From assembly GCA_045653445.1 (NCBI GenBank), contig JAZOLY010000005.1:1229-65228 (forward strand): 64,000 bases of DNA, written 5' to 3'. Origin of the DNA: Acutalibacteraceae bacterium. GTDB taxonomy: Bacteria; Bacillota; Clostridia; Oscillospirales; Acutalibacteraceae. Made by a program: the position numbers and the translations under genes. Shown in pieces: positions 1 to 64,000 of the stretch. Every line of letters begins with the position of its first letter. Within the stretch, counting starts at the first letter, position 1. Below the pieces are notes generated by a model. It did no database searches, had not been told where the DNA came from, and worked only from the letters and a program-made list of their open reading frames with translations.

Positions 1-1053
1 GGTTCTTGCACCAACAGTTCATTACTTGATATGTTGAAAGTTGCCTACATACTTGACGGAAAAACTGTTCATCCCGATGTTTCACTTTCAATTGCACCCG
101 GTTCTAAGCAAGTTCTTAATATGATTGCCGGTAACGGTGCACTGTCAAAGATGATTGATGCAGGCGCACGCATTCTTGAAAGCGCTTGCGGTCCTTGTAT
201 TGGCATGGGTCAATCACCCAACTCGAAGGGTATTTCACTTCGCACATTCAACCGCAACTTTGAGGGTCGTTCAGGAACAAAAGACGGCCAGATTTATCTT
301 GTTTCACCCGAAATGGCAGCGGCATCTGCAGTTGCAGGCTATCTTATTGACCCACGAAAATTGGGTGATATGCCTGAATTTAAGTTGCCTGAAAACTTTA
401 TAATTAACGACAATATGGTTGTTGAGCCATGTGATGAGAAGGATATGGATAACGTTGAAATTCTTCGCGGTCCAAACATCAAGCCCTTCCCCACCACAAC
501 TGCTCTTGACGATGTAATTGATTGCGACTGCTCACTTAAAGTTGGTGACAACATTACTACCGACCATATTATGCCTGCAGGTGCAAAGATTTTGCCCTTG
601 CGCTCAAACATTCCTGCAATTTCTAAATTCTGCTTTACCGTTTGTGACGAGCAATTCCCTGCTCGCGCCGAACAGCTTGGAAAGAGTATAATTGTTGGCG
701 GTGCTAACTACGGCCAAGGCTCATCACGTGAGCATGCCGCTCTTGCACCTCTGCATTTGGGTGTTAAAGCAGTACTTGTTAAATCCTTTGCAAGAATTCA
801 TCGCTCCAACCTTATCAATGCAGGTATTTTGCCACTCAATTTTGTAAACGAAGCTGATTACGATAAGATTTCACTTGGCGACAGTCTTGAAATCACCAAT
901 GTTCGTGAAAGCATTGAAACGGGCAAGAATCTTATTCTAACCAACAAAACCACAGGTGACAAAATTGAATGTGCTTGCGAACTTAGTGAGCGTGCAAAGA
1001 AAATCATCCTTGCAGGTGGCTTGCTGAGTTATACAAAAGAAAATCTTAAATAA
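1..1053 (+). CDS. aconitate hydratase, C-terminal part (5' end lies outside the window)
   Basis: Frame 1 is open from nt 1 (GSCTNSS...). Fe-S ligand region [10 protein letters not shown] and swivel-domain motif [17 protein letters not shown] are typical of the aconitase family. TAA stop, with icd following 10 nt later. Confidence 0.9.
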
Positions 1054-1063
1054 GGAGAATGTT

Positions 1064-2284
1064 ATGTCTGACAAAATTCAAATGAAAACGCCTCTTGTGG
1101 AAATGGATGGCGACGAAATGACCAGAGTTCTCTGGCAGTGGATTAAAGATATTTTGATTCATCCCTACATTGACCTTAAATCAGAATATTATGATTTGGG
1201 CCTTGTTCACCGTAACGAAACTGATGACCAAGTAACCTTTGACTCTGCAGAGGCAACTAAAAAGTATGGTGTTGCAGTAAAATGTGCTACAATCACTCCT
1301 AATGCCGCACGTATGCCTGAGTATAACCTTAAGCAGATGTGGAAGTCACCTAATGGCACCATTCGTGCTATACTTGACGGCACAGTATTCCGTGCACCTA
1401 TTCTTGTTAAAGGTATTACTCCTTATATTCCTACTTGGACAAAGCCTATCACTATCGCCCGTCATGCATACGGTGACGTTTATAAAAACACCGAAATGCA
1501 AGTTCCTGCAGGCAGTAAGTGTGAGTTGGTTTGCACCGATGCTAACGGCAATGAAACCCGTTCTCTTATTCACGAGTTTAAGGGCACTGACGGTATAATT
1601 CAAGGCTTGCACAACACTGATAAATCAATTGCAAGTTTTGCAAGAAGTTGCTTTAACTTTGCACTTGACACTAAACAAGATATTTGGTTTGCAAGTAAAG
1701 ACACAATTTCTAAAAAATACGACCACCGCTTTAAAGATATTTTTGCAGAAATTTTTGAAGCAGAATACAAAGAGCGTTTTGAAGAAGCAGGTATTGAATA
1801 CTTTTACACTCTTATTGATGATGCTGTTGCTCGCGTAATCCGTTCAGAAGGCGGATATATCTGGGCCTGCAAAAACTATGGCGGCGATGTTATGAGTGAT
1901 ATGGTTGCTACTGCATACGGCAGCCTTGCAATGATGACCTCTGTGCTTGTATCCCCCGACGGAGTTTATGAATATGAAGCTGCACACGGCACTGTTCAGC
2001 GTCATTATTACAAGCATCTTAAGGGCGAAATCACTTCTACAAACAGTGTTGCTACCATCTTTGCTTGGTCAGGTGCTTTCCGTAAGCGTGGCGAACTTGA
2101 TAATCTGCCCGAACTTATCGATTATGCAGACAAACTTGAACAAGCAACTATCCAGACAATTGAAGAAGGTGTTATGACCGGTGACCTCTACTTGCTTTCA
2201 AATCTTGAAAACAAGCAAAAGGTTGACAGTCAACAGTTCCTTGTTGAAATCAATAAGCGCCTTGCAAAATTGCTTAACAAATAA
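1064..2284 (+). CDS. icd: NADP-dependent isocitrate dehydrogenase (homodimeric, eukaryote-like ~406 aa type)
   Basis: RBS AAGGAGA 6 nt upstream of the ATG. Motifs [44 protein letters not shown] and HGTVQRHY are diagnostic of this IDH class. Confidence 0.93.
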
Positions 2285-2290
2285 TTTTAA

Positions 2291-2314
2291 GCCCCGATTA
2301 TTCGGGGTTTTTTT
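2291..2314 (+). terminator. rho-independent terminator of icd
   Basis: GCCCCGA-ttat-TCGGGG hairpin followed by a T7 run. Confidence 0.85.
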
Positions 2315-2320
2315 GTATGC

Positions 2321-2355
2321 AAAAAAACTCGCAGCTCAAATGAACTGCGAGTTTT
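2321..2355 (-). terminator. rho-independent terminator of pnp (bidirectional shape)
   Basis: ACTCGCAG / CTGCGAGT stem flanked by an A-run and a T-run, immediately 3' of the pnp stop on the minus strand. Confidence 0.8.
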
Positions 2356-2363
2356 AATTTTAA

Positions 2364-4550
2364 TTAATCTTTTTTATTGTTGCGGCGGCGGTTATTAAAT
2401 CTGCCACCCTCTTTACGGCGAGGAGCCTCTTCACCGTCATCTTCAACAGTAAGGCCCTCAATCTCTACAAGTGCATCTCGGCGGGAAAGATTAAGTCTGC
2501 CCTGGTCATCGATTTCGGTAACCTTAACGATTACTTCATCACCAACCTGAACAACGTCTTCAACCTTTTCTACACGCTTAACATCAAGTTTACTGATGTG
2601 AACAAGACCTTCCTTACCGGGAGCAATCTCAACAAATGCGCCGAAGCTCATAAGACGGGTAACACGGCCCTTAAAGATTGCGCCAACTTCGGGGTCATTG
2701 GCAATAGTCTCTACAATCATAAGTGCACGCTTTGCATCATCAATGTCAACGGCGCAAATGTGAACGCGACCGTCTTCTTCAACATCAATTTTGCAGTTGC
2801 AATCAGCACAAATCTTCTGGATAACCTTACCGCCCTGACCAATAACATCGCGAATCTTTTCAACATCAATCTTGGTAGAAACCATCTTAGGCGCATACTT
2901 AGAAAGCTCTTCACGGGGTTTTTCAATAGCCTTAAGCATAATCTCATCAAGGATGTAAAGACGGGCTTTATGAGTCTTAGTAATTGCTTCACGAATAATT
3001 GCAGGAGTAAGACCGTCAATCTTAAGGTCCATCTGAATAGCAGTAATACCATTGTGAGTACCTGCTACCTTAAAGTCCATATCACCAAAGAAGTCTTCAA
3101 CACCCTGAATATCAACCATGGTCATAAAATCATCACCATTGGTGATAAGACCACAAGAAATACCGGCAACAGGAGCCTTAATGGGAACACCTGCATCCAT
3201 AAGTGCAAGGGTTGAACCGCAAACAGAGCCCTGTGAGGTTCAACCGTTAGAAGAAAGAACTTCTGAAACAAGACGGATTGAATATGGGAATTCTTCCTCA
3301 GAAGGAATTACAGGCAACAATGCTCTTTCAGCCAATGCACCGTGACCAATCTCTCGGCGACCGGGGCCACGGCTGGGACGGGTTTCACCAACTGAATAAG
3401 AAGGCATATTGTAGTGATGCATATAACGTTTAACTTCTTCGTCGTCAATGCCGTCAAGAATCTGACCGTCACGAAGCTGACCGAGGGTTGCAACAGTAAG
3501 AACCTGAGTCTGACCTCTGGTAAAGAGACCTGAACCGTGAGCTCTGGGAAGCAAACCAACCTCAGAAGCAAGAGGACGGATTTCATCAATGCCACGACCA
3601 TCCACACGCTTCTTGTCATTGATAAGCCAGCTGCGAACAACAAACTTTTGAAGCTTGTACATGCATTCGTCAACCTGACCGATGAAATCAGCATAGTTTT
3701 CTTCAACAAAAGCGGTAACCTTTTCATAGATAGGCTTAAGTCTTTCGTCGCGGATACGCTTGTCGTCAGTATCCATAGCAACACGAACTTCCTCTACAAC
3801 AAGGTCTTTAACAGCTTCAAACATATCGTGGTCAACATCGCACTCAACAAACTCAAACTTGGGTTTGCCAACCTCTGCAACGATATCGTTGATAAACTGA
3901 ACCATCTGCTGATTGAACTCGTGAGCCTTAAGGATAGCATCAATCATTACATCATCAGGAATCTCGTTTGCGCCTGCTTCAATCATAGCAACCTTCTTAT
4001 CGGTTGATACAACAGTTACATGCATCTGAGACTTCTGAGCTTGCTCTGCGGTGGGGTTAAACACAACCTCACCATCAACATAACCTGCAACAACACCTGC
4101 AACAGGACCATTCCAAGGAATGTTAGAGATTGCAATTGCACAAGAAGTACCGAGCATAGCGGCAATTTCAGGTGAGCAATCGGGATCGGTAGACATAACG
4201 GTACATACAACCGATACGTCGTTACGCATTGACTTGGGGAAAAGAGGACGAATAGGACGGTCAATCATTCTTGATGCAAGAATTGCCTTTTCGGTAGGAC
4301 GTCCTTCACGTCTCATAAAAGAGCCGGGAATACGGCCGACTGAGTAAAGTTTCTCTTCAAAATCAACTGAGAGAGGGAAAAAGTCGATACCGTCGCGTGG
4401 CTTTGCGGCAGCAGTTACAGCACAGAACACAGCAGTTTCGCCGTATCTTACCATAACAGAGCCATTTGCAAGCTGACCAAGCTTGCCAGTTTCAATTACG
4501 AGCGGTCTGCCCGCCCATTCGGTCTTAAAGGTTCTGAAATCTTCAAACAT
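2364..4550 (-). pseudogene. pnp: polynucleotide phosphorylase (PNPase) interrupted by one in-frame TGA at 3240-3242
   Basis: ORFs 3240..4550 and 2364..3200 are in the same frame. Together they give about 714 aa with RNase PH x2, KH and S1 architecture plus an R/K-rich tail. Reading through gives ...[37 protein letters not shown], which aligns to the conserved ESNGSSSxASxCG motif. Confidence 0.85.
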
Positions 4551-4671
4551 TTTGTACCTCCAAAATTATTTATTCCGAGGTCGTGCGTGATTAGCAATAA
4601 ATTCACTGTCCGACTCTGTCAGGCAGTCAATTCACTGCTAAATCAGTCGCACACACCAAGGTTTTAAACTA

Positions 4672-4712
4672 ACAAAAGACAAAAGACAGACCGATTAAGA
4701 AATCGGTCTGCC
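4672..4712 (-). terminator. rpsO terminator / rpsO-pnp intercistronic hairpin
   Basis: Perfect CAGACCGATT / AATCGGTCTG stem followed on the minus strand by TCTTTTGTCTTTTGTT. Confidence 0.85.
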
Positions 4713-4720
4713 CAACAGAC

Positions 4721-4984
4721 TTACTTACGGATTCCGAGCTTTGCGATAACAGCACGGTAGCGCTCAACATCCTTCTTCTGAAGGTAAGAGAGCAAATTAC
4801 GTCTGTGACCAACCATCTTGAGCAAGCCGCGGCGAGAATGATGGTCATTCTTGTTTGCACGAAGGTGCTCGTTAAGATCATTGATACGTTTGGTTAATAC
4901 AGCAATCTGAACCTCAGGAGAACCGGTGTCGCCTTCATGGGTTGCATATTCCTGCATTATAGCGGTTTTTTCTTCTTTAAGCAT
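4721..4984 (-). CDS. rpsO: 30S ribosomal protein S15
   Basis: 87 aa. [22 protein letters not shown]...[21 protein letters not shown] is the classic S15 sequence. RBS AAAGAGGTG. Confidence 0.97.
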
Positions 4985-5078
4985 GTTTTACACCTCTTTT
5001 AGTTATTTTCGTCAAGCCCGAGTTGCAGGTAACGGTGCTCCGTAGTGGCATACGCCAGCAACTCAGAAACTGCGAACA
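4985..5078 (-). promoter_or_regulatory. structured rpsO 5' leader (three-way junction; probable S15 autoregulatory element)
   Basis: On the minus strand a 7-bp outer helix GAGTTGC/GCAACTC (5020-5026 / 5058-5064) encloses two small hairpins, TGGC-gtat-GCCA and ACGG-agca-CCGT. It lies between the promoter and the RBS. Confidence 0.5.
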
Positions 5079-5083
5079 GATGA

Positions 5084-5112
5084 ATTATAACACGAACTTT
5101 CACGTTTGTAAA
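5084..5112 (-). promoter_or_regulatory. sigma-A type promoter of rpsO
   Basis: Minus strand reads TTTACA, 17 nt spacer, TATAAT. Confidence 0.7.
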
Positions 5113-5164
5113 GAGTTTTTTTAGTTTATTTTAATAAAGATGATAAAAAATAAGTCTTAAACGC

Positions 5165-5193
5165 TTGACACATCCCCTATTTTTAAGTATTAT
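5165..5193 (+). promoter_or_regulatory. sigma-A type promoter of glyQS
   Basis: TTGACA, 17 nt spacer, TATTAT, about 35 nt upstream of the glyQS ATG. The annotated ORF extension (5165-5227) is therefore non-coding. Confidence 0.7.
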
Positions 5194-5227
5194 AATCTTT
5201 AAGTGTATTTATACAGAGGTGTACATA

Positions 5228-6601
5228 ATGAAAAATACTGAAAAAACAATGGAAACAGTTGTTACTCTTGCAAAAAGCCGCGGTTTTGTCTATGCAGGCA
5301 GTGAAATTTACGGCGGTCTTTCAAACACTTGGGACTATGGTCCTCTTGGTGTAGAGCTTAAAAACAACGTAAAAAAAGCATGGTGGAAAAAATTTGTTCA
5401 AGAAAGCAGATACAACGTCGGTCTTGACAGCGCCATCCTTATGAATCCACAGGCCTGGGTTGCATCAGGTCACGTTGGCGGTTTCTCAGATCCCCTTATG
5501 GATTGCAAGGCTTGCAAGACACGTCATCGTGCCGATCAACTTATTGAGGCAACAGGTGCAAACTGCGCAGGTTGGAGTTTTGAGGAAATGAGCGCATATA
5601 TTAAAGACAATAATATCGCTTGTCCTGACTGCGGTGCTTGTGATTTTACCGACATCAGAAAATTCAACCTTATGTTTAAAACCTTCCAAGGTGTTACAGA
5701 AGATGCAAAGAACGAACTCTATTTAAGACCTGAAACTGCACAGGGTATCTTCGTTAACTTTGCAAATATTCAACGTACCACCCGTAAAAAGATTCCTTTC
5801 GGTGTTGGCCAGGTTGGTAAGTCATTCCGCAACGAAATCACTCCCGGCAACTTCACCTTCCGTACCCGCGAGTTTGAACAGATGGAACTTGAATTCTTCT
5901 GCAAGCCCGGTACCGACCTTGATTGGTTTAAATATTGGAAAGATTATTGCCACAACTGGCTTTTGTCACTTGGTATTAAGGATGAAAATCTTAAACTTCG
6001 TGACCACGAGCAAGAAGAACTTTCACACTATTCCAAGGCAACTACAGATATTGAGTTTATGTTCCCATTTGGTTGGGGTGAACTTTGGGGTATTGCAGAC
6101 CGCACTGATTTTGACCTTACTCAGCACATCAACCATTCAGGCAAAGCCCTTGACTACTTTGATCAAGAAGCAAATGAGCGCTATGTTCCCTATGTTGTTG
6201 AACCTTCCCTTGGTGCAGATCGTGTAACTCTTGCATTCCTTTGTGAAGCATATGACGAAGAAGAATGTGAAAACGGAGAAATGCGTGTTGTAATGCGCTT
6301 ACATCCCGCACTTGCTCCTTTCAAGGCTGCTATCCTTCCCCTTTCAAAGAAATTGTCTGAGCAAGCATTAGAGCTTCGCGACAAACTTTCTGCTTCATTC
6401 AGTGTTGACTATGACGATGCCGGTTCAATCGGTAAGCGTTACAGAAGACAGGATGAAATCGGCACTCCTATGTGCATCACCTATGACTTTGAATCAGAAA
6501 ACGATGGTTGCGTAACTGTTCGCGACCGCGACACAATGGAACAGGTTAGAATTCCTATTGATTCACTTGAAGCATACATCGCTGAAAAGGTTAAGTTCTA
6601 A
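5228..6601 (+). CDS. glyQS: glycine--tRNA ligase (homodimeric class II GlyRS)
   Basis: RBS AGAGGTG then the ATG at 5228. [53 protein letters not shown] and [10 protein letters not shown] are GlyQS hallmarks. Confidence 0.95.
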
Positions 6602-6612
6602 TAAAAGTTTAA

Positions 6613-6645
6613 ACGCCTATGCACAAGTGTGCATAGGCGTTTTTT
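6613..6645 (+). terminator. glyQS terminator
   Basis: CGCCTATGCAC / GTGCATAGGCG stem plus a T-run. Confidence 0.9.
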
Positions 6646-6654
6646 AGTATAATT

Positions 6655-6690
6655 AAAAACAGAGAGGATTAGTAATCCCCTCTGTTTTTT
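6655..6690. terminator. bidirectional terminator (3' end of the minus-strand sugar operon)
   Basis: CAGAGAGGA / TCCCCTCTG hairpin flanked by an A5 run and a T6 run. Confidence 0.7.
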
Positions 6691-6698
6691 AGTTAATT

Positions 6699-7880
6699 TT
6701 ATCTAACCTTCCAACGATCGTTATATGTACCTGAAAGGTCACTTACGATACTTTCAACGTGGTCCTTTTTTTTCGATGTAGCACGACGCTCGTTAAGCAA
6801 AGACAAGAACTTTTCTTCATCAACAGGAAGACTTACCCACTCGTTAGTCCAGTCAGACAAATGAGCAGCATTTGCAATATTTACACCATTAATGCCGTCA
6901 TAACCGGGAGCAAGAAGTTCCTCGCCCTTAAGAATAGCATTGGTGAAGTTCTGCAAAATACCGATATGGGCAGTTTCGGTCTTATCGGTCTCTATGTCCT
7001 CTACAACAAGGTTGGGGTCGCTATAGAAGCTGTTATCAGACTCAAAGCAAACCTTTCTCTCAGGCTCAGAAAGTTTCCACCATGTCAGCTTGCCGTTTTC
7101 ACAAACCATCTTGCCCTTGTCACCGGTAATCTCAAAACGGTTGGTACCGGGGCAATCACCGGTAGAGGTGATAAATACGCCTGATGCACCGTTTTCATAC
7201 TCAGCACAAATTGTTACGTCGTCCTCAACCTCGATGTTATGCCACTTACCGTAGTTACAAGTAGCACGAACCTTTGAAGGCATACCGAAAATCCACTGCC
7301 AAAGGTCAAGGTTGTGGGGACACTGGTTAAGAAGAACGCCGCCGCCTTCGCCTTCCCAGGTTGCACGCCAGCTTCCTGAATCATAATATCTCTGTGTGCG
7401 GTACCAATTGGTGATAATCCACACGCTGCGCTTAAGCTCACCAAGTTCACCTGATTGAACTACTTCACGCATTTTCGCAAAATAAGGATTGGTACGCTGA
7501 TTGAACATAATACCAAAAATCTTACCGCTCTTCTTAGCTGCTTCGTTCATCTCTCTAACCTGTTTTGCATAAACACCTGCAGGTTTCTCGGTAAGAACGT
7601 TAACACCAGCTTCAAAACCGGCAATAGCAATTTCGGGATGAATATAATGAGGAACTGCAACAAGAATTGCATCAACAAGACCGCTTGCCAAAAGTTCTTT
7701 GTAATCGGTAAATGATGCAACATCTTCTGAAAGATTCTCTTTGCACCAATCAAGACGAGACTGGTCAATATCGCAAACAGCGGTAAGACGCATGCCTTCA
7801 ACCTTTCCCTCATTTAAGGACTTGGCGTGTGCGGTACCCATATTACCGATACCGATAATACCCATTCTTACTTCATTCAT
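6699..7880 (-). CDS. Gfo/Idh/MocA family NAD(P)-dependent oxidoreductase
   Basis: N-terminal Rossmann motif MGIIGIGNMG and an EKP motif (LTEKPAG). The start overlaps the upstream stop (ATGA). RBS GGAGGA. Confidence 0.85.
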   Translation of the reverse strand: MNEVRMGIIGIGNMGTAHAKSLNEGKVEGMRLTAVCDIDQSRLDWCKENLSEDVASFTDYKELLASGLVDAILVAVPHYIHPEIAIAGFEAGVNVLTEKPAGVYAKQVREMNEAAKKSGKIFGIMFNQRTNPYFAKMREVVQSGELGELKRSVWIITNWYRTQRYYDSGSWRATWEGEGGGVLLNQCPHNLDLWQWIFGMPSKVRATCNYGKWHNIEVEDDVTICAEYENGASGVFITSTGDCPGTNRFEITGDKGKMVCENGKLTWWKLSEPERKVCFESDNSFYSDPNLVVEDIETDKTETAHIGILQNFTNAILKGEELLAPGYDGINGVNIANAAHLSDWTNEWVSLPVDEEKFLSLLNERRATSKKKDHVESIVSDLSGTYNDRWKVR

Positions 7881-8731
7881 ATTGTGTATCCTCCGTCAAA
7901 GATTATTTTTTTAAGCGCAGATGCAGCCGCATCAAAGGCTTCATCAGGGCTATTAAAAACATATTTGTGCTTAAGCTCTTCGTCTTGCAAATTAGACAGA
8001 CCGTTAAATATAAACAAGTGAGGCTCAAGAGTCAAAATGATGTTTTCTCCGTTTTTGGAAAGTGCATCAATCATTTTTGCAATGTCACCGTCACCGCAGC
8101 CTGAAGGAACGACGCTGCCATCTGAAAATACAGCATCCTTTATATGACCGTACTCTGTGCGCTGTGCCATTTGTTCAACAAACTCACCGGGCTTTTGCTC
8201 ACACTGGATGTAGTTTGCAGGGTCAAAAACTGAATACAACCCATCTACATTATCAAGCAAATCAATTACACGCTCGTGTACATCGCCGTAGATGCCTTTT
8301 TCGTTTTCGTGACAACATTTAACACCTTTAGTAGTAGCGTATTCGCACATAACACGCATACGACGAATAACTTCGTCTCTTGCCTCTGCATACTTGCCGT
8401 CCTTAACAAAAAAGCTGAAAAGACGAATTTTATCGGTACCTAAAATCAAGGCAATTTCAACAGAATGCTTAAACTTTTCAAAATGAGGCTCAAAATCATC
8501 ATTTATATCAATTTTACCAATGGGTGAGCCCAACGCAGACACCTTAACGCCTGCCTCGTCAAGCTGTGCTTTAAATGCATGAGCCTGTTCAATAGTTAAA
8601 TCTGAAATGTTTACGCCATCAACGTTGCGTGGCTCAATATGAGTTAATCCATTACGCTTGATAGCTTCAATTTGTTTTGTAACCTCTTCAGAAACTTCAT
8701 CTGCAAAACAAGATAGAACAAAATTAGGCAT
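7877..8731 (-). CDS. sugar phosphate isomerase/epimerase (xylose-isomerase-like TIM barrel)
   Basis: AP-endonuclease-2/TIM-barrel-like sequence (HIEPRNVDG..., CHENEKGIYG, LEPHL). Start chosen at M16 behind RBS AAGGAGG. Confidence 0.75.
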   Translation of the reverse strand: MPNFVLSCFADEVSEEVTKQIEAIKRNGLTHIEPRNVDGVNISDLTIEQAHAFKAQLDEAGVKVSALGSPIGKIDINDDFEPHFEKFKHSVEIALILGTDKIRLFSFFVKDGKYAEARDEVIRRMRVMCEYATTKGVKCCHENEKGIYGDVHERVIDLLDNVDGLYSVFDPANYIQCEQKPGEFVEQMAQRTEYGHIKDAVFSDGSVVPSGCGDGDIAKMIDALSKNGENIILTLEPHLFIFNGLSNLQDEELKHKYVFNSPDEAFDAAASALKKIIFDGGYTI

Positions 8732-8741
8732 ACGAACCTCC

Positions 8742-9527
8742 TTAAAACTCGCAATTTTTACTCTTAAGGTACTCATAACTTATCTTTAATTGCTCAAATG
8801 GGTCCTTGCCGTAGCAATCATCTTGCTCAATCTCAGCAAATTGAATGCCCGTCTTTTCACAAGCTTCAAAAACCTCATCCCAAGCAATAGAACCAGAGCC
8901 AACCGGAGCAAAACGTTGAGTGAACTCACCCTCAACCTCCGGAGTATAAGTATAGCTCAAGTCCTTAAGATGACAGATATCAATTCGTCCTGCAAGCTTA
9001 TACATCATTTGAGCAGGACAACATCCGCCGATTTGAGACCAATAGGTATCAAAAATAAAGCCCCATTTTGCAGGGTCTGTTAACTCTGCCATAATTTCCA
9101 ACATTGTTTGTGAGCCAAACTTTTGGAATTCACCGCCGTGATTATGATAATGAAACTTCATACCTGCATCTGCAATTTTATCAACCGCATAAGAGTAATC
9201 TTTTATAAAGGCATTCATACCTTCAAGGCTCCATCTATACTCATAAGGCATCATACCGATGCCAATATGATTACAACCCATTATCTTATGTTCTTTAATC
9301 AAATTATCTGTATCTTCAATAATACGAGTTGGGTTTGAATGAGTAACTACAATCTGAAGACCAACCTCATCACAGACCTCTTTAATAAACTCAGCCGGAA
9401 CGGGTGCAATTCCTGAGTGCTGATATGAATTGAATCCAATTTCCTTGAGTTTTTTGAAAGATTCTCTGATCGACTGTTCGTCTTTACAGAAATCCCTGAT
9501 TGTAAATGCCTGAGCGCCAATTCTCAT
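8742..9527 (-). CDS. sugar phosphate isomerase/epimerase (xylose-isomerase-like TIM barrel)
   Basis: Begins MRIGAQAFTIRDF, with an HYHNHGGEF metal-site-like motif. Start chosen at M17 behind RBS AAGGGGGA. Confidence 0.75.
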   Translation of the reverse strand: MRIGAQAFTIRDFCKDEQSIRESFKKLKEIGFNSYQHSGIAPVPAEFIKEVCDEVGLQIVVTHSNPTRIIEDTDNLIKEHKIMGCNHIGIGMMPYEYRWSLEGMNAFIKDYSYAVDKIADAGMKFHYHNHGGEFQKFGSQTMLEIMAELTDPAKWGFIFDTYWSQIGGCCPAQMMYKLAGRIDICHLKDLSYTYTPEVEGEFTQRFAPVGSGSIAWDEVFEACEKTGIQFAEIEQDDCYGKDPFEQLKISYEYLKSKNCEF

Positions 9528-9648
9528 AAATAAATCCCCCTTTTTTAATAAAATAATACCAAAAATAATAAGCAAATAAAATTACAAAATTTGCTCAAAA
9601 CATTGCAAAAATTGACTTTATGTTGTATAATTGATAATGGTGATAAAA

Positions 9649-10494
9649 ATGAACAAAACTAAAATAGATTCAAGCAAGACAAGTTCCAGAATTGAAAACG
9701 TTTATAGCGGGTTTAGAACAACAACAGCAGGTGAATTTTTGTGTGAATTCCACTGCCACGATAATTGGGAAATTTATATTTATCTTGACGGTAACGTTAC
9801 CTACTATGTTGAAGATAAAGTTTATAATATGAAGTTGGGAGACGTTATAGTAATCCCCCCCGGAAAAATGCACCAATCCGTTGTAGATATACCAGAAGGC
9901 AAGCGATATGAAAGAATTGTTCTTAATCTCAACCCAACATATATAAATTCCACTATAGATCAAGACGAAAAGTTAAAGACCAAGTATAAAAAGTACATAC
10001 ATCAGTATAATTTTTTACTTAATTATGACGATGATGATTTTGTTTTTATAAAGAACCTCGCAATGCAAATAATTCAAACAAATCAAGATGATAATTACAG
10101 AAAAACCATGCTTAACGCATTTATTTACTCAATAGGAAGCAAGTTTGAGCATCCATCACTAAGCAGCACTTCGCACGAAGACACTTTGATATCCGACGTA
10201 ATTCAGTACATCAATCAGCATTACGTTGAACAACTGTCGTTAGATACCATTTGCGAAGAGTTTTACGTAAGCAAGTTTTATCTGAACCGACGGTTTAAGG
10301 AATACACGAAGCTGACTATATATGATTACATTCTGTCAAAAAGAATAGCCCTTGCAAGACGTTTGATTAGATCGGGCGTTACAGCTAATGAAACAGCTGA
10401 AAAGTGCGGTTTTGGTGATTATTCAACCTTTTACAGAGCATTTATTTCAAAAACAAATCAAACACCAAAAGAATTTAAAAATTCATTTAACTAA
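9649..10494 (+). CDS. AraC family transcriptional regulator (cupin sensor plus HTH_18)
   Basis: N-terminal cupin-like region (HCHDNWEIYIYLDG). The C-terminus carries a double HTH (ISDVIQYINQHY...LSLDTICEEFYVSKFYLNRRFK...ETAEKCGFGDYSTFYRAF). Divergent from the sugar operon. Confidence 0.88.
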   Translation: MNKTKIDSSKTSSRIENVYSGFRTTTAGEFLCEFHCHDNWEIYIYLDGNVTYYVEDKVYNMKLGDVIVIPPGKMHQSVVDIPEGKRYERIVLNLNPTYINSTIDQDEKLKTKYKKYIHQYNFLLNYDDDDFVFIKNLAMQIIQTNQDDNYRKTMLNAFIYSIGSKFEHPSLSSTSHEDTLISDVIQYINQHYVEQLSLDTICEEFYVSKFYLNRRFKEYTKLTIYDYILSKRIALARRLIRSGVTANETAEKCGFGDYSTFYRAFISKTNQTPKEFKNSFN

Positions 10495-10527
10495 AAAGAA
10501 CAAGGCATTCGTGCCTTGTTCTTTTTG
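10493..10527. terminator. bidirectional terminator between araC-like gene and pfkA
   Basis: AGAACAAGGCA / TGCCTTGTTCT stem with A and T runs on either side. Confidence 0.85.
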
Positions 10528-10529
10528 CA

Positions 10530-11498
10530 TTAGATAGATATAGTGTCAGCAATAGCGTGAAGGGTGTATTCATACTCTTTCTTTTCATTGAGAGCTTCAA
10601 ATATGTCCTTATTAACAATTTCGTCTTTAACAAGACACATAACGCGATTGCCGATTCCTTCTGCGAGCAAATCAACAGCCTTGTGACCCATAGCACTTGC
10701 AGTTACACGATCACGAACTGTGGGTGAACCGCCGCGCTGAACGTGACCAAGGATAGTTGCGCGAGCTTCAATATTGCAAACACGAGAAATCTTTTCAGCA
10801 ATGCCGTCAACATTACCAACACCCTCAGCAACAACAACTATGAAGTGCTTCTTGCCCATAAGCTGAGTTTTCTTGATTCTATCAACAACGTCGCGTTGGA
10901 AATCATAATTAACTTCAGGAACTAACACAGCAGTGGCACCAACAGCAATGCCGGTATGAAGAGCCATATAGCCAGCTCTTCGACCCATAACCTCTACAAC
11001 AGTGCAACGGTCATGAGACTGAGCAGTGTCGCGGAGCTTGTCAACCATTTCCATAGCAGTATTAACAGCGGTATCAAAACCGATGGTATAATCGGTAGAA
11101 GAAATATCGTTGTCAATCGTACCCGGGATGCCAACACAAGGAATACCACGTTCTGAAAGGTCACGTGCACCTCTGTAGGAGCCGTCACCACCAATTACAA
11201 CAATACCTTCTATTCCGTTCTTTTTGCAGTTAGCAATAGCAATCTGCAAGCCTTCCTCGGTTTTAAATTCAGGACAACGGGCTGTGTAAAGAATAGTACC
11301 GCCACGATGAATAATATCTGAAACTGAGCGCAAGTTCAAATCGATAATATCGTTTTCGATAAGTCCGGTATAACCACGCATTACGCCCTTTACGTTCATA
11401 CCTTTTTCAATAGCAGTACGAACAACAGCGCGAACAGCTGCATTCATTCCGGGTGAGTCGCCGCCGCTGGTCAGAACACCAATAGTCTTAATACTCAT
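10530..11498 (-). CDS. pfkA: ATP-dependent 6-phosphofructokinase
   Basis: IGVLTSGGDSPGMNAAVRAVVR, VVIGGDGSYRGA and PGTIDNDI motifs. 322 aa. Confidence 0.95.
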   Translation of the reverse strand: MSIKTIGVLTSGGDSPGMNAAVRAVVRTAIEKGMNVKGVMRGYTGLIENDIIDLNLRSVSDIIHRGGTILYTARCPEFKTEEGLQIAIANCKKNGIEGIVVIGGDGSYRGARDLSERGIPCVGIPGTIDNDISSTDYTIGFDTAVNTAMEMVDKLRDTAQSHDRCTVVEVMGRRAGYMALHTGIAVGATAVLVPEVNYDFQRDVVDRIKKTQLMGKKHFIVVVAEGVGNVDGIAEKISRVCNIEARATILGHVQRGGSPTVRDRVTASAMGHKAVDLLAEGIGNRVMCLVKDEIVNKDIFEALNEKKEYEYTLHAIADTISI

Positions 11499-11538
11499 TA
11501 TAAAAACACCTCGTGTTAAAGTAAAATGTTATCAATTT

Positions 11539-11567
11539 ACTATAATATGAAAAACATAAATTGTCAA
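11539..11567 (-). promoter_or_regulatory. sigma-A type promoter of pfkA
   Basis: Minus strand reads TTGACA, 17 nt spacer, TATAGT. Confidence 0.6.
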
Positions 11568-11589
11568 TCAAATGATACGATAATCCATA

Positions 11590-14500
11590 CTAATGCAACA
11601 ATTTTATATTCAATTTGCCGACAATATTTGCAAGTTCATCAAGTAGGGGCTGATTAACTGACACGCGCATATAATCAGGTGCTTTAAGCCTCTTCCCTGT
11701 TGATTTGTCAAGCAAATAAACATCAGTTTTTCCTTCAAATATTGAAAGTAATGACTTAACTCTTTTAAAACGCTCATCAATCATATTTTCAACCGTAATA
11801 AGAAGCGCGTTTTCAACATTTGAACTGTCATCTTTTTCAGGAATGTTTTGTGCGATTTCAGCGCTGAAAACAACAACCTCTGCAGGTCTGTCATCGTCGC
11901 AAGAAACAGTTCCTCTTATAACAATGGTTGCACCATGTTTTATAATATGACCGAATTTAACCAAGGCATTAGTAAATATAATCGCATTTATTGAGCCTGT
12001 GCAATCCTCAACAGATGCAGTTGCCATTTGTTTGCCGTTCTTAGTAGTTCGCAGTTTAAAAGACGTAACCTGAGCAACAAGAGTAACCGATTTATCATTA
12101 TAATTTACATTCAAATCATCAGAAACAATGTTTGAAATATCGGTTGCTTTTATCTTTTTGGCTAAGCCGTTATATGCCGTTACGGGATGTTCAGAAACAT
12201 AAAAGCCTACGCTTTCACGCTCATACTGTAGTCGTATGTCGCGAGGATAGTCAGCTAAAATCGGCAAAGATGAATCATCATTTATATCAAAGTTATTTTC
12301 ATCAAAAAGTCCAATCTGACCGGACATTTTACGATTAGATTTATTTGAGCAAGCCAACAGCACACTTTCAACCGATTCAAAATATCTTCGTCTGTTATTG
12401 TCAACAGAATCAAAAGCACCCGCCAAAATCAATGATTCAAGGGCGCGCTTGTTGATTTCGCAGTTATTCAATCGTGTACAAAAATCGTGCAAACCTTTAT
12501 AGTCACCGTTACGACGGCGTTCTGCAACAATTCTGTCAATAAGATTATTACCTAAATTACGAACGGTTAGCAATCCAACTCTAACTGCGTTTCCTTCCAC
12601 TGTAAAGCCTGCATCTGATCTGTTAATATCGGTAGGTAATATTCTTACGCCCATACGTTTACACTCGCCAACATATTGAGTGGTTTTATCCGTAGAATCC
12701 AAAACGCTTGAAATAAGCGCCGCCATATACTCAGCTTTATAGTGACACTTTAAATATGCAGTCTGAAATGCAATGTGAGCATATGCTGCAGCGTGGGATT
12801 TGTTGAATGCATAGGATGCAAAAGACATCATTTCATCAAAAATTTCACTTGCAGTTTTTTCATCAACGCCCTTTTTAAGTGCACCGCAACACTCATCGTC
12901 GCCATAGATAAAGCTGTTGCGCTCATTTTCAAGAACATCATGCTTCTTTTTAGCCATAGCACGACGAACAATATCTGCCCTGCCCAATGAATAACCCGCA
13001 AGGGTGCGGAAAACCTGCATAACCTGTTCCTGATACACAAGCACGCCAAAGGTAACGCCAAGGATAGACTCAAGCAAAGGCGTCTTATATTCTATTTTTG
13101 ATTTAAATCTGTTTTCAATATATTGAGGAATACTTTTAACAGGACCCGGTCGGTATAAGGAAGTAACCGCAATTAAATCTTCTATTCTATCAGGCTTTAA
13201 TTGTGAAAGAACCTTTTTGATACCTGCGGATTCAAACTGAAAAACGCCGTCAGTTCTACCTGCTGAAAACATTCTAAAGGTGTCTTTATCATCTAACGGG
13301 ATGTTATTTATATCAAAATCAGGCGTATGCTTTCTTATAAGCTCTTGTGCATTATCGATAACCGTAAGATTTCTAAGACCAAGGAAGTCCATTTTAAGCA
13401 ATCCAAGTTGCTCAATAGCGGTCATAGTATACTGAGTAACTATGGATTCATCACTTTTGGCAAGAGGAACGTAATCAGACACTGCATCGCGGGTAATAAC
13501 AACTGCAGCTGCGTGCTTTGATATATTTCTTGGCATACCTTCTATTCGCCTTGCAAAATTGATTATATTTTTTGCATTTGAATTTTGATAATACAGCTGC
13601 TTTAATTCGTTTGATTCTTCGAGTGCTTCGTCAAGGGTAATATTAAACACACGAGGTATAAGTTTTGCTATGTTATCACCCTCAGCGTAAGGCAATCCAA
13701 GCGCGCGTGTAACGTCTCTGATTGCAGCTCTTGCAGCCATTGTATCAAACGTTATAATCTGAGAAACTCGTTCTGCACCGTATTTTTGAACAACGTAATC
13801 AATTACCTCTTGCCTTCTGTCACGGCAAAAATCAATGTCAAAGTCAGGCATTGTTACACGCTCAGGGTTTAAAAAACGCTCAAACAAAAGATTGTATTTT
13901 ATTGGGTCAATATCAGTTATCCCCATACAGTAGGCACACAAACTGCCGGCGCCGCTACCTCTTCCGGGACCAACTGGGATTCCTGATTTTTTAGCGTAGT
14001 TAACAAAATCGGCAACAATTAAAAAGTAGTCCACAAAGCCCATTTGACTTATAACAGAAATTTCATATTCAAGCCTTTCAGTTAAACTTGTGTTAATATG
14101 AGCATAACGTTTTTCAAGTCCGTCCTTACAAAGCTTTGTAAAGTAATCCAAATGGTCTTGATCACCAATATCAAAATGAGGCAATATTGTTTTGCCAAAC
14201 TCAAATTCAAAATTGCATTTGTCGGCAATTTTTTGGCTGTTCTCAATCGCTTCTGGAATATCGGCAAACAGCTCAGCCATTTCACTTTCACTCTTTAAAT
14301 AAAACTCCTCTGTTTCAAATGCAATTCCGTCTGTATCGTCAACACTTTTACCTGTGTTTATCGCCAAAAGGACATTTTGCGTTTCACTGTCATCTTTATT
14401 AACGTAGTGAACGTCATTTGTAGCCACAACGGGAATATCTGCATCTGCAGACAACTTTTTTAGCAAGGGTAATATTCGCAATTCTTCTTTATAATAATGG

Positions 14501-15024
14501 TTTTGTAGCTCAATATAATAATCGTCGCCAAAAATTGCTTTAAATTGAAGCGCCGTTTTCAAAGCAAAGTCATACTCGTTTCTGAGCAGGGCTTTAGGTA
14601 CAGCGCCTGCAAGGCAAGCTGAAAGAGCAATTATGCCCTCACTATATTCTTTAATTAGGTCCATATCTATTCGTGGTTTATAATAAAAACCTTCCGTATT
14701 TGAAAGAGAAACCATCTTAATAAGATTTTTATAGCCTGTTTCATTCTTGCAAAGCAATATCAAATGATCATAAGTATTATCGAGACCCTTTATCTTGTCG
14801 TGGCGGGACCTGTTTGCAACGTAAACCTCGCAGCCAATTATAGGCTTGATTCCCCTATCGCAGCAAGCCTTATAAAAATCAACAGCTCCGTACATAACGC
14901 CGTGATCAGTAACCGCAAGCGCAGTTTGTCCAAGGCTAACCGCTTTATCAACAAGTTGATTTATACGGCAAGCCCCATCCAGCAAACTGTATTGGGTGTG
15001 AACGTGTAGATGTACGAAGCTCAT
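11590..15024 (-). CDS. dnaE: DNA polymerase III alpha subunit (DnaE type)
   Basis: The N-terminal PHP domain begins FVHLHVHTQYSLLDG. It contains the PDFDIDF catalytic motif, an HhH region and an OB fold. 1144 aa. Confidence 0.96.
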   Translation of the reverse strand: MSFVHLHVHTQYSLLDGACRINQLVDKAVSLGQTALAVTDHGVMYGAVDFYKACCDRGIKPIIGCEVYVANRSRHDKIKGLDNTYDHLILLCKNETGYKNLIKMVSLSNTEGFYYKPRIDMDLIKEYSEGIIALSACLAGAVPKALLRNEYDFALKTALQFKAIFGDDYYIELQNHYYKEELRILPLLKKLSADADIPVVATNDVHYVNKDDSETQNVLLAINTGKSVDDTDGIAFETEEFYLKSESEMAELFADIPEAIENSQKIADKCNFEFEFGKTILPHFDIGDQDHLDYFTKLCKDGLEKRYAHINTSLTERLEYEISVISQMGFVDYFLIVADFVNYAKKSGIPVGPGRGSGAGSLCAYCMGITDIDPIKYNLLFERFLNPERVTMPDFDIDFCRDRRQEVIDYVVQKYGAERVSQIITFDTMAARAAIRDVTRALGLPYAEGDNIAKLIPRVFNITLDEALEESNELKQLYYQNSNAKNIINFARRIEGMPRNISKHAAAVVITRDAVSDYVPLAKSDESIVTQYTMTAIEQLGLLKMDFLGLRNLTVIDNAQELIRKHTPDFDINNIPLDDKDTFRMFSAGRTDGVFQFESAGIKKVLSQLKPDRIEDLIAVTSLYRPGPVKSIPQYIENRFKSKIEYKTPLLESILGVTFGVLVYQEQVMQVFRTLAGYSLGRADIVRRAMAKKKHDVLENERNSFIYGDDECCGALKKGVDEKTASEIFDEMMSFASYAFNKSHAAAYAHIAFQTAYLKCHYKAEYMAALISSVLDSTDKTTQYVGECKRMGVRILPTDINRSDAGFTVEGNAVRVGLLTVRNLGNNLIDRIVAERRRNGDYKGLHDFCTRLNNCEINKRALESLILAGAFDSVDNNRRRYFESVESVLLACSNKSNRKMSGQIGLFDENNFDINDDSSLPILADYPRDIRLQYERESVGFYVSEHPVTAYNGLAKKIKATDISNIVSDDLNVNYNDKSVTLVAQVTSFKLRTTKNGKQMATASVEDCTGSINAIIFTNALVKFGHIIKHGATIVIRGTVSCDDDRPAEVVVFSAEIAQNIPEKDDSSNVENALLITVENMIDERFKRVKSLLSIFEGKTDVYLLDKSTGKRLKAPDYMRVSVNQPLLDELANIVGKLNIKLLH

Positions 15025-15033
15025 AGTAAATTC

Positions 15034-15867
15034 CTATATTTTGTCTGATATTTCAATAATATATTTTAGGCGCCGATTTACCGCAGATTTGCTGAGACCT
15101 GTAATTTCAGCAATTCTTGAAAGTGAAGCGTCCGGATTTTCAAGTCGTGCGTCAGCAACTCTTTTTGTTTCATCAGGCAAAGCGTCAAACATATTTTCAA
15201 ATTTAAGTTTTTCAATTGCAGCAACCTGAGATTCACCTGCATCAAAGGAACGTACATAGTTGGCAGTTTCAAAGTTAACTGCTCTGTTAATGTGATTCTT
15301 GTAGTCTTTTTCTACACGAATCTCCATCAACCCCAATGATGACAAAGGCGCTCCCATATATGTCATCAAATCCTCAACCTGAGTGCTGTTTTTAATATAA
15401 ACCGTAGCTTTTCCGTTAGATTTTTGAGTAATTCGCGGTTCAAATCCAACACTGTTTAACACGCCAAGCATCTTATTGGCGTCATCAACACCGTTAAGAT
15501 TAAAATCAATACGATAAGAACTTCCGGGATTGGACAACTGACCGCAAGCCAAAAACGCACCTCTGACAAATGCGGTGAAGCAACAATCTTTATTAGGCAA
15601 ACCAACGCTTACGCTATCCACCTCATTTGCAGAAAGCACATTATACATATCGCCCTTTAATTTAGTAACATCACAATCAATTCCGTTAGCGCGCATTCCG
15701 TGAGCAACGCGCTCCGCTACCGATAAATTGGACGTCTTAAAGGTTAATCGTCCGTCTTTTTTTATTTTTACGCCAAGCATAAGTCCCCAAAACTCTGCTC
15801 TTTTACAGCAACGCTTGTTCAACTTATGATTGCAGATTTCAGACTTGACCTCTGAACAGTATGACAT
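15034..15867 (-). CDS. whiA: DNA-binding protein WhiA
   Basis: LAGLIDADG-like middle domain (FVRGAFLACG) and a C-terminal HTH (LSRIAEITGLSKSAVNRRL). Sits in conserved context after rapZ. Confidence 0.85.
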   Translation of the reverse strand: MSYCSEVKSEICNHKLNKRCCKRAEFWGLMLGVKIKKDGRLTFKTSNLSVAERVAHGMRANGIDCDVTKLKGDMYNVLSANEVDSVSVGLPNKDCCFTAFVRGAFLACGQLSNPGSSYRIDFNLNGVDDANKMLGVLNSVGFEPRITQKSNGKATVYIKNSTQVEDLMTYMGAPLSSLGLMEIRVEKDYKNHINRAVNFETANYVRSFDAGESQVAAIEKLKFENMFDALPDETKRVADARLENPDASLSRIAEITGLSKSAVNRRLKYIIEISDKI

Positions 15868-15879
15868 AGCAGTCTCCGA

Positions 15880-16740
15880 TTAGTTTTTCTTAATATCACG
15901 GTGCTTGGTCGATGCATCGTATCCGTGACGTACAAGATGCTCCTGAATACACTTTGCAAAAGCGACAGAACGATGCTTACCGCCTGTGCAACCAAACGCA
16001 ATTACAAGCTGAGTTTTGCCTTCGTTTATGTAAAGAGGAATAAGATAGTCAATCAAATCAAACAGTTTACTCTTAAGAGCCTTTGCAGTAAGATTGTCAA
16101 AAACAAAATCATATACGTCTTTATCAAGACCTGTTTTATCCTTTAAATCCGAAATATAAAACGGATTAGGCAAGCATCTTACGTCAAAGCACAAATCTGC
16201 TGAGTCAAAGCTACCGTATTTGGTACCGTAGGAAACACACATAATATTTATCCCCTTACTTGGCTCATCAAGAAACAGTTTGTTGATTTGATTTTTAAGC
16301 TCTGAAGGAGCCAAAGAAGACGTATCTATAAAATACTCAGAAATGTGTCGAACAGGTGTAATAAGCTTGCGCTCAGTTGCAATAGCATCGGCAAGCATAC
16401 CATTGCAGCTATCAAGCAAAGGATGCTTTCTTCTTGTTTCTTTATAGCGCGACTGCAAAACGTGGTCAGAAGCATCAAGAAACATAATCTTGCAGTCGAT
16501 TGCAAGAGACTTAAGCTTGTTATATGCTTCATTCAAATCGGAATAAAGTTCACCGCCACGAATATCTATACCAAGTGCAACAGTATCCGATACTGCATCG
16601 GAATTGGCAAACAACTTGATAAACTCTGTTAGCATTGCAGGAGGAACGTTATCGATGCAATAATATCCGATATCCTCAAGGTATTCCATCGCCTTTGACT
16701 TACCTGAACCTGACATTCCAGTAACTACTACAAATTTCAT
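15880..16740 (-). CDS. rapZ: RNase adapter protein RapZ (YvcJ-type P-loop NTPase)
   Basis: Walker A VVTGMSGSGKS, plus the C-terminal CTGGKHRSV motif. ATGA overlap with the murB stop. Confidence 0.92.
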   Translation of the reverse strand: MKFVVVTGMSGSGKSKAMEYLEDIGYYCIDNVPPAMLTEFIKLFANSDAVSDTVALGIDIRGGELYSDLNEAYNKLKSLAIDCKIMFLDASDHVLQSRYKETRRKHPLLDSCNGMLADAIATERKLITPVRHISEYFIDTSSLAPSELKNQINKLFLDEPSKGINIMCVSYGTKYGSFDSADLCFDVRCLPNPFYISDLKDKTGLDKDVYDFVFDNLTAKALKSKLFDLIDYLIPLYINEGKTQLVIAFGCTGGKHRSVAFAKCIQEHLVRHGYDASTKHRDIKKN

Positions 16741-17645
16741 AAATCGTCACCTTCAAACTTTATTTCACATTGTAATTGCACACCGGTGTTTTTATAGACA
16801 GTATCTTTAATATGCTGAACAAGATTTTTAACATCGTTACTTGTTGCGCCACCGATATTTATAACAAAGCCTGCGTGCTTTTCGCTTACTTGTGCACCGC
16901 CGATTGTATAGCCTTTAAGTCCGCTCTGTTCAATAAGTGCACCTGCAAAATGGCCTTCAGGCCTTAAAAACGTACTGCCCGCACTTGGGTATTCAAGCGG
17001 CTGTTTTTCCTTTCTGCGACCAATATAATCGCACATAGAAGCCTTAATATCAGCCTTGTCGGACTTAGCAAATTTAAAAGTTGCGCCAAGCACATATTTA
17101 TCTCCTGAAGAAAAGAGACTGTGCCTATATGACAACTCCAGATCATTAACATCTGCGGTAACAATATTTTCACCATCAAAGTACTCACACTCAATTAAAA
17201 TATCGTTTACCTGGCCGCCGTAAGCGCCTGCATTCATACATACTGCACCACCGACTGAACCGGGAATCCCGTAAAGACGCTCTGCTCCCGAAAGGCTATT
17301 TTCATACGCAGTCACACAAAGCGCGGAAAGGTTTACACCGCAATCGCAATCGATAACGTCATCAAAAACGGTAAGCCTATTTAATTTAGATGTTGAAATC
17401 ACAACGCCTTTGTATCCGCCACTGCCAAAAACCATATCAGAGCCGTTACCAAGCACCATAAACCTTGCAGAATTTAATTTGCAGGATTTTATGACCTCAA
17501 CTAACTTTTCACGAGTGTCGGGAAAAAGCATTAAGTCACATTTTCCACCAATTTTAAAAGTAGTATATTTACTAAGCACTTCTTCTGTTGAAAAAGCACA
17601 GTAAATTGATTTTGCAACATCTATAATTGCATCATAATTAGGCAT
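16737..17645 (-). CDS. murB: UDP-N-acetylenolpyruvoylglucosamine reductase
   Basis: FAD-binding YTTFKIGG...LGNGSD, GIPGSVGGAV and PSAGSTF motifs. Start chosen at MPNYD behind RBS GAGGTGG. Confidence 0.92.
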   Translation of the reverse strand: MPNYDAIIDVAKSIYCAFSTEEVLSKYTTFKIGGKCDLMLFPDTREKLVEVIKSCKLNSARFMVLGNGSDMVFGSGGYKGVVISTSKLNRLTVFDDVIDCDCGVNLSALCVTAYENSLSGAERLYGIPGSVGGAVCMNAGAYGGQVNDILIECEYFDGENIVTADVNDLELSYRHSLFSSGDKYVLGATFKFAKSDKADIKASMCDYIGRRKEKQPLEYPSAGSTFLRPEGHFAGALIEQSGLKGYTIGGAQVSEKHAGFVINIGGATSNDVKNLVQHIKDTVYKNTGVQLQCEIKFEGDDL

Positions 17646-17656
17646 AAGCCACCTCA

Positions 17657-18625
17657 TCAATAATTAGTCCAATCGGTATCGTCACCCGCGTTGTAGGTAG
17701 TATCATCATCCATACCCAAACGCTTAAGCAACTCTTTTGCCGCATTATATCCCATCTTCTTTTGACGGTTATTCATTGCGGCAACTTCAATTATAACCGC
17801 CAGATTTCTGCCCGGTTTAACAGGAATTGTTAAACTTGGCAATGTAAGGCCCAATATTTCAGTAGTTTCATTATCAAGACCCATACGGTCATAAACTTTA
17901 TTTGAATCCCACTGCTCCATAGTAATGACCATATCAATCTTTTCCGTCTGCTTAACAGCACCCATACCAAAAATGCGCCTTGCATTTATGATTCCAATGC
18001 CACGAAGTTCAATAAAGTGACGGATATTATCAGGAGAAGTGCCTACAAGTGTTTTGTTTGAAACCTTGCGAATTTCAACGGCATCATCAGCAATAAGTCT
18101 ATGACCTCTCTTAATAAGCTCGATAGCAGTTTCACTTTTACCAACACCGCTTTCACCAATCAAAAGCAAACCTTCACCATAAACCTCAACCAAAACACCG
18201 TGCTGAGTTATACGAGGTGCAAGCTCAACGCTTAAATAAGATATTAAAGCGGCAGTGAATACAGATGTTGCTTCTTCGGTCAATAGCATAGGTACGTTAT
18301 AATCTGCCGCAATTTGTACCATAAAATCACTTACCGGTAAAGAACGAGTAATGATAACGGCAACAGGATTTTTTTCAACAAACTTTCTGAAGTTTTCTTT
18401 TGCCGTTTCTTCCCCGCTTCCCATAATGTATTCAAACTCAACCTTACCAAGCACCTGTATTCTTTTTGGATCAAAATGCTCAAAGAAACCGGCAAGCTGT
18501 AATCCCGGTCGATTTATATCAGCAGATGAAACCATTATTTCATCTGCGTTTTTGGGCAAAGACATAACCGTCAACGAAAAATCTTTTATAATTTTATTTA
18601 GTGAAACAGAATAAACAGTGCTCAT
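17657..18625 (-). CDS. hprK: HPr kinase/phosphorylase
   Basis: P-loop [25 protein letters not shown] and the signature ELRGIGIIN. Start chosen at MSTVY behind RBS GGAGGA. Confidence 0.94.
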   Translation of the reverse strand: [322 protein letters not shown]

Positions 18626-18703
18626 ATCTTCCTCCAAATAAATATAAATTATTCTAACTTATTATATAACATAATCTTAAAAAAGTAAAACCTTTTTATT
18701 AAA

Positions 18704-18732
18704 TTGACAACATATATTTATTGTTATATAAT
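18704..18732 (+). promoter_or_regulatory. consensus sigma-A promoter of the GT4 gene
   Basis: TTGACA (18704-18709), 17 nt spacer, TATAAT (18727-18732). Confidence 0.75.
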
Positions 18733-18753
18733 AATTTTAAGGAGTTGATACTT

Positions 18754-19947
18754 ATGGGACTCAAAATTGGATTACTAAACGACTCTTTTCCGCCTGCCAT
18801 TGACGGCGTTGCAAACACTGTAAAAGCTTATGCCGATATTCTGAGTAATGGTTGCGATGAGCCTGTTGTTATAACACCAAAATATCCGCACGTAAACGAT
18901 AATTATAGATACAAGGTATACAGATACAGTTCAATTCCTACAGATAAGCTTATCGGTTACAGAACGGGGAATCCTTTTTCACCTATTACCATCTCAGACT
19001 TAAACTTGGAAAATTTTGATTTGTTGCACGTACACTGTCCGTTTGCATCTGCAGTATTGGCAAGCTCAATCAAAACCTTTTCAAAAAAGAAAATTCCGTT
19101 GATTCTCACCTATCACACAAAGTTCGATATTGACATCGAAAAGCGAATCCATATTCACGGATTCAGACATATAGTAACAAAATTTGTGCTTAATAATATA
19201 AATAAAATGGATGAGGTTTGGGTAGTATCTGAAGGTGCAGGAAAAAACCTTGTTGATTTAGGTTACAAGGGAAAGTATATTGTTATGCCAAATGGCACCG
19301 ATTTTCCTAACGGTAAAGCAAATCAGGACGAGATTGATGCAATAAAAAAAGAATATAATATTGACCCCGACTGCCTTGTGTTTCTGTTTGTAGGCAGAAT
19401 GTTTTGGTATAAAAACATTGGACTTTCATTAGAAGCGTTAAAAATGCTTCAAGCCGACAATGTTAAATTCAAATTCATCCTTGCAGGTGACGGTGATGAC
19501 AGGCTTGCAATCGAACAATACACAAATCATTTAAATCTTACTGATAATGTTGTTTTTGCAGGTCCCATATATGATAGAAGTAAATTACGTGCACTTTACA
19601 GTGCTGCAGATTTGTTTCTTTTTCCCTCAACCTATGATACATCGGGTTTGGTTGTAAAAGAGGCTGCCGCTTGTCACTGTCCAAGTGTAGTAGTGGGTGG
19701 TAGTTGCGCCGCAGAGGGCGTTGAAGATAATTTTTCAGGCTATTTGTGCGAGGAATCTGCATCAGGTGTATACAGTGCTATTAAAAGAGCTGTTTCAGAC
19801 ACAACCAAACTAAAAGAGGTTGGTAACAACGCCAACAAGCACGTATATTATTCGTGGGAAGATTCAGTAAGAGCCGCAAGGCTAAGGTATGACGAGGTTT
19901 TATTTAACCATAACAAGCCTAAAAGAAAAGGTTGGTTTAAAAAATAA
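18754..19947 (+). CDS. glycosyltransferase family 4 (glycolipid-synthase-like)
   Basis: RBS AAGGAG. N-terminus MGLKIGLLNDSFPPAIDGVA. The C-terminus carries the GT-B EX7E-like region (FPSTYDTSGLVVKEAAAC). Confidence 0.8.
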   Translation: MGLKIGLLNDSFPPAIDGVANTVKAYADILSNGCDEPVVITPKYPHVNDNYRYKVYRYSSIPTDKLIGYRTGNPFSPITISDLNLENFDLLHVHCPFASAVLASSIKTFSKKKIPLILTYHTKFDIDIEKRIHIHGFRHIVTKFVLNNINKMDEVWVVSEGAGKNLVDLGYKGKYIVMPNGTDFPNGKANQDEIDAIKKEYNIDPDCLVFLFVGRMFWYKNIGLSLEALKMLQADNVKFKFILAGDGDDRLAIEQYTNHLNLTDNVVFAGPIYDRSKLRALYSAADLFLFPSTYDTSGLVVKEAAACHCPSVVVGGSCAAEGVEDNFSGYLCEESASGVYSAIKRAVSDTTKLKEVGNNANKHVYYSWEDSVRAARLRYDEVLFNHNKPKRKGWFKK

Positions 19948-19974
19948 AGAGGTGCGATGCACCTCTTATTTTTT
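19947..19974. terminator. bidirectional terminator (GT4 gene / decarboxylase operon)
   Basis: AGAGGTGC / GCACCTCT hairpin with a T-run on both strands. Confidence 0.8.
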
Positions 19975-19975
19975 A

Positions 19976-20125
19976 TCAATCTTTTGTTTTAATAAGACCG
20001 AGCAGTGAAATTGCTCCAATAAGCACAATCATTACAATGAATATGCAAAGCCAACTCTCGCCTGACTTTGGAAGCACAGTAAAGAAATTCTCAAATGCTT
20101 CGGGTGTAAACATTTTATCAAACAT
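19976..20125 (-). CDS. small single-TM protein (49 aa), OadG/gamma-subunit-like; absent from the ORF track
   Basis: My own translation is MFDKMFTPEAFENFFTVLPKSGESWLCIFIVMIVLIGAISLLGLIKTKD, ending in TGA. RBS TAAGGAGG 7 nt upstream. It starts 12 nt after the beta-subunit stop. Confidence 0.6.
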   Translation of the reverse strand: MFDKMFTPEAFENFFTVLPKSGESWLCIFIVMIVLIGAISLLGLIKTKD

Positions 20126-20137
20126 AGTATAACCTCC

Positions 20138-21232
20138 TTAGAATCCTGCAAAGAGGGTAAGAATCATACCGCCTGCAATAACCGACGCAATCTGGCCTGA
20201 TACGTTAACGCCGACTGCATGCATAAGCAAGAAGTTCTGATTATCTTCTTCAAGACCCATTTTGTTGATAACACGGGCAGACATTGGGAATGCAGAAATA
20301 CCTGCAGCACCAATCATAGGATTGATTTTCTTCTTAGCAAAAATGTTATATACCTTAGCAACCATAACGCCACCAACAGTATCAAAGATAAAGGCTACGA
20401 GGCCAAGTCCAAGAATCATAAGGGTTTCAAGACGCAAGAACTTTTCACCGACCATACTTGTGGCAACAGTGATACCGAGGAAAATAGTAACAAGGTTTGC
20501 AAGTACCTTTTGAGCAGTTTCAGAAAGACTGTCAAGCACACCGCAAACACGAATAAGGTTACCAAACATCAAAAATCCAACAAGTTCAATACTTGAAGGT
20601 GCAACCAAGCCGGCAACTGCAGTGATCAAAATCGGGAACAGAATCAGAACGATTTTTGGCACTTTCTTAGCAGTATAGTCCATACGGATAAGACGTTCTT
20701 TCTTAGTAGTTACAAGCTTAATTACAGGGGGTTGAATAATTGGCACAAGAGCCATATAAGAATATGCAGCTACCATTATAGCGGACAAATAGTTAGACTG
20801 GAACTGGTTTGCGACGACAATTGATGTAGGTCCGTCTGCAGCGCCGATTATACCGATTGATGCAGCATCCTTAATATCAAAGCCGAGCAATGTTGCAGCG
20901 CACAGTGTGAAGAAAATACCAAACTGTGCTGCAGCGCCGAATATCATAAGCTTAGGATTGGTAAGCAAGGGTGTGAAGTCAATCATCGCTCCAATACCGA
21001 TAAAGAGAATCAATGGAAACAATTCGGTTGCAATACCTGCATCAAACAAAGTTTCGAGTGCAGCAACATGTGCACCCGGAAGATTGACCATTATACAGCC
21101 AAAGCCCATAGGCAAAAGCAATGTTGGCTCCATCTCAAACTTAATTGCAAGGAATACAAGAAGCGCGCCAATTGCAATCATAACGCCTTGCTGCCAAGTT
21201 ATTGACAGAATGTTTTCTAAAATAGTACTCAA
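20138..21232 (-). CDS. sodium-ion-translocating decarboxylase beta subunit (OadB/GcdB/MmdB family)
   Basis: 364 aa polytopic membrane protein. PMGFGCIMVNLPG, IGIIGAADGPTSI and AAGISAFPMSARV are typical of the family. TTG start behind RBS AGGAGG. Confidence 0.88.
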   Translation of the reverse strand: MSTILENILSITWQQGVMIAIGALLVFLAIKFEMEPTLLLPMGFGCIMVNLPGAHVAALETLFDAGIATELFPLILFIGIGAMIDFTPLLTNPKLMIFGAAAQFGIFFTLCAATLLGFDIKDAASIGIIGAADGPTSIVVANQFQSNYLSAIMVAAYSYMALVPIIQPPVIKLVTTKKERLIRMDYTAKKVPKIVLILFPILITAVAGLVAPSSIELVGFLMFGNLIRVCGVLDSLSETAQKVLANLVTIFLGITVATSMVGEKFLRLETLMILGLGLVAFIFDTVGGVMVAKVYNIFAKKKINPMIGAAGISAFPMSARVINKMGLEEDNQNFLLMHAVGVNVSGQIASVIAGGMILTLFAGF

Positions 21233-21389
21233 AACAAAACCTCCTAATTAGAACAGCAAACAGAAAGAGACTTTTATCACGCCCATTAGGTTGTGATAAA
21301 AGTCTCGCTTTTTAATACAACAGCGGGCATAATGCCGTAATGACGCCGAAGTAACGGTATTCCGTTAGCTACTCCCTTTTATTGTTATA
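21233..21389 (-). promoter_or_regulatory. structured 5' leader with intrinsic terminator (candidate riboswitch/attenuator) upstream of the decarboxylase beta gene
   Basis: The leader is about 150 nt. It contains a perfect 14-bp stem GAGACTTTTATCAC / GTGATAAAAGTCTC (21267-21280 / 21293-21306) followed by a U-rich tract. An upstream AATAAAAGGG segment could pair with CTTTTAT as an antiterminator. Extra hairpins are TAACGG-aata-CCGTTA and GGCA-tta-TGCC. Confidence 0.45.
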
Positions 21390-21419
21390 ATTATAACCGT
21401 AATTATTACAATTTGTCAA
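21390..21419 (-). promoter_or_regulatory. sigma-A promoter of the decarboxylase operon
   Basis: Minus strand reads TTGACA, 18 nt spacer, TATAAT, starting 8 nt after the thrS stop. Confidence 0.65.
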
Positions 21420-21426
21420 TATGAAT

Positions 21427-23373
21427 TTACTCAAGCTCGTTAAGTTTTTGAGCATCCTCATAAACAACCTTTTTAACAAACTCATCAGCAGGCATTGTAC
21501 CAATATCGCCCTTACCGCGCAAACGAACAGAAACAGTTCCCTCTTCTACCTCTTTATCACCCATTACAAGCATATAAGGAGTTTTTTCCATCTGTGCTTC
21601 ACGGATTTTATAGCCAATTTTTTCGTTTCTAAGGTCTGCAGAAGCGCGAATGCCGGCAGACTTCAGTTTTCCAAGAAGCTCATTTGCAGCATCGTGATGA
21701 CGGTCGGAAATAGGAAGAATGCGAACCTGCTCAGGCGACATCCAAAGAGGAAGCGCACCTGCAAACTTTTCGATAATAAGAGCAAGTGAACGCTCGTAGC
21801 AACCCAATGAAGTGCGGTGAATGATATAAGGACGACGCTTATTACCGTCAACGTCAACATATTCCATACCAAACTGTTCTGCAAGAAGTTGGTCAATTTG
21901 GATTGTGATAAGAGTATCTTCTTTGCCGAATACGTTGCGAATCTGAATGTCGAGCTTTGGTCCGTAGAAGGCGGCTTCACCAACGCCAACCTCATATTCG
22001 ACACCCAAGTCATCAAGGATTTTTGCCATAATAGACTGTGCTTCGTTCCACTGTTCTTCAGTGCCAATATACTTTTCGCGATTACTGGGGTCCCACTGAG
22101 AGAAACGATAAGAAACATCGTCAATAAGGCCGATTTTTTCAAGCATAAACTTTGCAAGTTCCAAGCAACCTCTGAACTCGTCTTCAAGTTGTTCGGGACG
22201 AAGAATCAAGTGTCCCTCTGAAATAGTGAACTGACGCACACGAATAAGACCGTGCATCTCGCCCGAATCTTCGTTACGGAACAAGGTTGAGGTTTCACCC
22301 AAGCGCATAGGCAAATCGCGATATGAACGCATACGATTAAGGAAAACTTGATACTGGAAGGGGCAAGTCATAGGACGAAGAGCACTTACCTCTTTGTCAC
22401 TTACTTCGTCACTCATAACAAACATTCCGTCATTATAATGGTCCCAGTGACCCGAAATCTTATAAAGGTCGCTCTTTGCCATAAGAGGAGTTTTTGTAAG
22501 CAAGTATCCTCTTTTAGCCTCTTCATCCTCAACAAAACGCTGAAGAATCTGAATTACCTTTGCACCTTTGGGAAGCATAATAGGTAAGCCTTGACCGATA
22601 ACATCAACAGTGGTAAAGAACTCAAGTTCACGGCCGAGTTTGTTGTGGTCACGCTTTTTAGCCTCTTCAAGCATAGCAAGATGCTCTTCAAGTTGGCTTG
22701 CCTTGGGGAATGCAGTACCGTAAACACGGCAAAGTTGCTGCTTAGATGCATCTGCACGCCAATAAGCACCTGTGCACTGAGTAAGTTTTACAGCCTTAAC
22801 CACACCTGTAGACATAAGGTGGGGGCCTGCACACAAATCTACAAAATCACCTTGCTCATAAATGGTGATGTTATCACCTTTTGCAGCGTGTTCCTCAATA
22901 AGTTCAAGCTTGTAGGTTTCACCACGTGCAGACATAATCTCTTTTGCCTCATCGGGAGTTACACTGCGACGAACAAGAGCAATATCCTCTTTAGCAATCT
23001 TTTTAATTTCGTCCTCAAGGGCAGCAAGATCATCGGGAGAAAAAGGCTTTTCCACATCAAAGTCGTAATAAAAGCCATCGTCGGTAGCGGGACCAATTGC
23101 AAGCTTGGTATTGGGATACAAACGCTTAACTGCCTGTGCCATAATATGAGCGGCTGTGTGACGGAATATATGCTTGCCGTCTTTGTCATCAAAGGTAAGA
23201 ATATCCAATTCGCAATCCCTATCAATCACAGTGCGAAGGTCACACACCTCTCCGTTTATACGGCATCCGCAAGCAGACTTGTAAAGTCCCATACCAATGT
23301 CTTTTGCAACATCTGCAGCGGTTATTGGAGCATCATAGCTCTTAACAGTTCCGCCTTTTAAAGTAATATTCAT
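21427..23373 (-). CDS. thrS: threonine--tRNA ligase
   Basis: TGS domain, editing-domain HTAAH motif, class II core (FRNEDSGEMHGLIRVRQFT) and anticodon-binding domain. Start chosen at MNITLKGG behind RBS AAAGGAAA. Confidence 0.95.
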   Translation of the reverse strand: MNITLKGGTVKSYDAPITAADVAKDIGMGLYKSACGCRINGEVCDLRTVIDRDCELDILTFDDKDGKHIFRHTAAHIMAQAVKRLYPNTKLAIGPATDDGFYYDFDVEKPFSPDDLAALEDEIKKIAKEDIALVRRSVTPDEAKEIMSARGETYKLELIEEHAAKGDNITIYEQGDFVDLCAGPHLMSTGVVKAVKLTQCTGAYWRADASKQQLCRVYGTAFPKASQLEEHLAMLEEAKKRDHNKLGRELEFFTTVDVIGQGLPIMLPKGAKVIQILQRFVEDEEAKRGYLLTKTPLMAKSDLYKISGHWDHYNDGMFVMSDEVSDKEVSALRPMTCPFQYQVFLNRMRSYRDLPMRLGETSTLFRNEDSGEMHGLIRVRQFTISEGHLILRPEQLEDEFRGCLELAKFMLEKIGLIDDVSYRFSQWDPSNREKYIGTEEQWNEAQSIMAKILDDLGVEYEVGVGEAAFYGPKLDIQIRNVFGKEDTLITIQIDQLLAEQFGMEYVDVDGNKRRPYIIHRTSLGCYERSLALIIEKFAGALPLWMSPEQVRILPISDRHHDAANELLGKLKSAGIRASADLRNEKIGYKIREAQMEKTPYMLVMGDKEVEEGTVSVRLRGKGDIGTMPADEFVKKVVYEDAQKLNELE

Positions 23374-23406
23374 ATTATCATTTCCTTTCAAGAAGCAACG
23401 CTTCAA

Positions 23407-23625
23407 AGAATTATTAACAAAAATAAAAATGCTTCATCCCAATTGTTTGGGATGAAGCATAAACTCCACGGTTCCACCCAAATTGCCGATATAAATCGAC
23501 CACTTGATACCTTTAACGCAGGCATACGGCACACCTTGTTTCAGCGGCACTCAAAGGTGGTATTCATCATAAATTTCGGTTGAGTGCTTACAGCCAACGG
23601 CACCCATTCTCTGACCGCGAAAAAT
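23407..23625 (-). promoter_or_regulatory. T-box riboswitch leader, Thr specifier (ACC)
   Basis: The minus strand carries the AGAGA GA-motif. The specifier loop reads GAAUACCACC, giving ACC followed by A. The conserved T-box sequence AAUUUGGGUGGAACCGUGG lies at 23466-23484. A terminator ATGCTTCATCCC / GGGATGAAGCAT (23429-23460) plus a U-run follows. Confidence 0.9.
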
Positions 23626-23688
23626 ATGACTACTGTCCTTTTCAACGATTTATTTAATGTTAACACCGACCATTCAAAAAGTCAATGC

Positions 23689-24594
23689 TTATTTCTTCTT
23701 TTTAATGATTATAAACAATATAACGGCCACAATAGCTATTGCCAACACACCTATACCTACCCAAATGATAACATTAGGTATACCATTTGTTTCACTGGTA
23801 TCAATCTCATCCAAACCGGCTTGTGTGCTGTTTGATGATGCAGGTTTTTTCGGTGCCTTAGATTCTGTTTGCTCAATAATCTTGCCGGATTCATCAAAAA
23901 CATCCTGAACAGTGTCTTGACCTGAATCTGCTACATCTTTAAACTTATCGTTGGTAGGTTCAACAGGCTTTGCTGAACTAACTTTATTGGACGAAACAGA
24001 TTGTTGTGAAGATGTGTTTGGTGTTGTACTTGACTGAGTCTGTGATGGTGTTTGTGACGGAATTGACGAACTAATTTCCTCATCACCACCGTTAACCTTA
24101 ACAGAAACTGATGGTGAGTTGAATCCAACCTTAAAATTAAGTTCTTCCGTATCATAATCTGTAACAATCATCGTATCAAAAGTAATATTTATGTTTGCGT
24201 CTCCGGACGACAACGCCTCAAAAGTAACTGTGTAAAAAGCACCGTTAGTATTAAATCCGGGCTTTTTCTGAGCGTTGGCGTAAGTATACACTGAACGAAG
24301 TTCACCACTCATACTGTTATGACGAATGCTACTACGAGGAACTGCCGCGTTTATGGATTTAACTGCAACTACATTTGAATCATATTTAAGATAGGCACAA
24401 AATGCGGCAAGACCGTAAGGATAATCCGAAGCATTATCAAAAGACAAGGTTACCTTGAATTCCTGACCTACATCAACAGATTCGTTGCTTGTTGTAAGAG
24501 AAACCTTTAAATCAGGAAAATCGGCAGCACTTACAGAAAAAGTAAATCCAAACATAAGGATAACAGAAAGAGCAAAAGCTAAAATTCTTTTCAT
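23689..24594 (-). CDS. cohesin-like domain surface protein with S/T/Q-rich linker and C-terminal TM anchor
   Basis: Signal peptide MKRILAFALSVILMFGFTFSVSA. An approximately 150-aa beta-sandwich-like region has a cohesin-like pattern (VGQEFKVTLSF...YLKYDSNVVAV...GAFYTVTFEALSSG). Then a low-complexity linker, a hydrophobic helix and a KKKK tail. Confidence 0.5.
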   Translation of the reverse strand: MKRILAFALSVILMFGFTFSVSAADFPDLKVSLTTSNESVDVGQEFKVTLSFDNASDYPYGLAAFCAYLKYDSNVVAVKSINAAVPRSSIRHNSMSGELRSVYTYANAQKKPGFNTNGAFYTVTFEALSSGDANINITFDTMIVTDYDTEELNFKVGFNSPSVSVKVNGGDEEISSSIPSQTPSQTQSSTTPNTSSQQSVSSNKVSSAKPVEPTNDKFKDVADSGQDTVQDVFDESGKIIEQTESKAPKKPASSNSTQAGLDEIDTSETNGIPNVIIWVGIGVLAIAIVAVILFIIIKKKK

Positions 24595-24741
24595 TTAAAC
24601 TACTCCTTAAATTTATATCTTGATTATACACTGATAAATATATATATTCAAGTAAAATTTATCTTTTATTTTAATGATAATTATGGTAAAATATAAATAC
24701 AAATTGTATTGTTAAGTTTCTAATGAATTACGGAGGTATTT

Positions 24742-25317
24742 ATGAGAATTTGTGTGTATGGAGCATCAAGCAATGATATTTCGCCCATCTTCATTGAACA
24801 AGGTGAAAAATTAGGATACGAAATGGCAAAAAGGAACATAGGGTTAACCTTTGGTGCAGGTGCAAACGGAATGATGGGCGCTGTTGCAAGAGGCATTACC
24901 AAAGGTGGCGGACATATAATTGGAGTAGCACCTAAATTCTTCAATGTTGACGGTGTTCTGTATGAAAAATGCGACGAGTTGATTCGTCCTGATACAATGC
25001 GCCAAAGAAAGCAAATTATGGAGGATAACGCTGACGGATTTATAATAACTCCCGGTGGCATAGGCACATTTGAAGAATTTTTTGAAATTTTAACGCTAAA
25101 ACAGCTTGCACAACTAAACAAGCCAATAGTTATAATGAACACTGAAGGTTATTACAACGATATGTTGAATATGATGGAAACAGCCGTAAAAAAAGATTTC
25201 ATCTTAGAGTCGGTTAAATCGCTTTACGTTGTAATGACAGAAGTAAATGATATTCTGAACTACGTTGAAAACTACATTCAAACCGAAATTGATGTAAAAC
25301 AATACAAAAAGATATAA
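24742..25317 (+). CDS. LOG family protein (TIGR00730; cytokinin-riboside-5'-monophosphate phosphoribohydrolase-like)
   Basis: The ORF begins ICVYGASS, with GAGANGMMGAVARG and the signature PGGIGTFEEFFE. Confidence 0.85.
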   Translation: MRICVYGASSNDISPIFIEQGEKLGYEMAKRNIGLTFGAGANGMMGAVARGITKGGGHIIGVAPKFFNVDGVLYEKCDELIRPDTMRQRKQIMEDNADGFIITPGGIGTFEEFFEILTLKQLAQLNKPIVIMNTEGYYNDMLNMMETAVKKDFILESVKSLYVVMTEVNDILNYVENYIQTEIDVKQYKKI

Positions 25318-25320
25318 AGC

Positions 25321-25350
25321 AAAAAAGGTCGGTTTAACCCGACCTTTTTT
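25321..25350. terminator. bidirectional terminator
   Basis: GGTCGG / CCGACC hairpin flanked by A6 and T6 runs. Confidence 0.75.
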
Positions 25351-25891
25351 ATCGTCTACGATTTCCGTATTTGCCAAAAGCATAAACTACGGGTGGAATA
25401 ACAGCAAACTGAATTAAAATTGCAGGAGTAGACTGAATTACCGCAGATGAAATAAGCATTTGCCAAGAATAAGGTGTACCAAACATTCCATACAAAGTAA
25501 AGTGAGCCAAACCAAGCACTACCCTGCCTAAAATCATTGCAACAACCAAAGAGATATAAATTGCTGCCATTTTATCGATTTTACTGCTTAACCATTTAAG
25601 CATCAATCCAAAAACAAGGCCATATGCGGCAAGTTCAAAAGCCATACATACACCTGTGGGATAAAGAACAGGTGCTCCTGCTATTATGCTGCGAAGAATC
25701 GGTGTAACGATACCTGCAACCATTCCCCACTGCCAACCGCAAACTGCACCGCAAACTATTATCGGCAGGTGCATTGGACAAAGCATCTTACCTGTTTCGG
25801 TAACATTTCCGGTAATAAACGGCAATATTATACCGACCGCGATAAACATTGCGCATAGCACCATATTAACAAACGTCGTCCTTTTTTTCAT
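25349..25891 (-). CDS. ECF transporter S (substrate-capture) component, substrate unknown
   Basis: 180 aa with about six TM helices and a CPMHLPIIVCG motif typical of ECF S components. No ECF A/T genes are adjacent. Confidence 0.65.
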   Translation of the reverse strand: MKKRTTFVNMVLCAMFIAVGIILPFITGNVTETGKMLCPMHLPIIVCGAVCGWQWGMVAGIVTPILRSIIAGAPVLYPTGVCMAFELAAYGLVFGLMLKWLSSKIDKMAAIYISLVVAMILGRVVLGLAHFTLYGMFGTPYSWQMLISSAVIQSTPAILIQFAVIPPVVYAFGKYGNRRR

Positions 25892-25900
25892 ACCAACACC

Positions 25901-27028
25901 TTAATCCAAATTAAATTTTTTTGCCAACTCTCTAACCTCTTTAAGTTTTTCAGGTATTTTTATGCCTTGAGGGCATCGATCAACACACAGTCGGCAATCA
26001 ATACAACTATCAGGTTTTGCATCGTCAGAAAGCTCGTTATAGCTTTCTTTAAAGAAAAACACGTTACCTGATATAGCGTAATCGTTATACATTCCAAACA
26101 AATTTGGAATTGCAATACCACGAGGACATTCTGAACAATACTTACATGCAGTGCAAGGTATTGTTTTTGCATCAATAAGCATTTGTTTTGCTTTAAAGAC
26201 CGCTTCCAAATCACTTTCAGTAAAAGGTTCATCATCACTTACAGACAATAAATTATCTTTAAGTGCCACCTCATCAGTCATACCGCTTAAAATACACAAA
26301 ACATTATCAAGAGATGCGACAAATCTCATCGCCCATGATGGAATTGAACGGTCAGGTCGCAATGATTTAAGCATTTTGTTGGTGTCATCCGTAAGGCTGA
26401 CAAGTCCACCACCTCTTACAGGTTCCATAACTATACAAGGCAAATCATTTTCGACCAATATTTCATACTGGCGCTTTGCATTTTGATAAGTCCAGTCAAA
26501 ATAGTTTAATTGAAGTTGTGCAAAATCCCAATCAAACTCTTTAACAATTTTTTCAAGCAAATCTATACTGCCGTGAAAAGAAAATCCCAAACGTTTTATC
26601 TTGCCGCTTTTACGGTATTCATCAAGTTTTTGGAATACACCGTATTTGACAGAGGTATTGTAAACTTCATCATTAACAGAATGCAGCAAATAGAAATCAA
26701 AATATTCGGTGTTACATTTTTTTAACTGTTCATTGAAAATTCTGTCAACATCTGCAGAATCCTTTGCAGCCCAAACAGGCATCTTATCTGCAAGATAATA
26801 ACTGTTACGAGGGTATTTAGCCAGTGCTTCAGCAAAAAACAACTCCGATTCTCCGTTATGATACATATATGCTGTGTCAAAATAATTAACGCCCGACTCA
26901 TATGCCATATCAATAAGCTTTTGTGCTTTTTCTCTATCAATTTTTCCGTCTTTTGTTGGAAATCTCATTCCACCAAATCCAAGCAAAGAAATTTTTGAGC
27001 CATCTTTTTTATATTCTCTATAATTCAT
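25901..27028 (-). CDS. aldo/keto reductase with C-terminal 4Fe-4S cluster domain (COG1453-like)
   Basis: AKR N-terminus (GFGGMRFP...DTAYMYHNGESE). The C-terminus carries CTACKYCSECP and CIDCRLCVDRCP ferredoxin motifs. Start chosen at MNYREYKK behind RBS GAGG. Confidence 0.8.
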   Translation of the reverse strand: MNYREYKKDGSKISLLGFGGMRFPTKDGKIDREKAQKLIDMAYESGVNYFDTAYMYHNGESELFFAEALAKYPRNSYYLADKMPVWAAKDSADVDRIFNEQLKKCNTEYFDFYLLHSVNDEVYNTSVKYGVFQKLDEYRKSGKIKRLGFSFHGSIDLLEKIVKEFDWDFAQLQLNYFDWTYQNAKRQYEILVENDLPCIVMEPVRGGGLVSLTDDTNKMLKSLRPDRSIPSWAMRFVASLDNVLCILSGMTDEVALKDNLLSVSDDEPFTESDLEAVFKAKQMLIDAKTIPCTACKYCSECPRGIAIPNLFGMYNDYAISGNVFFFKESYNELSDDAKPDSCIDCRLCVDRCPQGIKIPEKLKEVRELAKKFNLD

Positions 27029-27136
27029 ATTGCACAACCTCAAAAAATTTGTTATAGTATAAGGTACAGTTACAATTAAGATGATATTATACACTGTGTT
27101 TTTTGTCAACAACAATTTAAAAAAGGGGGTCATATC

Positions 27137-28153
27137 TTGCCAAAGTTTTCTTTTATAACAATTGCATTCAACGAAGAGCAATACATTAACAATTTACTTA
27201 ATGATTTAAAAGCGCAGGATTATCCCCACAACGAAATAGAAGTTATACTTGTTGACAGTAACTCTACCGACTCAACAAAAACAATTATGAACAAATTCGC
27301 AGAAAGCAGTGATTTTTTTCGCTGCTGCATACTGGATAATCCAAAAAAAGTATTAGCGTGCGGTTGGAATATTGCACTTGAAGAAGCCTGCGGTGAAGTT
27401 ATAGTCAAAATTGACGGACATGGAAGAATAGGCCCTGACTTTTTGACCAATGTTGCAAAAGAAATCGACTCAGGTGAAAACATTGTGGGTGGACAGCGCA
27501 TTACCGTGTTTGACGGCGAAACTAAATGGAGCAAGATTCTCGCCCACGCAGAATGCTCAATATTTGGCAGTGGTGTTGCATCATACCGCAGAAAATGCGA
27601 CAGAAAATATGTTAAAACTTTAGGTCACGCCGCTTATCGCAAGATTGTTTTTGATACTGTTGGCGGATTTAATGAGAATTTTGTAAGAACTGAAGATAAC
27701 GAAATTCACTACCGTATGCGTGAGGCGGGATTCAAATTCTGTCAAAGTCCCGACATTTGCTCATATTTGCACGCAAGAAGTTCACTCAAAGCGATGCTTA
27801 AACAGAAAAAAGGCAACGGTTGGTGGATTGGTCTTACCTTTCCAAAATGTCCAAAGTGCCTTTCACTTTACAACTTTGTGCCATTGGCATTTGTTGTTGC
27901 AATAATACTGTCACTTGCACTTGGCATAGTAACAGATGTATATTGGCCTCTTGCATTAGTATTGGCGTCTTACTTTTTTGCTGCTATTGGCGCAACAATA
28001 ATTGAGATAAAAAAAGAAAAAGATAAAAGTTTGTTTTTAGGCATGTTACTGTTACCAATACTTTTCTTTTTAATGCATTTATATTATGGAATTTTTACAC
28101 TTTTTGGATTATTATACTCCCCATTTTTCAAAACGAATAAGGAGAAAAAATAA
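27137..28153 (+). CDS. glycosyltransferase family 2 with C-terminal TM helices
   Basis: TTG start behind RBS AAGGGGG. FSFITIAFNEEQYI...ILVDSNSTDST and TEDNE motifs, then about 4 hydrophobic helices. Confidence 0.8.
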   Translation: MPKFSFITIAFNEEQYINNLLNDLKAQDYPHNEIEVILVDSNSTDSTKTIMNKFAESSDFFRCCILDNPKKVLACGWNIALEEACGEVIVKIDGHGRIGPDFLTNVAKEIDSGENIVGGQRITVFDGETKWSKILAHAECSIFGSGVASYRRKCDRKYVKTLGHAAYRKIVFDTVGGFNENFVRTEDNEIHYRMREAGFKFCQSPDICSYLHARSSLKAMLKQKKGNGWWIGLTFPKCPKCLSLYNFVPLAFVVAIILSLALGIVTDVYWPLALVLASYFFAAIGATIIEIKKEKDKSLFLGMLLLPILFFLMHLYYGIFTLFGLLYSPFFKTNKEKK

Positions 28154-29118
28154 TGAAATATGAAATTAACCCAACGGTTTACCGCAACATTTTTGCTGTT
28201 CCCGTTGAAGTTGCGGATAAACATATAAAACTTGCATCCCACGCCGCTTTAAAGGTTTTACTGTACGTTATGCGTAATGGTATGGAATCTATTGATGAGG
28301 TTGTTTTTAAGCAAATCGGTGTTACAAGCGTTGAATTTGACGAAGCCCTTGCCTATTGGTCTCAGGTAGGACTGCTGAAAAAATCTCAATCCGAGCCTTC
28401 AAGCGTTATCGCAAACAATTCAAACACCGATTCCCCTGCGGTTGTCAGAAACGAGCATCCCAACAGAGCTGAGGTTGCACGGCGAATTTCCGAATCAGAT
28501 GAAATTGCACACGTGTTGCGTCAGGCAGAGGCAATATACGGCCACACCCTAAAGCAAACAGAGATGTCAACTTTAATTTATATTATGGATACTCTTGGTC
28601 TCAAAGCATCCATCACACTTATGCTTCTTCAGTATGCAAATGCGGAAGGCAAATTAACACCTTCTTTTTTAGAGTCCACGGCTGTTCGTTGGGCAAACGA
28701 TGGTGTAACTTCTGTGCATGCCGCTGAAAAAGAGCTGCAAAAAGCAGATATTAAGCGTAGCGCTTGGCGTGTCGTTTGTCGCGCTATGGGTATTGAAAGC
28801 CGCAGACCCAGTAAAAAAGAAGAGGATGCATCGGTGCTTTGGGTTAATGAATGGGCGTTTTCCGATAAGATGCTGCGTCTTGCTTATGACGAATGTGTTG
28901 ACCACGTTGGAAAATTGAGCATACCATACATCAATACCATTCTTGAGAATTGGCACAAAGCAGGCATTGATACACCTGATAAGATTACTGAATCAGAGCA
29001 GAACGTATCAATCAAGGTTAAAAAGAACAACAATAAAAAGAACACTGCCGCAAGCGAAAATCCAAGTTTTGACATCAGCTTATATGAGCAGATGCTCAAC
29101 GGCAAGAAAGGAGATTAA
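28153..29118 (+). CDS. DnaD/DnaB_2 domain replication initiation / helicase-loading protein
   Basis: Two DnaD-like repeats (EMSTLIYIMDTLGL...LESTAVRWANDGVTS and MLRLAYDECV...YINTILENWHKAGIDT). The start overlaps the GT2 stop (TAATG). Confidence 0.8.
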   Translation: MKYEINPTVYRNIFAVPVEVADKHIKLASHAALKVLLYVMRNGMESIDEVVFKQIGVTSVEFDEALAYWSQVGLLKKSQSEPSSVIANNSNTDSPAVVRNEHPNRAEVARRISESDEIAHVLRQAEAIYGHTLKQTEMSTLIYIMDTLGLKASITLMLLQYANAEGKLTPSFLESTAVRWANDGVTSVHAAEKELQKADIKRSAWRVVCRAMGIESRRPSKKEEDASVLWVNEWAFSDKMLRLAYDECVDHVGKLSIPYINTILENWHKAGIDTPDKITESEQNVSIKVKKNNNKKNTAASENPSFDISLYEQMLNGKKGD

Positions 29119-29119
29119 A

Positions 29120-30085
29120 ATGGGTTACACAAAAGAAGCATATCAATACGCTTTAGCTCAGATTGAAGCCAGGCATCAAAATGCTATTGACAGAGCAAGT
29201 AATAATCTTATTGAGGCATATGCAAGACTTCCTGAACTTGAAGATATTGACCGAAAAATCTCTTTAAACGGAATTGCTGCAGTTAAAGCAGCCACTCAAC
29301 TTAAAGGCGCTCAAGCCGTGAATGAATATCATCAAGAGCATTTACAACTTGAAGAAAAAAGGCGTTTAATATTAAAAAGCAATGGATATACTGAAGCAGA
29401 ATTCGAACCGCAGTTTACCTGTAAACTTTGTGGTGATAACGGATATGCAAACGGAAAATTATGCCAGTGTGCAGTTCAGTTGGCAAGAAACTTTGAGTTT
29501 GATAAAATGAGCAGTAAAATGCCAATCAAAGACTGCACCTTTGATACCTTTGATTTAAAATACTACAATGGCTCAGTACACGACCTTATGACAAGCGTAT
29601 TAAGCAGATGCAAAAAGTTTGCATCAAATTTTGAACTCGGCATATCAGGTATGATTTTCTTTGGAAAAACAGGCGTTGGAAAAACCCACCTTTCTCTTTC
29701 AATTGCCAACGAAGTGCTACAAAACGGATTTGGAGTTGTTTACGGCACAGCAAGTGAGTTTTTAGGCAAAATTGAAAAAGAGCATTTTGGCAAAATTGAA
29801 GGCGACACTCTGCAACTGCTTTGTGAGTGCGATTTACTCATAATTGACGATTTAGGTGCTGAATTTCAAACCCAATTTACAGCAAGTGCAATACACGAAC
29901 TAATCAATCGTCGTATTATGGAAGGCAAACCGTCTATCATTTCCACCAATCTTTCCCCTGCTGAACTGGCACAAACCTACGGTGACAGAGTATCCTCAAG
30001 AATTATCGGCAATTTTGAGCCTCTTAAATTTGAAGGTAACGACATAAGACAAATCAAAATGGTTGAAAAAATGACCGCACGGTAA
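29120..30085 (+). CDS. DnaC/DnaI-like helicase loader AAA+ ATPase
   Basis: RBS AAAGGAG. Zn-finger-like CKLCGDNGY..LCQC, Walker A GKTGVGKTHL and Walker B LLIIDDLG. Start chosen at MGYTKEAY. Confidence 0.85.
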   Translation: MGYTKEAYQYALAQIEARHQNAIDRASNNLIEAYARLPELEDIDRKISLNGIAAVKAATQLKGAQAVNEYHQEHLQLEEKRRLILKSNGYTEAEFEPQFTCKLCGDNGYANGKLCQCAVQLARNFEFDKMSSKMPIKDCTFDTFDLKYYNGSVHDLMTSVLSRCKKFASNFELGISGMIFFGKTGVGKTHLSLSIANEVLQNGFGVVYGTASEFLGKIEKEHFGKIEGDTLQLLCECDLLIIDDLGAEFQTQFTASAIHELINRRIMEGKPSIISTNLSPAELAQTYGDRVSSRIIGNFEPLKFEGNDIRQIKMVEKMTAR

Positions 30086-30124
30086 TCTTGACAATACACA
30101 TATTCTGGTGTTATCATACATATT

Positions 30125-30453
30125 GCGAGTGAGACAGACAGTTGCGGGGTATTATTACCGTGAGGAAAGTCCGAGCACCACAGGGCGGGATAACGGCTAA
30201 CAGCCGCCGAGGGTGACCTTAGGGAAAGTGCAACAGAGATATACCGCCGATTTTTCGGCAAGGGTGGAAAGGCGAGGTAAGAGCTCACCGGCGCGTTGGA
30301 GACAACACGGCCATGTAAACCCTATCCGGTGCAACACCGACTAAAGCAATACATTTGCCCGATGTGCTTTGAAAGGTGGCTTGAACGACAGAGCAATCTG
30401 CCGTCTAGATAGATAACTGTCCACGACAGAACTCGGCTTATCGTCTCAGTCGT
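30125..30453 (+). ncRNA. rnpB: RNase P RNA, bacterial type A
   Basis: Universal elements GAGGAAAGUCCGAGC, AGGGUGGAAAGG..GGUAAGAGCUCACC and ACAGAACUCGGCUUAUCG are present. The 5'/3' ends can pair as P1. End coordinates are accurate to about 5 nt. Confidence 0.93.
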
Positions 30454-30459
30454 ATATAT

Positions 30460-30493
30460 AAAAAAACGAACTGCGATGCAGTTCGTTTTTTTT
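30460..30493. terminator. bidirectional terminator (rnpB / DUF896 gene)
   Basis: ACGAACTGC / GCAGTTCGT stem flanked by A7 and T8 runs. Confidence 0.85.
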
Positions 30494-30500
30494 ATTACAT

Positions 30501-30707
30501 TTACTTTCTTTTTTGTTCAATTTTTTCTTTAGTTCCGTCAGGACGTAAAATATATGTGTTTTCTAACTGACCAATAAGGGATGCTTTAAAAGAGTCTATA
30601 TATTCTCTGCGAAGCTTATCTCTTTCAACAGTTTCTTCTGCAGTTAAGCCCTCACTTTTTGCTTTGCGGGCTAATTCGTTTATACGATCAATCTTTTTCT
30701 GTTCCAA
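30501..30707 (-). CDS. DUF896 (UPF0291, YnzC-like) family protein
   Basis: 68 aa. KIDRINELARKAKSEGLTAEE..E...LRREYI is the characteristic DUF896 sequence. Confidence 0.8.
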   Translation of the reverse strand: MEQKKIDRINELARKAKSEGLTAEETVERDKLRREYIDSFKASLIGQLENTYILRPDGTKEKIEQKRK

Positions 30708-30773
30708 AATATCACCTCAAACTCAATATAATTAAATTATAATACATAACGCCGTTTATGTAAAGGAGATTTT

Positions 30774-31214
30774 ATGAAAATATTCATAGATGCAGACGGC
30801 TGTCCCGTTGTCAATATTACGGTCAGCGTTTCTAAGAAACACAATATAGACTGTGTAATTGTATGCGATACTTCACATATTTTTGATATTTCCGAAACAC
30901 AAACCATAGTTGTTGACAAAGGAGCCGACAGTGTAGATTTCAAGCTTGTAAATATGCTTAATTCAGGCGATATTGCAATAACACAGGACTACGGATTAGC
31001 AGCTATGTGCCTTTCCAAGCAGGCATACGTATTAAATCAAAATGGACTTGAATACACAAACGACAATATTTCCGCATTGTTAGAAACAAGAGCAATTGCC
31101 AAAAAAATAAGAAATGCAGGCGGTCGGTTAAAAGGTCCGAAAAAGCGCACCAAAGAACAGGATGAGCTTTTTGAAACAAATTTAATTAAAATCATTGAAA
31201 AAGCCACCAAGTAA
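30774..31214 (+). CDS. YaiI/YqxD family protein (DUF188, UPF0178)
   Basis: Begins MKIFIDADGCPV, with a DSVDFKLVN motif. 146 aa. RBS AAAGGAG. Confidence 0.8.
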   Translation: MKIFIDADGCPVVNITVSVSKKHNIDCVIVCDTSHIFDISETQTIVVDKGADSVDFKLVNMLNSGDIAITQDYGLAAMCLSKQAYVLNQNGLEYTNDNISALLETRAIAKKIRNAGGRLKGPKKRTKEQDELFETNLIKIIEKATK

Positions 31215-31233
31215 AAAACTTGATGGCTTTGTT

Positions 31234-33999
31234 TTATGCAGCATTATCACCCGGGACCGGTAATACAGGTGTAGGTGTAGGTTCAGGAGTAGGCAGTGGT
31301 GCCGTGCTCTCTGGTGCTACTGGTGGTGGAGCTTCTTCTGAAGATTCGGGCTTGTGTCCTTCACATACAGGAGAGAATCCGCTCTTATAATATCCACCGG
31401 CAGTTTGAGTGCAGGTATCGGTTGCAAGACCACCGGTCTCCAAGCAATAGTTTACATACTTAACGGTACTGCAGCTTGGGAAGTTTTTCTTTTTAAGCCC
31501 CTCGTGAATAGCCTTCATTGCAGGCTTCCACAAAAGCATAGCGGGGTTAGAACCTGTTGAAAGTTTGTTCATAGCCTGAGGCTTATCACAACCAAACCAT
31601 ACAGATGCAACGTAATACGGAGTACCGCCGACAAACCAACGGTCTTTATTATCCGTTGTGGTACCGGTTTTTGCAAAGGTATATGGACCCCAGCCGTCAA
31701 ATCCGGCAGCACCGCCTGTACCGCCTGTACCGGTAACAACAGTATTCAGCATTTTATTCATAATATAAGCCGTATCTTCACTAATTGCACGCTTACCTTC
31801 TGTCTTATGCTCTAAATAGACCTCTTTACCGTCGTTGCTTGTAACCTTAGTATAGAATGTTGGCTCGTAATAGACACCACCGTTACCGAATATAGCATAA
31901 GCGGCAGTCCATTCAAGAGTGTTAACACCATAGGTAACACCGCCAAGTGCCAACTGTGACAAACCAATATCGGAATATTTCTTGCCATTCTTGGTTTCCG
32001 ACTCAACAAGAGTCGTAATACCAACCTTTTCAGTCAAAAACTTGAACGACTTTGTACATCCGTAGCTATTAAGAATTCTAACAGGTGGAATGTTTAAAGA
32101 ACGAGCAAGCGCATTTTGAACAACAACAGGGTCACTCGTAGTGCGGTCATAGTTATGATAATTATACCCGCCGATTGACAACTTGCTGTTTTCAATTTTG
32201 CTTGACCAGGTAATAAGATTTGCTTCCAAAGCGGGAGCATAAACACCCAAGGGTTTCATAGTTGAACCAGGTTGTCTGTTAGATTGAGTGGCACGGTTAA
32301 GCCCACGCTTATCGGTCTTAACTCCCCTGCCGCCATAAATAGCCACAACGTTGCCGCTATAATCCATAACGGTTATTGCTGCTTGTGCGGTATCCTTAAG
32401 ATTAAGAATGGTTGCAAAGTTTTTCTCATCACAGAATACGGCATCGACCTTACTTTGAACGTTAGAATCCATAGTTGCATAAATCTTTAATCCGCCACGA
32501 TAGATAACGTTTTCTGCACCTTCACGGGAATAACCCTTTGTTTCCATCAAATCTTCAATTACCTGTTCAAATAGCGCATCGGTAAAATATGAGTATGCAT
32601 CATTAGGATTCTTATTTGCATTCTCATCCTTTTCAGCAACGTTCTTTGTAAAGACGAGTTTTTCCTTAAGTGCGGCATCACGCTCTTCCTTAGTAATTAG
32701 CTTAATGTCGTACATATTGTTAATAATCCATTCTCGTCTTGACTTGTTTCTGTCAGGCTTTTTAATAGGATCATAGGTGTCGGGGGCTTTGGTAATGGCA
32801 GCAATACACGCCGATTCGGCTATTGTCAAATCTTTTGCGTGCTTTCCGAAATAATAATCTGCTGCAGCCTCTATTCCGTATGCGTTGTTACCCAAATATA
32901 TAACGTTAAGATAACATTCAATAATGGTATCTTTATGATATTCAATTTCAAGGTTTCTTGCACGCATAATCTCACGGATTTTACGTATTGGAGACTGCTC
33001 GTCATCACCTGTAAGATTTTTAATCAACTGTTGTGTGATTGTTGAACCGCCTTGACGTGAATCGTAAATCTCAACAAACATATTCACAAATGACAGGAAG
33101 GTTCTCTTAAAATCAACACCGCTGTGAGTATAAAATCTCTCATCTTCAGCAGCAACGTAAGCATCAATTGCATTTTGGCTGATATTATTAAGATTTACCC
33201 ACGTTCTGTTCTCATAGCAAAGGTCTTGATATTCAATCCACTTTTCTGTATCGCCGATTATGTTACCGCTTTTATCCTTTTCAGGCACAAAATTCTGATC
33301 TTTTACATAAATGGTTGTGGTAAGGTTAAGGGTTAATTCATCCAGACGAATGTCTTCAATAGAATCATCAACAAAACCGAAAACATAGACCATAAATGCA
33401 ACGGTTACTATACATCCAACGATAATTGCAACAAAGAATGCTGAAAGAGCCACCTTCCCCACTGCTCGCAATATACGTTGAGAGGTTGTGAGGGGCTTGG
33501 CATCTTTTGCCTTCTTCACCTGTTTTTTAGGCTTTGACTCCAACTGTTCAATAAGATCACTGTTATGTGGAGTGGAGCTTGAGATGTTTTCCATCTCATC
33601 ACTATTATCGCTGTAAATATCAGTATAGTTTTGATTGTGTGAACCTGAGAAAATGTCTACAGGATCTTCACTGCTTACTTCTTCAACAGATATTTCTTTT
33701 CCGGAATATATATCTTTTGAAACAGTTTCATTGTTATTATCAACTGCTTCAACATCGGAGTTATCATCTCTATGCAATTCAGGAAAATAGTCATAAGACG
33801 CAGCCCGACGGATTGCGTCACTTGTTGGCTCATTACCTGTTGGTGAATGATATGAAGTACGATCAACACCTGAAGTGCGGTCTACACCTGAAGTGCGGTC
33901 TACACCTGATGTACGGTCAACACTTGAAGTACGGTCAACACTTGAAGTACGGTCTACACCCGATGCTATATCTCGTTTTTTATTAAAAAAGTCACTCAT
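31234..33999 (-). CDS. class A penicillin-binding protein (PBP1A-type transglycosylase/transpeptidase)
   Basis: GT51 motifs EDERFYTHSGVD, GGSTITQQLIKN and RKIREI. Transpeptidase motifs STMKP and KTGTT. One TM helix. Repeat-containing N-terminal tail and a Pro-rich C-terminus. Confidence 0.92.
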   Translation of the reverse strand: MSDFFNKKRDIASGVDRTSSVDRTSSVDRTSGVDRTSGVDRTSGVDRTSYHSPTGNEPTSDAIRRAASYDYFPELHRDDNSDVEAVDNNNETVSKDIYSGKEISVEEVSSEDPVDIFSGSHNQNYTDIYSDNSDEMENISSSTPHNSDLIEQLESKPKKQVKKAKDAKPLTTSQRILRAVGKVALSAFFVAIIVGCIVTVAFMVYVFGFVDDSIEDIRLDELTLNLTTTIYVKDQNFVPEKDKSGNIIGDTEKWIEYQDLCYENRTWVNLNNISQNAIDAYVAAEDERFYTHSGVDFKRTFLSFVNMFVEIYDSRQGGSTITQQLIKNLTGDDEQSPIRKIREIMRARNLEIEYHKDTIIECYLNVIYLGNNAYGIEAAADYYFGKHAKDLTIAESACIAAITKAPDTYDPIKKPDRNKSRREWIINNMYDIKLITKEERDAALKEKLVFTKNVAEKDENANKNPNDAYSYFTDALFEQVIEDLMETKGYSREGAENVIYRGGLKIYATMDSNVQSKVDAVFCDEKNFATILNLKDTAQAAITVMDYSGNVVAIYGGRGVKTDKRGLNRATQSNRQPGSTMKPLGVYAPALEANLITWSSKIENSKLSIGGYNYHNYDRTTSDPVVVQNALARSLNIPPVRILNSYGCTKSFKFLTEKVGITTLVESETKNGKKYSDIGLSQLALGGVTYGVNTLEWTAAYAIFGNGGVYYEPTFYTKVTSNDGKEVYLEHKTEGKRAISEDTAYIMNKMLNTVVTGTGGTGGAAGFDGWGPYTFAKTGTTTDNKDRWFVGGTPYYVASVWFGCDKPQAMNKLSTGSNPAMLLWKPAMKAIHEGLKKKNFPSCSTVKYVNYCLETGGLATDTCTQTAGGYYKSGFSPVCEGHKPESSEEAPPPVAPESTAPLPTPEPTPTPVLPVPGDNAA
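33850..33957 (-). repeat. 18-bp tandem repeat (6 copies) encoding (VDRTS[S/G/Y])6 in the PBP1A cytoplasmic tail
   Basis: Directly visible. The protein reads VDRTSS VDRTSS VDRTSG VDRTSG VDRTSG VDRTSY. The DNA copies differ at a few mostly synonymous positions. Confidence 0.9.
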
Positions 34000-34105
34000 C
34001 GGATAGTCGCCTCCTTAACTAATACTAATAACAACAAATAGGATATATCAAAACGCTAAAAAAATCCAGTTACATTATTTTAACCTTTTTAAACAATCGT
34101 TAAGA

Positions 34106-34741
34106 TTAGCCTCTGATTTCTTTAACCAATTTAACGGCATCTGCACAACGGCGGGTAATTTCATCCCAATTATGCTCTGCAATAAGCTTACGCTCAGCTA
34201 TAAAGCTTGCACCGCAGGCATAAATACTTTTAACCTTAAGATATTCGTCAATATTATCAAGAGAAATGCCACCGGTAGGCATAAACATAACATCCTGATA
34301 AGGTGCGCAAAGAGCTTTAATAGTTTTAGCACCGCCAAAGGCTTCTGCAGGGAAAAACTTAAGCCAAGTAAGACCTAATGATAATGCCTGGTCAATCTCG
34401 GTTGGTGTAACAACGCCGGGCAAATAAGGAACGTTGTGCTTAGCACAAACCTCTGCAACAGTGGGATTAAGACCAGGGCTTACAATAAAGGATGAACCTG
34501 CAGCAATAGCATCTTCAGCAGCTGATGCAGTCAAAACTGTACCTGCGCCAACAATCATCTCGGGATGTGCTTTGCTCATAGCGGCAATTGCATCTTTACC
34601 GGCAGCAGTACGCATAGTAATTTCAGCGGCATACACTCCGCCTGCAAGCAATGCATCTGCCAAAGGGCATGCATCGGCAGCATCATCAATAACGATAACA
34701 GGCATAATACCTAATTCTTTAATTTTTTCACAAGTAGTCAT
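34106..34741 (-). CDS. eda: 2-dehydro-3-deoxyphosphogluconate / 4-hydroxy-2-oxoglutarate aldolase
   Basis: GGVYAAEITMRT, GAGTVL and FKFFPAEAFGG motifs with the KDPG-aldolase Schiff-base Lys context. 211 aa. Confidence 0.88.
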   Translation of the reverse strand: MTTCEKIKELGIMPVIVIDDAADACPLADALLAGGVYAAEITMRTAAGKDAIAAMSKAHPEMIVGAGTVLTASAAEDAIAAGSSFIVSPGLNPTVAEVCAKHNVPYLPGVVTPTEIDQALSLGLTWLKFFPAEAFGGAKTIKALCAPYQDVMFMPTGGISLDNIDEYLKVKSIYACGASFIAERKLIAEHNWDEITRRCADAVKLVKEIRG

Positions 34742-34945
34742 AATTAAAAATCTCCTTAATCTAATATTGATTTTTCGCTAAATATATAATAACATATAAT
34801 TATGAGATTTTCCACTTTAAAGTTAATTTTTTAATGAATTTTTTTATAAATTTATAATAATTTACGGATAGTTCACAATTTTAACACTATAATATTTAAA
34901 TATGTGGTAATATAAAATAAACCTGTTTATGAAAGGAGATTTCAT

Positions 34946-36310
34946 ATGGATATATTTGAAAATGAAAACGTTTCAACACCTGAAGAAGATATTGATGATG
35001 TTGTTGAACAAAAAGAACAGTCAATAGAGTGTGCTGAAGTTACAAACGAGGCAGCAACCGAAGCATCGGCCGATCAGGAAACGGCAAGTTTTGAAATTCC
35101 ACAGCAAACCGAGCAAGCTTATTCAAGTTACACCTATCAAAATTACAGCAACGCTCAGCCACAGCCTGTGATAAATCCGCAAATGCCTGCTAAAAAGCCT
35201 AAGAAGGAAGGTTCCTTTTCTCTTACAACTCTTATAGCAAGCGTTGTTATTTGCGCTATTATATCGTCTGTTTTGTCTGTCGGAACAACAATTATTGCTC
35301 TTAATTCAGTCGATATAGATGCAGGCAATAACGGTGGCGCCAACACCAACACAACTATTACAAATACTACTGAAAATTTTGTGGAAGCAGTTGCCGAAAA
35401 GGTTCAGCCAAGTGTAGTAGGCATATCTATCACATACAATTCTTACAGCTTTTTTGGTGAACAAAGTTCTACCGACAGCTCAGGTTCAGGTGTAATATAT
35501 ACTGCCGATGGATATATTATTACCAATAAGCACGTTATTGATTACGCCATCACCAGAAACGGAAAGATAAGCGTTTATCTTAACGATGATATTGAAAAAA
35601 GCTATGAGGCATCAGTTGTCGGCTACGATTCTTCCACCGATCTGGCAGTAATTAAAATCAACAAAACCAATTTGCCTGCTATCGAAATCGGCAAATCGTC
35701 CGATTTAAAGGTTGGTCAGAATGCAGTTGCCGTAGGCAGTCCGGGCGGATTGGAGTTTATCGGTTCGGTAAGCGTTGGATATATCAGCGGTCTTAACAGA
35801 GAACTTACCATTGATTCCGTTAAAATGACACTTATTCAAACCGACACCGCTATCAATCCCGGCAACTCCGGTGGCGCTCTTGTTGATAACGAAGGCAAAC
35901 TTATCGGTATTACAAACGCCAAGCTTGTAAGCGAGGATTTTGAGGGAATGGGATTTGCTATTCCCGTTGACAAGGTTACAGAAATTTGCGATAAAATAAT
36001 TGCGGGTACCGATGTTTCTCAGCCATATATCGGCGTTAACATCAGCAACTCGTACACTCCTGAAATTCTTGAAGGTCAGGGCTTGCCTGCAGGTGCTGTT
36101 GTAGCCTCTGTCGTTCCTAACAGTCCTGCCCACAATGCAGGAATCAAAGCCTTTGACATTATAGTTTCTATTGATAACGTTGATACAAAGGATTATGACA
36201 AACTCGTTTCTGTTATCAGAAGCCACAAGGTTGGCGATAAAATGAAGGTCAAGGTTTACAGAGACGGCAGATTTATTGATATAACAGTTGTCGTCGGAAC
36301 ATCTAACTGA
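34946..36310 (+). CDS. HtrA/DegP-like trypsin-family serine protease with TM anchor and PDZ domain
   Basis: The catalytic triad contexts are TNKHV, DLAVIK and GNSGGALV. A C-terminal PDZ domain follows. The N-terminus is acidic/low-complexity and is followed by a TM helix. Confidence 0.9.
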   Translation: MDIFENENVSTPEEDIDDVVEQKEQSIECAEVTNEAATEASADQETASFEIPQQTEQAYSSYTYQNYSNAQPQPVINPQMPAKKPKKEGSFSLTTLIASVVICAIISSVLSVGTTIIALNSVDIDAGNNGGANTNTTITNTTENFVEAVAEKVQPSVVGISITYNSYSFFGEQSSTDSSGSGVIYTADGYIITNKHVIDYAITRNGKISVYLNDDIEKSYEASVVGYDSSTDLAVIKINKTNLPAIEIGKSSDLKVGQNAVAVGSPGGLEFIGSVSVGYISGLNRELTIDSVKMTLIQTDTAINPGNSGGALVDNEGKLIGITNAKLVSEDFEGMGFAIPVDKVTEICDKIIAGTDVSQPYIGVNISNSYTPEILEGQGLPAGAVVASVVPNSPAHNAGIKAFDIIVSIDNVDTKDYDKLVSVIRSHKVGDKMKVKVYRDGRFIDITVVVGTSN

Positions 36311-36311
36311 C

Positions 36312-36341
36312 AAAAGGAAGGGGGGGCTCCCCTTCCTTTTT
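36312..36341 (+). terminator. htrA terminator
   Basis: GGAAGGGG / CCCCTTCC hairpin plus a T-run. Confidence 0.85.
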
Positions 36342-36390
36342 ATATAGACTTTTTATTTAAACAGTGCTATGATATATTTGAGGTGATAAT

Positions 36391-36789
36391 ATGAATATTA
36401 TTCTTTGTGTAGATGATAATAACGGAATGATGTTTAACAATCGCAGACAAAGTCAAGACAGTGGTTTAAGGCAAAAAATTGCTGAGATATGCAACGGCGC
36501 TCCTATATATATGAATTCTTATTCCGCAAAACAGTTTCAAAACGAATGCAACATAATAGTAAGTGATGACTTTTTATCATTAGCAAAAAGCGACGATTTT
36601 TGCTTTGTTGAAAATTCAGTTATAAGTGACGATATTATCAACAAGCTTTATCTATTCAAATGGAACAGAAAGTACCCTGCTGATTTTTACTTTGAAATCA
36701 GCCCTAAGCAAATCGGTTTGAAACTCTCTTTAAAAGAAGAATTTCAAGGCTCATCCCACGAAAAAATAACGCTTGAGGTTTATGAGTAA
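36391..36789 (+). CDS. hypothetical protein, distantly DHFR-fold-like
   Basis: 132 aa. The N-terminus IILCVDDNNGMMFNNRRQSQD...PIYMNSYSAKQF loosely follows the DHFR/RibD_C pattern, but the canonical substrate/NADPH motifs are not evident. RBS GAGGTGA. Confidence 0.35.
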   Translation: MNIILCVDDNNGMMFNNRRQSQDSGLRQKIAEICNGAPIYMNSYSAKQFQNECNIIVSDDFLSLAKSDDFCFVENSVISDDIINKLYLFKWNRKYPADFYFEISPKQIGLKLSLKEEFQGSSHEKITLEVYE

Positions 36790-36791
36790 AG

Positions 36792-37703
36792 ATGTTAAAC
36801 AAAACCTTTAAAGCTATAGTGGTACTGATAACCACGGTATTATTGGCAATAAATCTAACCGGATGCAACTCTTTCTTGGAAAAACTGCGTGAATCTATCA
36901 GTCACTACGAGCCTGATATACTCACAGATGTGTTCAACGATACACCTGTGTTTACAGATTACCCTTATGTTGTTGTAAATGAAAACAAGCCGATATTCAC
37001 AGATAAAGAGCTGTCTTCAGTATGTACTGAAAAATACAGCAAATTAGACTCACTTGGCAGATGTGGTGTTGCTTTCGCCATTATCGGAAAGGATTCTATG
37101 CCCACAGATGAAAGGCAAGATATTAGTAACATCAGACCATCAGGTTGGCATACTACAAAATACAACATAATCAGCGGTCAGTACCTTTATAATCGTTGTC
37201 ATCTTATTGCCTACCAGCTAACAGGTGAAAATGCAAATTCTAAAAATCTTATAACCGGCACGCGATATTTAAACGAGCAAGGTATGCTTCCATTTGAAAA
37301 TTCGGTTGCAGATTATATTAAAGAAACCGGAAACCACGTTGCATACCGCGTATCACCGGTTTTTAAGGATAACAATCTATTGGCTCACGGTGTTCAAATA
37401 GAGGCACTTTCTGTCGAGGACAATGGAGGCGGTATCTGTTTTAACGTTTACTGTTTTAACGCACAGCCTGAAATATTTATAGATTATAAAACCGGTGAGA
37501 GCAGATTAGCGTCAGACACCGAAAATATAATAAAATATGACAAAGAGCCCGACTATATTCTTGACTCTAAAAACAAAGAATACCATGTTCCATCATGTAA
37601 GTGCATTTCTGATATAGAAACCGAATACAAGCTTAGCTACATAGGTGATAAAGAAAAACTGCAAAAGCGTAAATATTCGTCTTGCAAAAAATGCAGACCA
37701 TAA
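36792..37703 (+). CDS. lipoprotein DNA/RNA non-specific endonuclease (EndA/Spd-like, Endonuclease_NS_2) with C-terminal Cys-rich Ada-like Zn motif
   Basis: Lipobox LTGC. The nuclease core is DSLGRCGVA...RPSGWH...YNRCHLIAYQLTGENANSKNLITGTRYLN. The C-terminus reads YHVPSCKC...SSCKKCRP. Confidence 0.75.
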   Translation: MLNKTFKAIVVLITTVLLAINLTGCNSFLEKLRESISHYEPDILTDVFNDTPVFTDYPYVVVNENKPIFTDKELSSVCTEKYSKLDSLGRCGVAFAIIGKDSMPTDERQDISNIRPSGWHTTKYNIISGQYLYNRCHLIAYQLTGENANSKNLITGTRYLNEQGMLPFENSVADYIKETGNHVAYRVSPVFKDNNLLAHGVQIEALSVEDNGGGICFNVYCFNAQPEIFIDYKTGESRLASDTENIIKYDKEPDYILDSKNKEYHVPSCKCISDIETEYKLSYIGDKEKLQKRKYSSCKKCRP

Positions 37704-37704
37704 C

Positions 37705-37733
37705 AAAAGCCCGATATAAACATCGGGCTTTTG
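37705..37733. terminator. bidirectional terminator
   Basis: AGCCCGAT / ATCGGGCT hairpin with flanking A and T runs. Confidence 0.85.
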
Positions 37734-37742
37734 TCGTTCTTA

Positions 37743-39038
37743 TTATTTTTTAACAGCTTCCAATTTGGTTTGACGGCGTTTCTTAACATCTTCAGAAATT
37801 GGATGTATTTCGCCGGCAGCCTGCAAAGACATACGAGTTAACAGAGGTCCAACAATCTCGTAAATAAGCACTGCAAACAAGGTGATATTTCTAATCAGGT
37901 TTCCGTCGGTTCCAAGTTGCATTGCAGTAGCACACATTCCTAACGCAACACCTGCTTGCGGAAACAAGGTCACACCGAGATACTTGCAAATCTGAGGCGA
38001 ACATTTTGTAAGTTTCGCGCTGAACAATGTGCCTGTATATTTACCGAGACACCTTGACAAAATATAAATTATGCCAATTACTACAATTGCTAAATCTGTA
38101 AATACGCTAAGCTCTAATTCTGCGCCGCTTATTACAAAAAACAAAGCAAACAAGGGTGAAGTCCATTTATCAGAAGCTTCCATCAAATCGTGTGACAAAG
38201 GACAGGTGTTGCAGAACACAGTACCAAGCATCATACACACAAGCAAGGACGAGAACTGAATATGAACAGAGCCGATTTCAAACTTGAGCATAGATAACGA
38301 GGCTGTAAGAAACACTGCTCCGATAGTCAGATTCAATCTGTTGGTGTTTGAGTTGAAGAACTTTTCAAGCTGAGTAAGCACCCACCCCATAATTGCACCC
38401 AAGGTTAAAGAACAAACAATCTCAATCAGTGGGTTTACTATAATTGATACTAAATCAACCGAGCCGCTTACAAGGGTTTTTGCTATACCAAAAGACACTG
38501 CAAAAACAACAAGTCCGACTGCATCATCAAGGGCAACAATAGGTAGCAAAAGCTTGGTAAGAGGGCCCTTCGCCTTATACTGACGAACAACCATAAGTGT
38601 TGCGGCAGGAGCTGTTGCCGTTGCAATTGCACCAAGTGTAATCACCTGTGGAAGAGTCAACTTATCAGGCATAAGCAAATGAACCGCCAACAAAGCTAAA
38701 TCAACAAGTATTGTGGCTGTAATTGCCTGAACAACACCAATAACAAAAGCTTGTTTACCCGTCTTTTTTAAATCTTCAAGACGGAATTCATTGCCGATAG
38801 AAAAAGCAATAAATCCAAGTGCAACTTCAGATATAAGTGCAAGGCTTTCAACGTCGTGCATACTTGAAAAGCCAACACCACCAACACCCAATCTACCCAA
38901 ACAATAAGGTCCAACCAACACGCCTGCAATAAGGTATGCGGTTACTGAGGGCAGCTTAAGCGGTTTAAAAAACCTTGTCATAATTAGTCCTGCAAGAAGG
39001 GCAACTGAAACAGATAAAAGTGTACTCAAAACATTCAC
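37743..39038 (-). CDS. cation:proton antiporter (CPA2/Kef-like Na+/H+ exchanger family)
   Basis: About 12 TM helices. LPSVTAYLIAGVLVGP and a typical Na_H_Exchanger pattern. The start is ambiguous: GTG at 39038 or TTG at 39029. Confidence 0.8.
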   Translation of the reverse strand: MNVLSTLLSVSVALLAGLIMTRFFKPLKLPSVTAYLIAGVLVGPYCLGRLGVGGVGFSSMHDVESLALISEVALGFIAFSIGNEFRLEDLKKTGKQAFVIGVVQAITATILVDLALLAVHLLMPDKLTLPQVITLGAIATATAPAATLMVVRQYKAKGPLTKLLLPIVALDDAVGLVVFAVSFGIAKTLVSGSVDLVSIIVNPLIEIVCSLTLGAIMGWVLTQLEKFFNSNTNRLNLTIGAVFLTASLSMLKFEIGSVHIQFSSLLVCMMLGTVFCNTCPLSHDLMEASDKWTSPLFALFFVISGAELELSVFTDLAIVVIGIIYILSRCLGKYTGTLFSAKLTKCSPQICKYLGVTLFPQAGVALGMCATAMQLGTDGNLIRNITLFAVLIYEIVGPLLTRMSLQAAGEIHPISEDVKKRRQTKLEAVKK

Positions 39039-39169
39039 CTTCGTTTAATTTTTCCAAAACTTAAGCCCCGAAGAAAACTTCAGGACTTAAAACAACATCA
39101 TTGATTCTACTCTTGTCAGACAAAAAAGTCAACCATAAATAAGTTACAAACATTATAAAATCAGACAAA

Positions 39170-40150
39170 TTACAGTAATTCTTTTCTTAACTGCTCGTTT
39201 GACTTAGCGGACAAATATGCGGGTGGAATATCAAAAACAGTTTTACATCCGCACACACCCTCTTTATTAAGTCTTACCGCAGCTCTTGCATATGCAACAA
39301 GCACAGATGATGTAAATTCGGGATTTGAGTCAAGATTAAGCGAATACTCAATTATATGATTATTTTTCAAGTTAATGCCTGTTTTGCCGCTTCTTATAAC
39401 AAATCCGCCGTGAGGCAATCCGTTATGATTAGCCTTAAGTTCATCCATAGAAATAAAATGAACAGTGGTGTCGTAATCCGCAAAATAGTTTTTCATATTT
39501 ACTATTTCGCTTTCGATTCTTGCTTTGTCGGCACCATCCTCAACCACAACGAAGCACTCACGCTTATGCTTTTGGCGGGTTGTAAGATTTGGGCACTCAC
39601 CTGCGCGAACTGAATCCAATGCCTCTTGAACAGGGATAGTATACTGACGGGCGTCAATAACACCCTCTATTCTGCGAATAGCGTCAGAATGACCTTGGCT
39701 AACACCTTTGCCCCAAAAGGTATAGGTTTCACCTTGAGTAAGTATCGCTTCTGCATACAAGCGGTTAAGAGAAAACATACCGGGGTCCCAACCAACAGAA
39801 ATCATAGCAACCTTACCTGACTCCTTTGCACTTGCATCAACTCGGTCAAAATGATTAGGAATTTCTGCATGGGTATCGAAGCTGTCAACAACATTGAAAT
39901 ATTTTGCAAGTTCGGGGGTTTGAACAGGCAAATCGGTAGCACTTCCGCCACAAATAATAACAACGTCAATATTATCTTTATGCGAAACAATTTGATCTAA
40001 TGAATAAACTTTTGCGCCTGAAACAGTTTTTACAGTAGATGGGTCTCGACGAGAAAACACACCGTAAAGTGATATATCAGGATTTTGAGCAACTGCGCAC
40101 TCAACCCCTCTGCCTAAATTACCGTAACCAACAATAGCAAGTGATACCAT
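39170..40150 (-). CDS. ddh: meso-diaminopimelate D-dehydrogenase
   Basis: The ORF starts with IVGYGNLGRG. The downstream motifs are GVFSRRD, WGKGVSQGHSDA and GFV. 326 aa. Confidence 0.9.
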   Translation of the reverse strand: MVSLAIVGYGNLGRGVECAVAQNPDISLYGVFSRRDPSTVKTVSGAKVYSLDQIVSHKDNIDVVIICGGSATDLPVQTPELAKYFNVVDSFDTHAEIPNHFDRVDASAKESGKVAMISVGWDPGMFSLNRLYAEAILTQGETYTFWGKGVSQGHSDAIRRIEGVIDARQYTIPVQEALDSVRAGECPNLTTRQKHKRECFVVVEDGADKARIESEIVNMKNYFADYDTTVHFISMDELKANHNGLPHGGFVIRSGKTGINLKNNHIIEYSLNLDSNPEFTSSVLVAYARAAVRLNKEGVCGCKTVFDIPPAYLSAKSNEQLRKELL

Positions 40151-40284
40151 AATAAAACCCCTTTCATATGATAATTATACCTTGTTAATATTAAAAAATC
40201 AATAAAAGCAAACAACTAATTAAAAATTATATTATTTTTACACAAAACTAATTAACCTATATCAAAAGCCAATATGCATTACAA

Positions 40285-40317
40285 CAAAAAAGCCAAACCG
40301 CATTAGCAGTTTGGCTT
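40285..40317 (-). terminator. terminator of the Dabb gene
   Basis: AGCCAAAC / GTTTGGCT stem followed by T6 on the minus strand. Confidence 0.8.
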
Positions 40318-40320
40318 AAT

Positions 40321-40614
40321 TTACACCTCAAAATCAAGGCACATTCTTGTTTGAGTAAATGGGCGCACTTTTGTATCTGCAACTTCTACGTGAGCAGGAT
40401 GAACGGCATAATTCTTTAATGAAGCCTCATTTTCAAAAACAGAATAAAGCATAACATCAGCATTTGAAGAAGTTAAAGACTCTGTTTGAACACTGATTTC
40501 AACAAGACCGTCAATTACGCCCTTTAATGATTCAAGGCCTGTTTTAATTCCGTTTTTAACCTCGTCAGTGTTAAATTCATCTTTAAGTTTCCATAGAATA
40601 ATATGTTTAACCAT
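40321..40614 (-). CDS. Dabb (stress-responsive A/B barrel) family protein
   Basis: 97 aa. MVKHIILWKLKD... and HPAH near the C-terminus are typical of the Dabb family. Confidence 0.8.
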   Translation of the reverse strand: MVKHIILWKLKDEFNTDEVKNGIKTGLESLKGVIDGLVEISVQTESLTSSNADVMLYSVFENEASLKNYAVHPAHVEVADTKVRPFTQTRMCLDFEV

Positions 40615-40624
40615 AAAATCACCT

Positions 40625-40792
40625 TTAAATTATAGTGTATTGTAAAAATTCATAATGCAATTTTGTTCCAACATCAACATTAGGGGGTAACAAAGCCAAA
40701 GCAATAAACAATTCTTCGTCACTGCTACCAATTAACTTTAAATAGGCATATTCCCCTTCAATTTTTGAAACAACGTAATCTTTTGGTTCCAT
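40625..40792 (-). CDS. DUF3006-like small protein (55 aa; absent from the ORF track)
   Basis: My own translation is MEPKDYVVSKIEGEYAYLKLIGSSDEELFIALALLPPNVDVGTKLHYEFLQYTII. RBS GAGGTTG. The pattern resembles DUF3006 (IEGxxAxLE...LPxxxxxG). Confidence 0.5.
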   Translation of the reverse strand: MEPKDYVVSKIEGEYAYLKLIGSSDEELFIALALLPPNVDVGTKLHYEFLQYTII

Positions 40793-40808
40793 AATCAACC
40801 TCATTAGA

Positions 40809-40844
40809 CAAAAACGGCTGAACCGAAATTCAGCCGTTTTATTT
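40809..40844. terminator. pckG terminator (bidirectional shape)
   Basis: ACGGCTGAA / TTCAGCCGT stem with T-runs on both strands. Confidence 0.85.
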
Positions 40845-40849
40845 ACAGA

Positions 40850-42631
40850 TTAGATGCCAAGGCGTGACTTAAGTGCAGCAAGTTGCTCTTCAAGTTCCTT
40901 GGGCAAACGGTCACCGAACTTCTTGTAATGCTCGGTAATCTCGCCTGCTTCTTTAACCCATGCCTCTTTGTCAACCTTAAGGATAGACTTAAGAGTATCC
41001 ATATCCATATCAAGATCGGTAAGGTCAATATCTTCAGGACGGGGAATGTAACCGATTTCGGTTTCCATAGCGTCTGCTTTGCCTTCGCAACGGTCAATAA
41101 TCCAGTTGAGAACGCGCATATTATCACCGAATCCGGGCCATACAAAGTTGCCTTCATCATCGGTACGGAACCAGTTAACATTGAAAATCTTGGGAGCTTT
41201 GTCACCAAGTTTCTCACCCATAGCAAGCCAATGTGCGAAATAGTCGCCCATATGATAGCCACAGAAAGGAAGCATAGCCATTGGGTCACGACGAACTACG
41301 CCAACTGCACCTGCAGCTGCTGCGGTAGTCTCAGATGCCATTGCAGAGCCAATGAATACACCGTTCTCCCAATCAAATGACTGATATACCAGAGGAGCAA
41401 GCTTAGCGCGACGGCCACCAAATACGATAGCAGAAATCGGCACACCGTTTGCAGCCTCAAACTCTGAAGAAATGCAGGGGCAATTCTTAGCAGGAGCAGT
41501 GAAACGGCTGTTGGGATGCGCACCGCAGGTTGACTTGTCAGCCTTGTCGAACTTTGCAGGATCCCACTTCTCACCCTTCCAATCGATTGCATTTGTGGGG
41601 GGATTCTTATCAAGACCTTCCCACCAAACTGTATTATCATCAAGATTGTGCAATACGTTGGTGAAAATGGTATTGCTGCGAGTAGAAGCAAGTGCATTGT
41701 AGTTTGACTTTTCATTGGTACCGGGAGCAACACCGAAGAAGCCGTTTTCGGGGTTGATAGCATAAAGTCTGCCATCCTCACCTATTCTCATCCAACTGAT
41801 GTCGTCACCAACGGTCCAAATCTTGTAACCTTTCTTACGCAAATATTCGGGGGGAATAAGCATAGCAAGGTTGGTCTTGCCGCAAGCAGATGGGAATGCT
41901 GCTGCAATATACTTAACCTCACCCTGAGGATTCTCAAGACCAAGGATAAGCATATGCTCTGCCATCCAACCCTCTTTCCAACCCTGGTAAGAAGCGATAC
42001 GAAGTGCAAAGCACTTTTTACCAAGCAATACGTTACCGCCGTAAGCAGAGTTAACAGAGATAATAGCATTGTCTTCGGGGAACTGGCAGATGTAACGGTT
42101 TTCTGCATCAACATCGCATTTTGCATGGAAGCAACGAACCCAGTCATTGCTGTCGCCAAGTGCATCAAGCACCTTGTCGCCAATGCGAGTCATAATAGCC
42201 ATATTAAGAACAACATAGATAGAGTCGGTAATCTCTACACCAATTTTAGCAAGAGGAGAACCGATGGGACCCATTGAATAAGGGATAATATACATTGTGC
42301 GGCCTGCATAGGTGCCACGTGCAATGTCGTACAACTTCTTGTACATTACTTCAGGGTCTTCCCAGTTGTTAGTGGGGCCTGCATCCTCACGCTTTGAGGT
42401 GCAGATAAAGGTGCGGTTTTCAACACGGGCAACGTCGTTAGGCTTAGTTCTGTGAAGATAGCAGCCGGGCAACTTTTCCTCATTAAGCTTAATCATTTCG
42501 CCTGTTTCAACAGCCTCTTTGCGCAGAGCCTCAAGCTGTGCCTCGTCACCGGTTATCCACACAACTGAATCGGGATTGACAAGTGATTTGATCTGGTCAA
42601 CAAACTCAAGAACAGTTTTGTTGTTGGTCAT
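40850..42631 (-). CDS. pckG: phosphoenolpyruvate carboxykinase (GTP)
   Basis: 593 aa. The kinase-1a motif is AAAFPSACGKTNLAM. GTP-PEPCK motifs such as WMAEHM and GDDISWMR are present. Confidence 0.95.
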   Translation of the reverse strand: MTNNKTVLEFVDQIKSLVNPDSVVWITGDEAQLEALRKEAVETGEMIKLNEEKLPGCYLHRTKPNDVARVENRTFICTSKREDAGPTNNWEDPEVMYKKLYDIARGTYAGRTMYIIPYSMGPIGSPLAKIGVEITDSIYVVLNMAIMTRIGDKVLDALGDSNDWVRCFHAKCDVDAENRYICQFPEDNAIISVNSAYGGNVLLGKKCFALRIASYQGWKEGWMAEHMLILGLENPQGEVKYIAAAFPSACGKTNLAMLIPPEYLRKKGYKIWTVGDDISWMRIGEDGRLYAINPENGFFGVAPGTNEKSNYNALASTRSNTIFTNVLHNLDDNTVWWEGLDKNPPTNAIDWKGEKWDPAKFDKADKSTCGAHPNSRFTAPAKNCPCISSEFEAANGVPISAIVFGGRRAKLAPLVYQSFDWENGVFIGSAMASETTAAAAGAVGVVRRDPMAMLPFCGYHMGDYFAHWLAMGEKLGDKAPKIFNVNWFRTDDEGNFVWPGFGDNMRVLNWIIDRCEGKADAMETEIGYIPRPEDIDLTDLDMDMDTLKSILKVDKEAWVKEAGEITEHYKKFGDRLPKELEEQLAALKSRLGI

Positions 42632-42763
42632 TTTTCGTCTTTCCTTTCTATAAGAAAAAATTTAACTGATTTATTGTAAGATGGAAAAATCAACCATCCT
42701 ACCGCATTTTACAGTTTATCACATACTATGTCAAACTGCAAGCAATTTTTATCGAATTTCAAA

Positions 42764-43780
42764 TTATTTTAACACAATATTATCAATAGGCATAGTTGCA
42801 AAAGCATTTAGCTCATTTTCCGCTGTGTTTCCCGCCTCAAATTCATAAAATGCCTGTACTCCAACCATTGCCGCGTTATCTCCACAATACTTAAGTTCAG
42901 GACGATATAATTTTATTCCCCTTTTAGAGCATTCTTGTTCTAAACGGCTACGAAGCTCAGAATTAGCCGAAACGCCACCTGCAACAGCAACTGTTTTATA
43001 TCCCAAATCTTCTGCGGCGGCAATAGTATTATTTACAAGCATATCGCACACCCTGCCCCGAAGTGATGCCGCCATATCAGGTACATTGATAGTTTCGCCC
43101 TTTTGTTCAGCATTATGCAAAGTATTGATTACAGCAGTCTTTAAACCAGAAAATGAAAAGTCATATTTGCCGTCTGCAATATGGGGATATGGCAATTTAT
43201 ACGCTTCCCTATTACCTGTTTGAGCAATTTTATCAAGCTCAACTCCACCCGGATACCCGATACCCATTGCGCGCGCCGCCTTATCAAAGCACTCACCTGC
43301 CGCATCGTCCCTTGTTCTGCCGATTATACGATAGTTTGTGTAATCCAACACCTCGCAAAGATGACTATGACCGCCCGATACAACAAGACACAAAAAAGGA
43401 GGTTTTAACTCTTTAACATCTATGTAATTTGCGGCAATATGACTGCGCAAATGGTGAACGGGAATAAGGGGTTTTGAAGCCGACATTGCAAGACCTTTTG
43501 CAAAGTTTACACCCACAAGCAAAGCACCAATAAGCCCCGGTGCATATGTCACTGCAACCGCATCAATATCGTCAAGAGTGCAGCCTGCTTCTGCAAGGGC
43601 CTTTTCAGTAACATCAACTATATTTTCTGCGTGACGGCGAGAGGCAATTTCGGGCACAACACCGCCGTATTTTCTATGCTCTGCCACTTGTGTGGCTATA
43701 ACATTGGACAAAACCTGTCTGCCTTGTGTTACCGCTGCAGCAGTTTCATCACAAGATGATTCTATTGCCAAAATCTTCAT
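42764..43780 (-). CDS. tsaD: tRNA N6-adenosine threonylcarbamoyltransferase
   Basis: Begins ILAIESSCDETAAA, with VSGGHSH and GGVSAN motifs. 338 aa. Confidence 0.95.
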   Translation of the reverse strand: MKILAIESSCDETAAAVTQGRQVLSNVIATQVAEHRKYGGVVPEIASRRHAENIVDVTEKALAEAGCTLDDIDAVAVTYAPGLIGALLVGVNFAKGLAMSASKPLIPVHHLRSHIAANYIDVKELKPPFLCLVVSGGHSHLCEVLDYTNYRIIGRTRDDAAGECFDKAARAMGIGYPGGVELDKIAQTGNREAYKLPYPHIADGKYDFSFSGLKTAVINTLHNAEQKGETINVPDMAASLRGRVCDMLVNNTIAAAEDLGYKTVAVAGGVSANSELRSRLEQECSKRGIKLYRPELKYCGDNAAMVGVQAFYEFEAGNTAENELNAFATMPIDNIVLK

Positions 43781-43783
43781 TTA

Positions 43784-44218
43784 TTAAAACTCCTTAACCA
43801 TAGTAAAAGCATTTTCTGTTGGGTGAGAATAAAAATTTTTCCTATCACAGATTTTATTATATCCGCTTTTTTCATACAACTTAATTGCAGATTCGTTTGA
43901 TACCCTTACATCAAGAATAATCTTGCATACGCCACATGATATTGCAAGTTGCTCACAGTGTTTAAGTAACTTAGTTGCAATTCCCTGCTTCCTAAAATTT
44001 GAATCAACTGCAATAAGATGTAGATACCCCTCATCAAAGGATACCGATACGACTGCAAAAGCCACTATTTTGCCATCACAGTCACAACATTCTATTATCG
44101 TTTTGCGGTCAAACTCGCTTAAAAATGAGGATTCACTCCAGCGGTCACTGCCACATTCATTGCTGATTAAAGACAACTGTGCCGCTTCCTCTTTAAGCGC
44201 ACTGCGATACGCAATCAT
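43784..44218 (-). CDS. rimI: ribosomal-protein-alanine N-acetyltransferase (GNAT)
   Basis: GNAT A motif (VDSNFRKQGIATKLL). Sits in conserved context directly upstream of tsaD. Confidence 0.8.
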   Translation of the reverse strand: MIAYRSALKEEAAQLSLISNECGSDRWSESSFLSEFDRKTIIECCDCDGKIVAFAVVSVSFDEGYLHLIAVDSNFRKQGIATKLLKHCEQLAISCGVCKIILDVRVSNESAIKLYEKSGYNKICDRKNFYSHPTENAFTMVKEF

Positions 44219-44625
44219 AACAACTCCACCAATCCCGACATAGCGTTTATCATTTTATCTCTGCAATCACGATAAACTTCAACAGAAAATCCGTATGGGT
44301 CAGCTATCCCATCACCAAGCACCACTGACGAATAACCGGCAACTTCAATCATCTTGCAGTGAGCCTCACTCATGCATACAATTAAATCTGCGCTGTCAAA
44401 CAAACCCTTGCTTATAGGTTTAGACTTGTAACCGCTTAAATCAACCCCAATTTCATTCAAAACCGAAATTGAGTTTTGGGATACCGGCACACCAGTTGCG
44501 GCGGCAACACCTGCACTATCTGCAACAGCATCAATATTATTCTTTTTTGCATAGTCATTAAACAATGCCATTGCCATTGGTGAACGGCAAGTATTTCCAG
44601 TACATACAAATAAAACTTTTTTCAA
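44215..44625 (-). CDS. low-molecular-weight protein tyrosine/arginine phosphatase
   Basis: P-loop VLFVCTGNTCRSPMA (CX5R(S)) and a DP motif (IADPYG). Confidence 0.88.
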   Translation of the reverse strand: MKKVLFVCTGNTCRSPMAMALFNDYAKKNNIDAVADSAGVAAATGVPVSQNSISVLNEIGVDLSGYKSKPISKGLFDSADLIVCMSEAHCKMIEVAGYSSVVLGDGIADPYGFSVEVYRDCRDKMINAMSGLVELL

Positions 44626-44640
44626 TTTAATTCATTCCTC

Positions 44641-47145
44641 TTATTCTTTGGCATCATACCAAGTTTTGCCGATATGCACATCGGCAGGCATAGGCACCGA
44701 TAACTTGCAGGCATTTTCCATTTCCTCGGAAATGATTTGTGCGGCACGTGATGAATCCGATTCACTTGATTCAACAATAAGTTCGTCGTGTATTTGTAAA
44801 ATCAGTTTTGCATCCAATTTTTCTTCTTTTAGACGATTGTGCACACGTACCATTGCTATTTTAATTATATCTGCAGCAGTGCCCTGAATGGGAGCGTTGC
44901 GAGCCACCCTTTCTCCAAAAGCACGAAGGATACCGTTTGAGGATTTTAGTTCAGGCAAATACCTGCGTCTGCCGAATGCAGTTTCAACATACCCCAAATC
45001 CTTGGCGCGCTCCAAAGTCTTTTCCATATAAGATTTTACGCCGCTGAAATTGGTAAGATATCCTTCTATAAAACGCTTGGCATCGCCATACGAAACGCCT
45101 ATATCTTTAGCAAGAGAGAATGCGCCGATTCCGTAAACTATACCGAAATTTACCGCTTTAGCACTTGAACGCATTTGTTGAGTTACCATATCCTCAGGCA
45201 TTCCAAACACCTTTGCAGCAGTGATTGTATGAATATCGGCGCCATTTTTGAAAGCATCAATCATTGCTTCGTCACCCGACATATGAGCAAGCACTCGTAA
45301 TTCAATCTGAGAATAGTCGGCGTCGCAAAGCACTCTGCCGTTTGGTGCGGTAAAGAAGCGCCTGAATTCTCTGCCAACCTCTGTGCGAACAGGAATATTT
45401 TGCAAATTAGGCTCTGATGAACTGATTCGACCTGTTCTTGTTTCGGTTTGATTAAGGGTTGAGCGAATTCGACCGTCTTCACAAATTGCCTTTAACAAGC
45501 CATCACAGTATGTTGATTTAAGTTTAGAAAGAGTACGGTACTCAAGGAGTTTACTTACTGCGGGATGCTTGTCTTTAAGACCTTCAAGGACATCTGCATT
45601 GGTAGAATATCCGCTTTTTGTCTTCTTTCCTGCGGGAAGCCCCAATTTTTCAAACAAGGCAACACCAAGTTGTTTTGGTGAATTAAGATTAAACTCATAA
45701 CCGACCAAATTATATATATCTGAACTTAAAGTATTAGTTCTGTCTTCAAGCATTTTTCCATACTGAGCGATGGACTCTGCATCAACCTCAAACCCGGTAG
45801 ACTCCATATCTGCAAGCACTCTTGCAAGAGGAATTTCCACATCATATAAAAGTGATGCACTGCCTACCTCTTCAATTTTTTGTTCTAAAATTCCGCACAA
45901 TTCAACAAATTTTGCAATGTCGGTTAAATCAGCACAAGACTCATCTGCATTGGCAGAATAACGCTCGCAAAGACGGGGTGCAGAATAGTCAGATGCATCG
46001 GGGTCAAGCAAATAGCCTGCCAAAGACGTATCAAACACAACTGATATTTCGGAGGCAATATGAAACAGTGCTTTTGCATCATCGGTAAAAACTTTTTTGT
46101 CTGCAACAAAACTTATTGCATCGTCAGTAGGAACACATGTTGCTTTATCTCCGTCTGACAAATAACAATAATCACCGTTTAGCAGCAAATATATCTTTTC
46201 ACTTGTCAAATCATTCAATTCGCAAGGCTTAAGCGATTTAAGAAAGCAAGCGTTGTTAACAGGTGCAGAAAGTCCTGTAATTCCAAGCCGCTCAATCATA
46301 GAAAACATCTCAAGGCCACGCAAAGTTTCTGCAAGTTCTGCTGACTGCATCTCACCTATTTTATAGCAATTTTCATCGCAAGGAATCGGCACTTCTTTAT
46401 ATATCTCACCAAGTTTGCGAGATAAATAAGCGTTGTCCTTATCAACTTCAAGTTTTGCGCGCACACCCGCCTTAATACTGTCGCTTTCAATATTTTCATA
46501 AACACCTTCAAGAGAGCCAAACTGAGCAATCAAAGAAAGTGCCGTCTTTTCACCAACACCTGCTACACCGGGGATATTATCAGAGGAGTCACCCATCAAA
46601 GCTTTAACTTCAATCAACTGTTTTGGTGTAAGTCCGTTATATTTTTCGGCTATAATTGCCTCGTCATACACAATAACTTCGGGTTTGCCCATACGGGTTG
46701 CGGCAAGATAAACCTTTACTCCATTACCTACAAGTTGCAAAGAGTCACGGTCACCGGTTGCAATAACACAACTGCCACCTTTTGAACGAGCAAGCTCAGC
46801 CAAAGTGCCAAGTATATCATCCGCTTCATACCCTTCCTGCTCAAGCACCTGATAACCCATAAAGCGAAGTATATTCTTCATAATAGGCATTTGCTCTGCA
46901 AGTTCAGGCGGCATACCCTTTCTGCCTGCTTTATATTCACTATACATTTGATGACGGAAAGTAGGCGCTTTAAGGTCAAAGGCAACCGCAACGGAATCGG
47001 GCTCTGTCATTTCAATCAGTCTAAGTAATATATTCATAAATCCATATATACCGTTTGTGAACAATCCGTCTCGTGTGGCAAGACCTTTTATTCCGTAAAA
47101 AGCACGGTTAATTATGCTGTTTCCATCAATAGCAAGAAGTTTCAT
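44641..47145 (-). CDS. polA: DNA polymerase I
   Basis: 5'-nuclease domain (LLAIDGNSIINRAFY). Pol A motifs are DYSQIELRVLAH, RSSAKAVNFGIVYG and QIHDELIVE. 834 aa. Confidence 0.96.
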   Translation of the reverse strand: MKLLAIDGNSIINRAFYGIKGLATRDGLFTNGIYGFMNILLRLIEMTEPDSVAVAFDLKAPTFRHQMYSEYKAGRKGMPPELAEQMPIMKNILRFMGYQVLEQEGYEADDILGTLAELARSKGGSCVIATGDRDSLQLVGNGVKVYLAATRMGKPEVIVYDEAIIAEKYNGLTPKQLIEVKALMGDSSDNIPGVAGVGEKTALSLIAQFGSLEGVYENIESDSIKAGVRAKLEVDKDNAYLSRKLGEIYKEVPIPCDENCYKIGEMQSAELAETLRGLEMFSMIERLGITGLSAPVNNACFLKSLKPCELNDLTSEKIYLLLNGDYCYLSDGDKATCVPTDDAISFVADKKVFTDDAKALFHIASEISVVFDTSLAGYLLDPDASDYSAPRLCERYSANADESCADLTDIAKFVELCGILEQKIEEVGSASLLYDVEIPLARVLADMESTGFEVDAESIAQYGKMLEDRTNTLSSDIYNLVGYEFNLNSPKQLGVALFEKLGLPAGKKTKSGYSTNADVLEGLKDKHPAVSKLLEYRTLSKLKSTYCDGLLKAICEDGRIRSTLNQTETRTGRISSSEPNLQNIPVRTEVGREFRRFFTAPNGRVLCDADYSQIELRVLAHMSGDEAMIDAFKNGADIHTITAAKVFGMPEDMVTQQMRSSAKAVNFGIVYGIGAFSLAKDIGVSYGDAKRFIEGYLTNFSGVKSYMEKTLERAKDLGYVETAFGRRRYLPELKSSNGILRAFGERVARNAPIQGTAADIIKIAMVRVHNRLKEEKLDAKLILQIHDELIVESSESDSSRAAQIISEEMENACKLSVPMPADVHIGKTWYDAKE

Positions 47146-47303
47146 ATTACATCACCTTTCGGTACTTTTATGCATTTAAAATAAGTATAACATATTTTTT
47201 GAAAAAAACGAATATTTTTTTGAAATTTCTGAAGAAATATGCTACAATATTTTTATAAAGCGATTTATATTTATACTTGTTACTGATTTTGAGGTAATTT
47301 ATA

Positions 47304-48281
47304 ATGAAAATTGGCAATTTTGAAACCGATTCTTTTGCTGCTTTAGCTCCTATGGCTGGAGTAGCTGACCGTGCCTTTCGTAAATTATGCAGAGGATACG
47401 GTGCCGCTTTTACTGTGAGTGAGTTAATTAGTGCAAAAGCAATCTCACTTGGAGATAAAAAATCCCATAGTATGCTTGCAGTTTCTGATGGCGAGCGTCC
47501 TGTTGCCATTCAACTTTTTGGACGAGACCCCGAAATTATGGCTCAGGCGGCAATCGCATCTCTTGAATACAAGCCTGATTTTATTGATATAAATATGGGT
47601 TGTCCTGCTCCAAAGGTTGCAGCATCGGGCGGCGGTGCAATTTTGATGAAAGATGCCCCTCTTGCGCAAAGCATTGTTGAGGCGGTTGTAAAGGCAGTTA
47701 ATTTGCCAGTTACTGTAAAAATGCGGGCAGGATGGGATGCAAATAATATTAACGCAGTTGACCTTGCTAAAAGGTGCGAGCAAGCAGGTGCAACAGCTAT
47801 CACTGTTCACGGCAGAACGAAAGAGCAGATGTATGCCCCACCTGTTAACCTTGATATAATTGCAGAGGTTAAAAAGGCTTTATCCATCCCTGTTATTGCA
47901 AACGGTGATATTACTGACGCCAAAAGTGCCGCACACATGTATGAATACACAGGTTGCGATTTTATAATGGTTGGCAGAGGTGCAATGGGTGCGCCTTGGA
48001 TATTCAGTCAAATTAACGCTTATATCGGTGAGGGTAGAATTTTACCCGAACCACCGCTAAGTGAAAGAATGTTAGTTTTGCTCCGTCAAGCCGCCGCAAC
48101 TGTTGAGGATAAAGGTGAGCGGACCGCTTTGCTTGAAATGAGAAAGCATGCCGCCTGGTATATAAAAGGACTGCGCGGCGCCGCTAATTTCAGGCGCAGA
48201 TGCGGTGAAATATCAACAATGGCAGAGCTTGAAGAATTATGCTTTGACGTTTGCAAGGAGTGTAGTGAAAATGAATTTTAA
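47304..48281 (+). CDS. dusB: tRNA-dihydrouridine synthase
   Basis: LAPMAGVADRAFR, IDINMGCP and ITVHGRT motifs. RBS GAGG. Confidence 0.92.
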   Translation: MKIGNFETDSFAALAPMAGVADRAFRKLCRGYGAAFTVSELISAKAISLGDKKSHSMLAVSDGERPVAIQLFGRDPEIMAQAAIASLEYKPDFIDINMGCPAPKVAASGGGAILMKDAPLAQSIVEAVVKAVNLPVTVKMRAGWDANNINAVDLAKRCEQAGATAITVHGRTKEQMYAPPVNLDIIAEVKKALSIPVIANGDITDAKSAAHMYEYTGCDFIMVGRGAMGAPWIFSQINAYIGEGRILPEPPLSERMLVLLRQAAATVEDKGERTALLEMRKHAAWYIKGLRGAANFRRRCGEISTMAELEELCFDVCKECSENEF

Positions 48282-48981
48282 GGGTATAAAACCCGAAGGC
48301 ATTGAACTTTTGGCAATAAACCGATTTAATGATTCAAAATCTTTTTACGAATCAAACAAGTCTAAGATAAAAGAACTTGTCACAGACCAATTACGAGCCT
48401 TGCTTGACGATTTGTTTGAAACACTTATTGAAATAAATCCCGACTTTATTTTAAGTCCTGCAAGATGCATTTCAAGAGTGAGACGCGACACACGATTTTC
48501 TAACGATAAGACATTGTACAGAGAAAACCTTTGGATAATGTTCAGGCATCAGAAAAATCATTTGCCTACACCTATGATGTGGTTTGAGTTCTTCCCCGAC
48601 GGCTACGCATACGGTTGCGGAGTTATCTGCTCAACTCCCGCATTTATGGAGCACTGGCGCAAATCTATCAAAGCAAACCCTGCAAGGATTGAAGTGATTA
48701 CAGACGGTCTTTCATCATCAAAACTTAAATTAGATGACGAGAGATACAAACGCTCAAAAGCAGCTGCAGACGGTATTGGCGGAATTGCAGCAGAATGGTA
48801 CGACCAAAAGCATATTTTTATATCAAATTACTGCAAAAGCATCAAGCCGTTAAACCAACCTAAAAAGTTAGTAAAAGAATTAAAAGATGCTTACACCGCC
48901 GCCAAGCCATTGTACGATTATTTGCTTACTCTAACCAAGGCGTTTAACGGAGATTTGGAGGGATATGATGAAAGAGGTTGA
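48271..48981 (+). CDS. DUF2461 (TIGR02453) family protein
   Basis: Start chosen at MNFKG, overlapping the dusB stop by 11 nt. The [17 protein letters not shown] motif is typical of DUF2461. Confidence 0.75.
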
Positions 48982-49405
48982 ACTGTTTACTGACGGTGCC
49001 TGTTCAGGCAATCCCGGTCCTGGAGGTTGGGGCGCCATTTTGCGTTATAATAGTGTAGAAAAGGAACTTTGCGGTGGTGAAGCGGACACAACCAATAACC
49101 GAATGGAACTTACCGCAGTTATCGAGGGACTTAAAGCATTAAAAGAACCCTGCATAGTTAATATCTGCACCGATTCAAAATATGTCTGTGACGGCATAAA
49201 TCTTGGTTGGGCTGAGGGATGGCGTGCTCGCGGATGGAAAAAGGCTGACAAAAAGCCTGCGTTAAACCCTGATTTATGGAGTGAATTACTTGACTTGACA
49301 AAGAAACACAAAGTTACTTTTAATTGGATTAAAGGCCATGCAGGCCATCCTGAAAACGAACGTTGCGACAAAATGGCTGTTGAACAGTACAGTCAATATA
49401 AATAA
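48965..49405 (+). CDS. rnhA: ribonuclease HI
   Basis: [27 protein letters not shown] and [11 protein letters not shown] catalytic DEDD contexts. The true start may be the second ATG at 48968. Confidence 0.93.
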
Positions 49406-49605
49406 AGCCAATTTTTACAATGTAATAAACCATATTTCCTGTTTTATTTGAAAAATATAATGTTAATTAAATCAACAAAACTAAGGAGTGTTTATTTATT
49501 TTAATTGGACAGTGCGCTAACAGTTATACCGAATTATGCCGGCTCTCTTAACTAATTTGATGAGCACGCTACAATCTATAATTATCTTAATAGTCTTTTG
49601 AGCGT

Positions 49606-50127
49606 TTGGCAATACTTGGTGTAAAAACTCAAGTTGTAGGCAGTGGTAGAGCCCGCAAGATTCCTGAAGGTGTAGCATACGACGAGCATCTTAAAAAGTT
49701 TGCAGAGGTTATGCAAAAAACCTTTATTCCTGTTTGCCAGCAGTACGGCATCACTCTTTGCATTGAAAGCCTTAATCAAAAAGAGACCAACTTCATCACC
49801 ACAGTAAAAGAGTGTGTTGAACTTGCAAAGTTTATAAACAATCCTTTTGTTGCCGCACAAATTGACACATATCATATGGGTATGGAAAACGAAACCTTTG
49901 AAAGTCTTGAAAATTACAAGGGTATTCCAAAGCACGTACATATTACTGCAACCAACAGCAGCCGAGCATATCCCTCATACAACGACGGCATTGATTGGAA
50001 GCACATTGTGGATTGCATTAAAAAGTCCGGTGATTACGATAAGCTAAGCCTTGAGGCCACTGCTAAAAACGAAGAGCCTTGGGCTGAAATTAAGGAAGCC
50101 GTTGAATTGCTTCGCGCAATAGTATAA
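49606..50127 (+). pseudogene. N-terminally truncated sugar phosphate isomerase/epimerase (TIM barrel) remnant
   Basis: The 173-aa ORF has only a TTG start, no RBS, and an in-frame TAG 15 nt upstream. It matches the C-terminal two thirds of xylose-isomerase-like TIM barrels (GSGRAR...CIESLNQKETNFI...QIDTYHM). Only about 190 non-coding nt separate it from rnhA. Confidence 0.55.
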
Positions 50128-50132
50128 AACAC

Positions 50133-50163
50133 AAAAATCCGTGTCAACTGACACGGATTTTTT
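50133..50163. terminator. bidirectional terminator
   Basis: ATCCGTGTCA / TGACACGGAT stem flanked by A5 and T6 runs. Confidence 0.85.
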
Positions 50164-51209
50164 CATTCTGTAATTATTCCCCCACCTATTACTATATCTC
50201 CGTCATAAACAACTGCCGACTGACCGGTTGTAATGGCTCTTTGAGGATTGTCAAACTCAATTACAACAGAATTGGGTGATGTGGGAATTATTGTTGCGGG
50301 TTGCTCTGTTTGACTATATCTTGTCTTTGCTGTCGCACGAATGGGAGAGGTCGGACAATCGCAAGCAATCCAGTTAAAGTTGTTTGCAACAAGGCGTGAT
50401 GAAAACAACTCATCATTACTGCAAAGTATAACCTTGTTTTTTGCCATATCTTTTTTGCAAACGTACATTGGGGCAGGCAGGGCTAATCCAAGGCCTTTTC
50501 GCTGACCTGTGGTATATTTGATAATTCCTTTATGTGTGCCCAAAACGTCACCGTTAAGATTAACAAATTCACCGTCGGGATATGTTTTTCCCGTATATCT
50601 GCAGATAAATGCAGCATAATCACCGTCAGGCACAAAGCAAATATCCTGACTATCCTTTTTGCGAGCATTAACAAGTCCGTTTTCCTCTGCAATTTGGCGA
50701 ATTTCGTCCTTACTGTAATCACCTACAGGAAACAGCAAATGGGCAAGTTGGTGTTGAGTTAACCCGTAAAGCACATATGATTGGTCTTTGGTAATGTCTG
50801 CACCTTTTTTGAGCAAATAGCGGCCCCCTACTTGCTCTATGCGGGCATAGTGACCCGTTGCAAGTTTGTCGCAACCCATTTTAATTGCTTCGTCAAGCAT
50901 TATGCCGAATTTAAGATTATTGTTACAAAAGATACACGGATTGGGAGTATCGCCTTTTTCATACGATTCAATAAAAGGGGCTATGACGTATTTTTCAAAC
51001 TGCTCGGCTAAATTCATAACCACAAAGGGAAACCCAAGGGCATCGGCAATTTTGCGAGCATCTGCTATATCCCCTGCATTAGAGTTATCGCTTTCACGAA
51101 AAAGGCTCATTGTAGCACCGATACAATCGTGACCTGCAGTTTTGCATAGGTATGCAGTCGCTCCCGAGTCAACGCCACCACTCATTGCAATCATAGTTTT
51201 AACACTCAC
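50163..51209 (-). CDS. mnmA: tRNA 2-thiouridine(34) synthase
   Basis: The PP-loop motif is AMSGGVDS. CNNNLKF and GHYARI motifs are also present. Start chosen at a GTG (51209) behind RBS AGAGGTGA. Confidence 0.92.
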   Translation of the reverse strand: MSVKTMIAMSGGVDSGATAYLCKTAGHDCIGATMSLFRESDNSNAGDIADARKIADALGFPFVVMNLAEQFEKYVIAPFIESYEKGDTPNPCIFCNNNLKFGIMLDEAIKMGCDKLATGHYARIEQVGGRYLLKKGADITKDQSYVLYGLTQHQLAHLLFPVGDYSKDEIRQIAEENGLVNARKKDSQDICFVPDGDYAAFICRYTGKTYPDGEFVNLNGDVLGTHKGIIKYTTGQRKGLGLALPAPMYVCKKDMAKNKVILCSNDELFSSRLVANNFNWIACDCPTSPIRATAKTRYSQTEQPATIIPTSPNSVVIEFDNPQRAITTGQSAVVYDGDIVIGGGIITE

Positions 51210-51321
51210 AAAATCACCTCTTTGGCTAGATTTATAAAACAAAAGGTGGAGCAGGTCAGAAACAAGACCACATCAACCACCAAAAACAATATATCACAAG
51301 TCGTATTATATTGTCAATAGA

Positions 51322-51363
51322 AAAACTAATACTCCACCAACAAAAACTAATACTCCACCAACA
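51322..51363. repeat. 21-bp direct tandem duplication
   Basis: AAAACTAATACTCCACCAACA appears twice, back to back, in the mnmA upstream intergenic region. Confidence 0.8.
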
Positions 51364-51465
51364 AGCACCATAGTTCACTTTTTACCAATTGCCGTTGATT
51401 TTTTGCATAGACGAATCAAGTTTTATCATTCACAATAGAATCAACGCCTTTAAGGAGGTTTTAGA

Positions 51466-51881
51466 ATGTACAAAGAAAACAGTGTTTTTGGCGGAACTAC
51501 CTTTTGGATGCTAAATGATAAATTAGAGGATGAAGACATAAAGCTACAAATCAAAGAAATGCACAACAAAGGCATTTATGCCTTCATTGCCCGCACGTAC
51601 ATTGGACTAAAGTCCGACTACCCGGGGGAAGAATTTATGGGCAAGTTGAAATTTCAAGCAGTTTGCGCAATCGTCTTGGCCCATATCACCGTCCACACGG
51701 TGAAATCGGCAACCTGTTTGGCGGAAGCTATGCCAATCCAAACTTTGCATGGAACGGCACAGATAAACAAATCAGCGACCCTAAATGGTATGAACACCGC
51801 GTACCTGACACTCCCCTTTGGTGCGAAAGCTATATGCAAAACAAATTTGGTGTTATCGGCGGAAGAATAATAATTGAATAA
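51466..51881 (+). pseudogene. collapsed remnant of a large glycoside-hydrolase-like gene (N-terminal ~65 aa plus an out-of-frame tail)
   Basis: The first approximately 65 aa (GGTTFWMLNDKLEDEDIKLQIKEMHNKGIYAFIARTYIGLKSDYPGEEFM) resemble the N-terminus of large GH-like proteins of the FWFWNG...EEI..QI.EM pattern. After that the reading frame degenerates. A second overlapping frame (51663-51881) carries an unrelated tail. Confidence 0.4.
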
Positions 51882-51883
51882 GC

Positions 51884-51923
51884 AAAAAGGAGCACCTACG
51901 TTATACGCGAGGTGCTCCTTTTT
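51884..51923. terminator. bidirectional terminator
   Basis: AGGAGCACCT / AGGTGCTCCT stem flanked by A and T runs. Confidence 0.8.
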
Positions 51924-51957
51924 AAAATATATATTCTTGTTTTTTACTAAGATATTT

Positions 51958-52569
51958 CTAACTGCGTAGTTTTCTGTTTTTCAATTTCACATAAATAAAA
52001 TGTATTACTAACACAAGGGCAAATCCTATCAAGGCTCCTATAAAATCAAGTAAAACGTCACCTGTTGAACTTGTTCGATTAGAAAAGCTTTGAATGTATT
52101 CATCAACAACGGCTATAAACAAAACACAAAAAAGTTCCGCACCATACAACTTTTTACAGTAGTCTTTTTCGACACGTTTTACAAACAGCATCACTGCCAT
52201 TCCCAGTGCGGCATACTCAATCAAATGTGCCGTTTTTCGAACAATCAATTCCAATTTGTCACTCTCTGCACTTGGCTCAGAGATAATAACATCAATAACA
52301 ATGTTGCTATCTTGATGGGATGCAACAATATCTTTGTTTTGCAATTTACTTAGGCAGGTTGAATGAATTTTTTCATATTCTAAATTCCACAAAGTCTCAT
52401 ACGTACTTTTCTTATATGAAAGTTGAATATGCGGACTCATACTGTTAGGAATCAGATCCCTATTGCCATACAGAAACAATTTCATTATTCCGCCTAACGA
52501 CTGTCCTTTAACCCATTTATATGGATTAGCACGAATGCTACGCTTTAATGAAAAGTGTCTGTTTAACAA
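51958..52569 (-). CDS. VanZ-like family protein with atypical, non-hydrophobic N-terminal 100 aa (possibly truncated or chimeric)
   Basis: The C-terminal half reads RKTAHLIEYAALGMAVMLF...VDEYIQSFSNRTSSTGDVLLDFIGALIGF, which matches the VanZ pattern. The expected first TM helix is missing. Confidence 0.5.
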   Translation of the reverse strand: MLNRHFSLKRSIRANPYKWVKGQSLGGIMKLFLYGNRDLIPNSMSPHIQLSYKKSTYETLWNLEYEKIHSTCLSKLQNKDIVASHQDSNIVIDVIISEPSAESDKLELIVRKTAHLIEYAALGMAVMLFVKRVEKDYCKKLYGAELFCVLFIAVVDEYIQSFSNRTSSTGDVLLDFIGALIGFALVLVIHFIYVKLKNRKLRS

Positions 52570-52958
52570 TTCATAACTTCTTTGTGTCCAAGTGCATCGG
52601 TGTAATTATCCTTGTAGGTGTCACCGCAAACTGAACAGGTGTAGGTGGTGTAACCGCCATTCACACAGTCAGGCTCAGTAACAACTGCATAGTACTTATG
52701 ACCGAGTGTCTCATCGGTTATAAGTTCTGCACCCTTGAGATGAGCGTTTGAGTAATTAAAGGTGCGTCTGGTGAATATAGCAGGCTTAACAACCTCTGCA
52801 AATGCGCCCTCAGGCAGAGCAACTGTGATCTTGTCGGTCTTTACGCCCTTAACGATGGTGTAACCGGTAACAATGCCGTCAGTTACATCAATACCATAAA
52901 AAAGCGAACGTTTTGCCATTCTTTCCAACACGTTGTTGAACATAAATAGGAGATGCAC
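52563..52958 (-). pseudogene. C-terminal fragment of a surface-protein-like gene fused behind the truncated sugar transferase
   Basis: No RBS or credible start. It contains the Cys-rich module GHKYYAVVTEPDCVNGGYTTYTCSVCGDTYKDNYTDALGH. It overlaps the 3' end of the sugar-transferase fragment in another frame. Confidence 0.4.
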
Positions 52959-53112
52959 CGGGACTGTCGATTATAACAATCAACGCAATAATTAACAAAG
53001 GAAGTGCTAAGGCAATCAAAGCGTGCAATGAAAAAACAACATCAAATCCACGCTTAAAAACTGCGTATATGGTATTAGTTTTTACATTTACAACCTGCGC
53101 GTTGTTACTCAT
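52888..53112 (-). pseudogene. truncated priming sugar transferase (undecaprenyl-phosphate hexose-1-phosphate transferase, CpsE/WbaP-like), N-terminal 70 aa only
   Basis: KRGFDVVFSLHALIALALPLLIIALIVIIDSPGASPIYVQQRVGKNGKTF matches the start of the Bac_transf domain. Similarity then stops and a stop codon follows. The catalytic region (KFRTM...) is missing. Confidence 0.65.
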
Positions 53113-53149
53113 AATGCCTTAACACCCCTTTCAATTAAATTATTTATGA

Positions 53150-54139
53150 TTACTTTTCTTTATAAAAAAGATCAACAACTAAACTTTCAACTGAATTCGG
53201 ATTGGGATAAAATTCAATGAATTTTTCACCCATTTTAGATTCACCGTCAATATTTTTTATACCTTTAAACTCGTAAGAATCAAATTTTTCTGCAAGTTCT
53301 TGCAATCGGGTAACCGAACGGTCGGATTCAATATAGTCAGCAAGCTTTAACGACATATCTACGATAAAATCATCATCTTTTTCGATACAATCGTGCAACT
53401 TTTTATAAAGTGCATTTATATACTGTTGCTGACGTTTCATTCGGGTACTGTTAGTATTATCGTCAAGTCCGTATCTTGTACGCACGTAATGAAGAGCCTG
53501 CTCACCCATAAGTGTAACAGTTTCGCCTTTGACCAACGTATCGTCTATACCTGTAAAGTCCTCAAGAACTTCAACCTGCACACCGCCAACCATATCGTTA
53601 ACGATAGTAACAGAATCAAGAGACAGCGAAATGTAATGATTTACCTTTACACCAAGTAATAAATCAGATACAGCCTCAGCGGTATTACGACAACTTACAC
53701 CCTTACCGTTTCCGTAAGTATGGGCTAAAGCAATTTGCTTTTGAACAGTATCAATCTTATCTCCTGCGACACCTAAAACATTAACATTAGCCATTGTATC
53801 GCGGTTTATGTGGATTGCCGACAATTCCTTTTTAGAGTTATCAAAGACAAACAGCATTAAAAAGTCAGCCAGTTTATCGTTGTTGTACGAATCGCCTTTA
53901 GATTGACCTTCCGCCTTATCAAGCCCCAAAACCAAAAATGTTTCGACGTTTTTATTAGGAAGATACTCTTTTCCGTCATAAAATAGGGTTTCATCGCTAA
54001 CGTCATATGCAGGCTTTCTGCTTCGTTGTTCATCCCAAATTTGCAAAAGGCATAAACTTCCAGCCACGAGAAAAACAACTAAAAGCGCAATAATCCCATA
54101 TTTAAAAATATTGTGTTTACCTTTTTGTGCCTTTCTCAT
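53150..54139 (-). CDS. LytR-CpsA-Psr (LCP) family protein
   Basis: N-terminal TM helix and the LCP core FLVLGLDKAEG...DFLMLFVFDN...AIHINRDT. Confidence 0.88.
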   Translation of the reverse strand: MRKAQKGKHNIFKYGIIALLVVFLVAGSLCLLQIWDEQRSRKPAYDVSDETLFYDGKEYLPNKNVETFLVLGLDKAEGQSKGDSYNNDKLADFLMLFVFDNSKKELSAIHINRDTMANVNVLGVAGDKIDTVQKQIALAHTYGNGKGVSCRNTAEAVSDLLLGVKVNHYISLSLDSVTIVNDMVGGVQVEVLEDFTGIDDTLVKGETVTLMGEQALHYVRTRYGLDDNTNSTRMKRQQQYINALYKKLHDCIEKDDDFIVDMSLKLADYIESDRSVTRLQELAEKFDSYEFKGIKNIDGESKMGEKFIEFYPNPNSVESLVVDLFYKEK

Positions 54140-54164
54140 AAAAATCTATCTCTTTTCGTAAAAA

Positions 54165-54815
54165 TTAAGCCTTAACTTTTCTTGAAAGATATACAAAAGC
54201 TGCACCTGACATTGCCATAATTACCAAGCAAACGGTAACAACGCCACTGTCAGAAGTTTCGGGAGAAGATGTGGTACCCTTTGAATTAACTACGATAGCA
54301 TAAGGAACCATACCCTTTTCGGTAAATACAAGGTGTGTGCCGTTGTTAGTAACCTTAGTGTCTTCAACTACAACCCACTTGCCATCAATGAAGCAAAGCA
54401 AAGCAACAAAATTCTTAAGTGTATCAGCGCCAAGAGTGATATCAAAATTACCGTGGTCGCAGTGACCGGGGTGATCAGTAACGCTAAGATTAAAAATGTC
54501 GCTTACTGCAAGGTTAGAGGGATCGGTAGTCATCTTAGAAAGCTCACTGTTAAGCTTGGTAAGGTCTGTTGTGCCTTGAATCGTTGCTGTTGCCTGTTCA
54601 AGAATAGTGCGGGCTGCGTCATCCAATGTAGTTCTGTTAGCGTAAGAAGTTACAATAACAGTACAATTGCAATTAGCGTTGCTGTTTTCAGACTCGACTA
54701 CAGTGGGAGCCTGATTAGCAGATGGGCTGGAGACAAAAGCACCTGCAGCAAATGCGGTAACACTCATACACATTACCAACACGAGAGACATAACAATTGA
54801 AAATACCTTTTTCAT
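54165..54815 (-). CDS. secreted hypothetical protein with C-terminal sorting-signal-like anchor
   Basis: Signal peptide ending TAFA-AG. The C-terminus is SPETSD, then a hydrophobic helix, then an SRKVKA basic tail. Confidence 0.6.
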   Translation of the reverse strand: MKKVFSIVMSLVLVMCMSVTAFAAGAFVSSPSANQAPTVVESENSNANCNCTVIVTSYANRTTLDDAARTILEQATATIQGTTDLTKLNSELSKMTTDPSNLAVSDIFNLSVTDHPGHCDHGNFDITLGADTLKNFVALLCFIDGKWVVVEDTKVTNNGTHLVFTEKGMVPYAIVVNSKGTTSSPETSDSGVVTVCLVIMAMSGAAFVYLSRKVKA

Positions 54816-54847
54816 TCTAAATTCATCCTTTCATGAATTAAAGTTAT

Positions 54848-55537
54848 TTATTTGTCGAGTTGGGCATAACCAAACTCGTTCATTTGACTAACAAAATCAG
54901 CGCCAAGTTTTTTTGCAATATAATCAGCAGCGCTTTTAATTTTAGGCGGCCTTGAGGTCATATTATGGCAATCAGAACCAACAAAATGAATCATACCGTC
55001 AGCTAATTGTTTAATAGCCTTTCGCTTGGAAAGACCTAAAAGATAGCTTGCGTTTACCTGCATTAAAATGCCTTCATCAAGTAGTCTGTACCAAATTTCT
55101 TTGCTTTGCAGCGGCATATATCTTTCAATATGCGCCAGCATCACGTTAATCTTTTTTGAACTTGCAAGCTCTGCCAGCTCGCGAACGGTGTATTCGGTCC
55201 ATTGAGATATTGGCATTTCAAGCAAAAGCGAATTTGTTCCTTGAATCTTAAGTTTCTCCAATCCCTCCAACCTGCTGATTCCGGGGTAATACTTCACCTC
55301 AGCACCAAGCAGTATCTTCGGAAGTCCGCTTGAATACTGCTCGACCAAGCGGTCATAGGATTGCTGACGACGTTCAATAAAATTCGAAACCGATTCGTCG
55401 TTTGCGATAAAGTGAGGAGTAGCAGCAACAACATCAACGCCTTGACTGACTAGCTCCGACAAAATGGACAAACTTTCAGACACGCATTGACTTCCGTCAT
55501 CTATACCAGGAAGAAGGTGACTGTGCCAATCTATCAT
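54848..55537 (-). CDS. PHP-family protein-tyrosine phosphatase (CpsB/Wzh/YwqE type)
   Basis: MIDWHSHLLPGIDDGS, ATPH and SDCH metal-binding motifs. Confidence 0.9.
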   Translation of the reverse strand: MIDWHSHLLPGIDDGSQCVSESLSILSELVSQGVDVVAATPHFIANDESVSNFIERRQQSYDRLVEQYSSGLPKILLGAEVKYYPGISRLEGLEKLKIQGTNSLLLEMPISQWTEYTVRELAELASSKKINVMLAHIERYMPLQSKEIWYRLLDEGILMQVNASYLLGLSKRKAIKQLADGMIHFVGSDCHNMTSRPPKIKSAADYIAKKLGADFVSQMNEFGYAQLDK

Positions 55538-56313
55538 TTCTCATCCTCGCCATTATCAGATTTATAATACCTGTAGTACTTATAATATCGATATTTCTTA
55601 TACTTGCCGTAGGAACCGTTGCCCGACTTAGTTTCGTTCATTACGCAACCAAAAACGTTAACGTTTGAAAGGTTAAGTTGGCGAATGCAACGTTCAAGCT
55701 CCTTCTTCTCGGTATAATCCTCGCGAATAACAACAATCATGCCGGTAATCAAGCTTGCAATAGACAGTGCATCCGAAACAATATTAACGGGAGGCAAATC
55801 GATTACAATGTAATCAAACGCTTCCTTAAGCTCGTTTAAAACCGTTTCCATTCTGCGAGAACCAAGCAATTCGGAAGGATTGGGTGGAATTTCACCTGCA
55901 GGAAGAATAAACCAGGTTTTTAGTAAATCGGATTGAAAACCCGATATATTTGCGCCTTTTCCCATAAGTAAGTCTGTAAGACCGGGAGAGCCTGCAATTT
56001 TCATCTTTTTAGCAACCGACGGTATACGAAGGTCACCATCAATAAGCAACACCTTGCTGCCCTTTTCTGCAAGAACGTATGAAAGATTTACTGCAGTGGT
56101 GCTTTTACCTTCACCTCTCATTGAACTTGTAACGCCGATGATTGGGCATTTCTCACCCTCAGGAACGGTAAAGTCCAGATTGGTACGTAACAATTTATAT
56201 TGCTCAGTTGCAGTAAACTCAAGATTTTTGTGCAGTGTTTTTTGGTCTTCGCTAATACTGAAAGACGACTGCCTGCGTTTGCTTTTTTTATTTAACAATC
56301 CCATTTTTATCAC
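55534..56313 (-). CDS. BY-kinase catalytic subunit (CpsD/Wze/CapB type tyrosine kinase)
   Basis: Walker A GEGKSTTAVNL, Walker A' LLIDGDLR and Walker B IVIDLPP. The C-terminal tyrosine cluster is YGKYKKYRYYKYYRYY. Confidence 0.92.
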   Translation of the reverse strand: MIKMGLLNKKSKRRQSSFSISEDQKTLHKNLEFTATEQYKLLRTNLDFTVPEGEKCPIIGVTSSMRGEGKSTTAVNLSYVLAEKGSKVLLIDGDLRIPSVAKKMKIAGSPGLTDLLMGKGANISGFQSDLLKTWFILPAGEIPPNPSELLGSRRMETVLNELKEAFDYIVIDLPPVNIVSDALSIASLITGMIVVIREDYTEKKELERCIRQLNLSNVNVFGCVMNETKSGNGSYGKYKKYRYYKYYRYYKSDNGEDEK

Positions 56314-56322
56314 CGTCTTTCA

Positions 56323-57087
56323 TCAATCTTTGGTTTTTCGCTTGCTTTGATAATAATATCCATAACTACCTGAACTTGTACCTAAAAGGTTTGGAACATT
56401 TGCCAAGATAGGATAGTTATAGGTATTGAGCACGTATTCTTCATCGTGGATGGTATCATCCATAATCGCAGCAATTACAATAGCGATAATCGATATCAAT
56501 GCGCCAAGTATCAAACCAACCGCCGTATATCTGGTAACGCTTGGAGCAACCTTGTCTCCGTTTGGAATGGCGTAGTCAACAACCTCCATTGTTGCGCCTT
56601 CGATAATATCGTTGATTCTGTCAGGCAATACCTCTGCGATGCAGTTGGCTATTTTTGAGGCTTCCTTTGGATCCTCAGCCGTAACTGTAACACGCATAAT
56701 TTCTGTATCGTTAGAAGGCTCAACTTCAAGCATATCAAAAAGCTCTTTATAATCATATGAAACGTTAGCTTTATCGATAACCAAGTTGAGCGTGGTTCTG
56801 TTCATCAGTATCTCTCTGTATGTTTTAACCAAACTTTGTGCAGCGGTAATTTCAGATGAACTAATGCTAAAGCTTGTATTACCTAATGAAAAAGAACTGT
56901 TATTTACGTACAGCATAACAGAAGATGAATAAGTAGGAGCAATTAAAAACACTGCAACCGAAAAACCTATAACAGCAGCCAGAAAGCTTGATATTCCAAC
57001 AATCCAAACTCTTTGCCATAAAAATTTAAAGATGTGCAACAAATCAATCGTGTAATACTCCTTCAAATTAGTGTCTTGTTTAGCCAT
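56323..57087 (-). CDS. Wzz/CpsC-type chain-length determinant / kinase transmembrane modulator
   Basis: Two TM helices flank a periplasmic-type loop. Wzz pattern (IDLLHIFKFLWQR...). Start chosen at MAKQD behind RBS GGGGAG. Confidence 0.85.
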   Translation of the reverse strand: MAKQDTNLKEYYTIDLLHIFKFLWQRVWIVGISSFLAAVIGFSVAVFLIAPTYSSSVMLYVNNSSFSLGNTSFSISSSEITAAQSLVKTYREILMNRTTLNLVIDKANVSYDYKELFDMLEVEPSNDTEIMRVTVTAEDPKEASKIANCIAEVLPDRINDIIEGATMEVVDYAIPNGDKVAPSVTRYTAVGLILGALISIIAIVIAAIMDDTIHDEEYVLNTYNYPILANVPNLLGTSSGSYGYYYQSKRKTKD

Positions 57088-57191
57088 AAATCGAGTTCTC
57101 CCCTTCAAAATTGTATGATAAATATCAAATCACATAGTTACCCTATTTATACAAAGTAGATTATAGCACAACTCTGTAAATGTGAAGAAAT

Positions 57192-57235
57192 ATATCTTTA
57201 TTGCAGATATATTTTAATATCTTTATTACGGATAT
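57192..57235 (+). promoter_or_regulatory. two copies of an ATATC-N9-GATAT inverted repeat (putative XRE operator) in the promoter region
   Basis: ATATCTTTATTGCAGATAT (57192-57210) and ATATCTTTATTACGGATAT (57217-57235) are 25 nt apart. They sit just upstream of CATAAT and of the XRE gene RBS. Confidence 0.55.
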
Positions 57236-57261
57236 TGCATAATGTATAAGAGGTGATTGTT

Positions 57262-57477
57262 TTGCAGTTCAAAAATTTAAGAAGCATACGTGAAGATAAT
57301 GATATTAAACAGAAGGAAATCGCGGCATATTTAAACGTTTCTCAAAACACTTATTCCCAATATGAAACAGGTGTAATATCTATTACAGCCGAAGTTCTAA
57401 TAAAGCTTGCAGATTATTACAAGGTCAGTATTGACTATCTGCTTGACAGAACTAACAACAAAAAAACAAACAAGTGA
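57262..57477 (+). CDS. XRE-family HTH transcriptional regulator (~71 aa)
   Basis: LRSIREDNDIKQKEIAAYLNVSQNTYSQYETG...LIKLADYYKVSIDYLLDRT is a canonical HTH_3 pattern. TTG start behind RBS AAGAGGTGA. Confidence 0.85.
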   Translation: MQFKNLRSIREDNDIKQKEIAAYLNVSQNTYSQYETGVISITAEVLIKLADYYKVSIDYLLDRTNNKKTNK

Positions 57478-57487
57478 GGTTAAAGTT

Positions 57488-59704
57488 ATGGAATACATCT
57501 GTCTTATAATTGGATTACTTATTCTGCTCACTTCCCTATTAGTAGCAATTAAGAAAAGATTTGATAGCAGCATTATGATTTCAGCTATTATGCTGGGTGT
57601 CTTCTTTTCGACCTTTTTTATGGTACTTCCTACAGAATGGTCAAGCCCCGATAAATCAGTATTTGACCCCACCTTTCACAGAATAGTGTCCTCTCTTTTA
57701 TACAGCTTTAAGACTCTTGGCGGAAGACAGGACATCGCTCAGCTTGAATCTATCAACCTTTCGGGTTGGGTAAAGGGTCTATATATCTATGTTAACTACA
57801 TATCATTTGACCTTGCTCCCATACTGGCTTCAGGATTGATATTATCCTTTATTGGCGATACAGGCGACAAAATGCGATATTTTCTTAGTTTTTCACCTAA
57901 GTGTTATGTTTTTTCTGACATTAACGAAAATTCTCTTGCACTGGCAAAAGGAATCAAGCAGTTGCCCGGTAAAAAGACGTTGGTTTTTTGCAATGAAAAG
58001 GAAGCCGACAAAGCTATGGCATCGCAAGCAAAAGAATTGGGCGCCATCTTACTTTACAAGCTGTGCAAAGACGTTAAAATCACTCCTCGATTCAAGCAAT
58101 ACGAATTTTTTATTATTTCAGATAACGAAGACGTCAATATAGAATTAACTGAGTTGCTGATCGATAAAAAGGACAGGTTCGTTAAAAGCAACATAACCAT
58201 CAACACCTTTGCTCAAAGCGGAACTAACATAAACATGTTGGAACAAAGCATGAAAAAAAGCCCTTGTGTTGCATTTGACGGTCTTACAGAAAAAACATTT
58301 GATGAAGCACAAGCCGTTTTAAAGAAAAAGCCAAGCACTAAAGTTGCATTTTTCAACACTGCACACGCAGATAACGAATTATTAGAAAAAGCCGCAGAGA
58401 AAAATCTTCTTACCTTTAATAAGCCTTGGAACAAGGAAAAAGTCAGCAATGATTTTTACGGATACGATATTACGTTATATCTTGAATCATCCGATAACGG
58501 TTTTGATACAACCGGCATAAAATGCTACAAAAACAAGCTGACTGATAAATGGTTTGATGATCCGTTAAAGGTCAGGTTTATTGATGAAATTGCACTGTTT
58601 TGCAACAATCTTTTATATGAGCACCCCTTATACAATCTGCCAGATAACAAAAAAGACATTTCGGTTATGATAGTCGGCTGTGGCAAACTGGGTATGCGTA
58701 TGCTCAAAACAGTAGTATGGAACGGTCAAATTGAGGGATATACTCTTAAAATCTGCATATATGATAAAAACGCGAAGGATGCGAAACAAAAACTGTATCA
58801 TCAATGTCCCGAACTTAACCAATACAGTTTAAACTTTATCGATGTAGATATTGAAAGTGCTGAATTTGATAAAAAAATATCCGAAAACAGTCTTGATGCA
58901 ACCTTTGTTTGCGTTGCATCAGGCTCTGACGACTTAAATATTACAACTGCTGAAAATCTGTACAGAATTTTCAGACAGCAAACATTTGGATACACTCCCC
59001 CCATTTTTACTCGCATAAGAAAAATTGTAAAATCTGAAAATTACAATAAAAAGGATTCCTATCTGTACGATAGAAACATTCATTTGTTCGGCACAACAGA
59101 ATCTATCTATTCAAACAATACTCTGTTTAACAGCAAGCTTGAAAAGTTGGCTCTTGCGATTCATCTGTGCTACTCATCTGCACTTGATAAACCATATGAC
59201 AGTTACGAATTTAAGCAGGCACTCCACTCCTTCTTCTGCTCCGAGTATAACAGACGTTCATCAATGGCAACAGCACTGCATATTGCTTCAAAGCTGGTAA
59301 GCTGCAATGTTATGAAAAGCACACAAACACAGCCCACCGAAGCAGACTTGGAAAAGTTCAGTAAAATACTTGATGACGATTTGCTTGAAATAATGATAAA
59401 GAACGAGCATGACCGTTGGAATGCCTTTGTAAGAAGCGAAGGATATATTTGCGCAGATGTAAAGACGGTATGTAAATACGCCGAAGAAAACAATTCTCAC
59501 AAAGACGAAATATCAAAACTTCACCCTTGTATTTTAAGTTGGGAAGACTTGTCTAAATTCCAAAAAGATTATGATGAGATTTTAGTCAAAAAACATGGTC
59601 TAAAAAAGCAAAACTTCAAAGACTATGACAAGGATATTATAAAGAAAATTCCAGAAATAGTTAGAAAAGCCAATCAATTATGTGAGGAGAATGTCTATGT
59701 ATAA
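57488..59704 (+). CDS. membrane-anchored protein: 3-4 N-terminal TM helices, degenerate plus canonical Rossmann (KTN/TrkA-N-like) domains, two RyR-like C-terminal modules (738 aa)
   Basis: Start is the ATG at 57488 behind RBS TGAGG, 11 nt after the XRE stop. The hydrophobic helices include ICLIIGLLILLTSLLVAI, IMISAIMLGVFFSTFFMVL and LAPILASGLILSFI. The dinucleotide fingerprint is VMIVGCGKLG...ICIYDKN. The C-terminus reads LALAIHLCY...EYNRRSSMATALHIASKL and NEHDRWNAFVRSEGY...LHPCILSWEDLS...KDYD. Confidence 0.7.
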   Translation: MEYICLIIGLLILLTSLLVAIKKRFDSSIMISAIMLGVFFSTFFMVLPTEWSSPDKSVFDPTFHRIVSSLLYSFKTLGGRQDIAQLESINLSGWVKGLYIYVNYISFDLAPILASGLILSFIGDTGDKMRYFLSFSPKCYVFSDINENSLALAKGIKQLPGKKTLVFCNEKEADKAMASQAKELGAILLYKLCKDVKITPRFKQYEFFIISDNEDVNIELTELLIDKKDRFVKSNITINTFAQSGTNINMLEQSMKKSPCVAFDGLTEKTFDEAQAVLKKKPSTKVAFFNTAHADNELLEKAAEKNLLTFNKPWNKEKVSNDFYGYDITLYLESSDNGFDTTGIKCYKNKLTDKWFDDPLKVRFIDEIALFCNNLLYEHPLYNLPDNKKDISVMIVGCGKLGMRMLKTVVWNGQIEGYTLKICIYDKNAKDAKQKLYHQCPELNQYSLNFIDVDIESAEFDKKISENSLDATFVCVASGSDDLNITTAENLYRIFRQQTFGYTPPIFTRIRKIVKSENYNKKDSYLYDRNIHLFGTTESIYSNNTLFNSKLEKLALAIHLCYSSALDKPYDSYEFKQALHSFFCSEYNRRSSMATALHIASKLVSCNVMKSTQTQPTEADLEKFSKILDDDLLEIMIKNEHDRWNAFVRSEGYICADVKTVCKYAEENNSHKDEISKLHPCILSWEDLSKFQKDYDEILVKKHGLKKQNFKDYDKDIIKKIPEIVRKANQLCEENVYV

Positions 59705-59972
59705 ACCAACGCCTGTTGATACAAGCAACATAAAGCTTCCACCCGAACTAATTGAACTGACTGAAAAAATAGCCGAAAACGTTCACGACGTTTGGGCGCA
59801 AGGAAGAATAAAAGATGGTTGGACTTACGGTCCTGTACGTGATGATGACAAAAAGCAAACGCCCTGTTTAGTCCCCTATTGCGACCTGACAGAAACAGAA
59901 AAAGAATACGACAGAAAGACAGCACTGGAAACCATAAAATTGATTCTGTCTTTAGGTTATGAAATAAAATAA
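59697..59972 (+). CDS. stand-alone RyR (ryanodine-receptor repeat, PF02026-like) domain protein (91 aa)
   Basis: AENVHDVWAQGRIKDGWTYGPVRDDDKKQTPCLVPYCDLTETEKEYDRKTALETIKLILSLGYEI follows the RyR-domain consensus closely. RBS GAGGAG. The ATG overlaps the upstream stop (ATGTATAA). Confidence 0.8.
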   Translation: MYKPTPVDTSNIKLPPELIELTEKIAENVHDVWAQGRIKDGWTYGPVRDDDKKQTPCLVPYCDLTETEKEYDRKTALETIKLILSLGYEIK

Positions 59973-59979
59973 CATAAAA

Positions 59980-60013
59980 ACCTCTTTGCATATTGTAATG
60001 CAAAGAGGTTTTT
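59980..60013 (+). terminator. terminator of the XRE-RyR operon
   Basis: ACCTCTTTGCA / TGCAAAGAGGT stem plus T5. Confidence 0.88.
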
Positions 60014-60193
60014 AATTACGCATTATTCTCAGCAATTATTTCCACTCTAATAATTTTAATAAACTTAACAACAACTTTTGTTATTAAAGCAAATACAAAA
60101 GAAAAACACAACATTCTTTTTAGGTAAAAACAACAGTACAGGCTGTCGATTTTGGTCATTATTTATAATTTTTATTGTGTAACAAATATTTTT

Positions 60194-60222
60194 CTTGTAA
60201 CTTTAACCAAATTGTATTATAA
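60194..60222 (+). promoter_or_regulatory. sigma-A promoter of the PRTase-like gene
   Basis: TTGTAA, 17 nt spacer, TATAAT. Confidence 0.65.
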
Positions 60223-60254
60223 TATATCTAACTAAAATACAAGGAGGTAATTAT

Positions 60255-60893
60255 ATGCCAGCAACAACAGCTTTTAAATATGAAACCAAAAGGAAAAATT
60301 TATTCCTTCGTGTTGTAAAAGGACATTTTGCAACAACAAACCGTCATTGCAACTATTATATTGATGTTGCCGCCCAAAAATCAAGATTGTCAGAGGCTAA
60401 GGCGGTAGCTGAAGAATTACGTTCTTACCTCTACCACTCAACAGTTGTTGACACTATTTTGTGCCTTGACGGAACTGAGGTTATAGGAACTTGTCTTGCC
60501 GAGCAGCTTACAAAATCCGATTTTATCAATATGAATGCCCATAAAACAATTTATGTTGTTACTCCTGAAACAAACAACGGGCAAATTATATTCAGAGACA
60601 ATATTGTGCCAATGATACAGGGCAAAAGTGTGCTTGTGCTTGGTGTGTCTGTTTCTTCAGGCAAAACAGTCGAAACCGCTGTGGATGCAATTAACTATTA
60701 CGGTGGCAGAGCTGCAGGAGTATGTGCAATATTCTCTACTGTTGAAAAATGCGGTGAATTGCCAGTCTATTCAGTATTTAACCCCAACGATCTTGACGGA
60801 TATGATAACTATCCATCCCACGAATGTCCACTGTGTAAAGCAGGACAGAAACTTGATGCGCTAATCAATTGTCATGGATTTTCTAAGTTATAA
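60255..60893 (+). CDS. type I phosphoribosyltransferase-fold protein with degenerate PRPP loop and C-terminal CxxC
   Basis: RBS AAGGAGG. The PRPP-loop-like segment is SVLVLGVSVSSGKTVE. The usual acidic pair (DD/ED) is replaced by GV. The C-terminus contains HECPLCKAG. Confidence 0.6.
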   Translation: MPATTAFKYETKRKNLFLRVVKGHFATTNRHCNYYIDVAAQKSRLSEAKAVAEELRSYLYHSTVVDTILCLDGTEVIGTCLAEQLTKSDFINMNAHKTIYVVTPETNNGQIIFRDNIVPMIQGKSVLVLGVSVSSGKTVETAVDAINYYGGRAAGVCAIFSTVEKCGELPVYSVFNPNDLDGYDNYPSHECPLCKAGQKLDALINCHGFSKL

Positions 60894-60908
60894 TTAAACA
60901 AACAGCAC

Positions 60909-60938
60909 AAAAACCGTTCTCGTATGAGAACGGTTTTT
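60909..60938. terminator. bidirectional terminator
   Basis: ACCGTTCTC / GAGAACGGT stem flanked by A5 and T5 runs. Confidence 0.85.
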
Positions 60939-61004
60939 CATTTTAAATGCATTAAACAGAATTAGTCTAAAATAGTTTTCTGAAGCAATAACATATATCG
61001 ATAA

Positions 61005-61433
61005 TCAAAACCTCAGCCACCCAATAGAGCCAAGAAACAAATCCAACAACAAAGCCCCCAACAATAACCCACTTAAAACACAAACTGCTATTATCAAAAT
61101 CTTTTTATCTCTTTTAAGTGACTGTATATGTTCCACTGAGGATTGCTTTATGTCCTTTATTCGTTCTTCATAAACTTCTTTCAATGCTTTCAGAGCTTTT
61201 ATCTGAGAATCTTCACTTATTTCAACATTTTCAACTTTTTCAATTGCATTTATTTTATCCAACGAACCACCCATAGCACTAACAAGTCTGACTACAGTTT
61301 CAAAACGAGGGTCAGCCGTTTCACCTGAAAAAATTTTTCTTATTGTAGCTTCTGGCAAACCGCTGGCGGTAGAAATATCGTGCCATGAAAAGTTACCGTT
61401 TGTTTTAAGGTATTTTAAATATTCTTTTATCAA
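61005..61433 (-). CDS. membrane-anchored HTH protein (XRE-like N-terminus, coiled-coil, C-terminal TM helix)
   Basis: FSWHDISTASGLPEATIRKIFSGETADPRFETVVRLVSAMGGSL is HTH-like. The C-terminus ILIIAVCVLSGLLLGALLLDLFLG is hydrophobic. Confidence 0.6.
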   Translation of the reverse strand: MIKEYLKYLKTNGNFSWHDISTASGLPEATIRKIFSGETADPRFETVVRLVSAMGGSLDKINAIEKVENVEISEDSQIKALKALKEVYEERIKDIKQSSVEHIQSLKRDKKILIIAVCVLSGLLLGALLLDLFLGSIGWLRF

Positions 61434-61607
61434 ATTCTATCACCTTTCTGCCCGAATTTTATCAATATTAGTAAAGTTTTAACACCATTTTATAAAATTT
61501 GAGCAATTCCCAAACACTTTAAAATATTGTAAAATTTAAACATCAAAAATATTTGTTCAAAGTATAGCAAACTCAATTTATATTGTCAACAAAAATAGGA
61601 GCATAAA

Positions 61608-61844
61608 ATGAGAAAAATATTATGCAAAAAGAAAAAGAAGTTCAACTGCATTCACCTAATATGCTGGATAATTATCCCCATAGCAATAATAACGGTGCTT
61701 GTGCTTGACGCTTTAAAACTTTACACATTTAATACTGAACGTCTCATAATCATAGGAACGTGTATTTTTGTTGTACTAATTCCATTTTTCAATGTAATAT
61801 CTGTAAAAGACATTTCTTTTAAAAAAGGTTCCGATGATAAATAA
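61608..61844 (+). CDS. small two-TM hypothetical membrane protein (78 aa)
   Basis: RBS TAGGAG 7 nt upstream. A basic N-terminus (KKKKK) is followed by two hydrophobic helices. No family recognised. Confidence 0.45.
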   Translation: MRKILCKKKKKFNCIHLICWIIIPIAIITVLVLDALKLYTFNTERLIIIGTCIFVVLIPFFNVISVKDISFKKGSDDK

Positions 61845-61954
61845 CACAATTAAAGATTTCTTGACAATTCAATTGGAATCCTTTTTATTAATCATTATCA
61901 AAAACCTTATAAGTACGTTTCTTTAATTATTCAGTATATTCCTCAACACTGCCA

Positions 61955-62143
61955 TTAAACATTTACATCTACATACTTTTCTTTTCCGTTATAACCATCG
62001 AGTTTATCACGATTGGTATATTGCCAAAATACCCACTCTCTATCATCCGACAATTTTGGCATTGAAATAACGTTTCTAATCCAAATGTCGTATTCTTCAT
62101 AATCATTTGAATATGTAGTCACACTGGTTTCAAAAAGAACCTT
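61955..62143 (-). pseudogene. C-terminal remnant of a GH25 muramidase (lysozyme/endolysin)
   Basis: My own translation is ...YDIWIRNVISMPKLSDDREWVFWQYTNRDKLDGYNGKEKYVDVNV, ending in a stop. This matches the GH25 C-terminal pattern W.FWQY...G.V.GI.G.VD.N. The frame is closed by TGA at 62144-62146 with no start codon. Confidence 0.55.
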
Positions 62144-62244
62144 TCAACTAACAAACGCTCTTTAATGGCGAACAGTTTCGGCTTTTGATTCTTGTTTTGC
62201 AGCATTTTTTTAATGAATAATGTCAAAATGCGCAGATTGTTCAT

Positions 62245-62294
62245 AAAAAACAAAATAAGCCTGACCACATAATCAACATTATGTAGTCAAGCTT
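62245..62294 (-). terminator. terminator downstream of the Cys-rich small gene
   Basis: A 17-bp near-perfect stem (62257-62273 / 62278-62294) is followed by a T-run on the minus strand. Confidence 0.7.
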
Positions 62295-62312
62295 ATTTGA
62301 AAATTAGTATGC

Positions 62313-62498
62313 TTACTTTTTGGATGCACGTTTGGTCATCTCAATCAATGCCTTCATCGACTGTTCGTCCATTGGATCATCAGGCTTTAAGTAAGCATCA
62401 AAATAACAACTGTAACACATTTGACCGCTGCCCATAACATAGTGATCACAAAAATCAATATGCGTATCCTTACGCACATTTGTTATTTTTCCACACAT
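62313..62498 (-). CDS. small Cys-rich (zinc-ribbon-like) hypothetical protein
   Basis: 61 aa containing C-x(15)-C and CYSC. The in-frame upstream codons add RCIMC, which would give a CxxC pair. No convincing RBS. Confidence 0.35.
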   Translation of the reverse strand: MCGKITNVRKDTHIDFCDHYVMGSGQMCYSCYFDAYLKPDDPMDEQSMKALIEMTKRASKK

Positions 62499-62667
62499 GA
62501 TACAACGCTCAAATATGCAACTCTATCTTCATTATTCTTTTTGCTCGGTTTCCAAAACCATTTCAACAAACGACCTCCATTCTTCTCTCTTTTTTGTGAT
62601 AATAAAATGTATTATCAACACTATGTAAAAACTTTATGAGTTTCCCAATAATCTATTTCTTTTTAAA

Positions 62668-63993
62668 TTACTCACTTAAAAATATCTCTCGAACAGACGC
62701 AATTTCCTCAGCAGTAACGCCTATCGACAATAGCCATCTTTCGATTTTTTCATTAACGTTTTCGCCCGGTAAACCGTTAATGCGGCCAATAAACTTATAC
62801 ATCCAATCCATTGACACATCACTATGATGAAATGCCGAAAGCTGATACTCTTTCATCAAACTGCTTTCGTCCATTCCGAGAATTGCGCCCAACAAATAAC
62901 AAATTGTTCCTGTACGGTCCTGTCCGTAAGTACAGTGAAGGTATATCGGATAATTCGACTGATCTGCCAAATCCGAAAACACTTTTCTGATTGGCTCTGG
63001 ATTATCAAAAATCCCGGAATAGTTTGGTGCATTATAATAAATGTGTTTCACACTTGCACCAAGGGCGTCCGCACCGTATAAATTGTCAGCAGAACTTCGT
63101 AAATCCATGTCCGTTTTGATACCCAAAACTGATAACATTGTATTTACTCCCTCAGGAGTAATTGTATACTTTTTCTCAACGGCACCATCCAACTCGCAAC
63201 CACGGTACAAGAGTCCTTGTTTGATTGTTTTGCCATCTGCCGTTCTCCATCCACCAACATCTCTCAGATTGTACACGCCGTCAACTGTGAGAAAACGAGG
63301 ACTCTCTGCTGTTTTAAAACTACCGCTCACTGCGGTTACGTTTCCATCATTGAATGTCAGTTCGATTTTGAAATAATACCGTGTTCCCGTTTTAAGATGA
63401 TAAACATCAACAGCTGTACTATAACTATCGGTCATATAGACAAGCTGATTGTTGAATTCCGGATTATCTGCTATAAAATAGCTCGCTTCTTTTACACTGT
63501 AGCCCATCGGTGCACCAACAAGTTCGTAAGATAATTTGACAGGCAAACCAGTATCCATTCGTTTGTATTGAGTCCGATACTGATCATATACTTCAGATGC
63601 ATACGTATCATTCTCAGCAGAATAGTAAGCATAAACAGCAGGATTAACGATTATCACATCTTCTCCAAAAAAAGGAATATCAATCCTAATGCTATTCACC
63701 ATGTTTTGTATAGTTTGGTTTTCTGACTCCCACTGTTCTTTCTTCTGTGAAGAATATAGCTGGTCTATAACCAAACCTGCTACGATCAGACACACTATAG
63801 CAACAAGAGTAATTGTGGCATGAATAAGATATCGCTTATTTTTAGCAAAAAAATGACTTATTTTTTCTCTGTTTTTCTTGTTAAAAAACTTGGCACGATG
63901 TTTACGCTTTTTTCTTTTATGATGGGAATGATGGGAATGATGGGAATGATAAACAGATTCATTTTTTGAATTTGTATTTGCGATATCGTTCAT
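62668..63993 (-). CDS. membrane-anchored tyrosine-phosphatase-family protein (Y_phosphatase3-like, CX5R) with His/Lys-rich N-terminal tail
   Basis: The active site reads YLHCTYGQDRTGT. NLRDVGG precedes it, as in the PF13350 family. One TM helix (ATITLVAIVCLIVAGLVI) follows the very basic tail HSHHSHHSHHKRKKRKHRAKFF. Confidence 0.75.
   Translation of the reverse strand: MNDIANTNSKNESVYHSHHSHHSHHKRKKRKHRAKFFNKKNREKISHFFAKNKRYLIHATITLVAIVCLIVAGLVIDQLYSSQKKEQWESENQTIQNMVNSIRIDIPFFGEDVIIVNPAVYAYYSAENDTYASEVYDQYRTQYKRMDTGLPVKLSYELVGAPMGYSVKEASYFIADNPEFNNQLVYMTDSYSTAVDVYHLKTGTRYYFKIELTFNDGNVTAVSGSFKTAESPRFLTVDGVYNLRDVGGWRTADGKTIKQGLLYRGCELDGAVEKKYTITPEGVNTMLSVLGIKTDMDLRSSADNLYGADALGASVKHIYYNAPNYSGIFDNPEPIRKVFSDLADQSNYPIYLHCTYGQDRTGTICYLLGAILGMDESSLMKEYQLSAFHHSDVSMDWMYKFIGRINGLPGENVNEKIERWLLSIGVTAEEIASVREIFLSE
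63919..63950 (-). repeat. 9-bp tandem repeat encoding (SHH)n
   Basis: GATGGGAAT appears about 3.3 times on the plus strand. The protein reads HSHHSHHSHH. Confidence 0.85.
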
Positions 63994-64000
63994 TTCCGGG

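Follow-up and report, generated by a model that had tools for sequence, protein, structure and literature searches.

What does a compact group of three genes do in an Acutalibacteraceae bacterium, where a small regulator precedes a membrane protein and a stand-alone ryanodine receptor (RyR)-type domain? The genes lie on the forward strand, as do all coordinates given here unless stated, of a 64-kb window, by which we mean the whole 64,000-nucleotide stretch of DNA that was analyzed. Gene 1 (57262–57477) encodes a 71-aa XRE regulator, gene 2 (57488–59704) a 738-aa membrane protein that we call BIG, and gene 3 (59697–59972) a 91-aa RyR-domain protein whose start overlaps the stop of gene 2 (ATGTATAA). 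A first-pass annotation had described these three genes, the overlap, operator elements, and a terminator, and all are present in the sequence. With moderate confidence, we propose that BIG and the gene 3 product are the receptor and effector arm of an undescribed Thoeris-like, TIR-based nucleotide-signaling system in Oscillospirales and related gut Clostridia.

Gene 3 encodes a canonical RyR domain, as had been claimed: it is a full-length PF02026 match (E 8.9e-38, model positions 1–90 of 91), and is not recognized by PADLOC or NCBIfam. Its likeness to Repeat12 (R12) of the animal channels is a gapless alignment to RyR2 residues 862–949 (repeat 1) with 45/88 identities (~51%), and it also matches the other three animal RyR repeats. 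Adenine nucleotides and dantrolene are R12 ligands that occupy the homologous pocket (PMC13232231), and both domains belong to proteins linked to cation flux across membranes. Unlike the animal repeats, which stand in tandem within a 5000-aa channel, gene 3 supplies just one 91-aa repeat, on its own polypeptide; moreover, the three-helix transmembrane (TM) domain of BIG shows no sequence relationship to the RyR pore. A bacterial counterpart is the small, stand-alone RyR-domain protein of Bacteroides thetaiotaomicron (PDB 3NRT/4N05; phmmer E 1e-32), an entry whose name records no function.

The earlier statement that bacterial and phage RyR proteins have no assigned function has been overtaken by two 2026 preprints (PMC13232231; 10.64898/2026.06.04.730250). 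They show that cyclic ADP-ribose isomers produced by TIR proteins (gcADPR) are bound or cleaved by phage RyR domains, and that the anti-Thoeris proteins RyDEP (DyoEdafos gp78) and RyR Tad (Pectobacterium phage CB1 gp68) bind or cleave 2'/3'-cADPR and cADPR; 2'/3'-cADPR is held in phage RyR proteins by pocket residues that are also kept here (PMC13232231; 10.64898/2026.06.04.730250). In the literature searched, apart from RyDEP and RyR Tad, no RyR-domain protein outside animal RyR channels has been shown to have a biochemical function. Gene 3 shares with them PF02026, a His-x-x-Trp plus Asp pocket, and the format of a small stand-alone protein. Its predicted ligand-pocket residues are H30, W33, R48, T55, and D72; RyDEP H75/W78/H100/D117 map to H30/W33/T55/D72 in gene 3 and to H641/W644/H679/D696 in BIG. 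H30, W33, R48, and D72 are invariant among small RyR proteins, and the dyad of His and Asp present in the glycosidase RyDEP is retained. Since most of the phage RyR homologues tested bind without cleaving (as reported within PMC13232231 / 10.64898/2026.06.04.730250), catalysis is not predictable from sequence. Gene 3 differs from RyDEP and RyR Tad in carrying Thr (T55) in place of the phosphate-binding His, in its identity to them of only 32–46% over partial lengths, and in being a chromosomal host gene whose translation is coupled to that of a membrane protein. Its role is likely to lie inside a signaling system rather than against one.

BIG finds no family match in Pfam, NCBIfam, or PADLOC. 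All of its 141 close homologues are labeled “hypothetical,” and the homologues at E<1e-3 amount to 2096 representatives of 50% clusters; judged by its sequence, BIG is the founding member, in the window, of a large uncharacterized family. Its AF2 model (pLDDT 85.8, pTM 0.79), together with hydropathy and conservation, places three TM helices (about aa 3–21, 29–47, and 94–122) within aa 1–123 (57488–57856); of the three to four helices previously suggested, the fourth did not materialize. This segment, with conserved LPTEW and LYSFKxLGGRQDIxQLE motifs in its external loop, is the putative effector or pore part. Two Rossmann-like domains follow, which upholds the description of gene 2 as a membrane-anchored Rossmann protein: an alpha/beta domain lacking a glycine-rich loop (aa 135–260, 57890–58267), delineated from the AF2 beta-alpha pattern and the alignment, and a second domain with an intact dinucleotide fingerprint in the alignment (aa 385–535, 58640–59092). 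The fingerprint, VGCGKLG...IYDKN, reads G397-x-G399-x-x-G402 ... D426; all four named residues are invariant in close homologues, as is N484 in the same domain.

The first-pass annotation had pointed to domains of the KTN/TrkA-N type. Pfam does not support this for BIG itself, finding no TrkA_N match; among 38 distant homologues, 7 match TrkA_N weakly (best E 1.2e-6), and a profile of the second Rossmann domain retrieves only weak E1/ThiF-type matches among PDB sequences. BIG resembles RCK/KTN-gated K+ channels and regulators (MthK, BK/Slo, TrkA/KtrA) in its layout, a TM region followed by two Rossmann-like domains with GxGxxG...D, and Foldseek pairs it with hSlo1 and other BK/Slo-type gating-ring K+ channels at probability 1.0, but with TM-scores of only 0.27–0.34. 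Unlike these channels, BIG has no K+-filter motif; it has no sequence similarity to any Pfam channel family. No similarity to MthK emerged by hhalign, a weak test given the approximate MthK query sequence.

The C-terminal part of BIG, like gene 3, is RyR-related. An all-helical domain (aa 548–705, 59129–59602), delineated by hhalign, a PDB profile search, and AF2, contains a canonical RyR-like repeat (aa 628–696, 59369–59575) with H641, W644, and H679. This repeat matches the small-RyR profile by hhalign (prob 91.8%, E 7.5e-7), and above noise the C-terminal profile retrieves only RyR entries from PDB sequences (E 4.7e-7). Even BIG homologues of 22–46% identity keep H641, W644, and H679 with few or no exceptions. 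Two RyR-like modules had been claimed for gene 2: the second is this repeat, while the RyR resemblance of the first, a degenerate helical module at aa 550–605, is not significant by hhalign. The C-terminal 199 aa are modeled as one compact helical domain (pLDDT 91.9). Foldseek matches to it are weak (E>0.3, TM≤0.38), with phage RyR-domain proteins at probability 0.75–0.87; RyR1 is the sole PDB match with a non-trivial TM-score (TMq 0.38) and aligns over 193 columns. The compact fold and this long alignment suggest that BIG already carries two RyR modules in cis.

Comparison across relatives connects the pair to TIR genes. In 34 of 39 distinct related Clostridia loci, a small RyR gene lies directly 3' of BIG and either overlaps it or is separated from it by no more than about 110 nt; the flanks vary between loci, and the genomic settings differ. 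In 26–27 of the 39 loci the pair has a TIR gene no more than 1.2 kb away, mostly at less than 100 nt and on the same strand with two exceptions. Pair and TIR gene share an operon in about two thirds of the related loci, while about a third have no adjacent TIR gene. At several TIR-linked loci a single FtsK-, TPR-, or asparaginase-like gene intervenes. The TIR domain occurs alone or fused to MORN, TPR/Sel1, LRR, FtsK, or methyltransferase domains, and the calls checked against Pfam were confirmed as TIR_2/TIR. Several loci (L016, L029, L030, and L039) have more than one TIR gene, and a TIR gene also follows a distant BIG homologue of 30% identity. The ThsB model gives weak hits among the TIRs, and the catalytic Glu is invariant in all 15 aligned with ThsB. 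This linkage lends substance to the conflict role that had been considered plausible. In addition, ADP-ribosylglycohydrolase and metallophosphoesterase genes are recurrent neighbors of the module, and the FtsK-type ATPase of the TIR fusions resembles SspH/mad8/HerA.

Because the pair usually adjoins TIR immune-signaling genes in related gut bacteria, we take it as the probable receptor and effector of a Thoeris-like system. Thoeris (types I–XI) joins a ThsB TIR to a signal-activated effector, and the resemblance is threefold: TIR genes, often several and variable, beside a constant non-TIR gene; a preserved TIR catalytic Glu; and a constant partner that combines a nucleotide-binding domain with TM helices, comparable to the Macro-TM (type II), DUF6650-TM (type VI), SLATT (type VII), and ion-channel (type X) effectors. 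Neither the BIG family nor an RyR-type sensor is among the effectors named in the available text and tables of the 2025 Thoeris survey (29 types), and hhalign found no similarity between BIG and the candidate effector of type X. Unlike Thoeris, the module adds a second, small RyR protein, most of its TIR proteins are large and fused to repeat or ATPase domains, no TIR accompanies the window copy, and the module has no known defense phenotype.

We envisage that infection or another trigger would lead the TIR protein to turn NAD+ into a cyclic ADP-ribose-type signal. The RyR pocket of BIG (H641/W644/H679) would bind it, perhaps with a contribution from the Rossmann GxGxxG site. Binding would switch the N-terminal 3-TM domain, arranged in a channel-like manner with a cytoplasmic tandem-Rossmann “gating ring,” and the outcome would be ion leak or membrane damage, then growth arrest. 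The co-translated small RyR protein would bind the same signal. It could serve as a co-receptor subunit; alternatively, as an internal buffer or glycosidase, it could determine how much signal is needed for activation. The buffer/glycosidase role seems slightly more likely, because the RyDEP His/Asp dyad is kept and the small protein is dispensable in some loci.

A less likely alternative is that the pair forms a non-immune, ligand-gated ion or osmolyte channel of the Oscillospirales core genome, in which the tandem-Rossmann “gating ring” and RyR nucleotide sensor link ion homeostasis, sporulation, or germination to metabolites of the NAD+/ADPR type or to a messenger that TIR proteins produce; the TIR-repeat proteins would in that case sense developmental or environmental cues, not phages. 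Five loci with precomputed Pfam annotation have no known defense genes in their flanks, which instead hold housekeeping or sporulation genes (SASP, SpoVA, SpoIIR, SipL, tRNA synthetases, and FeoB). The position of the pair is partly syntenic among related genera, and the small RyR protein, 64–78% identical across 30 loci and far more conserved than BIG, is under strong purifying selection. These features fit core physiological signaling as well as or better than fast-evolving defense, and the intact GxGxxG...D site, the BK-like Foldseek similarity, and the TIR-less third of the loci point the same way. The highly variable TIR fusions (LRR, TPR, MORN, and FtsK-type ATPase) and the several TIR paralogues per locus, however, form an immune-sensor pattern; phages deploy RyR-domain proteins specifically against Thoeris (PMC13232231; 10.64898/2026.06.04.730250); and BIG belongs to no transporter or channel family detectable by sequence.

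The model of the first-pass annotation, in which the small RyR protein docks onto the RyR-like module of BIG to complete an RyR-type pseudo-dimer, yielding a TIR-independent, nucleotide-gated (NAD(H)/ATP via KTN) membrane sensor silenced by XRE, appears improbable. Translational coupling, conservation of the pair, the dimerization of RyR repeats and of phage and bacterial RyR proteins (PMC13232231; 10.64898/2026.06.04.730250), and the statistical support for only one RyR repeat in BIG would suit it. Against it, BIG may already hold two modules in cis, XRE lies outside the conserved unit, and the KTN assignment is not supported for the window BIG. Five related loci and one distant locus keep BIG and TIR without the small RyR gene, which argues against an obligate role for the small protein. 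We disfavor, as very improbable, a further reading of the small RyR protein as a RyDEP/RyR Tad-like sponge or glycosidase on a mobile element, neutralizing Thoeris signals beside an unrelated gene 2. The domain and dyad shared with RyDEP and the 211 phage records that encode RyR-domain proteins are in keeping with such counter-defense or self-protection; against it, phage and mobile-element genes are absent around the operon, in the window and in relatives, and the small gene is closely linked to BIG at nearly every locus. The closest “phage” records (59% identity) are mislabeled bacterial contigs with FecR/ECF-sigma genes, and true phage homologues are just 32–50% identical over partial lengths.

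Under the Thoeris-like reading, the window copy itself has a particular setting. No TIR gene lies within the 64 kb and the pair sits behind an apparently autoregulated XRE repressor; the copy would therefore act as an orphan effector, with its TIR gene at another place in the genome, or else sense ADPR-type metabolites on its own. Gene 1 encodes an XRE/Cro-C1-type HTH protein (HTH_3, E 2.2e-17) with weak matches to the defense-associated HTH models HTH_VI, RmrA, and capH. Its longest ORF begins at GTG 57253, and TTG 57262 agrees with the RBS and with the start called in a relative of 84% identity (L049), which has a 71-aa orthologue. A repeat search and comparison with L049 identified two direct, operator-like 19-nt repeats (57192–57210 and 57217–57235; unit ATATCTTTATTRCRGATAT, copies ATATCTTTATTGCAGATAT and ATATCTTTATTACGGATAT), each an imperfect palindrome, spaced 25 nt start-to-start. 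Both are kept 5' of the XRE gene in L049 despite a divergent upstream flank, and they are probable XRE binding sites. They overlap a sigma-70-like promoter, TTAATA-18-CATAAT (57214–57243; 9/12 consensus matches), which is positional evidence only, as promoter-like sites in the whole region show no excess over shuffles. The XRE gene is restricted, among the related loci compared, to the window and its closest relative, so that conservation does not extend to the proposed triad. Downstream, a 17-bp hairpin bordered by runs of A and T forms an intrinsic terminator (59975–60014, unstranded) that is therefore bidirectional. The AT-richness previously judged by eye is marginal (36.3% GC in the operon against 39.4% in the window, the 9th percentile among same-size windows), and the adjacent cps regulatory genes, formerly read as part of a decayed cps locus, are intact.

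The BIG family, named here for the 738-aa membrane protein encoded by gene 2, is best described as part of a TIR-based, Thoeris-like signaling system in which a ryanodine receptor (RyR)-domain membrane effector is joined by an RyR-domain accessory protein; the functional steps of this system are all inferred. The operon in the window has three open reading frames read in one direction. Gene 1 (57262-57477, +) encodes an HTH protein of the XRE type (HTH_3, E 2e-17, 63 bits). Its longest ORF opens at 57253; we place the start at the alternative TTG at 57262, since this codon has the right spacing from an AGAGGTG ribosome-binding site and agrees with the start annotated for the 71-aa gene of L049, the locus of an 84%-identity relative. 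Gene 2 (57488-59704, +) begins 10 nt past the XRE stop, and gene 3 (59697-59972, +; 91 aa) overlaps the stop of gene 2 in ATGTATAA. Upstream of gene 1 lie two 19-nt direct repeats, ATATCTTTATTRCRGATAT (57192-57210 and 57217-57235), each an imperfect palindrome. The repeats overlap a promoter-like TTAATA-18-CATAAT, and both are kept in L049, though the sequence farther upstream has diverged. Gene 1 is an HTH_3 regulator with putative palindromic operators at its own promoter. A 17-bp terminator hairpin with flanking A and T runs (59975-60014) lies 3' of gene 3. Sequence scans confirmed the compact operon described in the first-pass annotation, with its operator-like repeats, promoter-like site, terminator, and gene 2/3 overlap.

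The operon is less distinctive in composition and in its regulator. Its AT-richness, previously judged by eye, is real but marginal: G+C is 36.3% in the operon and 39.4% in the window, which places it at the 9th percentile among same-size windows. With a deviation of only ~1.3 sd, we rejected its reading as a compositional island. The XRE gene had a phmmer match in none of the 48 loci then fetched and was afterwards seen in L049 only; L049 and the window have a common cps-XRE-gene 2-gene 3 synteny. Since the XRE gene is limited to these two, it was rejected as a conserved component, and the conserved unit is the gene 2/gene 3 pair, not the triad first proposed.

The pair itself is widespread. 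Gene 2 has 141 close homologues, all labeled 'hypothetical' and from Clostridia/Oscillospirales gut MAGs; clustered at 50% identity, the BIG family as a whole has 2096 representatives with E<1e-3 (230 below 1e-30), mostly from gut Clostridia. Single-protein look-ups and one species-representative genome scan yielded 39 distinct loci with a close BIG homologue (31-84% identity). A small RyR gene lies directly 3' of BIG in 34 of the 39, overlapping it or starting a few to ~110 bases on, and the genes flanking the pair vary widely among loci. The neighborhood survey thus upheld the expectation that genes 2 and 3 would be conserved together across genomes. Over the same loci, the small RyR protein is 64-78% identical, compared with 31-61% for BIG.

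Gene 3 is a complete RyR domain. PF02026 covers model positions 1-90 of 91 at 128.9 bits (cutoff 27.4), and the resemblance to the RyR consensus noted by eye was borne out over the full length in this Pfam check. An ungapped alignment to residues 862-949 of animal RyR2, repeat 1 of the Repeat12 domain (R12; e.g. 8dty_A), has 45/88 identities (51%); the other three animal RyR repeats are matched as well. Phage RyR proteins are 32-50% identical to gene 3 over partial lengths, and animal RyR2 repeat 1 is far closer. Existing defense models returned no PADLOC family for gene 2 or gene 3. In NCBIfam, the match of gene 3 was chance-level, unrelated, and well under the curated cutoff, and gene 2 had zero matches there and in Pfam.

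For gene 2, AlphaFold2 with an input of 33 homologues gave a confident model (pLDDT 85.8, pTM 0.79). The model and hydropathy agree on three TM helices (~aa 3-21, 29-47, and 94-122); of the 3-4 N-terminal hydrophobic helices counted earlier, three were recovered and no fourth. The external loop carries strongly conserved LPTEW and LYSFKxLGGRQDIxQLE motifs. Two alpha/beta domains lie in the cytoplasmic part: the first (aa 135-260) is without a glycine-rich loop, and the second (aa 385-535) is a Rossmann domain with the fingerprint VGCGKLG ... IYDKN (GxGxxG, with an acidic residue closing beta2). An insert of ~100 aa is limited to a longer subfamily. The canonical dinucleotide fingerprint recognized at first reading is indeed present, and G397, G399, G402, and D426 are invariant in the 33 homologues. 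The accompanying KTN/TrkA-N assignment fell: TrkA_N (PF02254) has no Pfam match in the window protein, where only Sacchrp_dh_NADP came up (E 0.077). TrkA_N does match 7 of 38 distant BIG homologues and one close homologue (P0053). A profile of this second domain found only weak E1/ThiF-type GxGxxG matches among PDB sequences, on which ground we rejected a specific RCK assignment. By sequence, the domain is a predicted dinucleotide-binding fold of generic type.

BK/Slo-type K+ channels have tandem RCK gating rings. Foldseek aligned the gene 2 model with hSlo1 and other channels of this type at prob 1.0 over 660-720 columns, with TMq 0.27-0.34 and rmsd ~19-21 Å; no other high-probability match covers a membrane part. 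Gene 2 shares the GxGxxG...D fingerprint with RCK/KTN channels and differs from them in the missing TrkA_N match and K+ filter: a selectivity filter of the T-V-G-Y-G type is absent from gene 2, whose conserved external loop reads LYSFKxLGGRQD. No Pfam channel family matched the TM regions of three BIG homologues at E<=10, and hhalign, in what is a weak test, found no similarity between the BIG family profile and an MthK sequence. With both searches empty, we rejected a pore-loop K+ channel. The likeness to K+ channels in the Foldseek alignment appears to be a loose architectural analogy.

The C-terminus of gene 2 is an all-helical domain. PF02026 has no match in the window protein at E<=0.1 and matches distant BIG homologues weakly (3/38, best E 2e-3). 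Profile methods reach further: hhalign aligned aa 628-696 with the small-RyR profile (prob 91.8%, E 7.5e-7), and a search of all PDB sequences with a profile of the last 199 aa found only RyR proteins above the noise level (best E 4.7e-7). Modeled on its own with very high confidence (pLDDT 91.9), the domain had no significant Foldseek match in the PDB, where RyR1 (TMq 0.38 over 193 columns) was the sole match above 0.21; in BFVD, the top matches were phage RyR-domain proteins (prob 0.75-0.87, E 0.4-0.9). We take the C-terminus to be a predicted remote RyR homologue with conserved pocket residues. Of the two RyR-like modules once proposed for gene 2, that at aa 628-696 stands; aa 550-605, with a non-significant hhalign match of 10 residues, lacks statistical support as a second repeat, though it may still be one given the Foldseek match to RyR1 over 193 columns.

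Bacterial and phage RyR proteins had been described as lacking an assigned function, a statement overtaken by two mid-2026 preprints on phage anti-Thoeris proteins (PMC13232231; 10.64898/2026.06.04.730250). RyDEP (DyoEdafos gp78) has the dyad H75/D117; its W78 stacks against the adenine of the ligand, and its H100 sits at the phosphates. Other phage RyR homologues bind the gcADPR signals at nanomolar affinity without cleavage, and the homologous pocket of R12 has adenine nucleotides and dantrolene as ligands (PMC13232231). RyR Tad (Pectobacterium phage CB1 gp68) sponges 1''-3' gcADPR with a Kd of 43 nM and binds 1''-2' gcADPR and cADPR too (10.64898/2026.06.04.730250). Host-encoded RyR proteins are treated by neither preprint.

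For residue mapping, the RyDEP sequence was fetched and aligned to genes 2 and 3. H75/W78/H100/D117 correspond to H30/W33/T55/D72 of gene 3, with identical spacing, and to H641/W644/H679/D696 of gene 2. Among small RyR proteins, H30, W33, R48, and D72 are invariant; position 55 of gene 3 is Thr (His in 2/31 homologues), so that gene 3 keeps three of the four RyDEP ligand-pocket residues. In gene 2, H641, W644, and H679 vary little or not at all, down to family members at 22-46% identity, and the pocket Asp position (D696) is mostly Asn across the family. From these alignments we infer that the RyR-type domain of gene 2 is homologous to the gcADPR-binding phage proteins, with pocket residues kept, and is a putative signal receptor.

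The phage anti-Thoeris RyR proteins are phage-encoded and serve anti-defense; gene 3, in contrast, is chromosomal and sits among cps and housekeeping genes, with no phage genes around the operon. Stand-alone RyR proteins 58-60% identical to gene 3 occur in two human-faeces contigs entered in GenBank as 'UNVERIFIED Bacteriophage sp.' (L051, MT836850.1; L057, MT837259.1). L051 is most likely a bacterial contig mislabeled as phage, given its FecR and ECF-sigma genes. The two ~59% records, both unannotated faecal contigs, were therefore rejected as phage-borne close homologues that would be evidence of an arms race.

The link to TIR proteins comes from the neighbors of the pair. A TIR-domain gene lies <=1.2 kb from it in 26-27 of the 39 loci, on the same strand in all but L023 and L032, where the two are convergent, and for the most part overlapping or no more than 100 nt away. 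It stands one gene off in several loci, behind an FtsK-, TPR-, or asparaginase-like gene. Pfam confirmed TIR_2/TIR in the proteins checked, with very varied architectures beside the pair: TIR alone (~330 aa), or TIR joined to 12-24 MORN repeats, TPR/Sel1, BspA-type LRR, an FtsK-like ATPase, or a methyltransferase. Two or three TIR genes occur in each of L016, L029, L030, and L039, and a 30%-identical BIG homologue is followed by a 1047-aa TIR protein. Some neighboring TIRs match the PADLOC models of ThsB, the Thoeris TIR protein, weakly (best 6.8e-10). In an alignment of 15 TIRs, all from related loci, to ThsB of B. cereus and a TIR of type VI, the Glu that lines up with the ThsB catalytic Glu was invariant (15/15); the TIR genes linked to the pair look catalytically competent. 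A Thoeris locus includes its TIR gene, as do most loci of this family; the window copy differs, with no TIR ORF in the entire 64 kb.

Other genes recur in these loci. L015 (2512-4471) and L022 (4612-6574) encode a 333-336-aa TIR protein and then a 314-316-aa asparaginase-N-terminal-domain protein directly upstream of BIG, the latter an unexplained third partner type of BIG loci. An opposite-strand block lies beside the BIG-RyR(-TIR) operon in L007 (8264-11704, -), L003 (8259-10561, -), and 14 other loci. It includes an ADP-ribosylglycohydrolase in 5 loci and a metallophosphoesterase (PrpA/ApaH/Pnkp-like) in 16, as well as a 459-506-aa protein without family match, a 151-aa HAD_SAK_2 protein, and a 150-aa protein of no named family. 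This block could be a signal turnover module, an RNA-repair module, or plain synteny. Farther out in the family, L053 (499-10728) and L054 carry a tandem pair of distant BIG paralogues (634 and 628 aa) in a cluster that runs from Ser/Thr kinase, FHA, and AAA+ genes to a histidine-kinase-like ATPase and a LytTR response regulator, with no TIR; on this setting, the wider BIG family would serve other signaling contexts. An Eggerthellaceae MAG (L046, 11271-12809, +) encodes a 512-aa fusion of a protein-kinase-like and an RyR domain, which adjoins a distant BIG homologue (23% identity), with a TIR-LRR protein 3 kb upstream.

Described Thoeris systems were compared with the pair. A 2025 TIR survey gives 29 Thoeris configurations and, in its text, mentions ryanodine receptors in the Discussion only, as animal cADPR targets; the examined parts of its tables hold no RyR/PF02026 entry, and neither the gene 2 effector architecture nor an RyR sensing domain appears in the text or those table parts (10.64898/2025.12.03.692087). 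A type X Thoeris locus of B. cereus was reached via its TIR homologue, with the effector gene picked by adjacency rather than by IMG id; so chosen, the type X 'ion channel' effector is a 223-246-aa protein. In the B. cereus locus it is a TM protein of 246 aa, which hhalign compared with the BIG profile at a prob of 0.1%, and gene 2 was rejected as that ion-channel effector (ThsK), within the terms of a choice by adjacency.

In the proposed mechanism, the TIR proteins would make an ADP-ribose-derived cyclic signal, which would be bound by the RyR pocket of gene 2; the TM part would then be switched, leading to ion leak or membrane damage. The small RyR protein may bind the same molecule. It is co-translated, extremely conserved, and retains the His/Asp dyad, and five close loci and a distant one lack it with gene 2 and TIR in place; weighing these, we give a slight preference to a buffer or hydrolase that sets the threshold over a receptor subunit that the system cannot do without. 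The window copy, behind a putatively autoregulated XRE repressor, may rely on a TIR gene located outside the window or, alternatively, might sense ADPR-type metabolites directly.

Whether the module serves defense is a separate matter, and its main rival is a physiological second-messenger channel. Such a channel would fit the housekeeping and sporulation flanks, the partial synteny, and the strong conservation of the small RyR protein. It accords poorly with the immune-receptor-like diversity of TIR fusions, the several TIR copies per locus, and the deployment of RyR domains by phages against Thoeris, and on these three observations we favor the defense reading. The possible conflict role thus survives from the first-pass annotation, along with its domains and the conserved pair; its XRE triad, KTN call, island context, and account of what is known of RyR proteins do not.

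It is an old question whether cyclic ADP-ribose acts on ryanodine receptors and, if so, where, and a direct cADPR-sensing site of RyR channels has long been disputed. A bolder reading, which we consider unlikely, is that of a cADPR-gated membrane channel system: the RyR-type domain would be the native receptor of TIR-made signals, the phage RyR sponges and glycosidases captured copies of it, and R12 the direct cADPR-sensing site of RyR channels, such that an axis from TIR through cADPR and the RyR domain to cation flux would predate animals. If the TIR-based description is true, bacterial TIR/Thoeris-type signaling gains a large, entirely unannotated family (>2000 50%-identity clusters), and the phage RyR-domain anti-Thoeris proteins would be explained as captured host receptors. 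The small RyR protein, if the buffer role holds, may be a host-encoded signal buffer or off-switch, for which we know of no counterpart in Thoeris. As a small soluble protein with 51% identity to RyR repeat 1, belonging to a system linked genetically to putative cADPR-type synthases and to a membrane protein, this bacterial R12-like protein would be a useful, tractable model for cADPR action on ryanodine receptors.

Several observations concern the surroundings of the operon in the window. Capsule/exopolysaccharide regulatory genes adjoin it at 53150-57108 (-): LytR_cpsA_psr, CpsB phosphatase, CpsD-like ATPase, and Wzz. Their ORFs are intact with good Pfam matches, so the cps locus is not decayed, as it had been called. 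The lysozyme remnant reported nearby was located as a 55-aa ORF (61955-62122, -) whose one match, to glycoside hydrolase family 25, covers just the C-terminal end and falls short of the Pfam cutoff (E 2e-4). Divergent from the operon, a second XRE-type HTH protein (61005-61433, -; 142 aa) ends in a C-terminal hydrophobic helix and is on that account apparently a membrane-anchored regulator. A 212-aa phosphoribosyltransferase-like protein (60255-60893, +) matches orotate-PRTase-type models, all far under cutoffs; its gene has its own promoter-like site 3' of the operon terminator and probably lies outside the operon. The counterpart position in L049 holds a 212-aa gene too, with an extra phosphodiesterase-family gene intervening.
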